Part shown: positions 1 to 64,000 of the stretch, piece by piece | Layout of the letters: the number at the start of each line of letters is the position of its first letter | Position numbering within the stretch: the first letter of the stretch is position 1 | Assembly (NCBI GenBank): GCA_016926255.1 | Contig: JAFGOY010000011.1 | Location: 70,399 to 134,398, forward strand | Direction of reading: 5' to 3' | Source of the DNA: Anaerolineae bacterium | Lineage (GTDB): Bacteria > Chloroflexota > Anaerolineae > Aggregatilineales > UBA3940 | Length of the DNA: 64,000 nucleotides | Translations under genes and position numbers: made by a program | The notes under the pieces: model-generated | The model's database searches: none | What the model was told of the DNA's origin: nothing | Seen by the model: only the letters and a program-made list of their open reading frames with translations

Positions 1-2
1 CC

Positions 3-3000
3 GGCAGCGGCAGCGGCCCATCGATCTTCGAGCACTTCACTGGCTTCGACGCTGATACAATCGTGATTGGCCTCGACGCGGTTTCTGACGTCTATTTCAA
101 GGGGTTGGAGAACGGCGCAGCAGGCACCAGTATCCTGACTTCCGGACTGCCCTTCATCGAGCAAAGTGTGGTCGATCTGCTTGGCCTTCGTGACAACTTC
201 ATCCCGATTTTGCAGGAGATCGCCAGTAAAGAGAACCTGACGCTTGGTGCGCTCAGTGCCAACATGCGCGGCCTCTTCGGTGATGCCAATGTCGCTTTCT
301 CCTATGATGGCGGCGGTGCTGGCTCTCTGCCTGCCCTTATGCTCAATCTGGCCTACCGGGTCATTGACGATATCAGCATCCCGCTCGACGTTTACCTCGA
401 AAAGATGGTCAACCTCTCCCCGACCCCCGGTCTGGAGAATCTGGCGGAGATCGAACGGCTGATCGGCGTCAACAGCGCCGGGGATGTCAACATCCACGTC
501 AACGCGCTGCTCGACCTGGTCTTCGGCATCCAGTTCGAGGATGACTACAACGGCGATGGGAGCGCCACCACCGACGACACCGATTACGCGCCCTTCCTTT
601 ATACGGGTGCCGGGGGCAGCAAGCTTACCGCCGACGTCAATATCACCGGTTCCGACCTTGACTTCATGGCCCAGATGGGGGCGATGACGATCACGGTGCA
701 GGATGGTTCGGCCACGCTGAACGCCTCCTTCGAAACGACCCTCTCCGACGGCGATGACGAGCGGGTGTACCTGCTCGACCGGGGTGCGGGAACCGTCGAA
801 GACCCTTACCGGTATGGCATCGACGGCTCTCCTGACTACGCTGCCTTCTGGGGCGAGATCACCTCTCAGAACGATGCGGTATCGGTCACCGGCACACCAA
901 GCGCCTACCTGCACATGTTCAACAGCAGCGGCGAAGATATCGGTGAGTTGGAGATCGAGATCAGCAGTCTGGAAAACTACCTGAACAATGCCAGCCCGGC
1001 GGTCTCATTCCCAACCAACACTGTCGATAGAGACGCTCTTTCAGCCGGTATCAGCGTGCTGACGCTGCTGATGAACGGCGACGTGGTAATCGACGGGCTG
1101 GAACTGCTGCTCGACTATTATCAGCAGGCATTGAACGAGGTAGTCTACTATCCCGATGGCCGCGACCTGATCCCGATCATCGGCAATGCGCTGCTGACCG
1201 AGCAGATCGCACAGTTCGTCGAGAACTTCAAGGACGACCTGCTGGCCTATCTCTCATACCTCTTGCCCGGCGCGGAGGAAACCACCGTCGTCGATATCGT
1301 CAAGGATACGCTGTGGCGCGTGTTTGGCGACAGCAACCTCACCTACAACGACGGTTTGGGTGGAATTTACGGCGACCTCAACATCCTGGGAGACACCGAC
1401 GGCGATGGCGGCATCGACACCGACGACGTCCAGGTTTACGGTGACGGCGGACTGGGCGTCTGCCAGGCTGGCGACGATGCCTGCTATTATGAGATGCTGC
1501 TCGAAGGCGCAATGACCGTGCTGATCCCCTTCGACCTGGGTATTCCGTCGCTGAAGATCACCGATTTCACGCAGTCGAGCAGCGATACGGCAGACCCGCT
1601 GTGGGTGGCGCTTGAGTTCTCCTGGGCGCTGCTGTTCAGCTTCGGGGTGAGCATTACCGACGGCTTCTTCGTCAATACCCATACCGACGATATTTCCTCT
1701 GCCAACCATACCGACGATGACGAGATCAATATCGAAGTCCGCGCCTATATTTTCGAAGCGGGAATGACCTGGGCCAACCTCGATCCGGATGATGCCGGGA
1801 AGACCGGCGTCGACCTGGCCACTCAGCCTGCCGGGGCGAAAATGTGGGTGATTCCCTGCCGCGTTGACTTCTCGCTGGGGCCCAATTACAGCTATACGAT
1901 TTTGAGCGAGGGCGAACGGACGAACGTCCCGATCCTCGATTACCCGTATTACGCCGCTACCGGCATCCTCACGACTGAAAACAACGAGAACAACATGCCC
2001 GGCGGCTGGGACGATATGCCCGACGACCCGGACGACGAAGTAAACGCCGACGACGACTCGCCCGGCACCTACCTCTACATCAACTGGTCGGTCGACCTGG
2101 TCGACCCCAGCGGCGAAGGTCAACTGACCTTCACCGAACTGTTGTCAAAGTCAACCGAGGCTGAAGACCTGGTGCATGTGACGATGAGCGATGGCTCAGG
2201 CGTCCGCATCAAGTTCGATATTCAGACAGCGGTCGACTACTTTGTACAGTATCTCGGTCTCGACCCCGACACCCCGCTCATCCCGGCGATGGGTATGTCG
2301 ATGTTCATCACCTGGGACCTCGACCCGAACCATGACGTTTTTGTTCAGGCATACCATGCTTACGTCGATGTTGGTTCGTTTATATCCGACCTGATCGGGC
2401 CGTTCTTCTCCGTTTTCAGCAATGTCCTCCAGGCATTCGACTGGCTGCTCAAGCCCACCGAACCTGACCAGGGTCTGTTATACCTGCCGCTCCCCATTAT
2501 TTCGGATTTCATGGGTGAAGATTACAGCCTGATCGACCTGATCCTGGAATTCGACATCGATCCACGCATCACGCTGGCGATTAAAGCGATTGACCTGATC
2601 AACCGGTTGGCCTGGACGGTACTCGATACCGTGCGCACGGATGAAACCACCGGTACGATGCGCTTCTACTACGGGCATTTTGACCTGTTAGGCGTGACGA
2701 CTGCCGCAAAAGGCACCTACGACGCCAGTCAAAAAGTCAATGAGAGCAGCAAGTCGATGCAATCTGCTGATATGGAGGGTTCGCCCGACGGCAAACCCTC
2801 GACGTCAGAAGTAATCGATATGCTGCTTACGGCGGCGTCTTGGGTCAGTTTCCCGATTCTTCAAGACCCCAATACGCTGATCTACCTGTTGATGGGCGAT
2901 TACGAGAAGATCACGATGCTCTCGGTCAACCTGCCGAAGCTCGAATTTGACTTCATGTTCGGCGGCGAGTTTGCCATCTTCCCGCCGCTGTATGTCGACC

Positions 3001-6000
3001 TGCACCTCGGTTTTGGCGCGGCAATCGAAATGGGCTGGGGGTACGATGCCTACGGGCTGGTCAAGATGGTGCAGTCCGGCAACCCGCTTGACCTTATCGA
3101 CTGCTTCTTCTTATACGATGTGAATCCTGAAACCGGCGAAGACCGGCCCGAACTGACGCTTTATGGCGAGTTGGTCGCCGGAGCGTCGCTCGACGTGGTC
3201 GTAGCGAAAGCGGGGGTCGAAGGTGGTCTGGTCACCGAGGTTGAATTCAACCTGTACGACCCCGACGGTGACGGTCGGGTGCGCATGTCCGACTTTATTT
3301 ACATCATAGAGGAGTCGGCCAGCCTCTTCGACGTGTCGTTCACCGGGCGCTGGTACTTCAAAGCATACATTGAAGTCCTGTGGGGCCTGTGGAGTGAAGA
3401 GCTTTACCTGGGCGAAGGCACACTGTTCGAACTGGAACTTGAGCAGTCGCCGGTACCGTTCCTGGCTACCCTGAACGAAGATACCGGCGAGCTGCGGCTC
3501 AACATCGGCACCAATGCCTCCGACCGCGTTTACTACAACATTGACGATGGTGACGAGCGCTACTACCTGACCCAGTCCGGTGGCACGATTACAATCTGGT
3601 ACGACGGCAACAACGATGGTGACCTTGACGATAACCTCCAGGACGACTTCCACCGCGAATATACCGGCGTGACCAACATTGTCGGCTATGCCGGTAACGG
3701 CAACGATATTGTCCGGGCGGACGGGATCGGGCCGGATGGCGTCACCTTGCTGGGCGGTGCGGTCACCGTGCCGTTCGAACTGCGCGGCGGCCTGGGCAAT
3801 GATATCCTGATCGGAGGGAGCGGCGACGACGAGATTTACGGCGATCCGGGCAATGACGAAATTTACGGATCGGATGGTGCCGATTCCCTGTACGGCAACG
3901 AGGGCAACGATACGCTGTACGGTAACGCTGGACATGACGTGCTGTATGGACATTCCGGAAATGACTCCGTAAGCGGCGGTGTCGGTGATGACACCATCAA
4001 CGGTGGTGAGAACAACGACCTGCTGTACGGCGGTGACGGTGATGATACGTTCGAGTTTGACGCCAACTGGGGCTACGACAAAGTCGACGATGACGGCGGC
4101 ACCGACATCTGGGACTTCTCCTCGCTGCGGGCCGATATCAACGTGTTCGTCGACAATGACTCCGGCGGCGTGGCCCGTACGGTTGCGGCACAGCTGTCCT
4201 CACCGATTGCCGATGAATCAACCCCGCCGACCCCGGTCGATCCTGACCCCGGTGACAGCACCTCGTTCCTGGCAGCTACCCCGGCCAGCCCGTTGAGCGG
4301 CGTATCGCTGCCGTTGAACTACGTCTGGTACGAACAGCTTGGGGCCGCGCCCGGCGCAGATGGCTTCCATATCGAAAAGTTCGTGGGCGGCTACGGCTCC
4401 GACAGCTTCCACATTAGCTACGAAAATACCGTCGATCAGGCTACCGGCCTGCCCCAGACGATGACCGTCACGCTGGATGGCTACAAAGGGTCAGATGACT
4501 ACATCGTCCACTTCAACGAAAATGCCCTGGTCGCGACGTTCAACGTCGTGATCAACGATACCGGCAACATCTGGAACCACGACGTAGCGATTGCCTACGG
4601 CACCGATCTTGACGACGATGCAGCCAACAACCGTATCATCAATCTGACCGAGCAGCAGGTCTGGATGGACATCCAGGCGTTTACGTACTCACAGAACCCG
4701 CCCGGCAGCGGAGACCCGGCAACCATCGAAGCGGTTGAAGTCTACGGGCAGGACGGCGACGACGATATCTACGTCCACAGCACCTATGGACGGCTGGCCG
4801 TCAACGGCGATCCCGCCCCAGAGAAGATCATCAATGCGCTGGTGTGCGGCGAAAACGGCAGCGACCTGGTATGGGTCGGGCAGCAGTATCCCAGCTACAC
4901 CCCCGGCAGCCCGCCCAACAACATCCCGTCAGCAGCATCTGATGACAGCGCGATCACACTCGACGACATCAACAGCCAGCTTGTTGTCCGCGATGGTGGT
5001 ACCGATGTGGGCAGCGACGACTGGCTGATTATCGATGACAGCGGTGACATAAACGGCACCGAGCAGCCCGGCGAACTGACCGATACCTGGCTCACCGGCC
5101 TGGAATTGGACTACGGCATCAATTACAACGGGCAGGAAAACATCGAACTGCGGATGGGGCCGAGCGCCGACGTGCTCGACGTGACCCGCACACATGACGG
5201 CGACACGCTGATTTACGGCGGCTGGGGTGCTGACATTATCCGGCTGGCCGATGCCGTTACGCTGCGCGGTTTCATCGACGGGGCCGATCACAGCGATACA
5301 GTCGACGGGGCCGGTAACGCCAACGACAACGATACACTTGACTACAGCGCCTACACGACGCCGCTGCACTTCTATCTCGATGATATCAGCATGCTGGCGG
5401 GTGGTACCGTTCAGAACGGCTTCTACGGACGTGAGGTCGGCTTCCCTGGCTTCGGCTACACCCTCGACGAGGCGACGCTCCAGGGCTGGGACGACGCGGC
5501 CATGACCGCTTTCGAAGGGTTCTTTACCCACATTAATACGCTGATCGGCGGTGCGGTCGATATGACGACTGGCCTGCTTCACGCCGATACGCTCACCATT
5601 GACCGTGACCTGAAAGATACCGCCACCGGTGACGACCGCGCGGCGGCGATCTGGGCAATCCAGCAGGTAATCGACGGTGTCGATGTGATGGCCTCGACCT
5701 TCAATACATACAGCCACCTGGACGATGCTCGTCTCATCGACCAGATACTCGCTTTCCTCAAGATCGAGACGATTGAGGCCGGTGACGAGGACGACACATT
5801 CACCCTCACCGGCACGCAGGCAGGCAATATCTACGGCAATGCCGACGACGACGCCTTCCGATTCAATGATGGCGCGACCTTCGACGGCCTGCTTGACGGC
5901 TCCGGCGGTGGTAACACGCTCAACTTCAAGCCATACACCACGCCAATCGAGGTTGATCTGACCACCGGCACCGCGCTGGCGGGTGGCGTTACGACTGTGG

Positions 6001-9000
6001 TTGCCAATATCCTGGCGATTGTCGGCGGCCTGGCAGATGACGTCCTCACCGGCGACAACGGCGATAACATTATCATCGGCAACGGCGGCAGCGACATCAT
6101 GACCGGCGGCACCGGGGCCGATATCTACGGTTTCGAAGATGGCTGGGGCATCAACGATCAAGTCATCGAAGCGACCTTCGGCGATGGTGATACATTTGAC
6201 TTCTCGGCACAGTACGCCGCGCTGACCTTCGACCTGCAAAGCCTTGACGGTACGTTCGCCAACTTCCAGGCAGCGGCGGTGGCGGTGGTCTTCACGATTT
6301 ACACGGTGGGCAGCGCGTTGGTCGCCACCGACTCGACCAATACGGTCACCCACAACGGCATCAACGTCGAAAACCTGATCGGCGGCACGGGAGACGACGA
6401 CTTCATCTTCCGCACTGACGGCGTTTTAGGCGGCACCATTCAGGGCTTCACCGGGCACGATACGCTCGATTACTCAGCTTACGATACCGCGCGCCTGCTG
6501 CATCTGACAGGGATCGGCACCAACGATGGATTCATGGGGCTTGACGAGACGTTGAGCGGGGCCAGCACCACCGGTTTCGACGACATCGACGAAATTGTCG
6601 GCACCGCCGAATACGACCGTCTGACCGGTCTTGACGAAATAGCTACCTGGACAGTCGATGGGACGAATACCTACGAAAGCAGCACACGCGATCTTGATTT
6701 CTCGGCCATTGACGAACTGTTCGGCGGCAACCAGGTTGATACTTTCATCGTTGACGGTGATCAGACGGAAGACCTGCGCGGTGGCCTGAATGCCGACATC
6801 TTCGTCTTCATGGACGACTCGCACCTGACCGGCAATGTCGATGGCAATTCAGGTGCCGACTGGCTTGACTTCTCCGACTACAACGACGACCTGACCGTCG
6901 TCCTGTGGACGGGTGAAGCCTACCAGACAACCGGCCCGGTCGGCGTGATCAACGACGGCAGCCCCGGCGGGTTCACCAATATCATGAACCTGATCGGCGG
7001 CCAGGGTGATGACATCCTGACCGGTGATGTGTGGAATAACATCATCGAGGGCCAGGGCGGAGCCGACCAGATCAACGGTATGGAAGGCAATGACACGCTG
7101 ATCGGCGGCGATGGCGACGACACCTACCACTTCCGGCCCGACTGGGGCGATGACGTGGTCACCGAAGCAGCAGGCGGCGGGAATGATACGCTCGACCTGT
7201 CGCTGATCGACGACCCTCTGACCTTCGAAATCTACGCAGGCCAGATATTTGTCAGCGACACGCTCGGCAACAGCATCGACCATACCCGCGCACCGCCCGA
7301 AATCGAGAACCTGATCGGTGGCCCGCAGGACGATACCTTCGTCTTCGTCGATGACGACCCCAACGCACGGATCACCGGCACGATAGACGGTCGCGGTCAC
7401 GTTCTGGGCGATACGCTCGATTACGTGAATTACACTACCACTGCCGTGACAGTCGACCTCTCCACCGGGGCAGCGACCCGCACCGGCGGCATTATCCTCG
7501 ACAGTGTTGAAAACATTATAGGCGGCGACCAGAACGATACGCTCACCGGCGATGATCGAGACAACGTGATCACCGGCGGCCCCGGCGATGACAGTATCGA
7601 CGGGCTCCTGGGCAGCGATACCTTCGACGAGAGTGCGGCCACCGGCCTCGACATGGTGGTGAACCTGATCACCGGCACCTCGACCGGGAACGGCTCGGAT
7701 ACCCTCGCCAGCATTGAGAACGTCATCACCAGCGATGGCAGTGACCAGATTACCGGCGACGACAACGACAACACGCTGAACGGCGGCGCGGGCGACGATA
7801 CCTACTTCTTCTACGACAACTTCGGCACCGACAGCATTGTCGAGGCAGTCGGCGGCGGCAACGATACGCTGAATTTCAGCAATTACACCACCGCCGGGGC
7901 GCTCGAATTTGCGATTGGAAACGGCACCATCGACGTCAGCGATACGCTGGGCAATAGCCTGGGCGGTGCGGTCGGCAACTTCGAGAACCTGGTCGGTAGC
8001 CAGACCGATGACCTGTTCGACTTTGGGCCGAATTCGGCGCTGACCGGCATGCTCGACGGCGCGGACGGCCACGACCGGTTCGATTACGCCGACTACCACA
8101 CCGCGATTACGGTCAATCTGGAAGACTCCTCGGCGACCGGTATTAACGGTGGGCTGGCGAACGGCTTCTTTAATATGGAAGGGCTGATCGGAACCACCGC
8201 CTACGACGACGAATTGATCGGTGAGAATATCGACACCCAGTGGACACAGACTGCACTCGATACGGGCACGCTCGACAGCGCCACCTACACCGCTTTCGAT
8301 TACACTGACATCGAGAACCTGACCAGCGGCAGCGCCGACGATACCCTTACCTTCTCCGGCTTCGCCACGCCGCGCAATGTTCTGATCTATGGTGCGGGCA
8401 CGGTCGATGGCTATCGCGGTACCGAAACCAGCATCTCCGGCCAGTTCGACAACATGGACACCGTCGACGCCGACAGCACCGACGACCTCCTGGTTGGTGA
8501 GGACACAGACAACGTGTGGACGATCACCGGGGTGAATGAGGGTGATCTCAACGGTGTCGCATTCTTCGGTATGGAGCACCTCCTGGGCGGCAGCCTGACC
8601 GACCGCTTCTTCTTCCAGAACGACGCGGCAGAGATTACCGGCACCATCACCGGTGGCGACGGTACCGACACGCTCGATTACGGCGGCACGGTCGCGGACG
8701 GCGTCACCTTTGACGTGACGATCAGCCTGGAAGACTTCTCGGCGACGGCGATCAACGGCGGGCTGGCGAATGGCTTCTCCGATATCGAGTATTTCTATGG
8801 CGGCGATGCCGACGACACGCTCATCAGCGCCAACGTATTTAACCAGTGGTACGTTTATGACACCGGGAGAGGGTCCGTTGCGGGGACAGTCTTCTGGTCG
8901 ATTGAGAACCTGGTCGGCGGCACTGACAGGGACGATCTCCGGTTTGAATATTACGGCTCCGGGCGTGACTTTGTCTTAACCGATTTTGGTACCGTCGACG

Positions 9001-12000
9001 GCTTCCAGGGCAATGTTCCGGGCACACTGACCAGCTTCGATAACATGAACACGTTGATGGGCACCCTGTTTGACGACACCATCACCGGTGTAGACGCCGC
9101 CGTCAGCGCGACGACCCTCTGGAGCATCCAGCCGGGCGCTGTTGGCAATATTGCGTACACGGCAGGCCCCCGCTGGTTCGTCGTCAATGGTGTCGAGAAC
9201 CTGACCGGTGGCAGCGCCGACGACCGTTTCGTCATTGACGAAGGTGGGAGCCTCGCTGGTGTCATCGACGGCGGTGCGGGCTACGATACACTCGCCTATG
9301 CCTTCAACGCGACCCCGGTTACCGTCGATCTGGGAGCGGGCACAGCGACCGCCACGGGCGGCATTGTCAGCGCCAGCCTCGAAAGCGTAAGCGGCGGCTC
9401 GCTGCCCACCGACACGCTGGTCGGCCCGAACGATGCCAACGACTGGCACATTACCGCAAACAATGCGGGTGACATCGACGGCGCGGGCGTGTTTGACTTC
9501 ACCAGCTTCGAGAACCTGACCGGCGGCACGGATGCCGACAGCTTCATCTTCAGCGATGGCTTCGGGGTGACGGGTATCATCGATCCGGGCGCGGGTTACG
9601 ATACACTGGATTACAGCGATTACTCGACCGGTGTGACGGTTGACCTGGACCTGTTGGCGGGTACGGCGACCGCTACCGGCGGGCTGGTTTCCGCTAACCT
9701 CGAAAACCTGATCGGCAGCCCGACCGACGACGACCACCTGATCGGCTCTGACGTAAATGCCGACTGGCATATCACCGCCAATGATGCGGGCGATATCGGC
9801 GGGGCGGGCGTGTTCGACTTTACCGATGTCGAGAACCTGACCGGCAGCAGTGCCGATGATACGTTCAGCTTCACCGATATGATCGTGCTGACCGGCGCGG
9901 TCGATGGCGGCGCGGGCTACGATACGCTCGACATGACCGGCTATGTGACTGCCTGGCTGGTCTTCACCCTCGACGCAGAAGGCAGCCTCGGCGACAGTGG
10001 CTACGCCGGAACGGTGCGCCAGTACGTCGAAGCGACCGGGCCGCTGGTAATGGAAAGCTTCGACAACGTCGACGCGCTGCTCGGCAGCAGCCACCCGACC
10101 CACGACGAGTTGATCGCCAGCATCGGCAACAGCCACTGGACAATCCAGGCACCGCCGCATCGCTACCAGTTAGACGGATCGGCCAGCACGCTAGACTTCA
10201 ACTTCATCGAGGAAGTCAAGAGCCGCCTGGCCTCGGTCGATGTCTTTACCATCACCGGCAACCTGACCGGCACGCCGATTGAACTGTACGGCGGCCCCGG
10301 CATCGACCACTTTATTTTCAACGACGGCGCAATCCTGGAAGGCCAGGCGGTCGGCCAGGGTGGTGACGATATCCTCGACTTCAGCGCGTTCAGCGCCGCC
10401 AACCCGGTTACCGTCGACCTGTTCAACAAGAGCTCGTCGCAGGTGATCGGCACGGTCGACATGTTCCACACCGTGATCGGCGGCGATGGCGACGACATAC
10501 TCATCGGCGACAACAGCTCGAACCGGCTGGTCGGCGGCCCCGGCGATGACCTGCTGGCCGGGCGTGAAGGCTCCGACGTCTACGCCTTCGACGATGGCTG
10601 GAGCACGGCGGCTGGCGATGTTATCGACGAGACGCTTGAACTGGTCGGTGGTGACACGCTCGACTTCTCGGCGGTGGATGCCGGGAACGACCTGCTGTTC
10701 GACTTCCAGCCGACGAATATGACGGTCACCTCGACGGGCGGCAGCCTGCTCACCTACAACGGTACGCTGATCGAAAACATGATCGGCGGCGCGGGCGACG
10801 ATACTTTCGCCTTCACCGGGACGGCAGCCATCGCCGGCATGATCTACGGTCGCGGCCACACTGCCGGGATCGGCGATACGCTCGATTACACGGCCTACGG
10901 GAGCGGCGTCACCGTCAACCTGACCACCGGCACGGCGACCGGCACCGGCGGCATCAGCGAGATCGAAAACGTGCTTGGCTCTGCCCAGTCCGATACGATT
11001 ACCGGTGACGGCAGCGACAACGATCTCGACGGCGGTGCAGGCGACGATACCTACATCTTCCTGAATAACTGGGGCATCGACGAGGTCATCGAGGCGGCTG
11101 GCGGCGGCAACGACACGCTCGACTTCAGCGCGGTGACGCTCCACAACCTCGATGCGGTCATCGGCGTCGATCAACTGCTGATCACCGGCGACGCCAACAG
11201 CGTGACCCACAACGGCACCCCGGCAACCGCCATCTACGTCGAGAACCTGATCGGCGGCGCGGGCAATGACCGCTTCGCACTGCTCGACGGGGCGACGCTG
11301 GCCGGAACTATCGACGCGCAGGGCGGCACCGATACGCTCGATTACACCGATTACTCGACCGGCGTGACGGCCAATCTGCTCACCCGCACGGGCGATCATA
11401 TTAACGGCGGCGCGGCGGATGGCGTGGTCGGTTTCGAAAACCTCTACGGCGGCCAGGGCAGCGATACGCTGACCGGTGACAATGGCAACAACGTTCTGCG
11501 TGGCGGTGCAGGCGACGACACCATCAACGGCGGCCTGGGCACCGATACCTTCGACGAATCGACCGTTGCCACCACTATTATCGTCGACCTGACCCTGCCT
11601 GCGGGCCAGGCAACCGGCATTGACATCGGCACGGACGACCTGATCAGCATCGAGAACGTCACCACCGGTTCGGGCAATGACACGATCACCGGGAACGTCG
11701 GCGCGAACGTACTGACGGGCGGCGCTGGCGACGACACCTACATTTTCATCGCTAACTGGGGCAGCGACACGCTAGTCGAACTGGCGGGCGGCGGCGACGA
11801 TACCTTCGACTTCTCGGCGGCGGGCGGCGCGACCTTTGCCTTCAGCCCGACCGCGCTGGCCGTCACCGGCACGGGCGGATCGCTCAACGTGGCTGGTCTG
11901 ACGATTGAAAACCTGCTCGGCGGCGACAATTTCGACACGATTACCTTCGCCGGTTACACGAACGATATCGAAGCCTCGCTGCTGGCAACCAGCCCCAACC

Positions 12001-15000
12001 CCGATGGCTTTGAGGGCACCATCACCGATGCGCTGATCGCGTTCTCCGTCGACTTCTTCGACATCGAGCGGCTGATCGGCGGGCCGGGCTACGATACGCT
12101 CAACCTGATGGCCGCTGGCGGCTCGGTAACCACCGGCACGCCTTACAACGTGTACGATTACGACGCCGCCGGGACGATGTACACGCTCCAGTTCGCCGAC
12201 TTCGAGAACATGGTTGGCGGTGCGGTGAACATCTTCGACATCATCGGCAACATGGTCGGCGATATCGTCGGCGGCAGCGGCATCGACATTTTCCGCTTCC
12301 ACAATAACGCCACGCTCGACGGCTCGATCTTCGGCGGCGGCGGCTACGATCAGATCGATCTGCACCTGTACACCACTGCCCGAGAAGTGTTCATCGACGC
12401 GCTGAGCGTGCCGTCCGGCTTCTCCGGGCGTATCGCCGATATCCTGAACGGGACCTTCGATCAGATCGAGGAAATCCTCGGCAGTGCCTCCGGCGCCGAC
12501 ATCATTCACGGCATGAACGAGGCGGCTGACTGGTTCATCGACGGCACTGATACCTATACTCACGCCGGAACGGGCCGCGTCCTCAACTTCAGCAGCTTCG
12601 AGAACCTGATCGGCGGCAGCGACGACGATACGTTCAGCTTCGCCGATGGCTCGTTCGTCAGCAGCGTCAACGGTGGGGTCGGTGCGGGCTACGATACGCT
12701 CAACCTGTCACTTTCGAACGCGGTGCTGGCCTTCATCCTGACCGCCCTCGGCACCGACAACGGCTTCGCGGGGACTGTCAACGGGATGGCCTTCAACAAC
12801 CTGAACGCCGCACAGGGCGGCCTGTCGGTTGATGACAGCCTGACCGGTATGAACGCGGCAGCCGAGTGGTGGATCGACGCCATCAACCAGTACCGCAGCG
12901 GCGGGCGCACGCTTGACTTTGTCGACATCGAAGACCTGATCGGTAATGCCAACGACGATATGTTCACCTTCGCCGACGGTGCCTCGACCACCGGCAGCAT
13001 CGACGGGCGCGGGCACGTTCTGGGCGATACGCTGAACTACGAAAATTACACCGCCATCAACCCGGTTACGGTCGATCTGAGCACCGGGCTGGCAACCGGT
13101 GTTCCGGGCGGCGTGGTGCTGCTCGGTGTCGAGCACCTGATCGGCGGGCTGGGCAATGACATCCTGACCGGCGACAACCGCACCAACCAGATCACCGGCG
13201 GCCCCGGCGACGATACGCTGACCGGGCTGGGCGGCAATGATACTTACTTCTTTGACGATGGCTTCGCCGGTGCGGTCGTGGGAGATACGATCATCGAGGC
13301 GGCGGGCGGCGGCACCGACACGCTCGACTTCTCAGCCGTCGACGCGGTTACCAGCCTGCTGTTCGCACTGGGCAGCGCATCGCTGGCCGTGACCGGCGGC
13401 GGGAGCCTGGCCGGACACGCGGGAACCTTTATCGAGAACCTGATCGGCGGCCAGGGCGACGACATATTCGATTTCGGCGACGGCGCAGTGATTACCGGTA
13501 ACATCGATGGGCAGGGCGGCAGCGATACGCTCGACTATGCCGACTACAGCACCGGGCGAACGGTCACCCTGACCGGTGCGGGCAGCATCGACGGCTTTAC
13601 CGGCACCGAAGCGACCACCATCGGCGGAACATTCGACAACATTGACGATCTGGTCGGCAGCGCCGACGTCGCTGCGGTCGATACGCTCAACGGACGCAGC
13701 TTCACCTCGACCTGGCGCTTCGACTCGGTGGCTGGCGACAGCTACACCGACGAAACGATCGGGCGCACGATTGCCTTCCAGTTGTTCGACCAACTCAACG
13801 GCGGCAGCGCGGTCGATACCTTCGCCTTCCTGAATGCGGGCACGACCGATGCCAACCTCAACGGCGGCGGCGGGATTGATATACTCGACTACAGCGGCTA
13901 CGGCAGTGATGTAACGGTCACGCTGACCGGCCTGGGTGCGGGCAGCACCTTCATCGGCGCGGGCAGCACTTTTGTTGCGGGCGCAACCTTCAACAATATC
14001 GAGCGGCTCCAGGGCAGCCCCAACAACGACACCATCGCCGGGATGAATACGGCCACCACCTGGACGGTCACCGCCCCGGCAAGCACCGTCGCCAGCGGCG
14101 GTCGCACGCTGACCATCGACGCGGCGGTTGAGAATTTCCAGGGCGGCACGGCGGTCGACACCTTCAACATCACCAGCAATACCAGCGCCAACCTGTTCGG
14201 CGGCGCAGGCAACGATGCCTTTGTCTTCTCGAACGGCGTTACCCTCGACGGCGACATCGACGGCGAGACGGGCGACGACCTGCTCAACTTCGCGGCTTTC
14301 ACCACGCCGCGCAACATCCAGCTTGCCGCCGTCGGCGGCACCGATGGCTACCAGGGCACCGAAGCCGCCCTGACCGGCAGCTTCACGAATATCAACATTG
14401 TGCGCGGTCGAACCGGCAACGGCGACACGCTGTTCGGTATCGACGCCAACTCAACCTGGCTCCCGTTCGAGCGTACCTACAACCTCGATACTGCGCCGGG
14501 TACGCTGCTCACCTACCAGAACATCGACAACCTGCAAGGTGGCACGGCAGTCGATACCTTCGAAATCAACGGCGCGGCGGGGGGCAATCTCTACGGCGGC
14601 AGCGGCGACGACATCTTCGACTTCGCCAACGGCGCGAGCGTCACCGGCCTGATCGACGGCGAAGCAGGGAATGACCGGCTCGACTTCACGAATTACCTGA
14701 CCGGGCGCACCTGGACGATCATCGGGGCCGATGCCGATGGCTTCGCCGGGACGAACGCCCAGATCGGCGGCGGCTTCGACGGAATCTTTGTGCTGCGGGG
14801 CAGCGCCACCGCCACCAATGACCGGCTGAATGGTGCCAACGAGGTCGCGCAGTGGATGTTCGACGCCGACCATCGCTACAGCATTTCCGGGCAAATACTG
14901 CTGTTCGAGAACATCGAAGACCTGCACGGCGCTGACGAGGTCGACAACTTCGACCTGGTGAACGGGGTTCACACGCTCAACCTGTTCGGCGGGCTGAATG

Positions 15001-18000
15001 ACGATACCTTCACCTTCTGGAACACGGCGCAGCTTGTTGGTGTCATCAGCGGCGAGGCACATGTCCTCTACGACACGCTCGACTTCAGCAATTACGCCAC
15101 CGGTGTGATCGTCAACACCGCTGCCGGAACCGCGAATACGATCACCGGCTCCTTCAACACGATTGAGCGAATCATCGGCTCCGACTTCGACGACGACATC
15201 ACTGCCGACGATGGCCCGAATACCATCGAGGGTGGCCTCGGTGACGATACGCTCAATGGCGCTGGCGGTGATGACATTTACATCTTCCGCGATAACTGGG
15301 GCAATGACACCATCATCGAGCAGGTGGGCGGCGGCAATGACACGTTCGACTTCAGCGCGGTGACGGCGGCCTTCGATCTCGACTTCGACATCGAAACCGA
15401 CCTTCTCTACGTCGAGGACGGCGCGGGGAGCACCGTCACCCACAACGGGCTTGCGTTCCCGGCGGCGATCTATATCGAGAACCTGATCGGCGGCCAGGGC
15501 AACGACACCTTCAACTTCGAAGATACCGCTATATTAGCCGGTACGATTGACGGTCAGGGCGGCACCGCCGATCACCTGAATTACAACGGCACGCCCGGCT
15601 TCACCGGCTACACCACCAGCGTCACGGTCGATCTGAGCACCGGCGAGGCGACCGGGATCAACGGCGCGGCGGTGGGCGGCGTCACCGGCATCGAGAATAT
15701 TACCGGCGGCAGCGCCGATGACTTATTGACCGGCGACGCGCAGCCCAACGTCATCAATGGAGCGGAGGGCAGCGATACGCTGACCGGCCTGGGTGGTGAC
15801 GATACCTATCTCTTCGAGAATAATTACGGCGTCGACACGATTGTCGAGGTGGCCGGTGAGGGCGACGATACGCTCGACTTCCACCTGGTGACCGACGCGC
15901 TGACCTTCACCGTCGACCTGGCCCGCGTATTCGTCGACGACGGGGCGGGGAACACCGCCACCCACGACGGCGACCTGCTCGTCCCGGCGATCTACGTCGA
16001 GAACCTGATCGGCGGCACGAACGACGATCGGTTCGTCTTCACCGACAATGCCACCATCGGCGGGAACCTCGACGGACAGGGCGGCCACGACGTTCTGGAC
16101 CTCTCGGCCTACGGCACCTTCCGCGACGTGCTGCTCACCGATACTGGCACCATCGACGGCTTCCAGGGCACCGAACTGTCCATCGGCGGCGCGTTCGACA
16201 ACGTCGATGAAATCATCGCCAGCGCGACGGCCAGCGGTGACCGCCTGACCGGGCGCAACGCCGACGCCGACTGGAATCTCGACCTCACACCACAGTATGT
16301 CAGCGTCAACATGCTTGATTTCGCCAACTTCGAGGAACTGCATGGCGGCACGGCTGACGATACCTTCAACATTGACGACGATGTCGTCTACGACCTGTAC
16401 GGCGGCGACGGCCTCGATACCTTCGTCTTCGACGATGCCCGCACACTGACCGGCAGCATCGACGGCGAGGCCGGGGACGATACGCTCACTTATGCCGGTT
16501 ACAGCAGCGGGCGCACCGTCACATTGACGGGCACCGGCTCATCTGACGGCTTCGACGGTGTCGAAGGAGGGACGATCAGCGGCACATTCGCCAACATCGA
16601 CCTGCTGTACGGCAGCACCGACAACGACGACATCCTCAACGGCCTGGATGCCAATGCTAACTGGGAGATCAACGTCGGCGACGATATCTATACCAGCACT
16701 AACGACCTGACCTTCGCCGGGTTCGAAGACCTGTACGGCGGCACCGCCAGCGATACCTTCGTCTTCGAAGATACTGCCACCCACAGCGGCACGCTCTTCG
16801 GCGAGGAAGGCAGCGATACGCTCGATTTCAGCGCCTACAGCACCGGGCGCAGCGTTACGCTCAACAATGTGGGCACGGTCGACGGCTTCGAAGGTGACGA
16901 GGGCAGCATCATCCCGACCGATTGGGCCTTCGGCTTCACCGGCATCGACCAGGCACTTGGCAGCGCGGACCCGGCAGCGGTCGATACATTGACCGGGTGC
17001 AACGCCGACGCTATCTGGCTTCTCGACGCCACGCCGCAGTACGAGAGCGTCAACACGCTCGACTTCGCCAACTTCGAAGTGCTCCAGGGCGGCACGGCGA
17101 ACGATACCTTCAATATTGACGATAACGTTGCTTACGACCTTTACGGCGGCAGCGGTCTTGATACCTTCGCCTTCGGCGATGGCTTCACGCTGACCGGCAG
17201 CATCGATGGGCAGGCTGACGACGACACGCTCGATTTCTCCGTTTACACGAGCGCCCGCACCGTCACGCTGACGGGTACCGGCTCAGCCGATGGCTTCACC
17301 GGCATCGAACCGGCGGCTATCCTCGGCGGGACGTTCACCAATATCGACGTATTGATCGGCAGCAGCGACTCCGGTGCCGACGACTCGCTGACCGGGCGTA
17401 ACGCCCCCGCTGCCTGGACGCTCGGCGCGGTTCACGAATACACCAGCGGCGGCAACCTGCTGACCTTCAGTAGCTTCGAAGACCTGCACGGCGGCAGCGA
17501 TGTCGATATGTTCGTGGTCAATACCGACCAGGCGCTCGACCTGTTCGGCGGCGCAGGTAACGATACCTTCGACTTCAACAACGACGTGACGCTGACCGGC
17601 ACAGTCGACGGCGAGTTGGGCAGCGATACGCTCGACTTCGCCAACTTCGCCACCGGCGTCAGCCTCGCGCTGACCGGCACCGGAACTACCGACGAATACC
17701 AGGGCACGGTCGGGGCAATTACCGGCGGCTTCGACAATATCGGCCATGCGGTTGGGTCGAGCAGCGCCGGAGACGACGCGCTCACCGGCTACAACGAAGA
17801 TGCCGTCTGGACGATCAACGCAGTCAACGGCGGCACCTACAGCGGCGCGGGCATCTTCGACTTCACCGATTTCGACGAACTCTACGGCAACGTCGGTGTG
17901 GATACCTTCCAGATTAACGTCGCCGGGGCCGACTTCGATCTGTACGGCGGCGACAACGCCGACAGCTTCACCTTCGCCAACGGTGCGACGCTGATCGGCA

Positions 18001-21000
18001 GCCTCGACGGGCAAGCTGGTAGCGATACGCTCAACTACAATGCCTACAGCACCGGGCGCACCTTCACACTCAGCGATGTCGGCGCGACCGACGGCTTCAC
18101 CGGCACCGAAACCGGGACGATCAGCGGCACCTTCACCAATATCGACGTGCTGGTCGGCAGCAGCAGCGCCGCTAATGACCGGCTGATTGGCCGCGAAGCC
18201 GACACGACCTGGATTTTCTGGGTGGGGGCCGACCCGCAGTATGTTTCGGGCAATACGCTGACCTTCCGGCAGGTTGAAGACCTTCAGGGCGGCACTTATT
18301 CCGACACCTTCGTCTTTGACTACGTCGGCGGCGTTGGCGCACGCTGGAACGGCACCATCGACGGCGGCATCGACACCAACGGCGTCGACACCTTCGATTT
18401 CACCGCCTACGACCACCGCATTACCGTCAACCTCGGCGCGGGCACCGGCATAGACCTTGACGAAGGCGGCACGCCTGACCTCGTCAGCGGCGGTTATGCC
18501 GACATTGAGAACGTCTTTGGCGGCAGCGACGATGATACGCTCACCGGCAGCGATGAGAACAACATCATCGATGGTGGCCCCGGCTTCGATATTATGACCG
18601 GCGGCGCAGGCAATGATACCTATCGCTTCCGCGATGGCTGGGAAACCGACCGTGTGATCGAGGTGGCGGGTGAAGGCGACGATACGCTCGACTTCAGCCT
18701 GGTAACGCTCGACAATATCACCGCCAATATCGACAGCCTGGAACAGGTGCAGGTAACCTCAGCCCCCAACGGCTACGGTATCCTCAACGCCGGTGCGGGC
18801 GTCTGGGTGCCTAACCTTGAGAACATCATCGGCACGCAGCTTGACGACGACTTTATCTTCACCAATAACGGTGTGCTGCCCGGCTACATCAGCGGGCGCG
18901 AGGGCTACGATACGCTCGATTGGAGCGCTTACACCTCACCACGCCAGATCGTCCTGACCGCACCCGGCGACCCCGACGGCTTCGCCGGTTACGACGACGA
19001 GGGCAGCATCGGTCTGACCTTCGACGGCATTAATAACCTGATCGGTTCCGAATCCATCGAACCCGACTGGCTGACCGGTGCCAACATCGACAACGACTGG
19101 CTGATCAGCAGCGACAACGATGGGTATGTCGAGCATACCGCTGCTTACCATACCGATTTCGTCAGCTTCGAGAACCTGAACGGCGGCAGCGCCGACGACT
19201 ACTTCACCTTTGCCGACGATCAGGAACTGAGCGGCGCGCTCGACGGTAAGGGCGGCAATGACACGCTCGACTTTACCGGCTGGAGCACATCGCTTGGCGT
19301 GCAGATGGGTGCTGGCATCGTCTACCGCCTGCCCGTCCCGCCGCCGCCTACCGCCCCCGATCGTGTTATCGAAGATGGCTTCACCGATATCGAGAACGTG
19401 TTTGGCCCACTGGTCGGCGGCAACGTCATCTACGGCGACGAGTTCGACAACATCCTGGTCGGCAGCCCGTTCGATGACGAAATCTATGGCCTGGGTGGTA
19501 ATGACATCCTTGACGGCGGCTCCGGCGGCAACGACATCCTGCACGGCGGCACGGGCAGCGACACCTTCCGCACCACCGTCGACAGCGATTGGGTGGTCGA
19601 TCTGAACGCGGGTACCGCTACTACCGGCACGCGCACGATTATCTTTGACGGCATCGAAAATGCCACTACCGCAGGCGGCAATGACGAAATCTACGGTACG
19701 GCAGGCAGCAATATTATCACCGGCGGCGCAGGCGACGATCTACTCGAAGGCCGTGGTGGTGACGACATCTACATTATCGAAGATGGCTGGGGCAGCGACA
19801 CGATTGTCGAGGCGGCGGGTGGCGGTGATGACCTGATCGACGCTTCGGCAGTGACGACTGCGCTCGACGGGCAGGTCAATACCACCACGCTGGAAATCAC
19901 CAGCGGCACCAACCGCATCTGGCACGACGGTACGACCGGCGTCTACATCGAAAGCATTATCAGCGGCAGCGGCGGCGATACCTTTACCTTCGCCAACAAC
20001 GCTGTGATTGACGGGTATCTCGACCTGCGCGGTGGGCACGACACGATTGACCTCTCGGCCTACACCACGCCACGCCAGTTCCAGCTTGACGACACCGGCA
20101 GCATCAACGGCTTCGACGGCGGTGAGTTCAGCATCACGCTCGGCTTCATGAATATCGACGAGATCATCGGCAGTGCGACCTCTTCGCTCGATTATCTGGG
20201 CGGCATCAACGAGATCGCGGCCTGGACGCTCGACGAGTTCAACGTCGACGGCCCGAACACCTACGTTGTCGGCACTTACACGCTGGTCTTCGACAACATC
20301 GAGCAGCACTACGGCGGCAGCGAGGCCGATACCTTCACCCTCAAGCCAGGAACACAGGTCGGCCTGATCGTCTCCGGTGCGGGTGATGACACGGTGATCT
20401 TCGAAGATGGTGCAGCGATCAGCGGCAGGATCGACGGCCAGGGTGGTCACGACACGCTGAACTTTGCAGCCTACAGCACCAGCCAGACCGTCACGCTGAC
20501 CGGCATGGGCCTCACCGATGGCTACAACGGCAACAACGCGCTGATCGGTGTGGCGGGCAGCTCCTTCCTCAATATCGACGCGGTAGTCGGCAGCAGCAAC
20601 GACCCGACCAATACGCTGGTCGGTACTGACCGGGTCACCGAGTGGCGGATGACCGAACACGGTTCCGGCCATGACGAAGGCACCGTCACCGACGTGCTGA
20701 CCGCCCACAACCTCGACTTTGTCGACTTCGAGTACCTGGTTGGCGGCAGCGATTACGATACATTGACCTTCGAAGAGATCAGCGACCCGGTTCACCTCGA
20801 ACTGACCGGTCACGGGACGAAGGACGGATTCTCCGGCATCGAAACCAGCACGACCCCCGTTCCGGTTATCACCGGCAGCTACACCAACATGAACTACCTG
20901 CGCGGCACCGACGCCGCCGGGTCGGACTCGCTGACCGGTCTGGACGAGAACGCGACCTGGACGGCCAACTGGCCGACCGTCAAGGCCCAGTACAATACCG

Positions 21001-24000
21001 ACGCCGCGCCCGGCATCGTGCTTGACTTCACCCACATCGAAGATTATATCGGCGGCAGCGCCTACGATACGCTGACCTTCGCCGCGCTCGCTGCCTCAAT
21101 AGAAGTCTACCTGACCGATTTCGGTACGGTCGACGGCTTCGCCGGTGACGAGACGACCGGCGTCCTGGGCACGTTCGACAACATGAAGCGCGTCGAAGGC
21201 TCGGCGACCGGCACCACAGACGAACTGCACGGCCTCGACGCAGCGATCAGCGCGTTGAGCGACTGGTTTATTAACCCCGGCGACGACCAGTACAGCAGCG
21301 GCGGACGCACGCTCGACTTCGTCAACTTCGAGGAACTGTTCGGCGGCGACGGCGAGGACTGGCTCGACTATCACAATTACCCGAACACGACACCGGTCAC
21401 CGTCGATCTCAGCAGCAGCCAGGCCGATTTCCTGGGCCAGCTTGCGGTCGGCTTCGTGATCGGCTTCGAGAACATCTTCGGCGGTCAGGGCAATGACACG
21501 CTCACCGGCGACAACAACGCCAACGTGATCGCCGGTTCCGGCGGCGATGATCTGCTCACCGGCCTGGGCGGTGACGATACTTACCTGTTCGGCCCGAACT
21601 GGGGCAGCGACACGATCGTCGAGACCGCCGCAGGCGGCAATGACACGCTGACCTTCGCCGCGACGCTCGGCTCACATACGGTCGATGTCGGCACGGCGCT
21701 GCTCGTCGAAATTTACAGCGACCATCTCGACGTGACCGCCGGTGCCAACAGCGTCACCGAACTGGGCGACGCGGGCCTGTCGGATGTCGAGAACGTCTAC
21801 GGCGGCGATGGCGACGACATCTTCCGCTTCCGCGAAAATGGCGCGGCGCTGGCCGGTATTATCGACGGGCAGGCAGGCAGCGATACGCTCGACTACAGCG
21901 GCTACAGCACGCCGGTCTTTGCCAACCTCGAAACGCTGGCTACCACCGGTGCGAACGGCGGCGCAGCAGGCGGCTTTGCCAGCTTCGAGGCGATGATCGG
22001 CGGCAGCGCCTCCGATACGCTCACCGGCGAGGATAACGACAATACCTGGACGGTGGCGGGCGTGGCCCAGGGCGATGTCGACGGCTTCGCCTTCCAGAGC
22101 GTCGAGAACCTGATCGGCGGCGATGCCTACGATACGCTCGACTTCACAACCAACGCGGTCGACCAGACGATCAACATTACCGGGATGGGCACGGGCGACG
22201 GCTTTGCCGGTGACGTGGCGACCACACTCGACAGCTTCGACAATATGAACGGCCTGGCGGCCAACCCCGCAGTCGACACCACGCTGACCGGGCGCGATGC
22301 CAATGCGACCTGGGATATCGACGGGACGAACCAGTACCAGAGCGGCGGGCGGGCATTCGATTTCACCGACGTCGACAACCTGACCGGCGGCAGCGGCGAC
22401 GATACCTTCGTCTTTGCCGATACTATCACCGTCTCCGGCGTCATCGACGGCGGCGCGGGCTGGGATACATTCGATTACAGCGATTACTCGACCGCACGGC
22501 ATATCACGCTGACCGCAGTCGGCGGCATCGATGGCTTCGACGGGGTGGAGAACAACGGCAGCATCGGCGGCGGCTTCCTGAACATGAACGGCTTCACCGG
22601 CAGCCACGCCGTCGCCCCCGATCAACTGACCGGCGCTCCGGTCGACAATACCTGGGTACAGTCCGGCTCGAACCGGGGCACGATCAACGGCAGCTTCGCT
22701 TACCAGTCGGTCGAACGGCTCGAAGGCGGCGCGGCCCAGGATACGCTCAGTTACGAGGGTTACGGCACCCCGGTGAACGTCAACCTTGCGACCGGTGTCG
22801 CCACCGATATCTCGGCGGGCTTCGTGGTACCGAGCTTCGAGAATGCACGCGGCGGCAACGCCGACGATACGCTGACCGGCAACGATTTCGACAACATCCT
22901 CGAAGGCGGCCCCGGCGATGATCTGCTGACCGGCGCTGGCGGCGATGATACCTACTACTTCCGCGATGGCTACGGCGGCGCGGCAGGTGATACGGTTGTG
23001 GAACTGGCTGGTGAAGGCACCGATATGCTCGACTTCAGCGGTGTATCCAACGTCACCGACCTGCTGTTCGACATCCAATCTGATACAGTCACCGTGACCG
23101 GCGGCGCAAGCCCGGTAGTTCATACCGGCGATACACTGCCCACACCGGCCATCTACATCGAGAGCCTGATCGGTGGGCAGGGCAATGACGTATTTGACTT
23201 TGCCAATACCGCTTCCGTCAGCGGCCTGATCGACGGGCAGCTTGGTTCCGATACGCTCGATTACGCCGACTACACCACCGCCCGCCATCTCGTAGTGAGC
23301 GGCCCCGGAACGCTTGACGGCGTCCAGGGCAGCGAGGCAGATACCATCGGCCTGACCTTCGACAATATCGACGTCTACACCGGCAGCAGCACCGTCGGCC
23401 AGCTTGACCAGATCACCGGTGCTGACCTGCCCGCCACCTGGACGGTTGGGCCGGGCATGCACGTCTACACCGACGACGGCACCGGACAGACGCTTATCCT
23501 CAACGATGTCGAGGTCTACAACGGCGGCGGCGATGTCGATACTTTCAATATTGACGGCGCGCAGACCGTCGACCTGAACGGCGGGGCGGGTGACGATCAC
23601 TTCCTGATGTGGAACGCGGGCACGATCAACGGCACCGCGCCGCGCATCGATGGGCAGCTTGGCAGCGATACGCTCAACTACTCCAACTACGGCAGCGCGA
23701 TCTCGGCCAACCTTGCGACCGGCTCCGGCACCGGCATCAACGGCGGGGCGGTGGGCGGCTTTGCCAGCATCGAAGTGCTGATCGGCAGCCCGTTCGGCAA
23801 CCTGATCGAAGGCAGCCCCGGCCCCGATACGATTTACGGCACCGGAGCCAACGACACGATCTACGGCTACGGCGGTGACGACATCATCTATGGCAGCGGC
23901 GGCAACGATACGATTTACGGCGGCACCGGCACCGATACCATCAATTACAGCAATGCGACGGCAGCCGTCACCGTCAACCTGGGCACGGGACAGGCGACCG

Positions 24001-27000
24001 GTGTGAGCATCGACACCGATACGCTCGACAGCATTGAGAATATCGTCGGGTCGCCGTTTGACGATACGTTGACCGGCAGCAGTGCCGCCAACCGCATCGA
24101 GGGCGGTGAAGGCAACGATACGCTGATCGGCAGCGGCGGCAACGATACCTACGTCTTTTCCGGCGACTGGGGCGACGACACCTTCTCGACCACCGTCACC
24201 CCCGACGACGGCACCGACACGCTCAACTTCAGCGGGGTGAGCGCGGCGGTCAACTACGACGTCACGCCGGGCGGCATCGACGTGACGAGCGGCACCAATT
24301 CGCTGACCTACACCGGCACCGATATCGAACTTGTGCGCGGCGGCACGGGCATCGACACCATTAACTTCAACGGTTTCGCGGGCGCTGTGGACGTTCAGCT
24401 AACCGCGCTTGGCACCAATGACGGCTTCGCCGGGACGGAACTCAACAGCGGGCTGTCCTTCGATAACACCGACGTGCTCAATGTCGGCGGGGCGGTGACC
24501 AGCGATACGCTGCGCGGCATGAATGCAGATGCGACCTGGGACATTTCGGCTGGCACTTACACCAACGATGCCAGCACCCGCGTTCTGACCTTCACCGGCT
24601 TCGACGACCTGTACGGCGGCAGCGCGGTCGACACCTTCAACGTCGACGCGGCAGCCACCGCCGATATTTTTACCGGTGCGGGCAATGACGTGCTGAACAT
24701 CGACCTGAATGGCAGCCTGACCGGGAGCGTGGCCTTCGGTTTGGGCACCGACACGCTCGATTACAGCGGCTACACCGCAGGCGGCGCGGCGGTCAGCCTC
24801 CAGACGATGACGGCGACCGGCATCAGCGGCGGCTTCACCGGGCTTGAGAACTTCGTCGGATCGGCGGCTGGCGACCAATTAGAGGCAGCCGACGGCAACC
24901 ACACCTGGACGATCAGCGGCGTGGCCCAGGGCGACCTTGATGGCTTCACCTTCAGCAGCGTCGAAACGCTGGTCGGGCGCGATGGCGACAACGTGCTCGA
25001 CTTCGGCGCGCTGGCCGGGCCGCTCGACGTGCTGCTGACCGGGTCGAGCAATCACGGGTTCATAGGCACCGAGACCACCTACGGGGTTGCCTTCCAGCGC
25101 ATCGACGAGATCGTCGGCTCGACTTCAACCACCGACGTGCTGACCGGCACGAACAACCCATCGACCTGGACATTCAATACTACCGAACAGTACACGGCCT
25201 ACACCCTGGGCGGCGATCACAGCCTCGATTTCTCGGACTTCGAGGTATTGAACGGCGGCAGCGGTGCTGACGAGTTTGTCTTCTTCAACGGTGCGACCTT
25301 CAACGGCGATATCGACGGGCAGGACGGCGACAACACGCTCGACCTGAGCAACATGACCACCGCCCGCACCGTCACCCTGAGCGGCCCCGGCGTTGGCTTC
25401 AATGGTTTCGACGGTACCGAGAACGGCCTCGGCGTTGGCTTCGCCCACATCGATACGCTGCTTGGCACCACGCTCAACGATACGCTGGTCGGCGCAGATA
25501 TCGCCGCCGAGTGGCAGGTTCAGGACGCCACGACCGTTATTTACACCGACACGGTGAACACGATCACCGCCAGCGATTTCGACATCCTGACCGGCGGCAG
25601 TACCGCCGATACGCTCAGCTTTGCGGCGCTGGCCGGGCCGATTGAAGTCCAACTGACGGCAGCAGGCAGCATCGCAGGCGATGGGCTGGCCGGGACCGAG
25701 ACTTCGACTGGCTACATTTTCGACAATATGGATAGCTTCGTCGGTTCGGCGGCTGTCGACGACCGGATCGTCGGGCCTAACTGGGCCACCACCTGGACCA
25801 TCGGTACGCCATCGACGGTTGCAATCGGCGCGAATGATGCCGAGTTCGATGGGGCCAACCTCGAACTGATTATCGGTGGCAGCGGTGCTGACACCTTCAT
25901 CGTCAACGGTGCGACCACCCTCAGCCTGTTCGGTATGGCCGGTGACGATACCTTCACATTCAACGGCGCAGCCTCGGTGACCGACGTATTCGGCGGCACT
26001 GGCACCGACCGGTTCGATTATTCCGGCTACGGCAGCGCGGTGACGGTCGATCTCGGTGCGGCGACGGCTACGGGCCTGACTGGTACGTTTGACGGCATCG
26101 AGGGCATGATCGGCAGCCTGGGCTTTGACGATCAACTGACCGGCCCCAATGCCAATACCACCTGGCGGCAGACCGGGCTGGACAGCGGCCAGCTTACCGG
26201 CGGTGGAATCACCTTCACCTACACCGACGTCGAGACACTGGTCGGAACGGCCAATGTAGATACGCTCGACTTCTCGGCCTTCACCACCGGGCGCAATATC
26301 GAACTTTTCGGTGCGGGCACCGTCGACGGCTACCAGGGCACCGAGACATCGATCAGCAACCAGTTCGACAATATGAACATTCTGGTTGGCTCACCCGCCG
26401 CAGATACGCTGACCGGCAGCGCCAACCCGACGGCCTTTGCCATCACCGGTACACGCGCCGGTTCGGTCGACGGCCTGCTGAACTTCAGCGCGATTGAGAA
26501 CCTGGTCGGCGCAAGCGGTGCCGATGCCCTGTCCTATGCTGCGTACAGCGCACCGCTCACCGTCACATTGACCGGCTTCACCGGCGGCGGTGTGGATGGC
26601 GGCGACAATCTCTCCGGGATGACCTTCGCTGGTATCGATACGCTCACGGGCGGCACCGGCAGCGATACGCTGGTCGGGGTGAACGCAGATGCGACCTGGA
26701 CGGTCGGCGCGGGAATCAACGTGACTTACGCAGCCGGTACGGCAGGGCTGAACAGCTTCGAGACGCTCCAGGGTGGCAGCGGCGTCGATACCTTCAATAT
26801 CGACGGCACTCCGGCAGCCAATCTGCGCGGCGGCGCGGGCGACGACACCTTCAACTTCCTGACCAACACCACCCAGATCACGGGCAGCATCGACGGGCAG
26901 GATGGCATCGATACGCTCGATTACAGCGCCCTGACTGTCCCGGTGACCGTCAACCTGGCTACGCGCAGCGCCGACGGCGTGACCGGCACCGTCGACCGCA

Positions 27001-30000
27001 TCGAGCGCGTCATCGGTGGGTCGGGAGACGACACAATCACCGGCACGGGCGGCGATGATACAATTGATGGCGGCGCAGGCGACGACACGATCAACGGCGG
27101 TGGAGGCAATGACATCCTCACCGGCGGCGCGGGCGACGACACGATTTATGGTGGCAACGGCACCGACACGATCACCGGCGGACAGGGCAGCGATACCCTT
27201 TACGGCGGCAATGGTGACGATACCTACCTGTATTCCGGTAACGACTGGGGCGAGGATCATATCCATGAGTACGCGGGTGGCGGCAGCGACACGGTCGATA
27301 CCTCGGCGGTGACCAACCCGCTCGCCACCACCTTCGGCGTTGGCCTGATCATCATGCAGGATACAGTCGTCCCGACTAATATCATCTACCTGCATGACGA
27401 TGGCCTCGAATTCGTCACCGGCACGCCGGGCGATGACACCTTCACCTTTGCCGATGGAGCGACCACCACGTCAACGATACGCGGACTGGGTGGTCATGAC
27501 ATACTCGACCTGTCGGCCTACACGAGTGCGCTCGACGTGCTGCTTACCGCGCTGGGCACCAACGACGGCTTCGCCGGGATCGAGCGGAACAACGGTATCA
27601 ACTTCGACGATATCGATGAGTTCATCGCCGGAACCGTCCCCGGCATCGTCGACATGATCACCGGTATGAATGTCGCCAGCACCTGGACTATCGATGATGG
27701 CGGCTACGATTACTCGGCGGACGGGTTCGCCAACACGCTCGACTTCGCCAACTTTGAAGAGGCATACGGCGGCTCCGGTGACGACACCTTCAACGTCCGC
27801 AATACCCCCACGCTCGACCTGTTCGGCGGCGCGGGTGACGACACCTTCGACTTTGACGCAGCGGCAGACCTGACCGGCAGCATCGACGGCGGCGCGGATG
27901 TCGATACGCTCGATTACGCCGGGTTCACGGCAAGCGGTGTGACGGTCGATCTCTCGACCGGCTCCGCCACGAACGTCAACGGCGGCGCTGTGGGCAGCGT
28001 CACCGGCGTCGAGGACGTAACCGGCAGCGCACAGGATGACACGATCACCGGTGATGGGAATGCCAACCGCCTCGAAGGTCTGGCAGGCGAAGACACGATC
28101 TTCGGCCTGGGCGGTGACGACACACTCGTCGGCGGCGCAGACGACGATCACCTGTTCGGCGGCACCGGTAACGATACTTACGAGTACGCCGATAACTGGG
28201 GCCAGGACGATGTCAACGAGGCAGCGGGTGAAGGCAGCGACACGCTGGACCTCACCGGCGCACTGATCGGGCTGACCATCGACCTGTACACTGCCAGCTT
28301 GCAGATTATCCAGGGCCTGAACACGATTGATTACATTGGCAATGCCCTGGAGAACATTACCGGCGGCAGTGGTAACGATGTCGTCAACTTCAACGACGAC
28401 GGCTGCGGCATCATCGGCCTGCTCGACGGGCACAGCGGCAGCGACACGCTCAATTACGCCGCCGGGTACACGTCACCGGTCACCGGCAACCTGGAAACGG
28501 CAGCGGCCACCGGCACGGGCGGCATCGCCAACTTCGAGAGCATGGTCGGCGGCAGCGGCTCTGATACGCTCATCGGCCAGGATATTGCAAACAACTGGGC
28601 CGTCACCGCCAACGACGCGGGCACCCTGAACGGCACCTTCGCCTTTGCCTCGGTCGAGAACCTGATTGGCGGCGCGGTGGATGATCACTTTGCCTTCTCC
28701 GATGGCGTCAGAGTTTCCGGCCTGGTCGATGGACTGGACGGCACCGACACGCTCGACTATGCTCTGTTCACCTTCGCCAATCCGGTAAATATCAAGCTGG
28801 ACGGCGTGGGCACGGTCGATGGTTACCAGGGTGAAACGACCGTCTCCGGCGTGATCTACACCCTCTTTGACAACATCGATGCCGTGATCGGCGGCGCGGG
28901 CAGCGACTCGCTCGAAGGCCCGCCCATGGACAACGTCTGGCATCTGACCGGCCCGAATACAGGGACGCTAAATGGCGATTTCTCCTTTACCTCGATTGAG
29001 AACCTGACCGGTAATGCCCTGTCTGATACCTTCATCGTCGACCCCGGTGCGTCGGTTGACGGCGCGATTAACGGTATCGGCGGCGGTGACACCATCGACT
29101 TCAGCGGCTACAACGTGCCGATTTATGTCGATCTTGGTACGGGCCTGGTGCTGATCAATGGCAATCCGGGCGCAATCCCCGGCGGCCTCTCGAACTTTGC
29201 GAATGTCATCGGCGGCAGCGCCAACGATACGCTGATTGGCAACAGCAGCGATAACTCTCTGTACGGCGGTGCGGGCGACGATATCCTGAGCGGTCTGGGC
29301 GGTAATGATATCCTCGACGGCGGTGAAGGCAACGATACCATCGACGAACACACCGCAACCAACCCGGTGAACATCAACCTGACGACCGGCACCGCGTCCG
29401 GCATCGACATTGGCAACGACACGCTCTCCAACCTGGAGAACATCATCGGCGGCAGTGGCAACGATACGCTGATCGGCGATGACGGCGACAACTGGATCAC
29501 CGGCAACGAGGGTAGCGATCTGATCGACGGACGCGGCGGGAACGACACCTTCGACGAACACAACACTACCCAGGGTATGAACGTCAATCTGCCGGGCGGC
29601 ACGGCGACCACGACCAGCGGCGCGGCTTACACTGACACGCTGCTGAGCATCGAGAATGCTTTCACCGGTTCTGGCAATGATACGCTGATCGGCGATGATG
29701 GCGACAACATCCTGGGCAGCGGCAACGGCAACGACAGCGTCGACGGCGGCGCAGGCAGCGATACCTACGATCAGCGCTTCGTGACGCTCGATATGTTCGT
29801 CGACCTGATGTTCGGTGCCAACCAGTCGCAGTTTGGGGCGTACGTCGATCAGCTTTCGAATATTGAGAACGTTACGACCGGCTCCGGCAATGACCAGGTT
29901 TACGGTGACGATGGTCCGAACGGACTCAACGGCGGACCCGGTAACGACAGTCTCTATGGGCGTGGCGGCGACGACACCTACTATTTCTGGAACGACTTTG

Positions 30001-31538
30001 GCACCGATTGGGTATACGAGACTACCGGATCGGATACGATGAACTTCACCGGTGTCACTTCCAACCTGACTGTTATCCTGAACAACAATGTCCAGGGTGG
30101 CTATGGTGCCAACACTGCCACTCATCCAGACGACCTGATCGAGGTTGTGATCGGCGGTCAGGGTGACGATACCTTCCAGTTTGGCAGTGACGGGGCCACG
30201 TTTGCCGGAGGTATCGGCCTGCTCAACGGATATGAGGGCAGCGACACCATCGACTATTCGATATACACCACTTCGATAAACGTGAACCTTGAGACCGGCA
30301 GTGCAACCGGACTCGGCGGTATCATCAGTATCGAGAACGCCATTGGCGGCAGTGGCGCTGATACCTTTACCTCCAATGCATTGCTCAATACATTGGACGG
30401 CGGCCCTGGCTATGACCGTGCCTACTGCGTTGACTGCGGTATCGACAATCTGATCAATATCGAGTGGTGGCAGTGCCTGGGCGTTGGCGGTGGCGGTGGT
30501 AAAGTTTCCGGTGTCGAAACGATTGCACTGGTCGACGCACCTGCTCTGCCCTGGATTGTCATCGGCGGCGAGGTCTTTATTCCGCTCAGCCCACTCAGCC
30601 CGACCGTTATCATCAGTGACCGCGTCATTGAGCGCGAAGATGTCGAAATGTTGGCGGGTGACCTGGTAGTTGTTCCGGCAGCGATTGCCGAAGCCGCCCG
30701 GCTGCTGGCGCTCGAAACCATCGATCTGCTGGCTCCGCTTCCCGCCGGGTTGGAATTTGTCTCGGCGCTTGATATTACGCTCTACAACGGTATGACCGTC
30801 CTCGATACGCTGCCCGGCGGCGCGCTGCAAACTATCTCCTTCGCCATCCCGCAGGAAATGGCAGGGCGCGACCTGGTAGTGCTGTACTATGACGCAGCCA
30901 ATCAGCGCTGGATCACGCTCGATGGAACGCAGGTAGACCTGACCGGCGATGTCTTAACACCGTTCACCAGCCTCGTACTGAACCTGCTGTACTGGGATGA
31001 GACGCTCAACAACGGCGAGGGCGGCTGGCTGGCGATCAGCATCCCGGTGGTAACGCTCGCTGGCCTGGACGGTGACTGGCTGATGGCTACATCAGCAAAG
31101 ATTCGGGCCTGGGACAGCGTACTCGGCACCTGGCGCGAACTCGATGCGCCGTTGACACAGGTTCGCATTGAACTCAACGTCGACAACGGACGCCCGTTGA
31201 CGGTTGTCCGATACTGGAATGCTGATCTGAATGATGGGTTTGGGGATTGGGTGACACTCTGCGCGCCGGTCATCGAACGCTATGCAACCAGTGACTCCTG
31301 GCAGAGCATCGACAGCTGGACACTCTCCTGGGACGAAACACTAAACGACGGTACTGGTGGCTGGCACATCTGGCCGGTGTCGCTGCTGGCTCACGGGCCA
31401 GTTGAGAATGGCCTGATCGCCGGTTGGAGTACACTGCCTGACGATCTGGCGCAGACTACTCCGGCCTTCGATATCATCGACGGGCGGGTGGTGGTCTACA
31501 CCAACCTGACGGGCACCTTCGTGCTGGCCGCGCGGTAG
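3..31538 (+). CDS. Giant RTX-type calcium-binding repeat surface protein/adhesin (>10,500 aa, 5'-truncated by the window edge)
   Basis: The frame is open from base 3 (GSGSGPSIFEHF...), so the GTG at 63 is probably internal. Very many GGxGxDxLx/GGxGDDTF nonapeptides, with recurrent DTLDYS/F..VTVDL..G.AT..IENLIGG modules. Strongly D/G/T-rich and K/R-poor. Confidence 0.9.
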   Translation, partial: GSGSGPSIFEHFTGFDADTIVIGLDAVSDVYFKGLENGAAGTSILTSGLPFIEQSVVDLLGLRDNFIPILQEIASKENLTLGALSANMRGLFGDANVAFSYDGGGAGSLPALMLNLAYRVIDDISIPLDVYLEKMVNLSPTPGLENLAEIERLIGVNSAGDVNIHVNALLDLVFGIQFEDDYNGDGSATTDDTDYAPFLYTGAGGSKLTADVNITGSDLDFMAQMGAMTITVQDGSATLNASFETTLSDGDDERVYLLDRGAGTVEDPYRYGIDGSPDYAAFWGEITSQNDAVSVTGTPSAYLHMFNSSGEDIGELEIEISSLENYLNNASPAVSFPTNTVDRDALSAGISVLTLLMNGDVVIDGLELLLDYYQQALNEVVYYPDGRDLIPIIGNALLTEQIAQFVENFKDDLLAYLSYLLPGAEETTVVDIVKDTLWRVFGDSNLTYNDGLGGIYGDLNILGDTDGDGGIDTDDVQVYGDGGLGVCQAGDDACYYEMLLEGAMTVLIPFDLGIPSLKITDFTQSSSDTADPLWVALEFSWALLFSFGVSITDGFFVNTHTDDISSANHTDDDEINIEVRAYIFEAGMTWANLDPDDAGKTGVDLATQPAGAKMWVIPCRVDFSLGPNYSYTILSEGERTNVPILDYPYYAATGILTTENNENNMPGGWDDMPDDPDDEVNADDDSPGTYLYINWSVDLVDPSGEGQLTFTELLSKSTEAEDLVHVTMSDGSGVRIKFDIQTAVDYFVQYLGLDPDTPLIPAMGMSMFITWDLDPNHDVFVQAYHAYVDVGSFISDLIGPFFSVFSNVLQAFDWLLKPTEPDQGLLYLPLPIISDFMGEDYSLIDLILEFDIDPRITLAIKAIDLINRLAWTVLDTVRTDETTGTMRFYYGHFDLLGVTTAAKGTYDASQKVNESSKSMQSADMEGSPDGKPSTSEVIDMLLTAASWVSFPILQDPNTLIYLLMGDYEKITMLSVNLPKLEFDFMFGGEFAIFPPLYVDLHLGFGAAIEMGWGYDAYGLVKMVQSGNPLDLIDCFFLYDVNPETGEDRPELTLYGELVAGASLDVVVAKAGVEGGLVTEVEFNLYDPDGDGRVRMSDFIYIIEESASLFDVSFTGRWYFKAYIEVLWGLWSEELYLGEGTLFELELEQSPVPFLATLNEDTGELRLNIGTNASDRVYYNIDDGDERYYLTQSGGTITIWYDGNNDGDLDDNLQDDFHREYTGVTNIVGYAGNGNDIVRADGIGPDGVTLLGGAVTVPFELRGGLGNDILIGGSGDDEIYGDPGNDEIYGSDGADSLYGNEGNDTLYGNAGHDVLYGHSGNDSVSGGVGDDTINGGENNDLLYGGDGDDTFEFDANWGYDKVDDDGGTDIWDFSSLRADINVFVDNDSGGVARTVAAQLSSPIADESTPPTPVDPDPGDSTSFLAATPASPLSGVSLPLNYVWYEQLGAAPGADGFHIEKFVGGYGSDSFHISYENTVDQATGLPQTMTVTLDGYKGSDDYIVHFNENALVATFNVVINDTGNIWNHDVAIAYGTDLDDDAANNRIINLTEQQVWMDIQAFTYSQNPPGSGDPATIEAVEVYGQDGDDDIYVHSTYGRLAVNGDPAPEKIINALVCGENGSDLVWVGQQYPSYTPGSPPNNIPSAASDDSAITLDDINSQLVVRDGGTDVGSDDWLIIDDSGDINGTEQPGELTDTWLTGLELDYGINYNGQENIELRMGPSADVLDVTRTHDGDTLIYGGWGADIIRLADAVTLRGFIDGADHSDTVDGAGNANDNDTLDYSAYTTPLHFYLDDISMLAGGTVQNGFYGREVGFPGFGYTLDEATLQGWDDAAMTAFEGFFTHINTLIGGAVDMTTGLLHADTLTIDRDLKDTATGDDRAAAIWAIQQVIDGVDVMASTFNTYSHLDDARLIDQILAFLKIETIEAGDEDDTFTLTGTQAGNIYGNADDDAFRFNDGATFDGLLDGSGGGNTLNFKPYTTPIEVDLTTGTALAGGVTTVVANILAIVGGLADDVLTGDNGDNIIIGNGGSDIMTGGTGADIYGFEDGWGINDQVIEATFGDGDTFDFSAQYAALTFDLQSLDGTFANFQAAAVAVVFTIYTVGSALVATDSTNTVTHNGINVENLIGGTGDDDFIFRTDGVLGGTIQGFTGHDTLDYSAYDTARLLHLTGIGTNDGFMGLDETLSGASTTGFDDIDEIVGTAEYDRLTGLDEIATWTVDGTNTYESSTRDLDFSAIDELFGGNQVDTFIVDGDQTEDLRGGLNADIFVFMDDSHLTGNVDGNSGADWLDFSDYNDDLTVVLWTGEAYQTTGPVGVINDGSPGGFTNIMNLIGGQGDDILTGDVWNNIIEGQGGADQINGMEGNDTLIGGDGDDTYHFRPDWGDDVVTEAAGGGNDTLDLSLIDDPLTFEIYAGQIFVSDTLGNSIDHTRAPPEIENLIGGPQDDTFVFVDDDPNARITGTIDGRGHVLGDTLDYVNYTTTAVTVDLSTGAATRTGGIILDSVENIIGGDQNDTLTGDDRDNVITGGPGDDSIDGLLGSDTFDESAATGLDMVVNLITGTSTGNGSDTLASIENVITSDGSDQITGDDNDNTLNGGAGDDTYFFYDNFGTDSIVEAVGGGNDTLNFSNYTTAGALEFAIGNGTIDVSDTLGNSLGGAVGNFENLVGSQTDDLFDFGPNSALTGMLDGADGHDRFDYADYHTAITVNLEDSSATGINGGLANGFFNMEGLIGTTAYDDELIGENIDTQWTQTALDTGTLDSATYTAFDYTDIENLTSGSADDTLTFSGFATPRNVLIYGAGTVDGYRGTETSISGQFDNMDTVDADSTDDLLVGEDTDNVWTITGVNEGDLNGVAFFGMEHLLGGSLTDRFFFQNDAAEITGTITGGDGTDTLDYGGTVADGVTFDVTISLEDFSATAINGGLANGFSDIEYFYGGDADDTLISANVFNQWYVYDTGRGSVAGTVFWSIENLVGGTDRDDLRFEYYGSGRDFVLTDFGTVDGFQGNVPGTLTSFDNMNTLMGTLFDDTITGVDAAVSATTLWSIQPGAVGNIAYTAGPRWFVVNGVENLTGGSADDRFVIDEGGSLAGVIDGGAGYDTLAYAFNATPVTVDLGAGTATATGGIVSASLESVSGGSLPTDTLVGPNDANDWHITANNAGDIDGAGVFDFTSFENLTGGTDADSFIFSDGFGVTGIIDPGAGYDTLDYSDYSTGVTVDLDLLAGTATATGGLVSANLENLIGSPTDDDHLIGSDVNADWHITANDAGDIGGAGVFDFTDVENLTGSSADDTFSFTDMIVLTGAVDGGAGYDTLDMTGYVTAWLVFTLDAEGSLGDSGYAGTVRQYVEATGPLVMESFDNVDALLGSSHPTHDELIASIGNSHWTIQAPPHRYQLDGSASTLDFNFIEEVKSRLASVDVFTITGNLTGTPIELYGGPGIDHFIFNDGAILEGQAVGQGGDDILDFSAFSAANPVTVDLFNKSSSQVIGTVDMFHTVIGGDGDDILIGDNSSNRLVGGPGDDLLAGREGSDVYAFDDGWSTAAGDVIDETLELVGGDTLDFSAVDAGNDLLFDFQPTNMTVTSTGGSLLTYNGTLIENMIGGAGDDTFAFTGTAAIAGMIYGRGHTAGIGDTLDYTAYGSGVTVNLTTGTATGTGGISEIENVLGSAQSDTITGDGSDNDLDGGAGDDTYIFLNNWGIDEVIEAAGGGNDTLDFSAVTLHNLDAVIGVDQLLITGDANSVTHNGTPATAIYVENLIGGAGNDRFALLDGATLAGTIDAQGGTDTLDYTDYSTGVTANLLTRTGDHINGGAADGVVGFENLYGGQGSDTLTGDNGNNVLRGGAGDDTINGGLGTDTFDESTVATTIIVDLTLPAGQATGIDIGTDDLISIENVTTGSGNDTITGNVGANVLTGGAGDDTYIFIANWGSDTLVELAGGGDDTFDFSAAGGATFAFSPTALAVTGTGGSLNVAGLTIENLLGGDNFDTITFAGYTNDIEASLLATSPNPDGFEGTITDALIAFSVDFFDIERLIGGPGYDTLNLMAAGGSVTTGTPYNVYDYDAAGTMYTLQFADFENMVGGAVNIFDIIGNMVGDIVGGSGIDIFRFHNNATLDGSIFGGGGYDQIDLHLYTTAREVFIDALSVPSGFSGRIADILNGTFDQIEEILGSASGADIIHGMNEAADWFIDGTDTYTHAGTGRVLNFSSFENLIGGSDDDTFSFADGSFVSSVNGGVGAGYDTLNLSLSNAVLAFILTALGTDNGFAGTVNGMAFNNLNAAQGGLSVDDSLTGMNAAAEWWIDAINQYRSGGRTLDFVDIEDLIGNANDDMFTFADGASTTGSIDGRGHVLGDTLNYENYTAINPVTVDLSTGLATGVPGGVVLLGVEHLIGGLGNDILTGDNRTNQITGGPGDDTLTGLGGNDTYFFDDGFAGAVVGDTIIEAAGGGTDTLDFSAVDAVTSLLFALGSASLAVTGGGSLAGHAGTFIENLIGGQGDDIFDFGDGAVITGNIDGQGGSDTLDYADYSTGRTVTLTGAGSIDGFTGTEATTIGGTFDNIDDLVGSADVAAVDTLNGRSFTSTWRFDSVAGDSYTDETIGRTIAFQLFDQLNGGSAVDTFAFLNAGTTDANLNGGGGIDILDYSGYGSDVTVTLTGLGAGSTFIGAGSTFVAGATFNNIERLQGSPNNDTIAGMNTATTWTVTAPASTVASGGRTLTIDAAVENFQGGTAVDTFNITSNTSANLFGGAGNDAFVFSNGVTLDGDIDGETGDDLLNFAAFTTPRNIQLAAVGGTDGYQGTEAALTGSFTNINIVRGRTGNGDTLFGIDANSTWLPFERTYNLDTAPGTLLTYQNIDNLQGGTAVDTFEINGAAGGNLYGGSGDDIFDFANGASVTGLIDGEAGNDRLDFTNYLTGRTWTIIGADADGFAGTNAQIGGGFDGIFVLRGSATATNDRLNGANEVAQWMFDADHRYSISGQILLFENIEDLHGADEVDNFDLVNGVHTLNLFGGLNDDTFTFWNTAQLVGVISGEAHVLYDTLDFSNYATGVIVNTAAGTANTITGSFNTIERIIGSDFDDDITADDGPNTIEGGLGDDTLNGAGGDDIYIFRDNWGNDTIIEQVGGGNDTFDFSAVTAAFDLDFDIETDLLYVEDGAGSTVTHNGLAFPAAIYIENLIGGQGNDTFNFEDTAILAGTIDGQGGTADHLNYNGTPGFTGYTTSVTVDLSTGEATGINGAAVGGVTGIENITGGSADDLLTGDAQPNVINGAEGSDTLTGLGGDDTYLFENNYGVDTIVEVAGEGDDTLDFHLVTDALTFTVDLARVFVDDGAGNTATHDGDLLVPAIYVENLIGGTNDDRFVFTDNATIGGNLDGQGGHDVLDLSAYGTFRDVLLTDTGTIDGFQGTELSIGGAFDNVDEIIASATASGDRLTGRNADADWNLDLTPQYVSVNMLDFANFEELHGGTADDTFNIDDDVVYDLYGGDGLDTFVFDDARTLTGSIDGEAGDDTLTYAGYSSGRTVTLTGTGSSDGFDGVEGGTISGTFANIDLLYGSTDNDDILNGLDANANWEINVGDDIYTSTNDLTFAGFEDLYGGTASDTFVFEDTATHSGTLFGEEGSDTLDFSAYSTGRSVTLNNVGTVDGFEGDEGSIIPTDWAFGFTGIDQALGSADPAAVDTLTGCNADAIWLLDATPQYESVNTLDFANFEVLQGGTANDTFNIDDNVAYDLYGGSGLDTFAFGDGFTLTGSIDGQADDDTLDFSVYTSARTVTLTGTGSADGFTGIEPAAILGGTFTNIDVLIGSSDSGADDSLTGRNAPAAWTLGAVHEYTSGGNLLTFSSFEDLHGGSDVDMFVVNTDQALDLFGGAGNDTFDFNNDVTLTGTVDGELGSDTLDFANFATGVSLALTGTGTTDEYQGTVGAITGGFDNIGHAVGSSSAGDDALTGYNEDAVWTINAVNGGTYSGAGIFDFTDFDELYGNVGVDTFQINVAGADFDLYGGDNADSFTFANGATLIGSLDGQAGSDTLNYNAYSTGRTFTLSDVGATDGFTGTETGTISGTFTNIDVLVGSSSAANDRLIGREADTTWIFWVGADPQYVSGNTLTFRQVEDLQGGTYSDTFVFDYVGGVGARWNGTIDGGIDTNGVDTFDFTAYDHRITVNLGAGTGIDLDEGGTPDLVSGGYADIENVFGGSDDDTLTGSDENNIIDGGPGFDIMTGGAGNDTYRFRDGWETDRVIEVAGEGDDTLDFSLVTLDNITANIDSLEQVQVTSAPNGYGILNAGAGVWVPNLENIIGTQLDDDFIFTNNGVLPGYISGREGYDTLDWSAYTSPRQIVLTAPGDPDGFAGYDDEGSIGLTFDGINNLIGSESIEPDWLTGANIDNDWLISSDNDGYVEHTAAYHTDFVSFENLNGGSADDYFTFADDQELSGALDGKGGNDTLDFTGWSTSLGVQMGAGIVYRLPVPPPPTAPDRVIEDGFTDIENVFGPLVGGNVIYGDEFDNILVGSPFDDEIYGLGGNDILDGGSGGNDILHGGTGSDTFRTTVDSDWVVDLNAGTATTGTRTIIFDGIENATTAGGNDEIYGTAGSNIITGGAGDDLLEGRGGDDIYIIEDGWGSDTIVEAAGGGDDLIDASAVTTALDGQVNTTTLEITSGTNRIWHDGTTGVYIESIISGSGGDTFTFANNAVIDGYLDLRGGHDTIDLSAYTTPRQFQLDDTGSINGFDGGEFSITLGFMNIDEIIGSATSSLDYLGGINEIAAWTLDEFNVDGPNTYVVGTYTLVFDNIEQHYGGSEADTFTLKPGTQVGLIVSGAGDDTVIFEDGAAISGRIDGQGGHDTLNFAAYSTSQTVTLTGMGLTDGYNGNNALIGVAGSSFLNIDAVVGSSNDPTNTLVGTDRVTEWRMTEHGSGHDEGTVTDVLTAHNLDFVDFEYLVGGSDYDTLTFEEISDPVHLELTGHGTKDGFSGIETSTTPVPVITGSYTNMNYLRGTDAAGSDSLTGLDENATWTANWPTVKAQYNTDAAPGIVLDFTHIEDYIGGSAYDTLTFAALAASIEVYLTDFGTVDGFAGDETTGVLGTFDNMKRVEGSATGTTDELHGLDAAISALSDWFINPGDDQYSSGGRTLDFVNFEELFGGDGEDWLDYHNYPNTTPVTVDLSSSQADFLGQLAVGFVIGFENIFGGQGNDTLTGDNNANVIAGSGGDDLLTGLGGDDTYLFGPNWGSDTIVETAAGGNDTLTFAATLGSHTVDVGTALLVEIYSDHLDVTAGANSVTELGDAGLSDVENVYGGDGDDIFRFRENGAALAGIIDGQAGSDTLDYSGYSTPVFANLETLATTGANGGAAGGFASFEAMIGGSASDTLTGEDNDNTWTVAGVAQGDVDGFAFQSVENLIGGDAYDTLDFTTNAVDQTINITGMGTGDGFAGDVATTLDSFDNMNGLAANPAVDTTLTGRDANATWDIDGTNQYQSGGRAFDFTDVDNLTGGSGDDTFVFADTITVSGVIDGGAGWDTFDYSDYSTARHITLTAVGGIDGFDGVENNGSIGGGFLNMNGFTGSHAVAPDQLTGAPVDNTWVQSGSNRGTINGSFAYQSVERLEGGAAQDTLSYEGYGTPVNVNLATGVATDISAGFVVPSFENARGGNADDTLTGNDFDNILEGGPGDDLLTGAGGDDTYYFRDGYGGAAGDTVVELAGEGTDMLDFSGVSNVTDLLFDIQSDTVTVTGGASPVVHTGDTLPTPAIYIESLIGGQGNDVFDFANTASVSGLIDGQLGSDTLDYADYTTARHLVVSGPGTLDGVQGSEADTIGLTFDNIDVYTGSSTVGQLDQITGADLPATWTVGPGMHVYTDDGTGQTLILNDVEVYNGGGDVDTFNIDGAQTVDLNGGAGDDHFLMWNAGTINGTAPRIDGQLGSDTLNYSNYGSAISANLATGSGTGINGGAVGGFASIEVLIGSPFGNLIEGSPGPDTIYGTGANDTIYGYGGDDIIYGSGGNDTIYGGTGTDTINYSNATAAVTVNLGTGQATGVSIDTDTLDSIENIVGSPFDDTLTGSSAANRIEGGEGNDTLIGSGGNDTYVFSGDWGDDTFSTTVTPDDGTDTLNFSGVSAAVNYDVTPGGIDVTSGTNSLTYTGTDIELVRGGTGIDTINFNGFAGAVDVQLTALGTNDGFAGTELNSGLSFDNTDVLNVGGAVTSDTLRGMNADATWDISAGTYTNDASTRVLTFTGFDDLYGGSAVDTFNVDAAATADIFTGAGNDVLNIDLNGSLTGSVAFGLGTDTLDYSGYTAGGAAVSLQTMTATGISGGFTGLENFVGSAAGDQLEAADGNHTWTISGVAQGDLDGFTFSSVETLVGRDGDNVLDFGALAGPLDVLLTGSSNHGFIGTETTYGVAFQRIDEIVGSTSTTDVLTGTNNPSTWTFNTTEQYTAYTLGGDHSLDFSDFEVLNGGSGADEFVFFNGATFNGDIDGQDGDNTLDLSNMTTARTVTLSGPGVGFNGFDGTENGLGVGFAHIDTLLGTTLNDTLVGADIAAEWQVQDATTVIYTDTVNTITASDFDILTGGSTADTLSFAALAGPIEVQLTAAGSIAGDGLAGTETSTGYIFDNMDSFVGSAAVDDRIVGPNWATTWTIGTPSTVAIGANDAEFDGANLELIIGGSGADTFIVNGATTLSLFGMAGDDTFTFNGAASVTDVFGGTGTDRFDYSGYGSAVTVDLGAATATGLTGTFDGIEGMIGSLGFDDQLTGPNANTTWRQTGLDSGQLTGGGITFTYTDVETLVGTANVDTLDFSAFTTGRNIELFGAGTVDGYQGTETSISNQFDNMNILVGSPAADTLTGSANPTAFAITGTRAGSVDGLLNFSAIENLVGASGADALSYAAYSAPLTVTLTGFTGGGVDGGDNLSGMTFAGIDTLTGGTGSDTLVGVNADATWTVGAGINVTYAAGTAGLNSFETLQGGSGVDTFNIDGTPAANLRGGAGDDTFNFLTNTTQITGSIDGQDGIDTLDYSALTVPVTVNLATRSADGVTGTVDRIERVIGGSGDDTITGTGGDDTIDGGAGDDTINGGGGNDILTGGAGDDTIYGGNGTDTITGGQGSDTLYGGNGDDTYLYSGNDWGEDHIHEYAGGGSDTVDTSAVTNPLATTFGVGLIIMQDTVVPTNIIYLHDDGLEFVTGTPGDDTFTFADGATTTSTIRGLGGHDILDLSAYTSALDVLLTALGTNDGFAGIERNNGINFDDIDEFIAGTVPGIVDMITGMNVASTWTIDDGGYDYSADGFANTLDFANFEEAYGGSGDDTFNVRNTPTLDLFGGAGDDTFDFDAAADLTGSIDGGADVDTLDYAGFTASGVTVDLSTGSATNVNGGAVGSVTGVEDVTGSAQDDTITGDGNANRLEGLAGEDTIFGLGGDDTLVGGADDDHLFGGTGNDTYEYADNWGQDDVNEAAGEGSDTLDLTGALIGLTIDLYTASLQIIQGLNTIDYIGNALENITGGSGNDVVNFNDDGCGIIGLLDGHSGSDTLNYAAGYTSPVTGNLETAAATGTGGIANFESMVGGSGSDTLIGQDIANNWAVTANDAGTLNGTFAFASVENLIGGAVDDHFAFSDGVRVSGLVDGLDGTDTLDYALFTFANPVNIKLDGVGTVDGYQGETTVSGVIYTLFDNIDAVIGGAGSDSLEGPPMDNVWHLTGPNTGTLNGDFSFTSIENLTGNALSDTFIVDPGASVDGAINGIGGGDTIDFSGYNVPIYVDLGTGLVLINGNPGAIPGGLSNFANVIGGSANDTLIGNSSDNSLYGGAGDDILSGLGGNDILDGGEGNDTIDEHTATNPVNINLTTGTASGIDIGNDTLSNLENIIGGSGNDTLIGDDGDNWITGNEGSDLIDGRGGNDTFDEHNTTQGMNVNLPGGTATTTSGAAYTDTLLSIENAFTGSGNDTLIGDDGDNILGSGNGNDSVDGGAGSDTYDQRFVTLDMFVDLMFGANQSQFGAYVDQLSNIENVTTGSGNDQVYGDDGPNGLNGGPGNDSLYGRGGDDTYYFWNDFGTDWVYETTGSDTMNFTGVTSNLTVILNNNVQGGYGANTATHPDDLIEVVIGGQGDDTFQFGSDGATFAGGIGLLNGYEGSDTIDYSIYTTSINVNLETGSATGLGGIISIENAIGGSGADTFTSNALLNTLDGGPGYDRAYCVDCGIDNLINIEWWQCLGVGGGGGKVSGVETIALVDAPALPWIVIGGEVFIPLSPLSPTVIISDRVIEREDVEMLAGDLVVVPAAIAEAARLLALETIDLLAPLPAGLEFVSALDITLYNGMTVLDTLPGGALQTISFAIPQEMAGRDLVVLYYDAANQRWITLDGTQVDLTGDVLTPFTSLVLNLLYWDETLNNGEGGWLAISIPVVTLAGLDGDWLMATSAKIRAWDSVLGTWRELDAPLTQVRIELNVDNGRPLTVVRYWNADLNDGFGDWVTLCAPVIERYATSDSWQSIDSWTLSWDETLNDGTGGWHIWPVSLLAHGPVENGLIAGWSTLPDDLAQTTPAFDIIDGRVVVYTNLTGTFVLAAR

Positions 31539-31565
31539 ATGCCGACAATCACATTATGAAAATCG

Positions 31566-31590
31566 ACGAGGCGCAACAGCGCCTCGTTTT
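31566..31590 (+). terminator. Intrinsic terminator after the giant gene
   Basis: ACGAGGCGC-aaca-GCGCCTCGT followed by TTT. Confidence 0.75.
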
Positions 31591-31680
31591 AATTCCCCTC
31601 TATGAATATCTCTCGCTGCTCTCTCACAGTTCACCAGGGCCGTTTTAAGGCGGTTTTGCCCGCTTCGGGTAATCTGGGGC

Positions 31681-32757
31681 TTAAAAGCCTTTGACCCCCT
31701 TGTTGGCAACCTTCGAATCTTCGACATAGCGGCGCGGCATGGTCAGGCTGTTCCATCCGCCCGCTTCCTGCAAGGCGAAGGGGTCGGTGCCGCTTCGGGC
31801 GGCGTGGGTGGCCCAGTAGTGTCGACAGTCGTGGGCGCTCAACCCCGCGATGCCGATCTGCTTTCCCAGGTAGCGCACCCGCTTGGTGATCGCCCGCTCG
31901 GTCATCCCGGCACTGGTCAGTTCCCCGCCTTTTCGACTGCTGCGCAGCAGCGGGCCTTTGTCGGGCGCATCTCCGCCCATCATATAGGCATAGGCGGTCC
32001 GGAGCGTGTTGGCGGTCAGGGTGTGAACCTGCTCCTTGTCAACCTTTGGACGGTAAAAGCGCAGTTCACCGGTTTTTAGATCGATGTTCTCTACCTTGAT
32101 CAGCGCGACCTCACCGCAGCGGAGACCGTGTTCGAGCAGCAGGCACATCAGCAGCGCGTCACGCCGTCCCTGGGGCGTATCGGGCTGTTCGCGTAACTGC
32201 ACAGCTTGTTCGTGTGACAGGCGGGTCGGCTCTGACTTCTTATCACCAACACGGGTGACCCGCCGTTTCTGGTCGACGCGCTTGCTTTCTTTGTGGCTGA
32301 ACCCGGTGACCGTTCTGATCATGGCGTGTTCGGAGCCATCAATTGCCCCGGCCTTGAACGCCAGCCCTGCATATGTCTTGACGGTCGACAGGCGAACATT
32401 GACGCTGCCGACCGCGTAGCCGCCGGAGAGCATCCAGCGCTTGAAGCCCTCGACGATGCCCCAGGTCATCCCGTTCCAGGCATCGGGATCGGTTTGCAGT
32501 GCATCTGAATTGATCGGCACCCCGGCGTCGTTGAGAAAATCGGCAAACAGGCGGAGATCGGCTTTCTGGCGGCGGAGCGTGTTTTCGGCGCGACGGCTGA
32601 CGTAGTCGGCGAAAACGCCCTGCGCGGCGGCGAAGTTGGCCGCACGCCCGGCCTGGTGCAGCGCGAAGTTCTCGTATGGGGTCGCCGTGGCGAGCGACTT
32701 TTCCTCTTCGACGATTTCTCCGTGTATGATCATGTCATCGGATGGTGAAGTGGTCAT
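31681..32757 (-). CDS. Tyrosine recombinase/integrase (XerC/D-like), catalytically intact
   Basis: HGLRCGE (R), RPK (K), HDCRH (HxxR), GGW (H/W) and PRRY (Y), plus an N-terminal core-binding domain. Confidence 0.9.
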   Translation of the reverse strand: MTTSPSDDMIIHGEIVEEEKSLATATPYENFALHQAGRAANFAAAQGVFADYVSRRAENTLRRQKADLRLFADFLNDAGVPINSDALQTDPDAWNGMTWGIVEGFKRWMLSGGYAVGSVNVRLSTVKTYAGLAFKAGAIDGSEHAMIRTVTGFSHKESKRVDQKRRVTRVGDKKSEPTRLSHEQAVQLREQPDTPQGRRDALLMCLLLEHGLRCGEVALIKVENIDLKTGELRFYRPKVDKEQVHTLTANTLRTAYAYMMGGDAPDKGPLLRSSRKGGELTSAGMTERAITKRVRYLGKQIGIAGLSAHDCRHYWATHAARSGTDPFALQEAGGWNSLTMPRRYVEDSKVANKGVKGF

Positions 32758-32819
32758 AAAAAGGCGCTTTCTGCTGGAAATTGGATTTTGGTTCCGATTT
32801 GTTTAAATAATCAGCACTG

Positions 32820-32848
32820 ATATTATTACGATACAATCAGGTTGTCAA
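32820..32848 (-). promoter_or_regulatory. Putative sigma70 promoter of the recombinase gene
   Basis: Minus strand reads TTGACA-17 bp-TAATAT. Confidence 0.55.
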
Positions 32849-32871
32849 GCGCATATTTTCGTCCGGGCGGC

Positions 32872-32900
32872 TTGCCAGCTTAGAACGCGCGTGCTATCCT
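32872..32900 (+). promoter_or_regulatory. Putative nurA-operon promoter with an overlapping LexA-like box
   Basis: TTGCCA-17 bp-TATCCT with a TG extension. AGAAC-GCGC-GTGCT (32882-32895) lies in the spacer and is one mismatch from GAAC-N4-GTTC. Confidence 0.55.
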
Positions 32901-32904
32901 AAGA

Positions 32905-32942
32905 TTCTATCCGTAAACTCGCTTCGCTCGTTTCGGATAGAA
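32905..32942. repeat. REP-like palindromic element
   Basis: TTCTATCCG...CGGATAGAA arms enclosing CTCGCTTCGCTC; a related element lies at 53025-53065. Confidence 0.55.
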
Positions 32943-32971
32943 GATCGATATGGGAAGACAGGGAGATTGCT

Positions 32972-34195
32972 GTGACACTTGAATTTCACAAACTGACTCC
33001 ACAGATCGAGCGTATGGGGGAATACTTCATCGGGCAGGAGGAAGACACGCGAGATAAACTTGCCCTGGCGCTGGAACTGCTGGCCCAGTATACCGATGGT
33101 TCGCTTCTGCCGATGATCCACGAGCGCGTACAGGACGCGGTTAATAAAGACGCAGGATATCGCGGCGCAAAACCCCTCGACGAGCCGATTGCCGACGCAT
33201 ACAATCCGGCCCTGCTCCCCGAATCGGCGACCATCGTGGCGACTGACGGTTCCCAGGTTCCGCCCGACCGGCATGGTGCGGCAGAATATTACGTGATCAA
33301 CACTGGGACGATTGTTGTCTGTCATGGAACTGGCGAGCCGCCGATCATTTCCAGCGATCCGCACCTGTTCTACGAAAATGAATATATGCGCATAGAAGGC
33401 TGGGGAGCTACCAATGCATCGACCGTCGCGGCGCGGCGAACGGTCGCCGAGATGGCGGCACTGGCAGAAGGAACCTGGGGGCAGCGCAGCGAACCACGCC
33501 CGCTGATCGCGCTGCTCGACAACCCACTGCTGTTGATCGGTATGGGGGTCGAAGTGCCCGACCGCGATCAACTAAAGGCGCTTTACTTCGATGCGATGAC
33601 CCGGCTGCTCGATGTCGGTGCCGGGCTTGCCGGATACACCGACCGACCGCGCAGCCGGTACGTGGTCGGTTTGCTGCACCTGATGGACCTTCACAACCGG
33701 TCGGTCGATATCACACGGAAGGTGCTGTCCAATGATGGCCGGTTGGAGGGATTGTTCGATACGGCAATTTACAGCACAATCCTTCCGCCGGGGACTCGTT
33801 CGGCGTTGTTCGTGCAGATGTCACCACTTAACAAGGAATTCAAGTACAGCGGCGGCGATACGCACGAGATCGCCTTCTTTTACATGAATGTTGCAGCCGA
33901 AGGACGTCCGCCAAAACTGGCGCGAGTCGAGGTGCCAATGTGGGTTGCAGAGAATCGCGGGTTGATCGCCGAGATGCAGGTATTGATCTACCATCAATGC
34001 GGGCAGGTCGTCTCGCGCTACCCGTATGTACTGACCCGTGCGCATGAACTGGCGATCATCAAGCACGACGAAGCTATCCAACTCGACACAATGGTGCGGG
34101 TGACCCTGACACGCTGCGGCCTGGAAGCCACCGAAAGCGAGAAGCAGTCGGGGAAGAACGCTGTATCGGGGAAAAAGACCCGGTTTGAACTCTAA
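32972..34195 (+). CDS. nurA: NurA-domain nuclease (DNA double-strand break repair)
   Basis: ATDGSQ, LLDNPL and YPYVLTRAHELA motifs; context upstream of the HAS-barrel gene and herA. Confidence 0.85.
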   Translation: MTLEFHKLTPQIERMGEYFIGQEEDTRDKLALALELLAQYTDGSLLPMIHERVQDAVNKDAGYRGAKPLDEPIADAYNPALLPESATIVATDGSQVPPDRHGAAEYYVINTGTIVVCHGTGEPPIISSDPHLFYENEYMRIEGWGATNASTVAARRTVAEMAALAEGTWGQRSEPRPLIALLDNPLLLIGMGVEVPDRDQLKALYFDAMTRLLDVGAGLAGYTDRPRSRYVVGLLHLMDLHNRSVDITRKVLSNDGRLEGLFDTAIYSTILPPGTRSALFVQMSPLNKEFKYSGGDTHEIAFFYMNVAAEGRPPKLARVEVPMWVAENRGLIAEMQVLIYHQCGQVVSRYPYVLTRAHELAIIKHDEAIQLDTMVRVTLTRCGLEATESEKQSGKNAVSGKKTRFEL

Positions 34196-34214
34196 GGTGT
34201 GAAAGGGAACACAT

Positions 34215-34823
34215 ATGGCTGACGAATGGGACAATCCGATCGGATATGTGCTGCGGGCCAGCACCGCCGGGTTTTCCGCCGGGGCGCGGGTTTTGGATAT
34301 CGATAAACCGGCTTTTGGCATGATCGTGCAGACTCGACCCTCCCCGGCCAACCGTGAGGTTGTTTACGGGTTGATGTACGACATTCACATCGACGACGAC
34401 CCGCTGATCAGGCAGCTTGTGCTGGCCGACGCGGTCAGCGCGGAGACGATCAGCGACCAGCGGCATCATCGCATTGTGCCGCTGGAAATGAGTGTTCTGG
34501 CGATTGGGTTCCGCGATTATGACGACGCGGTGCGCCACGCCCTGCCGCCGCGTCCGCCACTGAGCCTCGATCCGGTTTACGTCTGCACGCCTGACGAAAT
34601 TCGCGAGGTGACAGCCCGTTTCGATTTCTTCCGTATGGTGCTGGGTGCGTCACAGGTGCCGGGTGAACAGCTATTAGCGGCCACGCTGTTGATTGCCGCG
34701 CAAACACTGCCTGAAAACGATCAATACAACTTTCTGGTCGAGGCAGGGCGTGAAGCCGCCCGCCTGTTAAGTGGCGACGCGGCCCGGCTCGATTATCTCT
34801 TGAAACTGATCTACCCGGCCTAG
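34215..34823 (+). CDS. HAS-barrel domain protein
   Basis: IGYVLRASTAGF...PAFGMIV...VYGL pattern and PPRPP motif; lies between nurA and herA. Confidence 0.7.
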   Translation: MADEWDNPIGYVLRASTAGFSAGARVLDIDKPAFGMIVQTRPSPANREVVYGLMYDIHIDDDPLIRQLVLADAVSAETISDQRHHRIVPLEMSVLAIGFRDYDDAVRHALPPRPPLSLDPVYVCTPDEIREVTARFDFFRMVLGASQVPGEQLLAATLLIAAQTLPENDQYNFLVEAGREAARLLSGDAARLDYLLKLIYPA

Positions 34824-34834
34824 AGGAAGATGAT

Positions 34835-36493
34835 ATGGCGAAAAAAGCTGCAAATGAACTGGATCAATTTTTCGGGGTGCGCTCGCCGCGATTGGGTGTG
34901 GTCACCGGCGGATCGCTCAACCGGGGGCTGGATGTCCGGCTCGACCCGGATGTCGATGTCGAAATGCTGGCGGTTGGCCGTTACGTGGTCGTCCATGCCC
35001 AACACAAGCGCTTTTTCTGCATGATCACCGATATCAGCCTGGACAATACCAACGTTCAGATCACGATGACCCCGCCCGATGTGCAGTCGAACCCGTACCT
35101 GGCCGATGTCTACCGGGGAACAACCACCTTTGCCACGATTCACATCGCCCCGATGCTGATCATCGGTGAAAACAACACGGTCGAGCCGGTGCGCACCATT
35201 CCCCCACACTTCCAGGAAGTGTGGACAGCCACCGAGCGCGACATCAACGACGTGTTCGGCGACGAGGACGAGAATCACTTCAACATCGGGTCGCCGCTGG
35301 AACTGCTCGATACGCAGGTGAACGTCAACCTGAAACGGCTGACCGAGCGCTCGGTGGGGGTTTTCGGCAAGAGCGGCACCGGCAAGAGCTATCTGACCCG
35401 CGTGCTGCTTTCGGGGATTATCGCCCGGAACGCGGCGGTCAACCTCGTCTTCGATATGCACAACGACTACGGCTGGACGGTTTTTAATGAGGAGGGACTG
35501 CAGGACAAGGGTCTCAAGCAGTTATTTATGTCAAAAGTGGCGATTTTCACGCTGGATGAAGAATCTTCGCGGCGAAGACAGGCAAAAACCGATTTCGTCG
35601 TCCAACTGGCATACAGCGATATCGAGCCGCAGGACCTGGCGGCGCTCAGGCAAACAATGGACCTCTCCGATACGATGCTCGACGCGGCTTACCGGCTGCG
35701 GCAGATGTGGGGACGCGGCTGGATTCAACAGCTTCTGACCGCCGAGCCGGACTTGATCGAAGACCTGATTAACACTACGACGATCAACGGCGCGGCCCTG
35801 AGCGCGCTGATCCGCCGCCTGGAACGCTTCAAGCGGTTCGATTTCATCGTGCCGGAAAAAGTCGACGATTCAGTGCAGGCGATTCTCAATATGCTGGAAC
35901 AGGGAATGCATGTCATCCTGGAATTCGGGCGCTATGGTAACAACCTGACTGCCTACATCCTGGTCGCCAACTACCTGACACGCCGAATCCGGGAGCGGTA
36001 CGTGGAGCGAATCGAGGCATCGCTGGGCGACGAGAGCAAGCAGCCGCCGCAGCTATTGATCACCATCGAGGAGGCGCACAAGTTCCTCGATCCACAGATC
36101 GCCCGGCAGACGATCTTCGGGACGATTGCCCGCGAACTGCGCAAGTACAAAGTGACGCTGCTGGTCGTCGATCAGCGGCCCAGCGCCATCGACGAGGAAG
36201 TGATGTCGCAGATCGGGACGCGGGTCACGGCGCTGCTCGACAACGAGCGTGACATCAGCGCGGTGCTGATGGGCGTCAGCGGGGCGCAGGGACTGCGCGA
36301 GGTGCTGGCCCGGCTCGATACGCGCCAGCAGGCGATTGTGCTCGGCCACGCCGTGCCGATGCCGGTGGTGATCAAGACCCGGTCGTATGATGCGGCGTTC
36401 TATGCGGCGATGACCGGGATTATCAAGGGAAAGGGCGTCAAAAAGGGCGGAAAAGCCCTGTATGGCGACGAGGATTTCGAGGGGTTTGACTGA
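34835..36493 (+). CDS. herA: HerA-like ATPase/helicase (HAS barrel + DUF87)
   Basis: Walker A GKSGTGKS, FDMHNDY, Walker B IEEAH, ARELRKY and DQRPS motifs. Confidence 0.88.
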   Translation: MAKKAANELDQFFGVRSPRLGVVTGGSLNRGLDVRLDPDVDVEMLAVGRYVVVHAQHKRFFCMITDISLDNTNVQITMTPPDVQSNPYLADVYRGTTTFATIHIAPMLIIGENNTVEPVRTIPPHFQEVWTATERDINDVFGDEDENHFNIGSPLELLDTQVNVNLKRLTERSVGVFGKSGTGKSYLTRVLLSGIIARNAAVNLVFDMHNDYGWTVFNEEGLQDKGLKQLFMSKVAIFTLDEESSRRRQAKTDFVVQLAYSDIEPQDLAALRQTMDLSDTMLDAAYRLRQMWGRGWIQQLLTAEPDLIEDLINTTTINGAALSALIRRLERFKRFDFIVPEKVDDSVQAILNMLEQGMHVILEFGRYGNNLTAYILVANYLTRRIRERYVERIEASLGDESKQPPQLLITIEEAHKFLDPQIARQTIFGTIARELRKYKVTLLVVDQRPSAIDEEVMSQIGTRVTALLDNERDISAVLMGVSGAQGLREVLARLDTRQQAIVLGHAVPMPVVIKTRSYDAAFYAAMTGIIKGKGVKKGGKALYGDEDFEGFD

Positions 36494-36503
36494 GCAGGCC
36501 AAT

Positions 36504-36525
36504 CCCGGCGCTGAAGCACCGGGCT
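36504..36525. repeat. Short REP-like hairpin after herA
   Basis: CCCGGCGC-tgaa-GCACCGGG imperfect inverted repeat. Confidence 0.4.
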
Positions 36526-36590
36526 AAAAATGGATAGCTGTCCGGTGGTGACTGGGATATGAAGCTGTCCAAACTTATGGGAAGTTTTTT

Positions 36591-37742
36591 ATGAAGCTCG
36601 TATTCTGGCAGGGATTTGATCATTACTGGCAAAAGGAGTCACACCGTCTGAACCGGTTTGGATCGCATGTTTCAAGTGACGAAAGCAATTCAGGCCTGCA
36701 TCTTACCTTTACAAGCAGCATGCTGATCGGGCGCTTCCCGCATGACATTGCACATATTTACAGCCTTGTCGATCTGATCGACGTGCCTACCGGCCAACAG
36801 ATCGAGGGTGAAGCCACCTTTGAGGTCGAGGGGAAGCTGGGTAAACTGGCCGAAGTGCGTGGTGAGAAAATCGAGGTGACGCTGCCGGGAAATCTTACCG
36901 GTGCGCCTGTGCTGCGCGGATTCGACATCGAGGCGTTGAATTATCCACACGGCTTTCACACACGGGGATTCGGATTTCTGCTGGATGATATTGAACTCAC
37001 CGCCGGATCGGATCAGACGGTCGTATCGTTCGTGCCAAAGATATTCATGCACCCGGCGAAAAGCCCTGATCCCTTTACCGACCCGGATCGCTTCGTGTGG
37101 CGGGTGATGCCGTTCCCCAGGAACATCGAGCCGCATACGCCTTCTGAGTTCAAATACAGGATGACTCTGTACTATGCGGTGATAGCCGCCGATAACGACC
37201 AGGTAAAGATTACTATCCCCGCTGGAGAGCGCCAGGTCAAGCTGGAGCATTACGCCCGTCGAAGATCGCCCCGTGCGGCGGCCTACAATCTTCAGGGGGC
37301 GGGCGGCGGGGAATATCCGATGGCGGCGCTGGGGATTCGTGGCTTCAGGTGGGAACTCCGCGACTGGGAGCGCACGGTTCATAATGGCCGCTACCTGCGG
37401 AAACTCGGCTGCCTGATCGACGGGTTGAGCTATGGCCCGGACTCCGGCGAGATGAGCTACAACGCCCGGATGGATTTTAGCAACGGGCGGCGCAGGCAGG
37501 ATTCGGAGCCGCGATTCATCTGGGGGCGGGTCGTCCGCGTGTATCGGCGCTTCTCGAACATCGAAAAAGAGGCAAAGCGGCGCACCTATCGCACGAGCTA
37601 CGGCTTTCATGCCGTTCACACGCTTTACCCCGTACTGTTCCAGTTCCGGAAAGCAGTTGATCCTGTCTATCCCGTTGCGAGGTTGTATAATCGCATCGAC
37701 AAGGCCGTGACCGTGCAAAGTGAAATCATTCTACCGAAATAG
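36591..37742 (+). CDS. Hypothetical protein (383 aa) with three internal GF-containing repeats
   Basis: Long ORF filling the gap between herA and the methyltransferase gene; no recognisable family. Confidence 0.7.
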   Translation: MKLVFWQGFDHYWQKESHRLNRFGSHVSSDESNSGLHLTFTSSMLIGRFPHDIAHIYSLVDLIDVPTGQQIEGEATFEVEGKLGKLAEVRGEKIEVTLPGNLTGAPVLRGFDIEALNYPHGFHTRGFGFLLDDIELTAGSDQTVVSFVPKIFMHPAKSPDPFTDPDRFVWRVMPFPRNIEPHTPSEFKYRMTLYYAVIAADNDQVKITIPAGERQVKLEHYARRRSPRAAAYNLQGAGGGEYPMAALGIRGFRWELRDWERTVHNGRYLRKLGCLIDGLSYGPDSGEMSYNARMDFSNGRRRQDSEPRFIWGRVVRVYRRFSNIEKEAKRRTYRTSYGFHAVHTLYPVLFQFRKAVDPVYPVARLYNRIDKAVTVQSEIILPK

Positions 37743-37753
37743 AGAGAACAAAA

Positions 37754-38968
37754 ATGCCCAAAAGTGGCGTGATCATTCTGAAACAGGGGCGTGAGAAATC
37801 GGCCCTGAACTTCCACCCCTGGATATTCTCCGGAGCAATCGATACCAAACGCACTAATCAGCACGAGATCGAAAACGGTGCACTGGTCGAGGTGCGGGAC
37901 TATCAGGGTCAGTTCGTCGGGCGGGGCATATTCAACATCGATTCGGCGATCCGGGTGCGGCTGTTGAGTTGGGATCAGAACGAGGCAATTGGCCCCGCGT
38001 GGTGGCGGGTGCGGTTGGCGCAGGCGATTGCTGCACGGCAGACACTGGCCGAACGCGACGACCTGAGCACGTATCGATTGGTCAATGCCGAGAGCGACGG
38101 GCTGCCCGGCCTGATCGTCGACCGGTATGGCGATTTTCTGGTGGTACAGTTCCTCACGCTGGGCGTCGAGGTGCGGAAAGAGATGATCATCGAGGCGCTG
38201 TCCGACCTGATCAAGCCGCTGGGAATCTACGAGCGCAGTGATGTCGATGTGCGGCAGAAGGAAGGGTTAGATGAGTCGGTTGGCCTGCTGTGGGGTGACC
38301 CCCTGCCTGAACGGGTCGAGATTGTGGAATACGGTGTGCGTTACCCGGTCGATATCCTCCAGGGGCACAAGACCGGCTTTTACCTCGACCAGCGCGACAG
38401 TCGGCACTGGCTGCTGACCAGCCCGCTGGTCGGAGGGCGGGACGTGCTCAACTGCTTCGCGTTTACGGGCGGATTCGGCGTGTGTGCGGCGCTCAACGGG
38501 GCGGCTTCGGTGGTGAACGTCGACTCGTCGCAGCCCGCGCTCGATATCGCCCGCGAGACGATGTCGATCAATGGATTAGAGAGCGGCGACGCGACATATG
38601 TCAATGCGGATGTGTTTGCCCAACTACGCGAGTACCGGGAGGCAGAACGCGAATTCGACCTGATCATCCTCGATCCGCCGAAGTTCGCCCACAGCGCGAA
38701 GCAGGTCGAAAAAGCCTCGCGCGGGTACAAGGATATCAACATGCTGGCCTTTCAATTATTGAGGCCGGGTGGATTACTGGCGACGTTTTCCTGCTCCGGG
38801 CAGGTGTCGCCGGACTTATTCCAGAAGATCGTATTCGGGGCGAGCGCCGACGCCGGGGTGCAGGCGCAGATCATCAAGTGGCTGGCGCAACCGGAGGACC
38901 ACCCGGTGCTGCTGTCATTCCCGGAAGGGCGTTATTTGAAGGGGTTGATCTGCCGGGTGATGCGGTAA
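37754..38968 (+). CDS. rlmI: RlmI-like class I SAM-dependent rRNA m5C methyltransferase
   Basis: N-terminal PUA-like HPWIFSG; ESDGLPGLIVDRY, GHKTGFYLDQR, ILDPPKF, TFSCSG and FPEGRYLKG motifs. Confidence 0.85.
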   Translation: MPKSGVIILKQGREKSALNFHPWIFSGAIDTKRTNQHEIENGALVEVRDYQGQFVGRGIFNIDSAIRVRLLSWDQNEAIGPAWWRVRLAQAIAARQTLAERDDLSTYRLVNAESDGLPGLIVDRYGDFLVVQFLTLGVEVRKEMIIEALSDLIKPLGIYERSDVDVRQKEGLDESVGLLWGDPLPERVEIVEYGVRYPVDILQGHKTGFYLDQRDSRHWLLTSPLVGGRDVLNCFAFTGGFGVCAALNGAASVVNVDSSQPALDIARETMSINGLESGDATYVNADVFAQLREYREAEREFDLIILDPPKFAHSAKQVEKASRGYKDINMLAFQLLRPGGLLATFSCSGQVSPDLFQKIVFGASADAGVQAQIIKWLAQPEDHPVLLSFPEGRYLKGLICRVMR

Positions 38969-38976
38969 GGCAATCA

Positions 38977-39924
38977 TCAATTGCGGTCATCACTCACGGC
39001 AGCTATACGCGCTGGCCTCGGATTATCGCCACCCGGACGGCTCGGCCAGCCTTCCCGCTGCAAGGCCCGATCACCATCTGTTTCTTCCGTCTGATCGTGA
39101 AAGAGCACCTGATAAGTTGTATAGGGCAGGTCAATACCTGCTTCAGTTAACGCCTGAATGACAGCTTCGATGATGTGCGCCTGCATGTTAACCACGTTGC
39201 TGCGAACCGAGGATGTCCACCAGCGGGCGCGAATGTTGATGCTGCTTGACGTTAATTCCCAGACAAATGCTTCTGGCTTCGGCTCCTTCAATGTAAAATC
39301 TACTTCTTCGATTGTTTTGATAATCAACTGTTTGGCGAGTGAAATATCATCATTACACCCGATCCCGAAATCGTATTGAGAGCGGCGTATGGGGAAGGCC
39401 GTATTAACCGTCACCGACTGCGTGAACAGGTCGGAATTGGGAATGACAACCAACCGGCCATCGTACATTTTTATCAGAGTCGCGCGGGTCTGAATATCCT
39501 GTACGGTCCCTTCGTAGTCACGCACTACAATCTGATCACCGATCTTGAACGGCTGCGTAATAAACAGCAGAATCCCAGCCAGGAAATTCTGCAATATATC
39601 GCGGAAGGCAAATCCAATCGCTACGCCGCCTATGCCCAGCGTCTCAATCACTTGGGCAGCGGTAAAATTCGGGTAGATAATCGGCAGTGACACCAGCGCT
39701 CCGATCAGGATGATCACGGCACGTGTCAGGCGGCCCAGGACAAGTGAGGCGGTGGGTGGCATATTGGTCTGTTCTGAAATGCGCTGCACAAGACGTTTCA
39801 ACAGACTGGCTGCGATAAAAAATACGGCAAAGACAATAATTGCAACAATCAGGTTTGGCAGTTGTTCAATGATACTCAGAATCATCGACCTGACTTTATC
39901 AATAGCCGGTGTAAGATCAAACAT
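38977..39924 (-). CDS. mscS: Small-conductance mechanosensitive channel (MscS family)
   Basis: TM helices; GVAIGFAFRDILQNFLAG, QPFKIGD and IPNS motifs. Confidence 0.9.
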   Translation of the reverse strand: MFDLTPAIDKVRSMILSIIEQLPNLIVAIIVFAVFFIAASLLKRLVQRISEQTNMPPTASLVLGRLTRAVIILIGALVSLPIIYPNFTAAQVIETLGIGGVAIGFAFRDILQNFLAGILLFITQPFKIGDQIVVRDYEGTVQDIQTRATLIKMYDGRLVVIPNSDLFTQSVTVNTAFPIRRSQYDFGIGCNDDISLAKQLIIKTIEEVDFTLKEPKPEAFVWELTSSSINIRARWWTSSVRSNVVNMQAHIIEAVIQALTEAGIDLPYTTYQVLFHDQTEETDGDRALQREGWPSRPGGDNPRPARIAAVSDDRN

Positions 39925-40005
39925 TATTAGCTCCCTTTTTCTGCTCGATTGAGCAACTATCCCTGTCGTATAGAACTGGAGGTATAGTCCCAGAATGTTG
40001 ATGCC

Positions 40006-40983
40006 CTAATCTTCCAGGGCTTCTTCTTCGGCGGTTTTGGCGAGGCGGGCGAGCTTGGCGCTGGTCTCGCGCCAGGAGATGCGGCTCAGGCCGAGCTTCT
40101 GGCGAAGCTGGTCAGAGGGCATGTCATTCTGAAAATCACGCAGCGCGGATGTCCAGCGCAGGGTTTCAAAGGACATGCGCTCACGACTGACACCCGCCGC
40201 GTCAGCCACATCGCGGAGGACGTACTCCAGGTTGCGAGCGGTGCAGTCGAAGATGCTGCCTTTTGGCTGGCGCTGTTCGAGATACTCGTCGAGAACCTTC
40301 AACCATTCGGGGGCAACGCTGATCTTTCGCTCCTTATAGCGCATCTTGGGATTAGCGTAGCGAATCCAGATGAAAGGCGATTTTGGATCGGAGCGGTCGA
40401 TATCCCTGAGCGTCAGTTCCATGCATTCGCTCTTTTTGATCCCGGTCTGGAGCAGAAGCGTGAGCAGCAGCAGGGGGCGGGCATCGGGTTTTTCTTTGTC
40501 GGTGCGCATTGACTGCGAGACGAGCAGTGCCTGCTCAACATCTTCGGTGAAAAGAACTTTAGGCAGTGGACTGCTGACCGGCTTCTGGATGATCGCGTCG
40601 GCAGGGTCTTTGGCGATGGCACGTTCTTCATAAAGATAGCTGAAAAAGTTCTTGAGGGTCGTCACCCGGCGGGCGTAGGTTTTCGGGCTGCACGGTTTGC
40701 CGCGTTCGGTGAGCATCCAGTGCAGGAACTTGTTCAGATCGTCGGTTCCCAGCGAGCCGATGGCCCGCTTTTCCCCGGCCCAGGAACCAAGCAGGTTGAG
40801 ATCGCTCTTAAATGCCTTGATCGTATGAGGCGAAGCACCACTGAGTTTCAATGCAACCAGGTGGAACTCGACCGCTTTGGTGAACGGCGTATCCGGGTCA
40901 AGGGGGAGTTCGCCTTCCTGCTTCTCCTCCTCTGGAGCCTGAGGTTTTTCGCCGAACATGGAAAGCTGCGTGAAATCATCCAT
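40006..40983 (-). CDS. Tyrosine-recombinase-like protein with a degenerate active site
   Basis: XerD-like N-domain (SPHTIKAF..DL, SPKTYARRVTTLKNFFSYL, LPKVL). Catalytic R replaced by K (TGIKKSE), HxxR by ETLR, LGH by LGL, and no C-terminal Tyr. Probable start is ATG at 40983. Confidence 0.8.
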   Translation of the reverse strand: MDDFTQLSMFGEKPQAPEEEKQEGELPLDPDTPFTKAVEFHLVALKLSGASPHTIKAFKSDLNLLGSWAGEKRAIGSLGTDDLNKFLHWMLTERGKPCSPKTYARRVTTLKNFFSYLYEERAIAKDPADAIIQKPVSSPLPKVLFTEDVEQALLVSQSMRTDKEKPDARPLLLLTLLLQTGIKKSECMELTLRDIDRSDPKSPFIWIRYANPKMRYKERKISVAPEWLKVLDEYLEQRQPKGSIFDCTARNLEYVLRDVADAAGVSRERMSFETLRWTSALRDFQNDMPSDQLRQKLGLSRISWRETSAKLARLAKTAEEEALED

Positions 40984-41148
40984 CACGGTGCCCTTTCCCT
41001 TCAAAGTGCATCGAACGCGGTAGAAGAACGCTGGATTTTCGCCGCAAAGGAGATTGATTCCGTTGTGCGCCTGGACAGAAATCGACCGGCTTTACGCCAT
41101 TCCGATCTCTATCACTGAGCAGTTTCGTTCAGGGACACTGCCTGCTTT

Positions 41149-42270
41149 CTAGTCTAGCCAGAAAACCTCAGACAGCAAGGTGCTGATCTTATTCGTGTCG
41201 GGGATCAGGACGGAAGCACCTGCCGATGTCGTATACGGGGAGACGTAATCGGAGTTGATCACACCGGAGCGGATATCGTCGCGGGAGATGTCTTCGGCGA
41301 GAAGGGCGAGGCTGACTATTTCTTCAAGGGTCATATTGGTGGTGATGCTGTCACTCATCGTCTGATAAAGCACCGGGGATTTTTCGACGAGGGTTGGCAA
41401 CATCGAAAAGCTGATGACCCGGTCACGGATAGCAAAGAGGATATCCTGCTGACGCTGGGCGCGGTTGAAGTCGCTGTCGGTATAGCGGGTCCGGGCGTAT
41501 TTCAACGCCGTTTCGCCATCCAGGTGCTGCTGCCCGGCGGCGATATAAAACGGATCGTATCCATAGTACATATCGGGATAATTCGAGTCGTAAATCTCTC
41601 TCGGTACGTAGATATCGATCCCGCCAATCTCGTCGACAAGGGTGACGAAAGCATCAAATTCAACCAGGACGTAGTAGTTGACGTGCACACCCAGGTTGTA
41701 CTGGATCGTCTCGATGGTCAGGTTGCCGCCGCCCAGAGGATAGGCCGTATTGATACGGTTGAGGCCGTAGCCCGGAATATCGACATAAAGATCGCGGGGG
41801 ATGGAAATCACGCCGCCGACTTTTTCTTTGGGATCGACCATCAGCAGCATCATCGAGTCGGTGCGAGGGCGTGCCCCGCCGCGCTCGGACGGACGGGTAT
41901 CGGCACCGAGCAGGAGGATCGTCACACGCTCTTCACCCTCCCAGACATGCGCATTGCCGACATCGAGCGTCGGGGCCAGGAATTCGGGGTTGGGTGTGGC
42001 ATTCGGGATGGCGGTCGGGATACCCTCCATTGCGGCGAAGGGGGTAGACCCCACGAGATAACGCAGGAAAAACGCGACAAGCAGACTCAGTGCAATCGTC
42101 CCGGCGAACAGTCCCACCATACCAAAAACCGTGCCGATTGGCCCCAGCTTCGGGATGCGTGTGTGGGCGACTAGCCTGTTCAGGCTCTTAAATGGCCCCT
42201 GTTTAGGCAGCGCAAAGACGGGCCTTCTGGTAGATTTCGTTTCCGGGTGTGCTGGAGTCTGCTGTTCCAT
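41149..42270 (-). CDS. LCP (LytR-CpsA-Psr) family cell-envelope ligase
   Basis: TM helix; ILLLGAD, RTDSMML, SIPRDLYV, ALKYARTR and DFNRAQRQQ motifs. Confidence 0.92.
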   Translation of the reverse strand: MEQQTPAHPETKSTRRPVFALPKQGPFKSLNRLVAHTRIPKLGPIGTVFGMVGLFAGTIALSLLVAFFLRYLVGSTPFAAMEGIPTAIPNATPNPEFLAPTLDVGNAHVWEGEERVTILLLGADTRPSERGGARPRTDSMMLLMVDPKEKVGGVISIPRDLYVDIPGYGLNRINTAYPLGGGNLTIETIQYNLGVHVNYYVLVEFDAFVTLVDEIGGIDIYVPREIYDSNYPDMYYGYDPFYIAAGQQHLDGETALKYARTRYTDSDFNRAQRQQDILFAIRDRVISFSMLPTLVEKSPVLYQTMSDSITTNMTLEEIVSLALLAEDISRDDIRSGVINSDYVSPYTTSAGASVLIPDTNKISTLLSEVFWLD

Positions 42271-42386
42271 ATTCGCTCTTCAATAAGTCTTCACGGCTGA
42301 TTGTACCCATTTGTCAGGTTTTGATACAATCCGCTCGCAGGTTTCAGCCACAGTTTGGATATAAATACCAAATCCGAGGGACAATC

Positions 42387-43247
42387 GTGACAAAAACCGC
42401 CCACAATTTTGACTCACCGCAGGATTATCCGCGAGCCGACTGGCGGGTGATCATCCACCGGGAAGCCGACGGCCCGCTTAATATGGCCGTCGACGAAGCC
42501 ATCGCCGAAGCGGTTGGGGAGGGTTCGGCTCCGCCGACGCTGCGATTTTATGCCTGGAACCCGGCCTGCCTGTCGCTGGGATACAGCCAGCCTGCCGCCG
42601 ATGTCGATTTTGGGCGGCTGGCGGAGCATGGCTGGGATATCGTTCGGCGGCTGACTGGTGGGCGGGGCATTCTCCACGTTGACGAGCTGACCTATTCGGT
42701 TGCCGCGCCGGAAGATGACCCCCGGGTCGCGGAGGGCGTGGTAGAAAGCTATCGACGCCTGAGCCAGGGCCTCCTTGCCGGATTGGACCGGCTCGGTGCG
42801 CCGGTCAACTCGGAGCGGGCCGATGGAGAAGCGCGAAAGTTCAAAGGGGCAGTGTGTTTCGAGATGCCCTCCGACTACGAATTGACGGTCAACGGACGTA
42901 AGTTGATCGGCAGCGCACAGACTCGGCGCCGGAACCGGGTGGTGATGCAGCACGGCGCGCTGCCCCTGTTCGGCGACCTGGGACGAATCTGCGAGGCGCT
43001 GGCCTTTGAGGGCGAAGCGGAGCGGGAAGAAGCGCGGCGGCGGGTACTGGAACGGGCGATTACACTCGAAGAAGCGCTGGGACGGTTGGTGCCATTTAGT
43101 GAAGTGGTACAGGTGTTGATCGAGGGATTCGGAGAGGCATTGAACCTGGATTTTATCGAGCAGGGGCTGACCGAAAAAGAAAAGTCGCGCGCAGAAGATC
43201 TGCGTGCGACCACGTATGCAGCGGAGGAGTGGACGTTCCGCCACTAA
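42387..43247 (+). CDS. Lipoate-protein ligase A / LipM-like octanoyltransferase
   Basis: NMAVDEA, PPTLRFY, RRLTGGRG and KLIGSAQ motifs; GTG at 42387 preceded by a GAGGG RBS. Confidence 0.88.
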   Translation: MTKTAHNFDSPQDYPRADWRVIIHREADGPLNMAVDEAIAEAVGEGSAPPTLRFYAWNPACLSLGYSQPAADVDFGRLAEHGWDIVRRLTGGRGILHVDELTYSVAAPEDDPRVAEGVVESYRRLSQGLLAGLDRLGAPVNSERADGEARKFKGAVCFEMPSDYELTVNGRKLIGSAQTRRRNRVVMQHGALPLFGDLGRICEALAFEGEAEREEARRRVLERAITLEEALGRLVPFSEVVQVLIEGFGEALNLDFIEQGLTEKEKSRAEDLRATTYAAEEWTFRH

Positions 43248-43251
43248 ATAG

Positions 43252-44007
43252 CTATGAGCCGGTGACCTCCATGAAATCTTCGACGGCCCAGCCGGAGCGA
43301 TCCTCGTCTTCCGGGTCGACGATGTACCACCAGATGTAGTCGTCCATTACGCGCGGGCCATCCTCGACGGTGTAGGCTTCACCATCGTTAGCGACAAAGA
43401 AATAGGTATATTCCAGCCCAGGCCCCTGGCGGACGGCCAGCCCAGCCCCTTCGGTGCCATTGATGACAATCCTGTCGCCGACCTGGATCGGCGTACCGGG
43501 GCTTTCATCCACAGTTTCTTCGGTGGGCGGCGTTTCTTCGGTTGGAACCGTCTCGGCGGCTTCCTGTGTGGCGGTTGGCGATTCCGACTCCTCGTCGGGC
43601 GCGGATGCACCGAGCGTCGGGGTGTTGGTGATCACGACAAAGATTGGTGTTGGTGAGGACAGCCCGGTCGAAGCGACCCCCTTGTTAGAAAGTGCCACAT
43701 ACCACATGCCGCAGGTGATCGCAGCTACAGCGAGGATTACGATCACAAAGCCCCACCAGGGAACAACCAGCCCTGAACGACCAGAGTCGGGCTGCGATTG
43801 CGATGATCGGGAAGACCGCGCAGGACGCTGCGTGCTCTTTTTCCCCTTCAGGTCAGGACCAGCCGGGAGATCGGGACGGTGGGTGACCTGAGTCGGCGCT
43901 TCCTCTGGCCGGGTCAGGCTGGGAATACGCTCAGATGGTGGTCGCGCATCGAGCGGCACCTGGCGGCGGGTCTGCTGTGAGGGATCGGGACGGCGTTTTT
44001 CGCTCAT
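43252..44007 (-). CDS. Membrane-anchored protein with a C-terminal SH3-like domain
   Basis: Disordered N-terminus, single TM helix, P/T/E-rich linker, and LAVRQGPG...GP...YIWW...GWAVEDF. Confidence 0.7.
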   Translation of the reverse strand: MSEKRRPDPSQQTRRQVPLDARPPSERIPSLTRPEEAPTQVTHRPDLPAGPDLKGKKSTQRPARSSRSSQSQPDSGRSGLVVPWWGFVIVILAVAAITCGMWYVALSNKGVASTGLSSPTPIFVVITNTPTLGASAPDEESESPTATQEAAETVPTEETPPTEETVDESPGTPIQVGDRIVINGTEGAGLAVRQGPGLEYTYFFVANDGEAYTVEDGPRVMDDYIWWYIVDPEDEDRSGWAVEDFMEVTGS

Positions 44008-44018
44008 AGGGTGTAGTT

Positions 44019-45272
44019 TTATCGTTTTTTGGCGCGAATGACAAGCAGGCTGAAGTCATCGAAGGCTTCGGCGCGTCCGCGATGAGACTGGACGACATTG
44101 TAAATCGTCCGGGCGATCCGGTCGGCATCGTACATTCTTACGCCGCGTACGAGGTTTGCCAGTCCCTCGCTGCCAAACGAGTCCCCTTCCATATTACGCA
44201 TGTCGGTAACGCCGTCGCTGTAAATGACGAGCGTATCGCCTGGTTCAAAAACGACCTCCTGCACTTCGAACGGCATGGTCAGTTCGGGCCACAATCCCAG
44301 GAAGCGGCCCTTTCCACTCAGGAATTTGGTCGAGCCATCGTTACGCACCAGCAAAGGCTCGTCGTGCCCGCCGCGAACATAGCGGAAAGTCCTTGTTTCC
44401 AGGTCGATCACGCCGTAGATCGCGGTGACGAACATATCGTAGGCGGAGGATTCGATCAGCCCATTGTGAACGGCGAGCATCACATCGGCGGGATCGGCAT
44501 TGTGGCGGCATTCAGTAAAGAAGAGGGTGCGGGCAACGGCCATAAACAGGGCAGCATGGGCGCCCTTGTCGGAAACATCGGCGAGCAGCACGGCGACTTT
44601 GCCATCGTCGAGAATATGTACATCGTAAAAATCGCCGCCTACCTGCCGGGCGGGTTCAAACATAGCCGAGAACTCGAAACCTTCGACGGTTGGCAGGTTG
44701 GTGGGGAGCAGGCTTCGCTGGGCTTTCGCCGCGACTTCAAGCTGGGCTTCGAGCGCGGCTTTTGCGATCCGGTCGGCCTGGGCTGCTTCGAGTTCTGCGT
44801 AGGCTTTGGCCAGCTCCTGATAGCGCTGCTCCAGGTCTTCGATAGCACGCTGGTCGGTTTCCCGCACGATGTCGATCATCGTGTTGAGGATGTTGCGGCC
44901 CATCGACGGGCTGGAACTGAAGACTTCGTCAAAGTCCTGCTGTGAGACTTCAAGCACATCGGTTTCCACGATGGTGGTGACGGTTGCCGCGCGTGGTTCA
45001 CCGGTGATCAGGCCCATCTCGCCGAAATATTCGCCTTCTCCCAGAAACCCCAGCACAAAATCCTCGTCGGTGCCTTCCAGGTCACGGGTCACGGCGACCT
45101 TGCCTTTGGTGATCACGTAGAACTTATCCGCCGCTGCCCCTTTCTCGCATAGAATCGTGTTGGTTGGATAGTTCTTCTTGACAGCAACCGTGCGAAGCAT
45201 ATCGACCGCTTCGTTGTCAAGCCCTTTGAATGCTCTCTTGATAATTGCGGTATGGCCGGTTCTGCGTTTCAT
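44019..45272 (-). CDS. Cyclic-nucleotide-binding domain + SpoIIE/PP2C phosphatase
   Basis: FGEMGL..PRAAT (cNMP domain); VGGDFYD, ADVSDKG, YSDGVTD and DDFS (PP2C). The start overlaps the polX stop (ATGA). Confidence 0.9.
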   Translation of the reverse strand: MKRRTGHTAIIKRAFKGLDNEAVDMLRTVAVKKNYPTNTILCEKGAAADKFYVITKGKVAVTRDLEGTDEDFVLGFLGEGEYFGEMGLITGEPRAATVTTIVETDVLEVSQQDFDEVFSSSPSMGRNILNTMIDIVRETDQRAIEDLEQRYQELAKAYAELEAAQADRIAKAALEAQLEVAAKAQRSLLPTNLPTVEGFEFSAMFEPARQVGGDFYDVHILDDGKVAVLLADVSDKGAHAALFMAVARTLFFTECRHNADPADVMLAVHNGLIESSAYDMFVTAIYGVIDLETRTFRYVRGGHDEPLLVRNDGSTKFLSGKGRFLGLWPELTMPFEVQEVVFEPGDTLVIYSDGVTDMRNMEGDSFGSEGLANLVRGVRMYDADRIARTIYNVVQSHRGRAEAFDDFSLLVIRAKKR

Positions 45273-47005
45273 CACAGTCGTTCCTTCTTCCATTCCATGA
45301 CCCGCTCAAGGGGCCAGGTGTTGACCACATCTTTGGCTTCCACCCAGCCGCGCCGGGCGGTTGCCACGCCATAATGCATATTGGATAGACCCGCCGGACT
45401 GTGCGCGTCGGTGCTGATGGTCAGTTTGATGCCCATCTCGACGGCCCGCCGGGCATGCGTATCGTCCAGATCCAACCGGTGAGGGTTTGCGTTGATCTCC
45501 AGGGCGACATTCTCCCCGGCGGCGGCTTCGAAAACGGCGTCCATGTCCAGATCGGCGGGTTCCCGGTCGGGGATCATCTGTCCGCGCGGGTGGCCGATGA
45601 TGTCGACGTAGGGATTCTGGATCGCCTTCAGCAATCGATCCGTAATCTTTTCACGCGGCTGGCGCAGGCCGGTATGGAGCGATGCCTGCACGAGATCGAA
45701 CTGAGCCAGTACGTTGTCGTCATAGTCTAACGTGCCATCGGCTTTGATCTCAACTTCTACCCCGTGAAGGACGGTGAATGCCCCGCCCAGTTCAGCGTTG
45801 ACCCGGTCGATCTCCGCGCGCTGGGGAGCCACATCCTCCGGGGCAATGCCCTGAGTCACACCCAACCCGTAGCTGTGATCGGTGATCAGAATGTATTTGT
45901 AGCCACGTTCCATCGCTGCTTGGGCCATCGCCATGATACTTACCGCGCCATCGCTCCAGGTGGTGTGCATCTGGAGATCGCCCTGTATATCGCCCAGGGT
46001 GATCAGATCAGGAAGGCAATCTTCGAATGCAGCGTCGATCTCACCCCGGTCTTCGCGCAGTTCAGGGGGAATATAGGGCAGTCCGAGTGTCGCGTAGACC
46101 TGTTCCTCGGTTTCGCACAGGATTTCCTCGCCACCGCCAATGGGTATGAAGCTGTTTTCGCTGAGTGATAATCCCTGCTTCAAGGCCAGTTCTCGCAGCC
46201 GGACGTTGTGTTCTTTGCTGCCGGTGAAGTAGGCAAGCAGCGTCCCGTAGCGCTCCGGAGGCAGCACACGCAGATCGACCTGCTGTCCGGAGACGAGTTC
46301 GACCGAGGACTTGGTTTCTCCCTGGGCCAATACGCGCTGTACTTCCGGCCTGGCGACAAATGCCCGCATGATCGGGGCGGGCGTGGTGCTGGCGATCAGC
46401 AGGTCGATGTCGCCAATCGTGGGGCGATATCGCCGTAGAGACCCGGCAACTTCGCCATGCAATGCCCCCTCGATTTGCAGCAGTGCATCCAGCAGGCGGT
46501 GGGCCACCGGGTAAGCCTCGCCGATGGGGATGCGGTCGGTGCGGCGGGAAAGCGCCTCGATGCCTTCGAGAATGTTCTTCTCGCTGCGTGCGCCCATGCC
46601 GGGAAGTTCGCGCAATTTGCCCGCTTCCGCCGCCTTTTTCAGTGCCTCGACGCTGGTGATATCCAGTTCTTTCCAGAACAGCGCGGCCCGCTTTGGCCCC
46701 AGGCCAGGAACACCGAGCATTTCGACCACGCCGGGTGGGACTTCGGCGGAGAGGCGGCGGTAAAATTCGAGGTCGCCGGTTGTCAGCATTTCCTCGATTT
46801 TTGCGGCCAGCGTTGCGCCGATGTTGGGGAGATCGGTGAGGGTGCCTTCCTCGTAGATGGCGTTCAGATCGCGGGGGAGTTCAGCGATTGTCTCCGAGGC
46901 TCTTCGGTAGGCAAGCACACGGTGGATGCTCTCGCCTTTCAACTCAAGCATATCGGCAATCGTTCCGAAAATGGCGGAAACTTCCCGGTTGGATACCTTG
47001 CTCAT
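45272..47005 (-). CDS. polX: DNA polymerase X / PHP 3'-5' exonuclease
   Basis: GSLRR, GDIDLL, VDLRV, FTGSKEHN and PPELRE motifs; PHP TDHS/GHP/TDAH. Probable start is MSKVSN at 47005. Confidence 0.93.
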   Translation of the reverse strand: MSKVSNREVSAIFGTIADMLELKGESIHRVLAYRRASETIAELPRDLNAIYEEGTLTDLPNIGATLAAKIEEMLTTGDLEFYRRLSAEVPPGVVEMLGVPGLGPKRAALFWKELDITSVEALKKAAEAGKLRELPGMGARSEKNILEGIEALSRRTDRIPIGEAYPVAHRLLDALLQIEGALHGEVAGSLRRYRPTIGDIDLLIASTTPAPIMRAFVARPEVQRVLAQGETKSSVELVSGQQVDLRVLPPERYGTLLAYFTGSKEHNVRLRELALKQGLSLSENSFIPIGGGEEILCETEEQVYATLGLPYIPPELREDRGEIDAAFEDCLPDLITLGDIQGDLQMHTTWSDGAVSIMAMAQAAMERGYKYILITDHSYGLGVTQGIAPEDVAPQRAEIDRVNAELGGAFTVLHGVEVEIKADGTLDYDDNVLAQFDLVQASLHTGLRQPREKITDRLLKAIQNPYVDIIGHPRGQMIPDREPADLDMDAVFEAAAGENVALEINANPHRLDLDDTHARRAVEMGIKLTISTDAHSPAGLSNMHYGVATARRGWVEAKDVVNTWPLERVMEWKKERL

Positions 47006-47058
47006 GTCCGCTTTCCTGTGCCTGTACGTCGGGATCAGTATACAGTCTGCGAGAAGGC

Positions 47059-47087
47059 TTGACAATACGACTCCAAGACAGTAGATT
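47059..47087 (+). promoter_or_regulatory. Putative sigma70 promoter of the ATL gene (near-leaderless)
   Basis: TTGACA-17 bp-TAGATT ending 9 nt before the ATG at 47097. Confidence 0.55.
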
Positions 47088-47096
47088 GAGATCATC

Positions 47097-47546
47097 ATGT
47101 ATCAGCCACCCGATCCTGAAGCGTTTAACACGCTGGTATGGGAACTCGCCCGGCAGATTCCTGAAGGGTATGTCAGTACATACGGACAGATCGCCTCGAT
47201 GATCCCACCGCCTGATGGGGTCGATCTCCTGACGTACCGGCGACTGCGAGCGCTCTGGGTGGGCCGCTCAATGAGCGCGCTGCCCGATGGAAGCGATGTG
47301 CCCTGGCACCGGGTGATCGGCGGGAAGGGTTCTATCAGCCTGCCGCCGGGGAGCGCCGCCGCCGAAGAACAGCGTTTTCGATTGGCGGCTGAACAGGTAC
47401 AATTCGATGTACAGGGGCGGGTCGATTTCCGGTTGGTTGGATGGGACGGCCCCCATGATCACTGGCTGGCGGCGCGAGGGCTGCTGCCGCCGCAATCACT
47501 GAAACCCGACAAACCAGAAGCTCCGGATCAACCCAGGCTTTTTTAG
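47097..47546 (+). CDS. Alkyltransferase-like (ATL, MGMT family) protein
   Basis: IPEGYVSTYGQIA and VPWHRV (Trp replaces the catalytic Cys of PCHRV). Confidence 0.88.
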   Translation: MYQPPDPEAFNTLVWELARQIPEGYVSTYGQIASMIPPPDGVDLLTYRRLRALWVGRSMSALPDGSDVPWHRVIGGKGSISLPPGSAAAEEQRFRLAAEQVQFDVQGRVDFRLVGWDGPHDHWLAARGLLPPQSLKPDKPEAPDQPRLF

Positions 47547-47564
47547 ATCATACTGGCAAGTGTT

Positions 47565-48644
47565 ATGCAGAAATCGATATACGAATACGTTGGCAATATG
47601 CACATTCACAGTGTCTACTCGGATGGCGAACTGACCCATGCCGAGATCGCCGAGGCTGCCATCAAAGCCGGGTTGGATTTTGTGATTGTCACCGATCACA
47701 ATGTACTGGTCGAAGGGATGGAAGGCTATTATGGTGATCGCCCTGACCGGCGCGTGCTGCTGCTGGTCAGTGAGGAAATTCACGATCCGCGCCGTACTCA
47801 ACGGGGCAACCATATGCTTGTCTACGGGGCCGAGGGGGAAGTCGCCGCATATGCACCCAACCCCCAGAGAATCATCGACGAAGCGAAGGAACGTGGCGGA
47901 TTCTGCTTCCTGGCGCATCCCATCGAACGGGCAGCGCCGCCATTTGACGACTATGCCTATTCCTGGCAGAACTGGGACATCGAGAATTATACCGGGCTGG
48001 AACTCTGGAACTATATGAGTGAGTTCAAGTCATATCTGACCGGCAAGCTGGCGGCGGTGCGGGCGGCTTTCAATCCGGATAAATACATCAGCGGGCCATA
48101 CCCGGAGGCACTCGAACTGTGGGATAATCTGCTCATCTCCGGCAAGCGGACGAGGATCATCGGGGGAGCCGATGCACACGGCACAACCTATTCAATGGGA
48201 CCGTTCAAACGGGTGGTATTTCCCTACGATTTTCTGTTCCAGTGTGTGAATACGCATATTGTCAGCGATGAGCCGATGACCGGGGATTTCCAGCACGACA
48301 AGATGCTGGTGCTTCGGGCGATCCGCGAGGGTGCATCATACGTGGGATACAGCAAGCCCGCATCGGCGCGGGGATTCAGGTTCTCGGCGCAAGGCCACCA
48401 GGCGGCGGCGATCATGGGCGGGCGTATCCGGCTGGGGCACGGAGTGACCCTTCAATTCGTGACGCCACAGGTGGCCGATATGCGGCTGGTGAAGGACGGC
48501 AAAGTGCTGGCCCAGGAGGTCGAAGGGACGCACCGCACCTATATTGCGAGCCAAACGGGAGCCTATCGCGTCGAGGTGTATATCAATTACAAGGGGAAGC
48601 CCCGCGGGTGGATTTTCAGCAACCCAATATTTGTCGTTGACTGA
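47565..48644 (+). CDS. PHP-domain metallohydrolase (CehA/McbA-like)
   Basis: HIHSVYSDG, TDHN, EEIH, AHP and GADAH motifs. Confidence 0.85.
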   Translation: MQKSIYEYVGNMHIHSVYSDGELTHAEIAEAAIKAGLDFVIVTDHNVLVEGMEGYYGDRPDRRVLLLVSEEIHDPRRTQRGNHMLVYGAEGEVAAYAPNPQRIIDEAKERGGFCFLAHPIERAAPPFDDYAYSWQNWDIENYTGLELWNYMSEFKSYLTGKLAAVRAAFNPDKYISGPYPEALELWDNLLISGKRTRIIGGADAHGTTYSMGPFKRVVFPYDFLFQCVNTHIVSDEPMTGDFQHDKMLVLRAIREGASYVGYSKPASARGFRFSAQGHQAAAIMGGRIRLGHGVTLQFVTPQVADMRLVKDGKVLAQEVEGTHRTYIASQTGAYRVEVYINYKGKPRGWIFSNPIFVVD

Positions 48645-48651
48645 CAAATAG

Positions 48652-48674
48652 CGGGCGCGAGAGCGCCCGTTTTT
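48652..48674 (+). terminator. Intrinsic terminator
   Basis: CGGGCGC-gaga-GCGCCCG followed by TTTTT. Confidence 0.8.
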
Positions 48675-48698
48675 CTTTTCGATCACCGGCGGAGAATA

Positions 48699-48731
48699 TG
48701 CTATAATCTCAGTTCTTTCGAACTATTGTTC
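48699..48731 (+). promoter_or_regulatory. uvrB promoter (extended -10) with a LexA (GAAC-N4-GTTC) box
   Basis: TG-C-TATAAT at 48699-48707; GAAC-TATT-GTTC at 48720-48731. Confidence 0.75.
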
Positions 48732-48757
48732 TGAGTGCCATTGAGCGAGGTAGAAGC

Positions 48758-50812
48758 ATGGCCGATTTTCAACTGGTTTCGGATTTTCAACCCACCGGCG
48801 ACCAGCCTGACGCGATCCGGGGGCTGGTCGATGGGCTGAGCAAGGGCTACCGGCATCAAACCCTGCTGGGGGCAACCGGCACCGGGAAAACCTTCGTCGT
48901 GGCGAATATCGTTGCCGAGATCAATCGCCCGACGTTGATCATCGCGCATAACAAGACACTGGCGGCGCAGCTCTACAGCGAGTTCAAGACCTTCTTCCCG
49001 CACAACGCGGTCGAGTATTTTGTGTCGTACTATGATTACTACCAGCCCGAAGCCTACGTCCCTCAGCATGATCTGTACATCGAGAAAGAGGCAACGATCA
49101 ACGAGGAGATCGACCGGCTGCGGCTGGCGGCGACTGCGGCGGTGGTCAGCCGCCGGGACGTGCTGGTGGTCGCTTCGGTATCGTGCATCTACGGCCTGGG
49201 GAACCCCCGCACCTGGCTCGATTCGGCGCTGCAATTGCATACCGGGGAAACGATCCGGCGCGGGACGATCCTCCAGCGGTTGGCCGCTATCCAGTACCGG
49301 CGCAACGATGTCGAACTTCAGCCCGGCAACTTCCGGGTGCGCGGCGACACGGTCGAGATCATGCCCGGACACAGCGAAGAAGTGTACCGACTCTCGCTGT
49401 GGGGCGACGATATCGAGCGGATCACGTTGGTCAACGCGCTGACCGGTGAAGTGATCGATGAACTGGACGAGATCATGGTATTCCCGGCCAAGCAGTTCAT
49501 CGCCGAGAGTGACATGATGCGGCAGGCTGTCCACGATATCGAGCAGGAACTGGCCGAACGGCTCGAATTCTACAACGGGCAGGAACGCTACCTGGAATCG
49601 CAGCGTATCGAGCAGCGGACGCATTACGACCTGGAAATGCTGCGCGAGATGGGCTACTGCTCCGGGATCGAGAACTATTCACGCCATCTGGATGGCCGCC
49701 CGGTAGGGTCGCCGCCCTGGACGCTGATCGACTATTTCCCGGATGACTACCTGCTGATCATCGACGAGTCGCATATGACCGTTCCCCAGATTCGGGGGAT
49801 GTGGCGCGGCGACCGGAGCCGCAAAGAGACGCTGGTCGATCACGGGTTCCGGCTGCCGAGCGCGCTAGACAACCGCCCGCTGAACTTCGACGAAGTGCAG
49901 GCGCGCATCAACCAGGTGATCTACACGAGCGCGACCCCGGCGTCGTTCGAACTGGAACAGAGCGCGCAGGTGGTCGAGCAGATCATCCGACCGACCGGGC
50001 TGGTCGACCCTGAGATCGAGGTCAAGCCGGTCGAGGGGCAGGTCGACGACCTGCTGGGGCTGATCAACGAGCGGGTCGAGCGCGGGGAGCGGGCGCTGGT
50101 CACGACGCTGACCAAGCGCATGGCCGAGAAGCTCTCCGACTACCTGCTGGAGATGGGATGTAAAGTTCACTACCTGCACAGCGAGATCGACACGCTGGAA
50201 CGGATCGAAATTCTGCGTGACCTGCGGCTCGGAGTCTACGACGTAGTCGTCGGGATCAACCTGCTCCGTGAGGGCCTGGACCTGCCGGAAGTGTCGCTGG
50301 TCGCCATCCTCGACGCGGACAAGCAGGGCTTCCTGCGCTCGGATACGGCGCTGATCCAGACGATTGGCCGCGCTGCGCGGCATGTCAATGGGCGGGTGAT
50401 CATGTACGCCTCGAAGATGTCGGATGCAATGAAAACCGCCATCGACGAGACGAACCGCCGCCGCGCCAAGCAGGTTGCTTACAACGAGGAACACGGCATC
50501 GTGCCGACCAGCATCGTTAAGGAAATCCGCGACCTGACCGACCGTGTCCGCTTGGAAGTGGAACAAGCCGCGCCGGGTTACGAAGTGGGCGATATTCCGC
50601 GCGACGAACTGGAGAAGCTGATCGCAGGTCTCGAAAAGGAAATGAAGCAAGCGGCGAAGAACCTGGAATTCGAGAAAGCGGCGATGCTGCGCGATCAGGT
50701 TTTCGAACTGCGCGAACTGGCTGTACTGAAATCGACCGGGCGGCGCGATGTGCCGATCTGGGAGCAGGACCGGGTGATGCCGGTCGCCGATCTGGAAGAC
50801 ATAGCCGAGTAA
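48758..50812 (+). CDS. uvrB: Excinuclease ABC subunit B
   Basis: [32 protein letters not shown] and QTIGRAAR motifs; UVR coiled coil. Confidence 0.98.
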
Positions 50813-50824
50813 AGCGGAGCGATG

Positions 50825-50854
50825 GGCCGGGCATGGTTCCGGCCTATATTTTTT
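50825..50854 (+). terminator. Probable terminator after uvrB
   Basis: GGCCGG...CCGGCC followed by TATATTTTTT. Confidence 0.5.
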
Positions 50855-51021
50855 CCTCTAAACTATTACAAGAAGACATACAGATCGTTCTGGTGGGGCG
50901 ATTTATCGTCGATCCGGTAGAAACGGATGGCTTTTGGGAGTAATTGAGAGTCCTTACCTGTAGACTTGTATGCCAGACGGTGACACACCCTTCGGCTGCG
51001 GCCAGGAGTAGGACAATAGTA

Positions 51022-51471
51022 GTGCAAAAAAGGGACAAAAAAAGGCCAATTAGCGTAACCTGGCTGGCTGCTGGTGCGTTTTGTATATCGGTGGGGAACC
51101 TGATCGGTGTTTATGGAAGCCTGGTGCGCCGGTCGCTTTACGCGGCGCTCGACCTGGCTGTATCGCCCGGCCTGCTGGCCGGGATGCACGGATTGTGGGG
51201 CGTCATCTGGATGACAGCAGCCTGGGGATTGTGGCGATTGAAGCCCTGGGCGCGCCCGGCACTCCTGATCGTTTCCCCCGTTTATGCAGTTTATCATCTT
51301 GGACAGCAGGTGTTTCTCGCCCAGGCAGGCTATTTCAGGGGGCGGTTGCCGTTTATGGCAGTGATGGCCGCCGTACTGCTGGGCGGAATTTTCTATGTAA
51401 TGACCCGGCCCCGCATCAAAGATGCTTTCGAGATCACAACCGGGGACAGGGACTTGCCGGAGGAACTATGA
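51022..51471 (+). CDS. Small membrane protein (about 4 TM helices)
   Basis: KRPISVT then hydrophobic helices and WRLKPWAR; the stop overlaps the next ATG. Probable start is GTG at 51022. Confidence 0.7.
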
Positions 51472-53024
51472 CGACCAGCCAGAAGATCGACCACCTTCAC
51501 GAGATGCGCGAGCAATCAAAACAGGGCGGTGGGGAAGCCCGCATCGAGGCACAGCACGAAAGAGGAAAGATGACCGCCCGTGAGCGGCTCGACGTGCTGC
51601 TCGACCCCGGCAGCTTCCGCGAGTTGGACGCGTTTGTCATTCACCGCGAACGCAACTTCGGGATGGATGCACCGGATAAGCAGTTTCTTGGCGACAGCGT
51701 TGTCACCGGCTGGGGAACCATTCACGGGCGGCTGGTGTACGTCTACTCGCAGGATTTCACGGTGGTCGGCGGCAGCCTCTCCGAAGTCCACGCCAACAAA
51801 ATCTGCAAGATCATGGAGATGGCGACGAAGACCGGCGCACCGCTGATCGGGCTGAACGACTCCGGCGGCGCACGCATTCAGGAGGGGGTCGTTTCACTGG
51901 GCGGCTACGCGGATATTTTCCTGCGTAACACGATGGCGTCGGGGATCATCCCCCAGATTTCGGCAATTATGGGGCCGTGCGCCGGGGGTGCGGTCTATTC
52001 ACCGGCGCTGACCGATTTCATCTTCATGGTCAAGAATTCCAGCTATATGTTCGTCACCGGCCCGGACGTGATCAAGGCGGTGACGCACGAGGAAGTCACC
52101 TTCGAGGAACTGGGTGGCGCAATGACCCACAGTTCGAAATCGGGTGTTTGCCACGTTCCGACCGAGGACGAAACAGACTGTATGATGTTGATCCGCGAAC
52201 TGCTGACCTACCTGCCGCAAAACAACATGGAAGACCCGCCCTACGAGCCGAACAGTGACGACCCGCTGCGGAGGGACGCACAGCTAAACGAGATCGTCCC
52301 GGACGATCCCAGCAAACCTTACGACATCAAAGAAGTGATCCGCATGGTGGTTGACGATGGGCACTTCTACGAAATTCACGAACACTACGCATCGAACATC
52401 GTGGTCGGATTTGCCCGGTTGGGTGGCTACAGCATCGGGATCGTCGCCAACCAGCCCGCCGTACTAGCCGGGGTGCTCGACATCAAAGCATCGGCAAAGG
52501 CCGCGCGCTTTGTGCGCTTCTGTGACTGCTTCAACATTCCGATCATCACCTTCGAGGATGTGCCGGGCTTTATGCCGGGCCTCGATCAGGAACACAGCGG
52601 GATCATCCGCGAGGGGGCCAAGCTGGTCTTTGCTTACAGCGAAGCGACGGTGCCCAAGATCACGGTGATCACCCGGAAATCATACGGCGGCGCGTACTGC
52701 GTGATGAACAGCAAGCATATTCGCTCCGATCTCAACCTGGCCTGGCCGACGGCGGAGATCGCCGTGATGGGACCGGATGGTGCAGTCAATATCATTTTCC
52801 GGCGGGAACTGGCCGCCGCTGATGATCCGGTCGCCAAGAAAGCGGAACTGGTTCAGGATTACCGAGACCGGTTTGCGAACCCTTATGTGGCGGCGTCGAG
52901 GGGATTTATAGACGACGTGATCGAACCGAAGGAAACGCGCCCACGCCTGATCAATGCGCTCGAAGTGCTGCGTAACAAACGGGCTTCGAACCCGCCCAAG
53001 AAGCACGGCAATATCCCGTTATAG
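51468..53024 (+). CDS. pccB: Acyl-CoA (propionyl/methylmalonyl-CoA type) carboxylase carboxyltransferase beta subunit
   Basis: [38 protein letters not shown] and KKHGNIPL motifs; ATG at 51468 with a GGAGG RBS. Confidence 0.92.
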
Positions 53025-53099
53025 AGCCTATCTATCAACTCGCTGCGCTCATTAGTGGATAGGCTTTGTCAGTAACTATCCAAATTATGGATAGTTACT
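53025..53099. repeat. Two adjacent palindromic elements between pccB and accC
   Basis: AGCCTATC..CTCGCTGCGCTC..GATAGGCT (53025-53065) and a perfect 12-bp IR AGTAACTATCCA-aatta-TGGATAGTTACT (53071-53099). Confidence 0.65.
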
Positions 53100-53117
53100 T
53101 AGCAGCAGGAGAAAGCA

Positions 53118-54632
53118 ATGGCCGACGCACCAACCTTATTCCGTAAAGTTTTAATCGCCAACCGGGGTGAAGTCGCCGTCCGGGTGATCCGGGCCTGCCG
53201 CGACCTGGGCCTGGATACCGTCTCGATCTACTCGGATGTGGATCGGAACGCGATGCATGTCCGCTATGCGAACGAAGCCTACTATCTTGGGCCGCCCCCG
53301 GCGAGGGAAAGCTACCTGTGCATCGACAAAATCCTCGACGTTGCCCGCCGAGCTGGTGCGGATGCCATCCATCCTGGCTACGGCTTCCTGGCCGAACGGG
53401 CCGAATTTGCCCAGGCCTGCGAAGACGAAGGGATCGCTTTCATCGGGCCATCACCAAAAGCGATCAGCACGATGGGCGACAAAGTCATCGCCCGGCGGAC
53501 GGTCGCGGCGGCAGGGGTGCCGGTTGTTCCCGGCACCGAACTGAATCTGCCCGACGACGAGTTGATCAATGCCGCCAACACAATCGGCTACCCGATGCTG
53601 ATCAAGGCGACGGCAGGCGGTGGGGGCAAGGGAATGCGCCGCGTCGACGGGCCGGAGGATTTCGAGAGCGCGCTGAACGCAGCTCGCCGTGAAGCGGAGG
53701 CGGCCTTTGGCGATGGTAACGTCTATCTTGAGAAACTGATCGATGGTGCCCGGCATATTGAAATCCAGATCATGGCCGACGAATACGGCGATGTGATCTA
53801 CCTGGGCGAGCGCGAATGCTCGATCCAGCGGCGGCACCAGAAGTTGATCGAGGAAGCACCCTCGCCGGTCGTTGACAAGGATTTGCGCCGCCGGATGGGC
53901 GAAGTCGCCGTTGCCGCCGCAAAAGCAGTCAATTACGTTAATGCCTGCACGATTGAATTTCTGGTTGATGAAAATAGCAACTTCTATTTTCTTGAAGCAA
54001 ATACCCGCTTGCAGGTCGAGCACCCGGTCACCGAACTGATCACTAATTTCGATATCGTCAAAGAGCAGATTCGGGTTGCCCGTGGGCGGCGCTTGAGCCG
54101 CACCCAGGACGATATAAAACTGGTGGGAGCGGCGGTCGAGTGCCGGATCAATGCTGAAGACCCGCACAACAATTTCATGCCCTCGACGGGGAAGATCACC
54201 GCGATGACCATTCCTTCTGGCCCCGGTGTTCGCGTCGATTCCGGGGTGACGGTCGGTGACGAGATCACCCCTTACTACGATCCGATGATCGCCAAATTGA
54301 TCTGCTGGGGCGATACCCGCGCCGCCGCGCTGCTGCGGATGCGCCGTGCCCTGGCCGAATATCGCATTATGGGTGTCAAGACCAATATTCCCTTCCACCA
54401 GAACATTCTCGACAGCACCCGCTTCCTCGCCGGTCAGTTCGATACGACCTTCGTCGAGGAGCGGTTCTCAATGAACGGTGACTACGAACTGCGCCCGGAT
54501 ATCGCGGCAGTCATCGCCACGCTGGTGGCGCATGAAGCCCGCCAGAAAGCGGCGCAGGTGGTCGGCAGGAACGAGCGCGACGTCAGCAACTGGAAGCTGG
54601 CCGGTCGGCGGCAGAACTTGAACAACTGGTAA
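53118..54632 (+). CDS. accC: Biotin carboxylase subunit
   Basis: LIANRGE, HPGYGFL, GGGGKGMR, CSIQRRHQK and RLQVEHPVTE motifs. Confidence 0.95.
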   Translation: MADAPTLFRKVLIANRGEVAVRVIRACRDLGLDTVSIYSDVDRNAMHVRYANEAYYLGPPPARESYLCIDKILDVARRAGADAIHPGYGFLAERAEFAQACEDEGIAFIGPSPKAISTMGDKVIARRTVAAAGVPVVPGTELNLPDDELINAANTIGYPMLIKATAGGGGKGMRRVDGPEDFESALNAARREAEAAFGDGNVYLEKLIDGARHIEIQIMADEYGDVIYLGERECSIQRRHQKLIEEAPSPVVDKDLRRRMGEVAVAAAKAVNYVNACTIEFLVDENSNFYFLEANTRLQVEHPVTELITNFDIVKEQIRVARGRRLSRTQDDIKLVGAAVECRINAEDPHNNFMPSTGKITAMTIPSGPGVRVDSGVTVGDEITPYYDPMIAKLICWGDTRAAALLRMRRALAEYRIMGVKTNIPFHQNILDSTRFLAGQFDTTFVEERFSMNGDYELRPDIAAVIATLVAHEARQKAAQVVGRNERDVSNWKLAGRRQNLNNW

Positions 54633-54664
54633 CCCCGGAACGGGCAGCCACAAGAGGAATCAGC

Positions 54665-55162
54665 ATGAAATACCAGGTTCGTATTGAAGATCACACATTT
54701 GATGTCAACATTGACCAGGATGGCATCGTCACCGTCGACGGGGAGCCGGTCGCGTTCGATTTTGGCGAAGTGGATGGGATGGGACTGTATTCCCTGCTCG
54801 TCAACAACGAGTCATACGAGGCACTGGTCGAACAGAGCGCCGATGTTTATAAGGTGCTGATGCGTGGTTACATGTACGATGTCCATGTGCTCGACGAACG
54901 TTCACGCATCTTGCAGCGCCGTTCCAACCTGATGGCCCCCGATACCGGCGAGGTCGCCGTGCGCGCGCCGATGCCCGGATTGATCGTTGATGTGCCGGTC
55001 GAGATCGGGCAGGAGGTCGAAGCCGGGCAAAAGGTCGTGATCCTCGAATCAATGAAAATGGAGAACGAACTCAAAACGCCTCGCGCCGGGCGCGTGGAGC
55101 GGATCAATGTGGCGAAGGGCGACAGTGTCGAGCAGAACGAGGCACTGGTGGTGATTGTGTGA
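54665..55162 (+). CDS. Biotin carboxyl carrier protein
   Basis: APMPG and ESMKMEN biotinylation motif. Confidence 0.93.
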   Translation: MKYQVRIEDHTFDVNIDQDGIVTVDGEPVAFDFGEVDGMGLYSLLVNNESYEALVEQSADVYKVLMRGYMYDVHVLDERSRILQRRSNLMAPDTGEVAVRAPMPGLIVDVPVEIGQEVEAGQKVVILESMKMENELKTPRAGRVERINVAKGDSVEQNEALVVIV

Positions 55163-55163
55163 T

Positions 55164-55216
55164 ATTTATTCGCCAATTACACTAATTACGCGGATTAGGT
55201 GCTCGCTGCCGCTCGC
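55164..55216 (+). repeat. Interspersed ~55-bp repeat, copy 1
   Basis: ATTTATTCGCCAATTACACTAATTACGCGGATT..TGCTCGCTGCCGCTCGC; copy 2 is at 63416-63470. Confidence 0.7.
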
Positions 55217-55226
55217 AAAATACTAC

Positions 55227-55263
55227 AAGGGACATCGGTCGATGAGACAGGATGTCCCTTTTT
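55227..55263 (+). terminator. Terminator between the convergent BCCP and nth genes
   Basis: AAGGGACATC...GATGTCCCTT followed by TTT. Confidence 0.7.
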
Positions 55264-55268
55264 GATTC

Positions 55269-55943
55269 TTATCCAACGGAATCCTGAAAATAATCACAGG
55301 CGGGTTGCAAAAAACAGGCTCCACAGTTCGGGGTGCGGGCATGACAGACTTCTCGCCCATGCTGGATGATCTGCAAATGGAACGCGTAGAAATCCTCCGG
55401 GGGGACGATGGCTTCTAATTCGTCGTGGGCTTTCTCGCGGCTCGTCTTCTTCCCGATCAACCCCAATCGCCTGGTCACCCGGTGAACGTGTGTATCGACC
55501 GGGAAGGCAGGGCGGTTCAGGGCAAAGAGCAGGATGATCGCCGCCGTTTTCGGGCCGATGCCGTTGATCCCGGTCAGCCAGGCTTTGGCCTCCTCGATGG
55601 TCATGCCTGCGAGGTGGTCGAGCGTGATCGCGCCCTGGGTTTCGGTCAGGTATTGCAGCGCGGCCTGGATGCGCGGGCCTTTCTGATTGGCTAATCCGGC
55701 CACCCGCACCGCCTCGATTACGGCATCGGGGTCGGCATCGCGGACTTCTTCCCAGGTTGGAAAGCGTTCTTTCAACGTGTCGAAGGCGCGGTCGCGGTTC
55801 ACGTCGTTGGTGTTCTGCGAGAGGATCGTGCTGACTAACTCATCGACCGGCGGGAGGTGCTGACGCCATTTCGGATAGCCATACACTTCGGAAATGAGGG
55901 TCGAAACCTGTGTGTATTTTCTCTCAAGGGTGCTGTCGGTCAT
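55269..55943 (-). CDS. nth: Endonuclease III (HhH-GPD, 4Fe-4S)
   Basis: ILSQNTND, GIGPKTA, FPVDTHV and C-x6-C-x2-C-x5-C; probable start is MTDSTL at 55943. Confidence 0.9.
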   Translation of the reverse strand: MTDSTLERKYTQVSTLISEVYGYPKWRQHLPPVDELVSTILSQNTNDVNRDRAFDTLKERFPTWEEVRDADPDAVIEAVRVAGLANQKGPRIQAALQYLTETQGAITLDHLAGMTIEEAKAWLTGINGIGPKTAAIILLFALNRPAFPVDTHVHRVTRRLGLIGKKTSREKAHDELEAIVPPEDFYAFHLQIIQHGREVCHARTPNCGACFLQPACDYFQDSVG

Positions 55944-56229
55944 CGAGTGGGACACCTTCGTATAGGACTGAATCGATCTGTAGGGAAGTATACCCTCCCC
56001 CGGAAGTGAAATCACAGGCAATATTGGTGGGTCAATTTCGATTTGGCTTGAAACGCAATGTCGAAAAGACTGTCCTGTGTTAAAAAATTGGCATATTGAC
56101 AATCATAAATACAAACTGGCCACCGATTTTCGGGGCGATGATTTTACGAAATAGGACGCTAAAGCGAATGTTAAAAAATTCAAATCGGGGGACTACAAAA
56201 ACTGCGTGTAGTCCTGCCGACCATAGTGG

Positions 56230-57396
56230 CTAATACCCGGTGCTGCCAGCACCGCCGAGCATACTCAATCCGAAGGACAGGCAGCAGCACAACACACTCA
56301 ATACGATTGGTGCCAGGAAAATCGAGCCGAGCGCCCGCAGAAAGTTGAACTGGTGGGCGGTCATCACGGCGACGACCATCACGGCCAGACCATAGAGTCC
56401 AAGCACAAGATAGCCCAAATTCATGACCATCATAGCGGCTTCCAACTGGTTGGAGATGAGCAAGGTCGCAATCGCCAGGATGGTAGGGATAATCTGCATG
56501 ATAGTCTGGGCAACATAGGCGAGGGAGACACCGCTGGCTGTCTGCATGAAGTCTCCCTTCCCGCCCAGAATTTTGGCCCCGGCATGGTACATCGCTGTGG
56601 TAAGCAGCAGGCCAAGCGGCGTTGCAATAAACATCACTGCGCCGATGGCAACCATTCCGGCGGTGCCCATCCACTGGTCGAACTGCCGGAAAGCCTCCAA
56701 ATCCTGGGCCGTCATGCTCATTCCTGACTGGGTGTAGGAGTCCGCCATCAACCCGGTCACGCCCCCACTGGGAATCAGAATGATCTGGGCCATGAGAACG
56801 GTGATAATCGCCGAGAGAAAGGCGACCAGCGCGACATTGATCAAAGTTTGACCAATTGCCGCCCGCTCGACCACCGACTCGTATGCGCCGGATATTTTGA
56901 AGATCAGCGCCCCGAACCAGGCATCGCCCAGGCCGTATTCGGCTTCTTCGTCCAGGGCTTCGCGCCGCCGGGACTTTGCACGGGTGACGGTGCCCTCGTC
57001 TGCCGGTTCGGTATACAGCGAAGTTCGCCACGAGTCATCGCCGGGAGCCGCCGGGGTGGTGGCGGACGCTGGTTCCGGTTCTGCTGGCGGCGGGGCCACC
57101 GACGATCCGGGTGCCGGGGGGATGGTGGGCGCAGAAGCCGGTTGTTTTGAGCGCAGCTTTTCAAGCACCTGCCGGGCTTTTTCGTTCTGCGGGTTGATGG
57201 TGAGAACGTTTTCCAGGCAGATGATGCGTTCCTCGTCGGAGTCGACTGTCGCGCCGAGCCACATCCAGGCATGCTCGTGAAACTCGTTGAGTTCGATGAC
57301 TTTCATCAGATTTTCACGGCCTGCGGCTTTGTCACCGGCGCGGATTGCGGTAATGGCTTCTTTGAACAGTTGGTCGATGAGTTCTTCTTGGGACAT
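56230..57396 (-). CDS. TPR-like N-terminus + Yip1-domain membrane protein
   Basis: AWMWLG..CLENVLTINPQN TPR-like helices, Pro-rich linker, about 5 TM helices with AKILGGKGDF. Confidence 0.75.
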   Translation of the reverse strand: MSQEELIDQLFKEAITAIRAGDKAAGRENLMKVIELNEFHEHAWMWLGATVDSDEERIICLENVLTINPQNEKARQVLEKLRSKQPASAPTIPPAPGSSVAPPPAEPEPASATTPAAPGDDSWRTSLYTEPADEGTVTRAKSRRREALDEEAEYGLGDAWFGALIFKISGAYESVVERAAIGQTLINVALVAFLSAIITVLMAQIILIPSGGVTGLMADSYTQSGMSMTAQDLEAFRQFDQWMGTAGMVAIGAVMFIATPLGLLLTTAMYHAGAKILGGKGDFMQTASGVSLAYVAQTIMQIIPTILAIATLLISNQLEAAMMVMNLGYLVLGLYGLAVMVVAVMTAHQFNFLRALGSIFLAPIVLSVLCCCLSFGLSMLGGAGSTGY

Positions 57397-57422
57397 GCCA
57401 ATCCTTTTCTTCCAGACAGCAC

Positions 57423-57445
57423 AAGGGCACGAATCTCGTGCCCTT
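57423..57445. terminator. Hairpin downstream of fhs (terminator or REP)
   Basis: AAGGGCACGA-atc-TCGTGCCCTT perfect 10-bp stem. Confidence 0.5.
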
Positions 57446-57573
57446 TTATCATACCGATATTTTATTGAGGCGCTAGAGCCTGTTATGCCCTTGTATAGCC
57501 CTCACCCTCATGGCCAGGGACGAGGGGTTTCAGTGGCTGTCCCGAATACTCCAGACAGAGTTCATAATATGCT

Positions 57574-59343
57574 CTAGAACATGCCGGTGATTTTCCCCGT
57601 CTCCAGATCGACGTCGATTTTCATATACGCAGGGCTGGTCGCCAGGCCGGGCATGGTGCTCATCGTCCCGATCAGCGGATAGATGAACCCCGCCCCCACG
57701 CTGGCGCGAACTTCGCGCACCGGGATGGTGTAGCCAGTGGGGACGCCCTTCAAAACCGGGTCGTGGCTCAGGCTGAGGTGAGTCTTTGCCATACAGATGG
57801 GGAGATTCCCGTAGCCGACCCGCTCGTAGGTCGCAATCTGCTCCTCGGCGAGCGGTTCATAATGAACATTCCCGGCACCGTACATTTTGGTAGCAATATG
57901 CTCGATCTTACGCTTGATCGACCAGTCCAGCGGGTAGAGGAACCTGAAATTACTCGGCTGTTCGCAGGCTTCGACGACCGCTTCGGCCAAGGCGCGTGCT
58001 CCTTTACCTCCTTCTGACCAGTGGGTGCTGCTGACGGCGGCAAAAGCGCCCCGATCTTTCGCATACTGGCTGACCATCTCGATCTCCGCGTCGGTGTCTT
58101 CAGAGAAGCGGTTGATGCACACCACCACCGGAATGCCAAAATACTTTGCATTTTTGATATGCGCGCCGAGGTTTGGCAGCCCGGATTCCAGCAGGGGAAG
58201 GTCTTCCTGGACATAGGCCGGGTCCAGAGGCGCACCGGGACGCACCTGCGGCCCGCCGCCGTGCATCTTCAAGGCGCGGACGGTGGCGACCAGCACAACC
58301 GCATTTGGCACCAGCCCGGAATAGCGGCACTTGATATCGAAGAATTTCTCCATGCCGATGTCGGCCCCAAAACCGCTTTCGGTGACGACGTAGTCGCCCA
58401 GCTTGAGGGCGATCATATCGGCGATGATCGACGAATTGCCGTGCGCGATGTTGGCAAATGGCCCGGTATGGATCAGCGCCGCCTGCCCCTCGAGGGTTTG
58501 CATCAGGGTGGGCATCAGCGCATCAAGCATCAGAGCGGTGACAGCCCCGGCCACGCCCAGATCGTCAAGTGTAATCGGTTCACCGGCATGGCTCAGACCG
58601 ATCATGGCACGCCCGACCCGCTCACGCAGGTCTTTGAGCGTGGCAGAGAGGGCGAGGATCGCCATCAATTCCGAGGCGACTGTGATGTCGAAGCCGGTCA
58701 GCCGGGGGAAGACCGGACTGGGCGAATCGTCGGCCAGCTTATCGTCATTGAGACCGATCTGGATGCTTCGCAGGCTCCGGTCGCAGACGTCGACAACCCG
58801 GTGCCAGGTGATCGAGTCCGGGTCGATGTCCAGCCGTTTGTCGATGCCGCGCCGCTTGAGAGCATCGTCGGACTGGCGGCTTTCGTGATACATTCGGGTG
58901 TCGATGGCCGCTGCGACAAGGTTGTTTGCCACGCCAATCGCATGCAGGTCGCCAGTCAGGTGCAGGTTGAAATCCTCCATCGGGATCACCTGGCTGTAGC
59001 CACCACCCGCCGCCCCGCCCTTGATGTTGAAGGTCGGCCCCATGCTTGGCTGGCGGATGCAGGCGATGGCCTTTTTCCCAAGCTCCGATCCCAGGGCCTG
59101 AACCAGCCCCAGTGTGGTTGTCGTTTTGCCTTCACCCAAGGGCGTGGGAGTGATCGCGGTTACGTCTATGTATTTGCCCTGGGGATTACCGGCGAACTTC
59201 TGAAGAACGCCAAGGTGAATTTTAGCCTTGTTCCGCCCGTACAATTCCAGATCGTCTTCGGACAGCTCTATCTTCTCCGCAATGGCGATGATCGGGCTGA
59301 TTTTCGCAGCCTGGGCTATATCTATGTCGCTGGGAATACTCAT
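57574..59343 (-). CDS. fhs: Formate-tetrahydrofolate ligase
   Basis: [44 protein letters not shown] and CMAKTHLS motifs. Confidence 0.97.
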
Positions 59344-59392
59344 CGGAAGCTGCTCCTTACAAACTTACCGGACAATAAACCAGATGCCGGTA

Positions 59393-59696
59393 TTTGAAAA
59401 TGTTCAAAACTCACCCCAAAATGTTCAAAACTGGCTTGAAAATGTTGAAAGATTGTCGAAAACTTTTCAACATTTGTTGAAAGTTTTCCGGGTTTTCAAC
59501 AATTCACCCTCGACTTTCAACAATTTATCAACAATGGTGAAGCAGTCAATTGTTGAAAGATCACCCCTACATATGGGGGATAAGTGACCTCCCCACCCCC
59601 ACATATAGGGGTCAGAAGGCAACTTTCAACAATTTCAACAATGCCTACTACTAAATACTAAAATAATAATATAGATGTGATCATGAATTTTGAACA
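59393..59696. other. Putative chromosomal replication origin (oriC)
   Basis: AT-rich intergenic region with about 13 YTTTCAACA/TTATCAACA-like 9-mers in both orientations. It ends in CTTTCAACA-ATTTCAACA-ATGCC-TACTACTAAATACTAAAATAATAAT (box pair, spacer, DnaA-trio-like run). Confidence 0.75.
59564..59611. promoter_or_regulatory. Tandem NrdR-box-like palindromes
   Basis: CCCCTACATATGGGGG (59564-59579) and CCCCCACATATAGGGG (59596-59611), 32 bp start-to-start. Confidence 0.6.
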
Positions 59697-59751
59697 TTCA
59701 GATTTGAGAAAAGTTCTTATCAATCATCTACTGCAAAGATAGCAAAGGAAT

Positions 59752-60486
59752 CTACTCATTGCGCAGATCACGCGTCAGCGGGACGAAGCGCACCCCACCC
59801 AGGCTGATGTTGGTATAGTCATCACCCTCTCGTTCGACGAGCCAGAGTTCCTGATAACCACCCACCGGGCCGACTGGGATCACCATTTTGCCGCCGTCTT
59901 TTAACTGGGTGAGCAGCGGCGGTGGAATGTGATCGGGTGCGGCGGTAACGATAATTGCATCGAAGGGAGCGTGATCCTCCCAGCCGAAATAGCCATCGTC
60001 ATGAAGCACTTCGACATTGGTATAGCCAAGCCGATCAAGTCGATCTCCGGCCTGCTCCGCCAGCGCGCCGACGATCTCGATGGTATAGACCCTGTCGACG
60101 ATTTCGGCCAGCACCGCTGCCTGGTAACCTGATCCCGTACCGACTTCGAGGATCACATCACTCTCGTCCGGGTTAAGGGCGTCGGTCATCAGAGCGACAA
60201 TATAGGGCTGCGAGATCGTCTGGCCGTAGCCAATCGGTAGCGGGTGATCGGCGTAAGCCTGCGCCAGATAGTCGTCGGGTACGAACTCGTGGCGCGGGAC
60301 GGCATTCATCGCCTCGATCACTGCGGGGGTGGTGATCCCCCGCCCGACGATGGCTTCTTCAACGAGCGCCTCGCGGGCCGCGCTGTAGGAATCCTCGTTC
60401 GGAGCTTCGTCTGCTTTTTCTTTTGTTTTGCAGGCGGTGGCGATCAGGAGAAGCAGTATAGCGGCGGTGATCAGTTTGCCTCGCAT
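59752..60486 (-). CDS. pcm: Protein-L-isoaspartate O-methyltransferase with a putative lipoprotein signal peptide
   Basis: VPRHEFV, GQTISQP, LEVGTGSGYQAA, APFDAIIVTAA and VRFVPL motifs; N-terminus MRGKLITAAILLLLIATA-C. Confidence 0.9.
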   Translation of the reverse strand: MRGKLITAAILLLLIATACKTKEKADEAPNEDSYSAAREALVEEAIVGRGITTPAVIEAMNAVPRHEFVPDDYLAQAYADHPLPIGYGQTISQPYIVALMTDALNPDESDVILEVGTGSGYQAAVLAEIVDRVYTIEIVGALAEQAGDRLDRLGYTNVEVLHDDGYFGWEDHAPFDAIIVTAAPDHIPPPLLTQLKDGGKMVIPVGPVGGYQELWLVEREGDDYTNISLGGVRFVPLTRDLRNE

Positions 60487-60556
60487 GGATGTTCTCCTTT
60501 GTTTTTCCTCATTGTATCACGAACAGAGGCGCAATCGGGCAGACCGGGTGCGGGTG

Positions 60557-60585
60557 TGGTATGATCGAAACAGCACTTCTGTTCT
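60557..60585 (+). promoter_or_regulatory. polA promoter (extended -10) with a LexA-like box
   Basis: TG-G-TATGAT at 60557-60565; AGCAC-TTCT-GTTCT at 60572-60585 (AGAAC-AGAA-GTGCT on the minus strand). Confidence 0.55.
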
Positions 60586-60612
60586 GAGTTGTTTTTAGCC
60601 TGGAGGGTGAGA

Positions 60613-63411
60613 ATGTCTGAGCATACCGGCAAACGATTGGTTCTGATCGACGGGCATGGGCTGGCCTACCGGATGTTTTACGCAATTCAGGCCGGAATGT
60701 CCACACGGGCCGGTGAGCCGACCAACGCGACCTACGGTTTTACCCGCCAGGTTCTGAGCCTGATCACCAGCGACGATCCGCCGGACTACCTTGCCGTCAG
60801 CTTCGACGTTGGAAAGACCTTCCGCGATGAGATGTTCGACGATTACAAAGCCACCCGCGAGAAGATGCCCGACGACCTGAGCTTGCAGATCGGGCGAATA
60901 CAGCAGGTGCTCGACGCGCTGAATGTCCCTCACATCGAAATCGAGGGCTATGAAGCCGACGACGTGCTGGGGACAGTCGCGCGGCTGGCCGGGGAGATGG
61001 GTGTCGAAACGCTGATCATTACCGGTGACAAAGACCTGCTGCAACTGGTCAACGAGCATACGCTGGTGCAGCTTCCGGGCCGCAAATCGGGGGAGGACGA
61101 GGTTTACGACATTGATGCCGTGCGGGAGAAAATGGGGATCGCCCCGGCGCAGATTGTCGATTATAAGGCGCTGGTGGGCGACAAATCAGACAATATTCCA
61201 GGCGTGGCCGGTATTGGGGACAAATCGGCAGTATCGCTGCTGAACGAGTACGGCAGTGTGCAGGCGATCTACGAGAACCTCGACGCGATCTCCAGCACCC
61301 GCGCCCGCAATGCATTGATCGGACAGGAAGAGAACGCCGATCTCAGCTACCGGCTGGCGAAGATCGTTACCGACGTGCCGCTCGAATTCGATCTAGAAGC
61401 CTGCCACACGCAGGATTTCGATGTGGATCAGGTGGCGGAAATCTTCCAGGAACTGGAGTTCCGCTCGTTCCTGCGACAGATTCGGGGGACGGATGTTGAG
61501 GCTGCTTCCCCTGCCCCCGGACAGCAGCTTTCCCTTTTCGGCGGAATGATGGGTATCGATGCACCTGCGGCGTCAAACGAATCGGTGACGGAGACACATA
61601 TCATCCGTGACGAAGCGGCGCTCGACGCGCTGGTCAAACGGCTGAACGGCGTAAGGGAAATCGCTTTCGACACAGAAACCACGTCGACCGACCAGATGCA
61701 GGCGCGGCTGGTCGGGATTTCGCTGGCAGTCGAGCCGGGCGAGGCGTATTACATCCCGGTCGGGCACAGCCTGAGTGACGAAGTTCAACTGCCGCTCGAC
61801 CTGGTTATTAAGAAGCTGACACCCCCAATGACCAACCCGGATATCGTCAAGATTGGGCACAACATCAAGTACGACGCGGTGGTGCTGGAACGGCACGGCC
61901 TTAGCGTCACCCCGTTGAGCGTCGATACGATGATCGGCGAATGGCTGCTGCACCCGGAAGCCAGGCTGGGCTTGAAGGCGCTTGCCTTTTCCCTGCTGGG
62001 CGTCGAGATGACCGAGATCAGCGATTTGATCGGCAAGGGAGCCAGGCAGATTACATTCGACCTTGTGCCGGTCGAGCAGGGAGCAGCTTATGCTGCCGCC
62101 GATGCCGACATGACGCTGCGTCTCTCCGAGCCGATACGGGCGGAGATCGAAGAGCAGGAGATTGGAAAGCTGTTCTACGAGATCGAGATGCCGCTGGTCG
62201 GGGTGCTATCGGCGATGGAGCAGGCCGGGGTGCTGGTCGATGTAGGCTTCCTCGAAAATCTGTCGGCAGAACTGGGCGAGCAGTTGGGCGACCGGGTTCG
62301 GCAGGTTTATGAGATCGTGGGCTATGACTTCAACCTCAACTCGACGCAGCAGTTGAGCGATGCGCTGTTCAAGAACCTTCAACTCCCAACGCAGGGATTA
62401 CGCAAGACCAAGAGCGGTCACTACTCGACCGCCGCCGACGTGCTCGAAGGGCTGCGCGATCAGGATACCACCGGCGTGATCGAGGCGATTCTCGACTACC
62501 GCGAGATGGAAAAGCTCCGCTCGACCTACCTCGATGCGCTGCCGCAGCTTGTCAACCCGGAGACGGGACGAATCCACACCTCGTTCAACCAGACGGGGAC
62601 GGTCACCGGGCGGATCAGCTCCAGCGATCCGAATCTGCAAAACATCCCGATCCGCAGCGAGGTGGGCCGCCGGGTGCGTGAGGCTTTTGTCGCCGCGTCG
62701 GGCCATATGCTGATCGGCGCGGACTATTCACAGGTCGAGCTGCGGGTGATGGCGCACATGGCCGATGATCCGGCGCTGCGGCAGGCGTTCCTGGATGATC
62801 AGGACATCCACGCCACGACCGCCGCAACGGTGTTCAACATTCCCCTGAACGAGGTGACGCCCAACCAGCGCAGTTTCGCCAAGGCGGTAAACTTCGGGCT
62901 GATGTACGGCATGGGGGCTTTCCGGCTGGCACGGGACTCGGAACTGACGCTGTCCGAGTCCGAGGCATTCATCAAGACCTACTTCGAACGGTTCCCAAAA
63001 GTGCGGGAATACCTCGACGGGACGCGCAGGCAGGCCGCTGAATGTGGTTATGTCGAGACACTGCTGGGGCGTCGGCGGTACTTCCCGATCCTGTCCTCGA
63101 CCGACACCAGCCAGCGGGCAAACATCGAGCGGCGGGCGGCGGAGCGCGAAGCGGTCAACATGCCGATCCAGGGCACTGCTGCTGACATCATCAAGATTGC
63201 GATGATCAGGCTGCATGATGCGCTGCGTGATCGCGGACTGAGCGGGCAAATGCTGATCCAGGTACATGACGAGCTAATCCTCGAAGCGCCGGAAGACGAG
63301 ATCGAAGAGACGGCGGCGCTGGTCAAAAATGTAATGGAGAACGCGTACCCGCTTTCGGTGCCGCTCAAGGTCGATGCGCATGTCGGAGAGAACTGGGGCG
63401 AGTTGAAGTAA
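60613..63411 (+). CDS. polA: DNA polymerase I
   Basis: 5'-exonuclease (LIDGH, YEADD), 3'-exonuclease (FDTET), polymerase (DYSQVELR, AKAVNFGLMYG, QVHDEL); ATG at 60613 with a GGAGG RBS. Confidence 0.98.
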   Translation: MSEHTGKRLVLIDGHGLAYRMFYAIQAGMSTRAGEPTNATYGFTRQVLSLITSDDPPDYLAVSFDVGKTFRDEMFDDYKATREKMPDDLSLQIGRIQQVLDALNVPHIEIEGYEADDVLGTVARLAGEMGVETLIITGDKDLLQLVNEHTLVQLPGRKSGEDEVYDIDAVREKMGIAPAQIVDYKALVGDKSDNIPGVAGIGDKSAVSLLNEYGSVQAIYENLDAISSTRARNALIGQEENADLSYRLAKIVTDVPLEFDLEACHTQDFDVDQVAEIFQELEFRSFLRQIRGTDVEAASPAPGQQLSLFGGMMGIDAPAASNESVTETHIIRDEAALDALVKRLNGVREIAFDTETTSTDQMQARLVGISLAVEPGEAYYIPVGHSLSDEVQLPLDLVIKKLTPPMTNPDIVKIGHNIKYDAVVLERHGLSVTPLSVDTMIGEWLLHPEARLGLKALAFSLLGVEMTEISDLIGKGARQITFDLVPVEQGAAYAAADADMTLRLSEPIRAEIEEQEIGKLFYEIEMPLVGVLSAMEQAGVLVDVGFLENLSAELGEQLGDRVRQVYEIVGYDFNLNSTQQLSDALFKNLQLPTQGLRKTKSGHYSTAADVLEGLRDQDTTGVIEAILDYREMEKLRSTYLDALPQLVNPETGRIHTSFNQTGTVTGRISSSDPNLQNIPIRSEVGRRVREAFVAASGHMLIGADYSQVELRVMAHMADDPALRQAFLDDQDIHATTAATVFNIPLNEVTPNQRSFAKAVNFGLMYGMGAFRLARDSELTLSESEAFIKTYFERFPKVREYLDGTRRQAAECGYVETLLGRRRYFPILSSTDTSQRANIERRAAEREAVNMPIQGTAADIIKIAMIRLHDALRDRGLSGQMLIQVHDELILEAPEDEIEETAALVKNVMENAYPLSVPLKVDAHVGENWGELK

Positions 63412-63415
63412 GGGC

Positions 63416-63470
63416 ATTTATCCGCTAATTGCGCGAATTACACGAATTTTTTCTGCTCGCTGCCGCTCGC
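63416..63470 (+). repeat. Interspersed ~55-bp repeat, copy 2
   Basis: ATTTATCCGCTAATTGCGCGAATTACACGAATT..TGCTCGCTGCCGCTCGC. Confidence 0.7.
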
Positions 63471-63583
63471 GGTAAGCATTCTAAGAGGATTATCGTAATT
63501 GTCAGTTTTGGGTTGGTAGTGGACGCAATGGGCAGTATACTTGGGCCGATCTGAACACTCTGATCGTCTCAGGATAACAACCA

Positions 63584-64000
63584 ATGAGCAAATGTATTGT
63601 CGTGATGCCCGCCTACAACGCCGCCCAGACGCTCGTCTGGACGTACGCGTCGATTCCCAAAGACAAGATCGACGAAGTGATCCTGGTCGATGATGGCAGC
63701 GGTGACGACACGGCTGATGTCGCGCGGCGGCTGGGGCTGAACGTGATCGTCCACCCACACAACGCCGGGTATGGGGCTAATCAGAAGACCTGCTACATGG
63801 AAGCCCTGCGGCTGGGCGCGGACATCGTGATCATGCTTCACCCGGATGGACAGTACGACCCGGCGGTGATCCCCGATTTGATCAGGGCTATCGAGAATGG
63901 CGAAGGCGATATGGTTCTGGCCTCGCGCTTCCTCGATCCGGATGGGCCGCTCAAGGGCGGGATGCCCTTCTACAAGTATCTGGCGAATCGCTTCCTGACG
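63584..64000 (+). CDS. Glycosyltransferase family 2 (3'-truncated; absent from the ORF track)
   Basis: Own translation: MSKCIVVMPAYNAAQTL...VILVDDGS...NAGYGANQKT...MLHPDGQY. Confidence 0.88.
   Translation, partial: MSKCIVVMPAYNAAQTLVWTYASIPKDKIDEVILVDDGSGDDTADVARRLGLNVIVHPHNAGYGANQKTCYMEALRLGADIVIMLHPDGQYDPAVIPDLIRAIENGEGDMVLASRFLDPDGPLKGGMPFYKYLANRFLT

Follow-up and report, generated by a model that had tools for sequence, protein, structure and literature searches.

In B. subtilis the tyrosine recombinase XerD, bound at XDS sites, unloads Smc-ScpAB (Karaboja et al. 2021, cited in PMC11894783), and Crypton-derived genes, ALOG domains and recombinase-derived target selectors of Tn7 are described as domesticated derivatives of tyrosine recombinases (PMC3212892, PMC3537659, PMC10293859). 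Motifs that bind the beta clamp (DnaN) have been given the general consensus QL(D/S)LF and are reported to lie usually in flexible termini (PMC6511837); the consensus is alternatively written QLxLF (PMC4549789). Hda, the protein of the regulatory inactivation of DnaA, is reported to carry such a motif at its N-terminus (PMC5397184), and ImuB is described as a Y-family polymerase that is catalytically inactive and binds to the beta clamp (PMC10421592, PMC11791113).

The Xer-like protein described here is encoded in the window, by which we mean the whole 64,000-nucleotide stretch of DNA that was analysed. With XerD and XerC (TIGR02225 and TIGR02224; structure 1a0p) it shares the two-domain fold and the domain order, and these are its best sequence matches; the beta-hairpin lysine, Arg-II and the structural glutamate of box I are retained. 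It differs from them in having Lys for Arg-I, Glu for His-II, Leu for His-III and no tyrosine, in scoring 88 bits where the cut-offs are about 330, in forming a clade of its own on a stem of length 1.28, and in adding a disordered N-terminal tail with a clamp-type motif. XerD at XDS sites is a precedent for a Xer protein that serves chromosome organisation as a site-specific DNA-bound factor, without recombination, but that XerD has full recombinase activity and does this in addition, whereas the Xer-like protein is without catalysis. Hda likewise has its clamp-type motif at the extreme N-terminus of a protein of DNA metabolism, and works on DNA-loaded clamps; it is however an AAA+ paralogue of DnaA with an unrelated fold. 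ImuB resembles our protein as a dead enzyme kept as a clamp-tethered adaptor, the tether being in our case a predicted one, but it has another fold and pathway, and its partners ImuA' and DnaE2 are known. The Crypton-derived genes, ALOG domains and Tn7 selectors also reuse the DNA-binding scaffold of a recombinase without recombination; they are eukaryotic or transposon-borne, whereas the Xer-like gene is a single-copy chromosomal bacterial gene with a clamp-type tail. The gene and its two domains lie as follows.

40006..40983, minus strand: whole gene of the 325-residue catalytically dead Xer-like protein (P0001), with its stop codon (open reading frame, Pfam, AF2, Foldseek)
40594..40887, minus strand: core-binding (SAM-like) domain, about residues 33-130, with the family-wide basic residues K101, R105, R106 and K111 (PF02899; helices 34-119 in the AF2 model; at least 95% conservation in 130 sequences)
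40012..40548, minus strand: catalytic-domain fold without catalytic centre, about residues 146-324 (PF00589, AF2 model, Foldseek, alignments to XerC/XerD)

The reading frame (window 40006-40983, minus strand) is intact, with an ATG start, 325 codons and then a stop, and it opens MDDFTQLSMFGEKPQ. An alternative TTG start at 41004 would add seven residues, yet most homologues begin M-x-D-x-x-Q, matching the ATG start. Pfam places the core-binding SAM-like domain (PF02899) at residues 49-120 with an E-value of 3.5e-10 and matches the catalytic domain (PF00589) weakly, at residues 158-303 with an E-value of 6.9e-08. The intact full-length frame with a core-binding domain, described in the initial annotation of this DNA, is thereby confirmed. 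The best NCBIfam models are XerD (TIGR02225; 88.4 bits against a cut-off of 329.6) and XerC (TIGR02224; 88.0 against 335.15), so that the equivalog cut-off is not reached, and both alignments end at residue 241, before box II. An AF2 model built from an alignment of 35 family sequences is confident (mean pLDDT 90.3, pTM 0.71) except in the N-terminal tail. At E <= 0.001 a Foldseek comparison of this model with the PDB gave 78 matches. The top ones were XerA, XerH, Tn1549 Int, Cre and lambda Int; the probability was 1.00 for XerA, XerH, Cre and lambda Int. The protein thus has a tyrosine-recombinase fold and at this level belongs to the superfamily, a helical core-binding domain being followed by the catalytic-domain fold. 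In the MAFFT alignment with XerC and XerD, a stretch of about 14 residues preceding the 'TRQ' helix is missing from the family, and the beta2-beta3 region contains an insertion.

Three alignments, which agree with one another, were used to map the active site: E. coli XerD (1a0p) served as reference for the HMM alignments, and six canonical XerC/XerD proteins from other Chloroflexota genomes for the MAFFT alignment. Counts below refer to a set of 130 members, made up of the window's protein and 129 genome loci with identity down to about 27%.

40435..40437, minus strand: K183 in place of the catalytic Arg-I (GIKKSE against canonical G[ML]R[VA][ST]E); K in 129 of 130 members (HMM and MAFFT alignments)
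40333..40335, minus strand: K217, the retained beta-hairpin lysine (YKER against GxKER); K in 113, R in 15 and Q in 2 of 130 (alignments)
40156..40167, minus strand: E273-T-L-R276, box II, with Glu for His-II and Arg-II kept; E, D or Q in 129 of 130, R in all 130 (alignments)
directly after R276, minus strand: W277 in place of the histidine that follows Arg-II (alignments)
40087..40089, minus strand: L299 in place of His/Trp-III (LGLS against LGH[AS]); L, I or V in 129 of 130 (alignments)
40060..40062, minus strand: S308 at the position of the tyrosine nucleophile (ETS against Q[IV]Y; ungapped MAFFT alignment with the six XerC/XerD proteins)

The site reads K183-K217-E273-R276-L299-S308 where XerC and XerD have R-K-H-R-H-Y, and four of the six catalytic positions are lost. 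From the pentad R-K-H-R-H/W only the lysine and Arg-II are kept, and the last catalytic helix does not carry the tyrosine nucleophile of active tyrosine recombinases; inspection of the translation found no tyrosine in residues 290-325, the last 36 of the protein. Across the 130 members the nucleophile position varies, being K in 50, S in 25, F in 13, R in 12 and Y in only 2. The replacement of R by K, of H by E and of H/W by L and the absence of the nucleophile, all read earlier from the single sequence, are borne out by the three alignments. The retention of Arg-II (R276) and of the catalytic lysine (K217) had been left out of that description.

One may ask if the protein retains enzymatic activity, acting as a recombinase or topoisomerase with a different nucleophile or with a tyrosine received in trans. 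K217 and R276 are kept and K183 might still touch the phosphate; members of the Ktedonobacteria type have a conserved tyrosine three residues further along the last helix (EKYRKL); and the R173K variant of Cre is reported to recombine in vivo (PMC2943603). The tyrosine of EKYRKL is however a leucine in the Anaerolineae members, the canonical position is K, S, F or R and a tyrosine in only 2 of 130, and both His-II and His/Trp-III are replaced too. For Cre, the same source reports every substitution of the nucleophilic tyrosine (Tyr324) as inactive, and R173K as inactive in vitro (PMC2943603). An enzymatic role of either kind thus appears very improbable.

The loss of several catalytic residues would also fit a decaying pseudogene copy of a Xer recombinase, but this reading is refuted by the data and its likelihood is practically nil. 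The frame is intact, and over 316 codons the nearest homologue (92% nucleotide identity) differs by 67 synonymous and 12 non-synonymous changes, a dN/dS of 0.042. Across the 130 members 34 columns are at least 95% conserved, the structural model is confident (pLDDT 90.3), and the gene is present as a single copy in all 34 genomes sampled from the window's class, of which the window's own is one. Neither relaxed selection, nor a broken frame, nor a patchy distribution in the class is therefore found. The substituted residues are themselves conserved, with K183 in 129 members, R276 in 130, E, D or Q at 273 in 129 and L, I or V at 299 in 129, and close orthologues do not keep R-H-R-H-Y. The Xer-like family is under strong purifying selection and is not decaying. 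Exaptation in place of decay, as the initial annotation had it, is well supported by the dN/dS, the monophyly, the single copy, the vertical distribution and the conserved substituted positions.

In a search of 5.8 billion proteins the best 120 matches had 51-96% identity, and a profile search of 1.84 billion representatives returned 169 clusters at E <= 1e-30. The family was present in 71 of 301 sampled Chloroflexota genomes, each with a single match, and was not found in whole families of this phylum sample (for example 0/13, 0/15, 0/18 and 0/17). A pattern scan found at least 582 loci in species genomes; among the 80 matches listed, the titles name Anaerolineae, Promineifilaceae, Ardenticatenaceae, Caldilineaceae, Thermoflexales and similar groups. 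A second scan with a distant member as query gave 67 loci in Ktedonobacteria, and cultured carriers include Thermogemmatispora, Ktedonobacter racemifer, Thermosporothrix hazakensis and Ktedonosporobacter rubrisoli. The matches in the ESM Atlas were generic integrase clusters only, commonest in Chloroflexota. A maximum-likelihood tree, quickly built from 23 dead and 15 active rows (38 in all) with SH-aLRT as its only support measure, joins the dead proteins in one clade, with an SH-aLRT of 99 and the stem length of 1.28, apart from the XerC and XerD clades; the forks that lead to a sister group among the active recombinases are open, several active rows standing on long branches.

Eleven basic residues are at least 95% conserved among the 130 members (K101, R105, R106, K111, R169, K183, K184, R219, R250, R276 and R294), from which DNA binding by the Xer-like protein is plausible. 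A conserved pair of cysteines, C98 and C247, was considered as a metal or disulfide site and rejected, both becoming Pro or Trp in other lineages.

The domains are preceded by a short extension with two features.

40912..40983, minus strand: disordered N-terminal tail, residues 1-24 (AF2 pLDDT below 50 at residues 1-9 and 11-24; variable linker)
40954..40968, minus strand: QLSMF, residues 6-10, a beta-clamp-binding-type motif (consensus QL(D/S)LF or QLxLF; conserved among homologues)

All 35 aligned sequences share the glutamine of the motif (Q6), while the next 20 or so residues are unalignable. Among the 223 family proteins, out of 269, whose N-terminus is covered, 154 have Q..[LMIV]F in the tail, with QLPLF in 69, QLSLF in 17 and QLSMF in 15; the rest have a looser motif (16) or none (53), some of these 53 being variants or truncated records. 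Near-variants among the motif-negative homologues are QLSFF, DLPLF, QLSLPSL and QLPLPGL, the last two of which resemble hexapeptide forms of the clamp motif. In the 130 genome-derived members the strict motif is found in 64, variants such as QQPLIP, QPQLI and QPELL in 30 and none in 36, and the linker between motif and domain, which varies in sequence, is 12-69 residues long (median 21.5). The tail variants QQPLIP and QPLLIP of the family resemble the clamp motif of E. coli MutL, reported as QPLLIP (PMC6511837). In Ktedonobacteria 56 of the 67 loci have Q..LF and 11 are without the strict motif; members of about 30% identity from other classes also carry the motif, as QPSLF, QRSLF, QNTLF, QLALF or QLTLF, and it occurs in the deepest branches of the family tree. 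The motif thus matches the consensus, lies in a flexible segment and is conserved amid variable flanks, except in one tail-less subclade.

To give these counts a background from the same genome, 3269 crude open reading frames were scanned. The pattern QL[SDP][LM]F turns up eight times, one of them in the first 30 residues of its protein; of 21 instances of Q[LM]x[LM]F, that of the Xer-like protein alone lies so near to the N-terminus. DnaE of this genome has an internal GQMSLFGD, Pol I (window 60589-63411) has GQQLSLFGG between its 5'-nuclease and 3'-5' exonuclease domains, and MutS has PPQLALFD after domain V. All three are known clamp partners. The motif also stands at the extreme C-termini of two radical-SAM proteins, of which one has HhH domains as well. 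In all five proteins its position is one to be expected of a clamp motif. Since DnaE, Pol I and MutS carry the canonical motif, the clamp partners of this organism use it, and the tail of the Xer-like protein matches it closely. We consider it likely, from these sequence comparisons, that the tail binds the DnaN clamp.

The motif-less members are mainly from a single lineage, comprising families f3 and f4; here the N-terminus (around ..AHIT..) precedes the core-binding domain by only 10-15 residues, and no substitute clamp motif was seen at the C-termini of the tail-less members. In the 38-row tree, tail-bearing clades enclose this lineage, which suggests an ancestral tail that was lost secondarily in f3 and f4. 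The 53 of 223 homologues and 11 of 67 Ktedonobacteria loci with no strict motif, variants and truncated records among them, count against the clamp reading. The absence of tail and motif from a large nested subclade also counts against it, and the protein is conserved there nonetheless, so that clamp docking cannot be essential to its core function. Short hydrophobic motifs, moreover, can bind partners other than the clamp. As to the clamp motif proposed in the initial annotation, its position at 40954-40968 and its match to the consensus stand and it has strong comparative support (154/223, 64/130 and 56/67), but a whole nested subclade is without it.

The gene neighbourhood was compared in 27 loci of Anaerolineae and 17 loci of other classes. 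The upstream neighbour in the window is the following.

41149..42270, minus strand: LCP (LytR_cpsA_psr) gene (PF03816, E-value 8.6e-42), upstream of the Xer-like gene with a gap of 165 nt

An LCP gene adjoins in 13 of the 27 Anaerolineae loci, the window's locus included, and a convergent tilS in 16 of the 27; of the 17 loci in other classes, 7 have a GH113-like gene as the next gene downstream, in the same orientation. No operon partner is conserved across lineages in these 27 and 17 loci. A scan of the window found no promoter-like or terminator-like site in the LCP gap on the gene's minus strand. Tail-less orthologues have a TTGACA-N17-TAAACT promoter-like element of their own and a GGAGG site, and are therefore probably separate transcription units.

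These neighbours could point to an ordinary site-specific transcription factor, for instance of cell-envelope genes, whose N-terminal motif binds a partner other than DnaN or nothing. The adjacent LCP gene in Anaerolineae and the co-directional GH113-like gene elsewhere would suit such a factor, and the motif is dispensable for the body, as the tail-less subclade shows. The neighbours vary by lineage however, TilS is unrelated to the envelope, and adjacency inside one class may be inherited synteny; the tail-less orthologues are probably transcribed separately, from their own promoter-like element; and the motif fits the clamp consensus far above chance and tracks the genome's own clamp partners. 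A plain transcription factor is in our view unlikely. The same neighbours also count against the clamp reading, as none of the LCP, TilS and GH113-like genes is near to replication, and dnaA and dnaN lie on other contigs (C6 and C9) than the window (C23). The link to an origin-like region in the window that had been suggested earlier accordingly finds no support.

A search with the XerD model found no XerC or XerD above the cut-off in this genome, which is 96% complete. Its best match there is another, active-looking recombinase on contig C62 with 92.1 bits (cut-off 329.6), followed by the dead protein with 88 bits. In two relatives, G076 (one contig) and G031 (98% complete), the dead protein is accompanied by exactly one recombinase that looks active. 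The Xer-like protein could assist the cell's active tyrosine recombinase as a non-catalytic subunit or as a regulator, the two assembling together on a dif-like site as XerC does with XerD; the partner would cut, the dead protein would supply DNA binding and synapsis, and the clamp motif could still time their action to replication. Its origin among the Xer-type 'simple' recombinases, with XerD and XerC as best NCBIfam models, would agree with this, as would the lack of XerC/D above the cut-off in this genome (92.1 against 329.6 bits) and the single active-looking recombinase of G076 and G031. On the other side, the active recombinases are heterogeneous among the Anaerolineae genomes and no single clade of them accompanies the dead family, G250 and G290 hold a canonical XerD-like gene (E-values 1.8e-96 and 5.2e-102) in addition to the dead protein, and no active recombinase gene is a conserved neighbour. 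We hold a recombinase partner to be improbable, to about the same degree as the transcription factor.

Taken together, the reading that best explains these data, and that we believe to be probably correct, is a non-catalytic, Xer-derived DNA-binding protein tethered to DnaN. The family would have branched off long ago from the Xer-type tyrosine recombinases and been inherited vertically since, keeping the DNA-embracing two-domain fold and the basic DNA-contact residues and losing DNA cleavage. Its QxxLF tail would dock in the hydrophobic cleft of DnaN, like the N-terminal motif of Hda and the motifs of DnaE, Pol I and MutS. Such docking would deliver the protein to DNA-loaded clamps, at or behind replication forks, that is to replicating or newly replicated DNA. 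There the recombinase-like body may bind a DNA site or structure, with K183, K217 and R276 still gripping a backbone phosphate, and the bound protein could act as a structural or regulatory factor without strand exchange. Candidate roles are chromosome organisation or segregation, like that of XerD at XDS sites, an ImuB-like adaptor function and junction binding. No Hda above the cut-off and no YabA was found in this genome, which we give as context and not as evidence that the Xer-like protein replaces them.

We may speculate further that the filamentous Chloroflexota, namely Anaerolineae, Ktedonobacteria and allies, have in this pseudo-recombinase a lineage-specific factor coupled to the replisome, which is delivered by the clamp, binds DNA in a site- or structure-specific way and does a housekeeping job in chromosome replication or segregation. 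This extension is a tentative one that we would sooner doubt than expect. The jobs envisaged are the unloading or positioning of SMC, the marking or terminating of replicated DNA, and the holding of four-way junctions at forks; in model bacteria such jobs fall to unrelated proteins. To our knowledge, the chromosome biology of Chloroflexota is almost unstudied. If the clamp link is real, the family would be a rare bacterial case in which an enzyme scaffold was turned into a replication-coupled DNA-binding factor and conserved across a phylum. The cultured carriers in Thermogemmatispora, Ktedonobacter, Thermosporothrix and Ktedonosporobacter make the clamp hypothesis directly testable, and the tail-less subclade provides a natural control for the contribution of the motif.

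A full-text literature search found no publication that describes a clamp motif in a tyrosine-recombinase-like protein, nor one that deals with a dead Xer family in Chloroflexota, and the main text of a survey of tyrosine recombinases (PMC8138268) contains neither 'inactive' nor 'Chloroflex'. The protein combines a domesticated recombinase scaffold with a clamp-tethered dead enzyme, the tether being putative, and each of these kinds was known before. In the source annotations the homologues appear as 'site-specific recombinase XerD' or 'site-specific integrase'; it is therefore wrong to count the family as a recombinase or as a marker of mobile elements.

Clamp-type motifs, matching the beta-clamp (DnaN) consensus, were also found in other proteins of the window's genome (G000).

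60589-63411 of the window, plus strand: DNA polymerase I, 940 aa, with GQQLSLFGG at about 61525-61539
G000:C19:77016-78188 (L151) and G000:C82:10242-11120 (L152): two radical-SAM proteins with the C-termini QMSLFD and QLPLFE

In DNA polymerase I the motif lies in the linker joining the 5'-nuclease and 3'-5' exonuclease domains and is likely to bind the clamp. The motifs of the two radical-SAM proteins are at the extreme C-terminus, which suggests that both could be clamp-linked radical-SAM DNA enzymes; one of the two also contains HhH domains.

The dead Xer-like gene is itself flanked by two genes on its own strand.

41149-42270 of the window, minus strand: LCP (LytR_cpsA_psr) gene
38977-39924 of the window, minus strand: MscS-type mechanosensitive channel gene

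The tail-less orthologues, a nested subclade of the dead Xer-like family lacking the clamp motif, have a promoter-like element in common in the 70 nt that precede the start codon (loci L015, L021, L028, L030, L034, L036 and others). It reads TTGACA-N17-TAAACT, close to consensus, with ATACG and a GGAGG site after it. A similar CTATACGA stretch is present upstream of the window's MscS gene, at about 39960-39975.

About 7 kb from the dead Xer-like gene the window encodes another member of the recombinase superfamily.

31681-32757 of the window, minus strand: active-looking tyrosine recombinase, 358 aa, with GLRCGE, HDCRHY, GGW and RRYV

This recombinase forms a long branch in the tree and is not conserved as a neighbour of the dead Xer-like gene. 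A further tyrosine recombinase gene of the genome (G000:C6:4989-5546, L004) is located about 1 kb from dnaA (C6:6637-7980).

Positions 3-31538 of the plus strand form one uninterrupted open frame that exceeds 10,491 codons and continues past the window's 5' edge, so that half of the window is taken up by a giant protein gene.

Follow-up and report, generated by a model that had tools for sequence, protein, structure and literature searches.

The intergenic region at positions 59344..59751 of the window (the whole stretch of 64,000 nucleotides analysed here, corresponding to C23:70399-134398) is very probably the chromosomal oriC of an uncultured Anaerolineales bacterium (Chloroflexota), with a lineage-specific DnaA box and without linkage to dnaA or dnaN. 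The draft genome (G000) comprises 4.61 Mb in 82 contigs and is 96% complete. The region has an ordered architecture of DnaA boxes and unwinding module, is unique within the genome and is conserved in relatives, and position 6 of the box covaries with residue 433 of DnaA. DnaA is predicted to bind the region and to unwind DNA there, and one or another of its changed contact residues would have shifted the specificity. The kind of system, a basal unwinding system like that of Bacillus subtilis, is known; the box variant is new. An earlier note on the same DNA, made from the letters only, had read the region as a probable oriC, and this reading is supported by the finding of a genome-unique, non-coding module that is conserved across genera.

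The candidate oriC is a 408-bp gap between the start of fhs (formate-tetrahydrofolate ligase; 57574-59343, minus strand; PF01268, E 2.6e-248) and the stop of pcm (protein-L-isoaspartate O-methyltransferase; 59752-60486, minus strand; PF01135, E 2.9e-62). Beyond pcm lies polA (60589-63411, plus strand), and a Yip1-domain protein and a HhH-GPD glycosylase are encoded by other neighbours. The genes beside the box array include no rep, integrase or mobile gene. The profile matches agree with the flanking genes named in the earlier note, fhs and pcm and not dnaA/dnaN; both of the latter are located on other contigs. Since fhs is encoded on the minus strand and starts at the edge of the gap, its promoter must fall within the candidate origin region. 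The other end of the window is occupied by a giant plus-strand ORF of about 40.5 kb on C23 (around 62-103 kb; window 3-31538, running off the 5' end). The encoded product, of 10,511 aa or more, contains RTX calcium-binding repeats and a C-terminal domain of the serralysin type. The ORF shows a higher G+C content (~0.62) and a negative GC skew relative to its surroundings.

Thirteen nine-mers with at most one mismatch to TTTTCAACA are contained in about 300 bp of the 408-bp gap. They start at 59401, 59422, 59443, 59454, 59464, 59475, 59493, 59514, 59525, 59551, 59623, 59632 and 59688, and all of them had been listed in the earlier note at these same starts. None is canonical, position 6 being A in 12 boxes, G in one and the canonical C in none, which agrees with the previous observation that most have A at this position. 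The variant word keeps seven of the nine positions of the canonical box TTATCCACA, the main difference being the change from C to A at position 6. In the 64-kb window, TTTTCAACA with at most one mismatch was found 29 times (6.59 expected), a count reached by none of 100 shuffles. Strict YTTTCAACA occurs eight times in the window (0.58 expected), and seven of these copies lie within 59443-59631. The canonical word TTATCCACA (at most one mismatch) is at chance level in the window, with 7 matches found and 7.19 expected, and its sole match within the box region is TTATCAACA at 59525.

Most of the boxes fall into two arrays. The left array (59401..59483) is composed of minus-strand boxes starting at 59401, 59422, 59443, 59454 and 59475 and a plus-strand box starting at 59464, with start-to-start spacings of 21, 21, 11, 10 and 11 bp. 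The right array (59493..59559) is composed of plus-strand boxes starting at 59493, 59514 and 59525, spaced by 21 and 11 bp, and a minus-strand box starting at 59551. A single DnaA is predicted to bind the approximately 13 boxes, with the consensus (T/C)TTT(C/G)AACA, via its domain IV, and the distances of 11 or 21 bp would place the bound DnaA on one face of the helix.

The right array is followed by two GC-armed near-palindromes, CCCCTACATATGGGGG (59564..59579), a candidate operator, and CCCCCACATATAGGGG (59596..59611), located 32 bp from the first. Next come two abutting, co-oriented plus-strand boxes, CTTTCAACA and ATTTCAACA (59623..59640), which form a putative anchor for basal unwinding, a 4-bp spacer ATGC (59641..59644), and three DnaA-trios on the minus strand (59645..59653). 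The trios read CTA CTA CTA on the top strand and therefore 3'-GAT GAT GAT-5' on the bottom strand. Between the end of the upstream tandem box and the first trio there are 13 bp. The sequence continues after the trios with AAT..., which gives the tail the order CTTTCAACA-ATTTCAACA-ATGC-CTACTACTA-AAT. The AT-rich candidate unwinding element at 59651..59691 is the least stable 40-step stretch of the 64-kb window (rank 1); genome-wide there are 132 equally unstable, overlapping 40-step stretches, or 2.9e-5 of all. A distal plus-strand box, TTTTGAACA (59688..59696), is located past the AT-rich stretch, and a box in this place is also present in G001, G012, G014 and G010.

A basal unwinding system is defined in PMC8287927 as a DnaA box, single or tandem, together with trios of the type 3'-NAN-5', preferably GAT. 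The methods of the same paper specify at least three trios with a middle A and a spacer of 0-16 bp, the commonest spacer being 13 bp. Each of these parts is found at 59623-59653, in the form of tandem boxes, ATGC and three bottom-strand GAT trios. In the proposed mechanism, the abutting boxes at 59623-59640 would anchor a DnaA-ATP oligomer, which would span the 4-bp spacer onto the three 3'-GAT-5' trios (59645-53) and, once on the trios, would open the AT-rich stretch at about 59651-59691.

The pattern of the near-palindromes, CCCC-N-A-N-A-T-N-T-N-GGGG, occurs at six places in G000. Two of these are the copies in the candidate origin, 32 bp apart, and two are located upstream of dnaA, 31 bp apart (C6:8316 and 8347; span 8316-8362). 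Paired palindromes 31-32 bp apart were found in G000 only in the candidate origin and in the dnaA upstream region. The sister species has one copy of the palindrome at the origin and another 334 bp upstream of dnaA; G012 has it at the origin and G018 about 850 bp upstream of dnaA. It is possible that one factor binds both palindrome sites, which would constitute a putative shared operator. The remaining two pattern matches in G000 are copies of a different repeat, the dispersed 16-mer CCCCCAAATCTGGGGG (C40:6014 and C59:28190), of which eight copies were observed in G001. This 16-mer could represent a terminator stem or a small repeat element.

The search for variant-box clusters suggested in the earlier note was performed genome-wide and returned 13 matches to TTTTCAACA (at most one mismatch) per 400 bp at the candidate origin and at most four elsewhere. 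The runner-up "cluster" with four matches, at C48:26770, was rejected, as it consists of TTTTTAACA-type AT-rich DNA with no real boxes. The 8-mer TTTCAACA has 175 copies genome-wide, with eight within 500 bp here and at most two in any other 500-bp stretch. For TTATCCACA, TTTTCCACA, TTGTCCACA and TTATCAACA, no 400-bp stretch of the genome contains more than three matches; the genome-wide maximum for TTTTCGACA is five per 400 bp, at C39:83851. The dnaA gene is located on C6 (6595-8028, minus strand, 477 aa), dnaN on C9 and the candidate origin on C23. No box cluster adjoins dnaA or dnaN, and the 660-bp region upstream of dnaA contains one weak box. A canonical cluster beside dnaA, which the earlier note had named as an argument against its own reading, was looked for and not found, and the 96%-complete draft contains no canonical-box cluster elsewhere. 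The candidate origin is not of the dnaA/dnaN-linked type (rpmH-dnaA-dnaN). As the draft is 96% complete and consists of 82 contigs, a second cluster may be hidden in an unassembled part.

By DNA similarity, the gap was recognized in 7 of the 18 further genomes of its family and in none of 12 genomes from seven other families of the order. The seven similar loci contain 10-21 boxes, organized as a minus-strand array followed by a plus-strand array with spacings of 11 and 21 bp, and have two boxes 8-9 bp apart at one end. Of 22 family genomes, 21 match a triple phased-box pattern and 2 a control pattern. Tandem boxes with a short GC-containing spacer and C-T-A-C-T-A are present in 8 of the 12 family loci examined. 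In other families the module occurs with different box words in three of the seven loci examined, namely as TTGTCAACA-TATCGACA-gcgc-CTACTAC in G028, as TTATCCACA-TATCCACA-ggct-CTACTAC in G024 and as TTATCAACA-g-TTTTCAACA-ccc, followed by five CTA, in G087; a fourth of these loci (G030) has tandem boxes without trios. That the module is kept while the box word drifts supports the module as the conserved core of bacterial origins. Among the matches listed for the 121 genomes of the order, there is usually one such cluster per genome.

The genomic context of the cluster is variable. The fhs gene adjoins it in the sister species only, and the flanks differ between genera, the neighbours in other genera being a CHASE2 cyclase and an acyl-CoA dehydrogenase, methyltransferases, or a hydantoinase. 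Where cluster and dnaA share a single contig, their distance is 182 kb in G005, 0.9 Mb in G087 and 1.0 Mb in G093. Distances of 0.14 to 1.0 Mb on single contigs were observed for G087:C3, G093:C3, G065:C2 and G049:C6, and boxes within about 0.6 kb of dnaA were observed in G100, G066, G055, G070, G080, G104, G021 and G027. As the cluster is far from dnaA in some families and near it in others, the linkage has been either repeatedly broken or patchily retained.

The earlier note had also proposed cumulative GC skew as a check. On the contig of the window no switch is seen at the site: the raw cumulative skew has no extremum near 129.9 kb, the skews computed separately for the two gene strands move in opposite senses at the site with no sign change, and after correction for transcription the skew is positive from 105 to 150 kb, on either side of the site. 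The skew of this contig is dominated by local effects. Two near-complete relatives were sampled in addition. In G087 (family f8; forty 20-kb pieces from a 3.68-Mb contig), transcription has an effect of 0.044 on the skew, roughly double the replication-like effect of 0.024. When a single step is fitted, its best position is 2.10-2.15 Mb (RSS 1811), beside dnaA at 2.093 Mb, with a second local optimum at 1.10-1.15 Mb (RSS 1874), the fit with no switch giving 2073. The corrected cumulative minimum lies between the samples at 1.08 and 1.17 Mb, and the box cluster is located at 1.184 Mb; near dnaA of G087 there is no box cluster (at most three boxes per 400 bp). In G093 (family f5; twenty pieces), where the cluster is located at 2.4055 Mb and dnaA at 3.436 Mb, a weak skew signal has its cumulative minimum at the samples at 2.07-2.37 Mb, at a distance of 0.02-0.33 Mb to the cluster. 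A skew minimum at the site is loosely compatible with these relatives: the cumulative minimum of G087 is indeed near the cluster, but the step fit of G087 is best near dnaA and the signal of G093 is weak. The skew in the relatives gives weak support to the site; the own contig gives none. The partition markers were uninformative on the position of the origin: no ParB N-terminal domain was found in the 96%-complete draft, nor any parS-like site with fewer than two mismatches to the consensus.

These results bear on the possibility that the boxes form a DnaA titration or regulation cluster (like datA or DARS of E. coli), or serve the control of fhs, and that the true oriC is located elsewhere, for example in an unassembled gap. 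In favour of this, the site is not beside dnaA or dnaN, the own contig has no skew switch, the fhs promoter must lie in the region, and the assembly is 96% complete. We consider this explanation unlikely, however, because the genome contains no other box cluster of any tested type, and because the full module is present, with tandem boxes, 13-bp spacer, three trios and the least stable DNA. We know of no titration site that needs an unwinding module. The usual number of one cluster per genome, among the matches listed for the 121 genomes of the order, also argues against this explanation.

One full-length DnaA, with DnaA_N, AAA+ and Bac_DnaA_C domains, is encoded in G000 and is the predicted reader of the boxes. 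Its nearest named relatives (37-48% identity) are nearly all from Chloroflexota, the majority being MAGs of Anaerolineales or Anaerolineaceae. Weak Bac_DnaA hits at C6:87 kb were considered as a second DnaA and rejected, as they belong to a double IstB/DnaC-like ATPase. The protein concerned (C6:86720-88042; L002:1204-2526) has 440 aa and two tandem IstB/DnaC-like AAA+ modules, and could be helicase-loader-like.

The base-specific contacts of E. coli DnaA are given as R399, P423, D433, H434, T435 and H439 in passages of PMC2533591 and PMC7561715, according to which B. subtilis DnaA keeps all six. In the alignment to B. subtilis DnaA (8btg, E 1.6e-98), four of the six contacts are changed in G000 (P423Q, D433N, T435S and H439Y), and the equivalents of Arg399 and His434 are retained. 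None of the 17 DnaAs examined from the family has Asp433 (13 have Asn, three Ser and one His); Ser435 and Tyr439 are present in all 17 and Gln423 in 11. Asp433 is kept in 80 of 80 named-locus DnaAs (other Chloroflexota, some Bacillota, some Omnitrophota), and an excerpt of PMC8235120 describes D433 as highly conserved in all classes. The specificity change may be due to residue 433 or to another of the changed contacts, since the same excerpt of PMC8235120 assigns the D433 contacts to box position 7, not 6. According to PMC5742627, 5'-TnCACA-3' is recognized by the helix 434-451 from the major groove and 5'-TTA-3' by Arg399 from the minor groove; position 6 thus falls in the part read by the changed residues. 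Tyr439 was considered as the cause of T at box position 3 and rejected, because L066, L036, L045 and L057 combine Tyr439 with TTATCCACA boxes near dnaA.

A DnaA tree was calculated from 47 rows, of which 30 were genomes of the order and 17 were taken from the 80 named loci, 63 of these being left out. In this tree family f1, to which G000 belongs, forms a monophyletic group (100/100), and Ser433 appears at no fewer than two separate places inside it. The deep nodes are weakly placed, so that independent losses of Asp433 are not countable. In G092 (family f2), two DnaA-type signatures were observed in one bin, with Asn433 (C23) and Asp433 (C42); the second signature could be a paralogue or contamination.

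For the comparison of residue 433 with box position 6, DnaA signatures were collected with a back-translated pattern, which matched in 97 of the 121 genomes of the order, and box words with the triple-box pattern, which matched in 96 of the 121. The tallies were read by eye from the matches listed and from further loci; the genomes are related, and the counts are therefore not independent. Among the matches listed, 16 genomes have Asp433, of which 15 have mostly C at position 6 and one (G024) is mixed C/A. Another 51 genomes among the matches listed lack Asp433; 42 of these have mostly A, G or T at position 6, four are mixed and five have mostly C, namely G019, G050 and G071 (Asn), G083 (Thr) and G085 (Ala). 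The boxes of G083 and G085 have G at position 5.

The individual residues are paired with particular words. Asn433 pairs with TATCAACA or TATGAACA (10 genomes, family f8) or with TTTCAACA (family f1). Ser433 together with Ser435 pairs with TATCGACA (G070, G115 and G112, and G015 within f1), and together with Thr435 it pairs with TTTTGAACA (G051, G062, G093 and G072). Lys433 is found with TATCTACA in G081 and partly in G022, and Thr433 with TATCGACA in G028. Within f1, G at position 6 was counted in 16 of 41 boxes of the three Ser433 genomes, versus 4 of 118 boxes of the nine Asn433 genomes. The residue-to-base rule is imperfect, as the Asn433 genomes of f2 are mixed and three of them have mostly C. 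That position 6 varies with DnaA residue 433 points to DnaA as the reader of the boxes. Together with the four changed contact residues, the covariation suggests that the specificity of DnaA domain IV has shifted, as the earlier note had supposed.

The covariation also speaks against the proposal that the boxes serve a protein other than DnaA, whether as iterons belonging to an integrated plasmid or phage replicon or as an array for a transcription factor. Like iterons, the repeats are short and phased, and their word departs from the canonical DnaA box; yet position 6 changes together with DnaA residue 433 and seven of the nine positions of TTATCCACA are kept. Moreover, no rep, integrase or mobile gene adjoins the array, its neighbours being fhs, pcm and polA, and in different genera it is found in different housekeeping contexts. 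We regard this proposal as very improbable. That the gap is a chance or low-complexity AT-rich spacer without function, as the AT-richness of intergenic DNA relative to the genome might suggest, is effectively refuted by the shuffles (0 of 100 reach the observed counts) and by the conservation of the array across genera.

Comparable cases were looked for in the literature. Neither TTTTCAACA nor TGTTGAAAA was linked to DnaA boxes in this search, the single match being unrelated in topic. In titles and abstracts, a paired change of Asp433 and position 6 was not found described, and those on DnaA and oriC of Chloroflexi/Anaerolinea contained nothing on box specificity. Tentatively, the Anaerolineales may be viewed as a natural experiment, in which Asp433 was replaced several times (by N, S, T, K, A and H) and all origin boxes followed at position 5/6 according to a code Asp-C, Asn-A, Ser-G and Lys-T, and in which an undescribed factor, marked by the palindrome that oriC and the dnaA promoter of this genus have in common, would couple origin firing to initiator synthesis. 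This wider reading is a serious possibility, on which our doubts slightly prevail. The pairing of residue 433 and position 6 within one order offers a direct and cheap test of DnaA box reading. Origin finders that assume TTATCCACA beside dnaA would misplace the origins in this large, mostly uncultured group, and growth-rate estimates for its members from metagenome coverage (peak-to-trough ratios) depend on correct origins.

Among known systems, the tail of the candidate origin is comparable to the basal unwinding system of B. subtilis oriC (incC), with DnaA-box#6/#7 (PMC6669920, PMC8287927, PMC10721633). In both, a pair of abutting, co-oriented boxes is followed by a 4-bp spacer, by 3'-GAT-5' trios whose strand relative to the boxes is the same, and by AT-rich DNA, and 13 bp separate the upstream box from the first trio. 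In the PMC8287927 supplement the B. subtilis entry is printed 3'-to-5' as box, box, CCGG, GAT GAT AAT GAA GAT GAT, and on the TTATCCACA-reading strand it becomes box, box, GGCC, CTA CTA TTA.... The parallel to B. subtilis drawn in the earlier note holds for order, orientation and spacing of this entry. The trio region of C. difficile also starts with C-C-T-A-C-T-A-C-T-A, as given in a passage of PMC7561715. The DoriC-based entry for Anaerolinea thermophila is a weak match, with two mismatches, a 16-bp spacer and a low trio score (PMC8287927 supplement). Unlike in B. subtilis, the box word here is YTTTCAACA and not TTATCCACA, the candidate origin is not located between dnaA and dnaN, no more than three perfect trios follow one another, and two GC-armed near-palindromes lie between the main box array and the unwinding module.

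The cyanobacterial box is TTTTCCACA and the actinobacterial box is TTGTCCACA. Epsilonproteobacterial boxes have T at position 5, as described in PMC5043019. The boxes of these three lineages resemble the present one in differing little from TTATCCACA, a difference that the literature relates to variation in domain IV helix 5. They differ in that C is kept at position 6, whereas here Asp433 is replaced and position 6 is changed. Thermotoga maritima has a 12-mer box, AAACCTACCACC, and substitutions in domain IV change the specificity, according to a passage of PMC6669920; T. maritima domain IV was also placed in a B. subtilis DnaA chimera in that paper, with boxes #6/#7 rewritten. As in T. maritima, DnaA domain IV and box are changed together here, and T. 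maritima is also without Asp at 433 (alignment to 2z4r); unlike in T. maritima, the box remains a 9-mer with seven of nine canonical positions. As the change described here differs from family to family among close relatives within a single order, its steps can be traced one by one. The oriC of E. coli is located between gidA/mnmG and mioC, about 40 kb from dnaA. The candidate origin resembles it in being a chromosomal origin unlinked to dnaA, and differs from it in the larger distances between origin and dnaA that are found in the relatives (182 kb in G005, 0.9 Mb in G087 and 1.0 Mb in G093).

Follow-up and report, generated by a model that had tools for sequence, protein, structure and literature searches.

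We found that a pair of 16-bp quasi-palindromes in an uncultured bacterium of the class Anaerolineae, represented by a metagenome-assembled genome only, is probably a genuine operator for NrdR that lies inside the chromosomal replication origin (oriC), and that it probably has a counterpart, a second operator, at dnaA, such that both the initiation of replication and the expression of dnaA would follow the nucleotide pool. The pair was detected in the window analyzed here, a 64-kb stretch of contig C23 (G000:C23:70399-134398) from the studied assembly (hereinafter G000; 4.61 Mb in 82 contigs, 96% complete). At the level of sequence comparison, it is well supported that CCCCTACATATGGGGG and CCCCCACATATAGGGG constitute an NrdR-box pair in an origin-like context; we further infer that NrdR binds at this origin-like locus and that the surrounding module is an active oriC.

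An NrdR-box pair embedded in an origin-like module

The features of the locus and its two neighboring genes are as follows, in order of position (a strand is given where one was assigned):

57574..59343, minus strand: fhs (formate-tetrahydrofolate ligase), open reading frame, PF01268 with E=5.8e-181 on L058; the left neighbor only in this genus (G000 and G015)
59401-59559: array of 10 DnaA-box-like 9-mers (TGTTCAAAA, TGTTGAAAG, TTTCAACAA, TATCAACAA and similar), at a spacing of ~10-11 or 21 bp
59564-59579: candidate NrdR box 1, CCCCTACATATGGGGG, with C4, A6, A8, T9, T11 and G13 present and 6/8 A/T between C4 and G13
59580-59595: linker between the candidate NrdR boxes, 16 bp, ATAAGTGACCTCCCCA
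59596-59611: candidate NrdR box 2, CCCCCACATATAGGGG, with the six conserved positions present and 6/8 A/T between C4 and G13
59624-59641, plus strand: tandem DnaA-box pair, TTTCAACAA TTTCAACAA, 12 bp beyond NrdR box 2 and followed by TGC
59645-59700: trios and AT-rich DNA (the presumed unwinding region), with CTA CTA CTA at 59645-59653 and 78.6% AT overall
59752..60486, minus strand: pcm (protein-L-isoaspartate O-methyltransferase), open reading frame, PF01135 with E=3.3e-62; the right neighbor, with its 3′ end toward the origin

According to the available text of a 2026 mutational study (PMC13584703), an NrdR site comprises two partially palindromic 16-bp boxes joined by a linker of 15-16 bp, with six conserved positions in each box (C4, A6, A8, T9, T11 and G13), of which C4 and G13 are essential and A6 and T11 apparently critical, and with at least 63% A/T required from C4 to G13. 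Between them, CCCCTACATATGGGGG and CCCCCACATATAGGGG match 12 of the 12 conserved positions; both boxes are 75% A/T between C4 and G13, and the 16 bp that separate them (59580-59595) fall within the published range of linker lengths. The original prediction had reported two 16-bp quasi-palindromes 32 bp apart, and both its coordinates and its sequences proved exact, the 32 bp being the distance from the start of box 1 to the start of box 2. Its placement of the two boxes was likewise accurate: box 1 begins 4 bp past the final 9-mer of the DnaA-box array, and box 2 precedes the DnaA-box pair and the CTA CTA CTA run.

The pattern CCCCNANATNTNGGGG has two matches in the 64-kb window, as against none in each of 100 dinucleotide-preserving shuffles. 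Across the 4.61-Mb assembly, exactly two pairs match at 12/12 positions with a spacing of 31-32 bp, one at the origin-like locus and the other on contig C6 (C6:8316/8347); the same criterion applied at five control spacings recovered 0-1 pair each genome-wide, and a PWM pair scan of the genome returned these two loci as the only strong pairs. The weaker criterion of at least 11/12 is by itself at background genome-wide (11 pairs versus 8-12 at control spacings), and the six-position score is inflated inside box arrays by the DnaA-box repeats, where controls reach 11-12; we therefore relied on 12/12 pairs, on the sequence of the box arms and on position. As a strict pair, CCCCNANATNTNGGGG was too stringent for searches across the family of G000, where it matched only G000 itself, and a relaxed core pattern was used to good effect. 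Other kinds of G+C-rich CCCC..GGGG palindrome occur commonly in the G000 genome. An Rfam scan of positions 59200-59900 recovered nothing near the gathering score (best 23.6 bits versus 44).

The DNA that follows the NrdR boxes agrees with the definition of a basal unwinding system given in the available text of PMC8287927, namely a DnaA box, often in tandem, at most 16 bp from at least three NAN trios with the consensus 3′-GAT-5′. The window has the tandem boxes, the TGC, three trios (CTA CTA CTA corresponds on the opposite strand to three copies of 3′-GAT-5′, the DnaA-trio consensus) and, adjacent to them, the AT-rich stretch, which contrasts with an AT content of 40.5% in the window. The locus is also the densest DnaA-box-like cluster in the genome, with 11 variant boxes in 500 bp versus 3 for the runner-up, and canonical TTATCCACA-like boxes form no cluster of more than 3 anywhere in G000. 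The 9-mers of the array are of the type TGTT[GC]AAA(A/G)/TTTCAACAA and deviate from TTATCCACA at two positions; we infer that DnaA binds such TGTTGAAA-type or TGTT[GC]AAA variant boxes.

GC skew was of no help in placing the origin, since on contigs C23 and C6 it is weak and irregular, with the cumulative minimum ~30 kb from the locus, and it undergoes no switch at the locus (+0.028 and +0.046 in the flanking 5-kb bins, both positive). The locus is not adjacent to dnaA, which is on contig C6; in the relative G008, the origin-like locus lies 12 kb from dnaA. Adjacency of oriC to dnaA is common, not universal, with the position directly after dnaA being the classical one. That is the position at which other families of the class carry a homologous module, composed of TGTGGATAA boxes and terminating in a box and a CCCTAC.. 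trio run. A cluster that lacks a skew switch, that has dnaA on another contig and whose boxes differ from the canonical consensus might instead be a non-origin DnaA-box cluster, for instance one that titrates or reactivates DnaA in the manner of datA/DARS, with NrdR acting there. We hold this to be quite improbable, as the cluster is the sole one of its kind in a genome without a sizable canonical cluster, as the full unwinding module of box pair, trios and AT-rich DNA is present, and as its homologs in other families sit directly after dnaA.

Recurrence of the layout at origins and at dnaA

A two-box probe matched 19 of the 24 family genomes, and comparable arrays could be delimited in 17 of the 24. 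The ten family origins that we compared (G000, G015, G001, G008, G020, G022, G010, G014, G023 and G004) share a constant order of array, NrdR pair, DnaA-box pair, trios and AT-rich DNA, with CTACGACTACGACTAAAT-type runs in the relatives as the counterpart of the CTA trio run. A DnaA box is positioned 4-8 bp ahead of the distal NrdR box in seven of these ten. On the other side of the pair, the gap between the proximal NrdR box and the DnaA box that follows it measures 12 bp in G000 and G015 and 22-23 bp in six other origins; in G020 and G004 the first strict box comes after 31 bp, and a degenerate one can be read by eye at about 20-22 bp. The gaps are offset from each other by roughly one turn of the helix. 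At least eight genera share the layout, with differing flanking genes, which by their Pfam names represent seven different neighborhoods, plus that of the G010 origin:

G000 and G015: fhs and pcm
G001: F420H2-quinone-reductase-like and MFS
G008: HD/HD_assoc dGTPase-like and methyltransferase
G020: MutS and Yip1
G022 and G023: QueA (with aconitase too in G022)
G004: methyltransferase and AlkZ-related
G014: acyl-CoA dehydrogenase and CHASE2
G010: Fer2/Fer4 protein

The expectation that the pair be conserved inside oriC whatever the flanking gene is thus borne out by ten family origins with the same order and differing neighbors. The same survey bears on the alternative offered by the original prediction, namely that the palindromes regulate fhs and thereby couple the supply of C1 units for purine/thymidylate synthesis to NrdR. 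The boxes had been placed ~220 bp from fhs, in agreement with the 221 bp that we find between the fhs start codon and box 1, and in G000 as in G015, which is of the same genus, the pair spans the interval of 221-268 bp ahead of the fhs start. Among 23 fhs loci from 22 family genomes, pair and array occur together only in these two: neither 12/12 pairs nor DnaA-box arrays are present at any of the 21 loci outside the genus (20 genomes), and the three 11/12 pairs found among the 21 all lack C-rich/G-rich arms. In those genomes the pair remains with the array beside unrelated genes. It therefore tracks the origin and not fhs, and we rejected fhs as the regulated gene, a reading to which we now give next to no probability.

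The second 12/12 pair of the genome, in which a 15-bp linker joins CCCCCAGATATGGGGG to CCCCTACATCTGGGGG, is situated on contig C6 at 303-349 bp upstream of the dnaA start and has 5/8 A/T between C4 and G13 in each box. These boxes do not cover the promoter element of dnaA, from which they lie ~80 bp upstream; such a distance is an unusual geometry for a repressor and counts against our best explanation, that of NrdR operators at both oriC and dnaA.

Beyond the family, nine of 29 dnaA loci from other families of the class have between them 12 pairs of at least 11/12 at 31-32 bp, compared to a total of three in four control spacing sets. Seven of these 12 pairs are located 100-400 bp past dnaA and four upstream of it (e.g., G037 at 12/12); as judged by eye, the pair is inside the TGTGGATAA box cluster in G031, G074, G041 and G053 and past the cluster in G030. 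A further 28 dnaA loci, six from two other families of the class and 22 from other classes of the phylum, yielded two pairs versus four in the controls. In this sample, the feature is patchy in the class and not phylum-wide, and a phylum-wide association of NrdR pairs with dnaA was rejected on these 28 loci.

NrdR, its RNR operon and the loss of boxes with nrdR

The absence of nrdR from the genome had been named as a finding that would speak against NrdR boxes. The gene is present (C15:17479-17949) and codes for a 157-aa Zn-ribbon/ATP-cone protein, which is the only ATP-cone match of the assembly (PF03477, 52.7 bits) and passes the cutoff of the TIGR00244 equivalog (127.7 bits versus 124.65). 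It lies 73 bp upstream of nrdJ (class II-type), the sole RNR gene found in G000: profile searches of the assembly recovered one match for PF02867, on contig C15, and zero for PF13597 and PF00268, so the earlier observation that the window contains no RNR gene stands. No box pair is present within 1.5 kb on either side of nrdR in G000, and under two scoring schemes the same is true of all 18 nrdR-nrdJ loci of the family (0/18; G000 and 17 relatives). Since this operon has no boxes, a PWM could not be built from G000's own nrd sites. The operon is associated with an inverted repeat, CTTAAA-N-TTTAAG, that in other contexts occurs at the promoters of dnaA throughout the class. With the boxes lost from the nrdR-nrdJ operon in the family, the detectable NrdR targets are therefore oriC and dnaA only, and the candidate operators at these two loci depart from the classical criterion for NrdR sites, i.e., an RNR operon promoter with overlap of the RNA polymerase site. 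It is conceivable, if on the whole doubtful, that NrdR has been re-targeted in the family of G000 to become a dedicated dATP/ATP-sensing regulator of initiation that no longer controls RNR, with operators solely in oriC and ahead of dnaA and with nrdR-nrdJ handed over to another factor that binds CTTAAA-N-TTTAAG; initiation would then be under direct control of the deoxynucleotide pool.

At its residues 15-17, the G000 NrdR retains Asp15 and has a Thr at position 17 (VVDTTSD). In the S. coelicolor protein, Asp15 and Arg17 read C4/G13, with Arg17 contacting the box, as described in the available text of PMC13584703; by sequence, the Thr for Arg17 in G000 is a real difference from that protein. 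The bioinformatic screen of the same study, in the text available, covered only 500 nt at RNR operons. For comparison with RNR loci elsewhere in the class, we used the 29 best-scoring ones out of 60 genomes from its other families. In 21 of these 29 fetched loci nrdR is directly upstream of the RNR gene, and 17 of the 21 have a pair of at least 11/12 (spacings of 30-33 bp scanned) adjoining nrdR/RNR, either just ahead of nrdR or in the interval that separates it from the RNR gene; nine of the nrdR-RNR loci have 12/12 pairs, and two of the four without a pair end at the locus edge. The box arms in these families range from the textbook CAC..GTG to CCCC..GGGG. In G041 (locus L107), the pair upstream of nrdR consists of CCCCCACATATAGGGG and CCCCAACATATGGGGG, the first of which is letter-identical to box 2 of the window. 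NrdR residues 15-17 are D-T-R in most other families and D-T-T in the family of G000, where G010 is an exception with D-T-R, as well as in G035, G078 and G041, all three of which have boxes at their own nrdR-RNR operon. D-T-T versions of NrdR go with CCC..GGG arms and D-T-R versions mostly with CAC..GTG arms, a covariation that is imperfect and, on these sequences, suggestive.

nrdR is absent from six of the 24 family genomes (G004, G006, G007, G009, G017 and G021), as determined by protein searches and TIGR00244. In the five of these whose loci we examined (G004, G006, G009, G017 and G007), nrdJ and its promoter are kept in every case; nrdR is gone from the slot between the promoter and nrdJ in G004, G006 and G009, and relics of it survive in G017 (31% identity) and G007 (25 residues). 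Because nrdJ and its promoter are kept while nrdR is missing from its slot or reduced to a relic, the absence is, as read from these loci, gene loss in situ and not an assembly gap. When mapped onto a tree of DnaA (23 sequences from the family and three from outgroups), the absence of nrdR requires five changes, at least two of which are forced by well-supported branches.

The boxes largely disappear along with the gene. Upstream of dnaA, a pair of at least 11/12 is present in 11 of 17 genomes with nrdR (four more have 10/12) and in none of the six without it, all of which have at most 8/12; at the origin-like locus, it is present in eight of 11 genomes with nrdR and in one of the six without it, these being counts among non-independent relatives to which no P-value is attached. 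A further nrdR-bearing genome, G023, scores 10/12 at the origin with its boxes recognizable. The one nrdR-less genome with an origin pair is G004, where the pair is decayed, the T11 of the second box having become C. Conversely, G018 and G013 have nrdR and no origin pair; the NrdR of both is without Asp15, and the G013 gene has an in-frame TGA. The phyletic match between nrdR and the boxes is therefore imperfect. Nevertheless, the decay of the boxes where nrdR has been lost implies that the feature is under selection, and the retention of the origin module through repeated losses of nrdR implies that the sites are dispensable for origin function.

Thus, the reading put forward by the original prediction, NrdR boxes inside a putative oriC, draws support from the site rules, the presence of nrdR, the conserved module and the loss of the boxes with nrdR. 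One may still ask whether the palindromes only look like NrdR boxes, being recognized by some other protein or serving as a DNA structure such as a cruciform: there are no boxes at the nrd operon of G000, NrdR in the family is without Arg17, and the other CCCC..GGGG palindromes of the genome are frequent. We judge this very improbable in light of the presence of all six conserved positions and of a linker in the range of 15-16 bp, of the same box type upstream of nrdR-RNR in sister families, including those with D-T-T NrdR, and of the disappearance of the boxes where nrdR was lost in situ.

A weightier alternative, albeit one that we still see as unlikely, is that these are real NrdR sites with a transcriptional or passive role, serving a promoter in or near the origin or acting as a sink for the titration of NrdR, and having no direct effect on DnaA unwinding. 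It agrees with the status of NrdR, which in the available text of PMC13584703 is known only as a transcriptional repressor, and with the repeated loss of nrdR and boxes from genomes that retain the origin module. Further, the array begins its first box just 57 bp from the fhs ATG, so that the fhs promoter must overlap the array. A purely transcriptional or passive role fits less well with the constant place and helical register of the pair in ten origins despite differing neighbors and orientations, with several origins that have no gene start facing the boxes, and with the second pair at dnaA, which points to a replication-initiation regulon. We therefore favor the explanation that NrdR acts on the origin itself, together with dnaA.

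A predicted link between the nucleotide pool and initiation

The biochemistry of NrdR suggests how such an action might proceed. According to the available portion of the published NrdR work, the oligomers that NrdR assembles when loaded only with ATP have no affinity for DNA, and dATP converts it to a DNA-binding form; it binds two boxes as a tetramer, for which sharply bent box DNA is required, and a single box is not bound. NrdR reads the ATP/dATP balance in this way, with its dATP-containing form binding DNA. When dATP is high relative to ATP, an NrdR tetramer would occupy and bend the ~48 bp between the DnaA array and the unwinding module, which is where the array-bound DnaA complex would have to communicate with that module. 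By also binding upstream of dnaA, NrdR would make both origin firing and dnaA expression follow the nucleotide pool.

As for the sign of the effect, we lean somewhat toward inhibition, i.e., a SeqA-like restraint of oriC and dnaA together at high dATP/ATP. A negative role is favored because NrdR is a repressor, because the joint targeting of oriC and dnaA resembles that of SeqA, and because the repeated loss of nrdR with the origin kept shows that the sites are not needed for firing. A positive, IHF-like role at the origin is the somewhat less probable sign, and is favored by the fixed helical register and by the ~80 bp placement upstream of the dnaA promoter element.

Relative to the NrdR repression of RNR operons in E. 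coli, Streptomyces coelicolor, Listeria and Streptococcus, the system described here has in common the paired 16-bp boxes with their six positions, a linker of 15-16 bp and an AT-rich core, as well as a genome-encoded NrdR with a Zn-ribbon and an ATP-cone. It differs in that the G000 boxes are in an origin-like module and upstream of dnaA, with its own nrdR-nrdJ boxless, and in the Thr at NrdR position 17 and the CCCC/GGGG box arms. In the available portion of the published NrdR work, the regulons described are confined to RNR; one of the papers remarks on the frequent clustering of nrdR with dnaA, dnaB, dnaI and polA. Our search of the literature on NrdR in connection with oriC, dnaA, regulons and Chloroflexi found no NrdR boxes in an origin, and a predicted dnaA site in some taxon may be in print (e.g., in RegPrecise). 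Rodionov and Gelfand reportedly listed, in 2005, some replication genes as candidate NrdR targets.

Several regulators are bound inside oriC and also at dnaA, namely SeqA (E. coli), CtrA (Caulobacter), Spo0A (Bacillus), MtrA (Mycobacterium) and AdpA (Streptomyces), none of which is related to NrdR. They have in common with the present case a sequence-specific site interleaved with DnaA boxes and, for SeqA and MtrA, an action on both oriC and the dnaA promoter; the difference is in the signal, which here would be the dATP/ATP pool as sensed via the ATP-cone, in place of methylation or phosphorylation. In the E. coli oriC, R1 is separated from the DnaA-box array by an IHF site, and the parallel is again one of place, with the site of a bending protein between the unwinding-proximal DnaA box or boxes and the main array. 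The NrdR site differs from it in being twice as long and in serving a nucleotide-gated tetramer, and the repeated loss of nrdR argues that it is not required. Lastly, as far as the available portion of the literature on the control of E. coli nrdAB transcription by DnaA goes, that system too has DNA sites that tie the initiation machinery to dNTP synthesis, with the opposite direction: control runs from the initiator to RNR in E. coli and would here run from the RNR regulator to the origin and to dnaA.

How the onset of replication in bacteria is adjusted to the availability of DNA precursors is a long-standing question. To our knowledge, the known links between precursors and initiation are either indirect or run from DnaA to RNR. 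In the family of G000, the predicted NrdR regulon has clearly been rewired away from RNR, and the feature recurs both within the family and at about one in three (9/29) of the dnaA loci that we sampled from other families of the class. For this class, which is poorly studied, the analysis also yields a usable origin definition and a variant DnaA box. Conserved, phase-locked candidate sites for a nucleotide-sensing repressor in the origin and at dnaA suggest a direct link from the nucleotide pool to initiation; if this is true, the link would be a testable one, in which the ATP-cone senses dATP/ATP and the origin responds.

Putative origin position and DnaA-box type across the class

The predicted DnaA box in the family of the genome under study (G000) is the variant TGTT[GC]AAA(A/G), and the putative family origin is located away from dnaA (window 59401-59641; loci L050-L080). 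The other families of the class Anaerolineae retain TGTGGATAA boxes immediately after dnaA (loci L122-L146), and intermediate box forms, TGTGGAAAA and TGTTGATAA, are found in G000 and in the compared genomes G020 and G023. GC skew on contig C23 of G000 is weak overall. Along about 65-150 kb (window about 1-64000) its sign changes from negative (65-100 kb) to positive (100-150 kb), which puts the cumulative minimum at roughly C23:100 kb (window about 29.6 kb); the origin-like locus lies ~30 kb away from that point. In another compared genome, G008, only 12 kb separate the origin-like locus from dnaA, and the gene adjoining this locus codes for a dGTP-triphosphohydrolase-like HD + HD_assoc protein (L051, G008:C74, about 12.8-14.0 kb), by family likeness a further dNTP-pool enzyme.

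Surroundings of the NrdR pairs upstream of dnaA

The pair of predicted NrdR boxes upstream of G000 dnaA is flanked by TTATCCACT, about 28 bp off one side, and GGTGGATCG, 8 bp off the other, and in G012 GTGGATAAC lies within the linker of the corresponding pair.

Canonical-type DnaA-box fragments beside the G000 dnaA NrdR pair
C6:8279-8287, DnaA-box fragment
C6:8371-8379, DnaA-box fragment

The placement of these fragments may reflect DnaA autoregulation beside NrdR. A second dnaA-like gene (54% identity) was observed in G022 (L031, G022:C35:53927-58315), with an NrdR pair matching all 12 conserved positions (12/12) about 312-343 bp upstream.

Palindromes of the form CCCCCA-NNNN-TGGGGG occur by the dozen throughout G000, on many contigs (CCCCCAGTATTGGGGG, CCCCCAATACTGGGGG, CCCCCAAACCTGGGGG), and may be members of a dispersed repeat family; with no A8-T9 centre, they are not related to NrdR boxes.

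Examples of the CCCCCA-NNNN-TGGGGG palindrome
C50:105445
C50:115787
C63:589

Loss of nrdR and the CTTAAA inverted repeat

Five genomes without nrdR (G007, G006, G009, G004, and G017) retain nrdJ and its promoter, and in three of them nrdR is gone from its usual place (loci L204-L208). The relic in G017 has 31% identity and has lost one zinc-ribbon cysteine, that in G007 comprises 25 residues, and nrdR of G013 contains an in-frame TGA. Comparison of loci L008-L049 and L092-L149 recovered a CTTAAA-N(11 or about 20)-TTTAAG inverted repeat, which in dnaA promoters lies immediately upstream of the -35 element, and of which G000 holds three copies in total.

CTTAAA/TTTAAG inverted repeats in G000
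C6:8212-8234, upstream of dnaA
C15:17335-17367, upstream of nrdR

The repeat is present at 16 of the 24 dnaA loci in the family and at 16/29 outside it. Among nrdR-nrdJ promoters the repeat is confined to this family, with 17/18 loci carrying it, as against a single one of 29 ribonucleotide reductase (RNR) loci elsewhere. In the family of G000, the NrdR operator of the RNR operon appears to have been exchanged for the dnaA-type CTTAAA/TTTAAG element.
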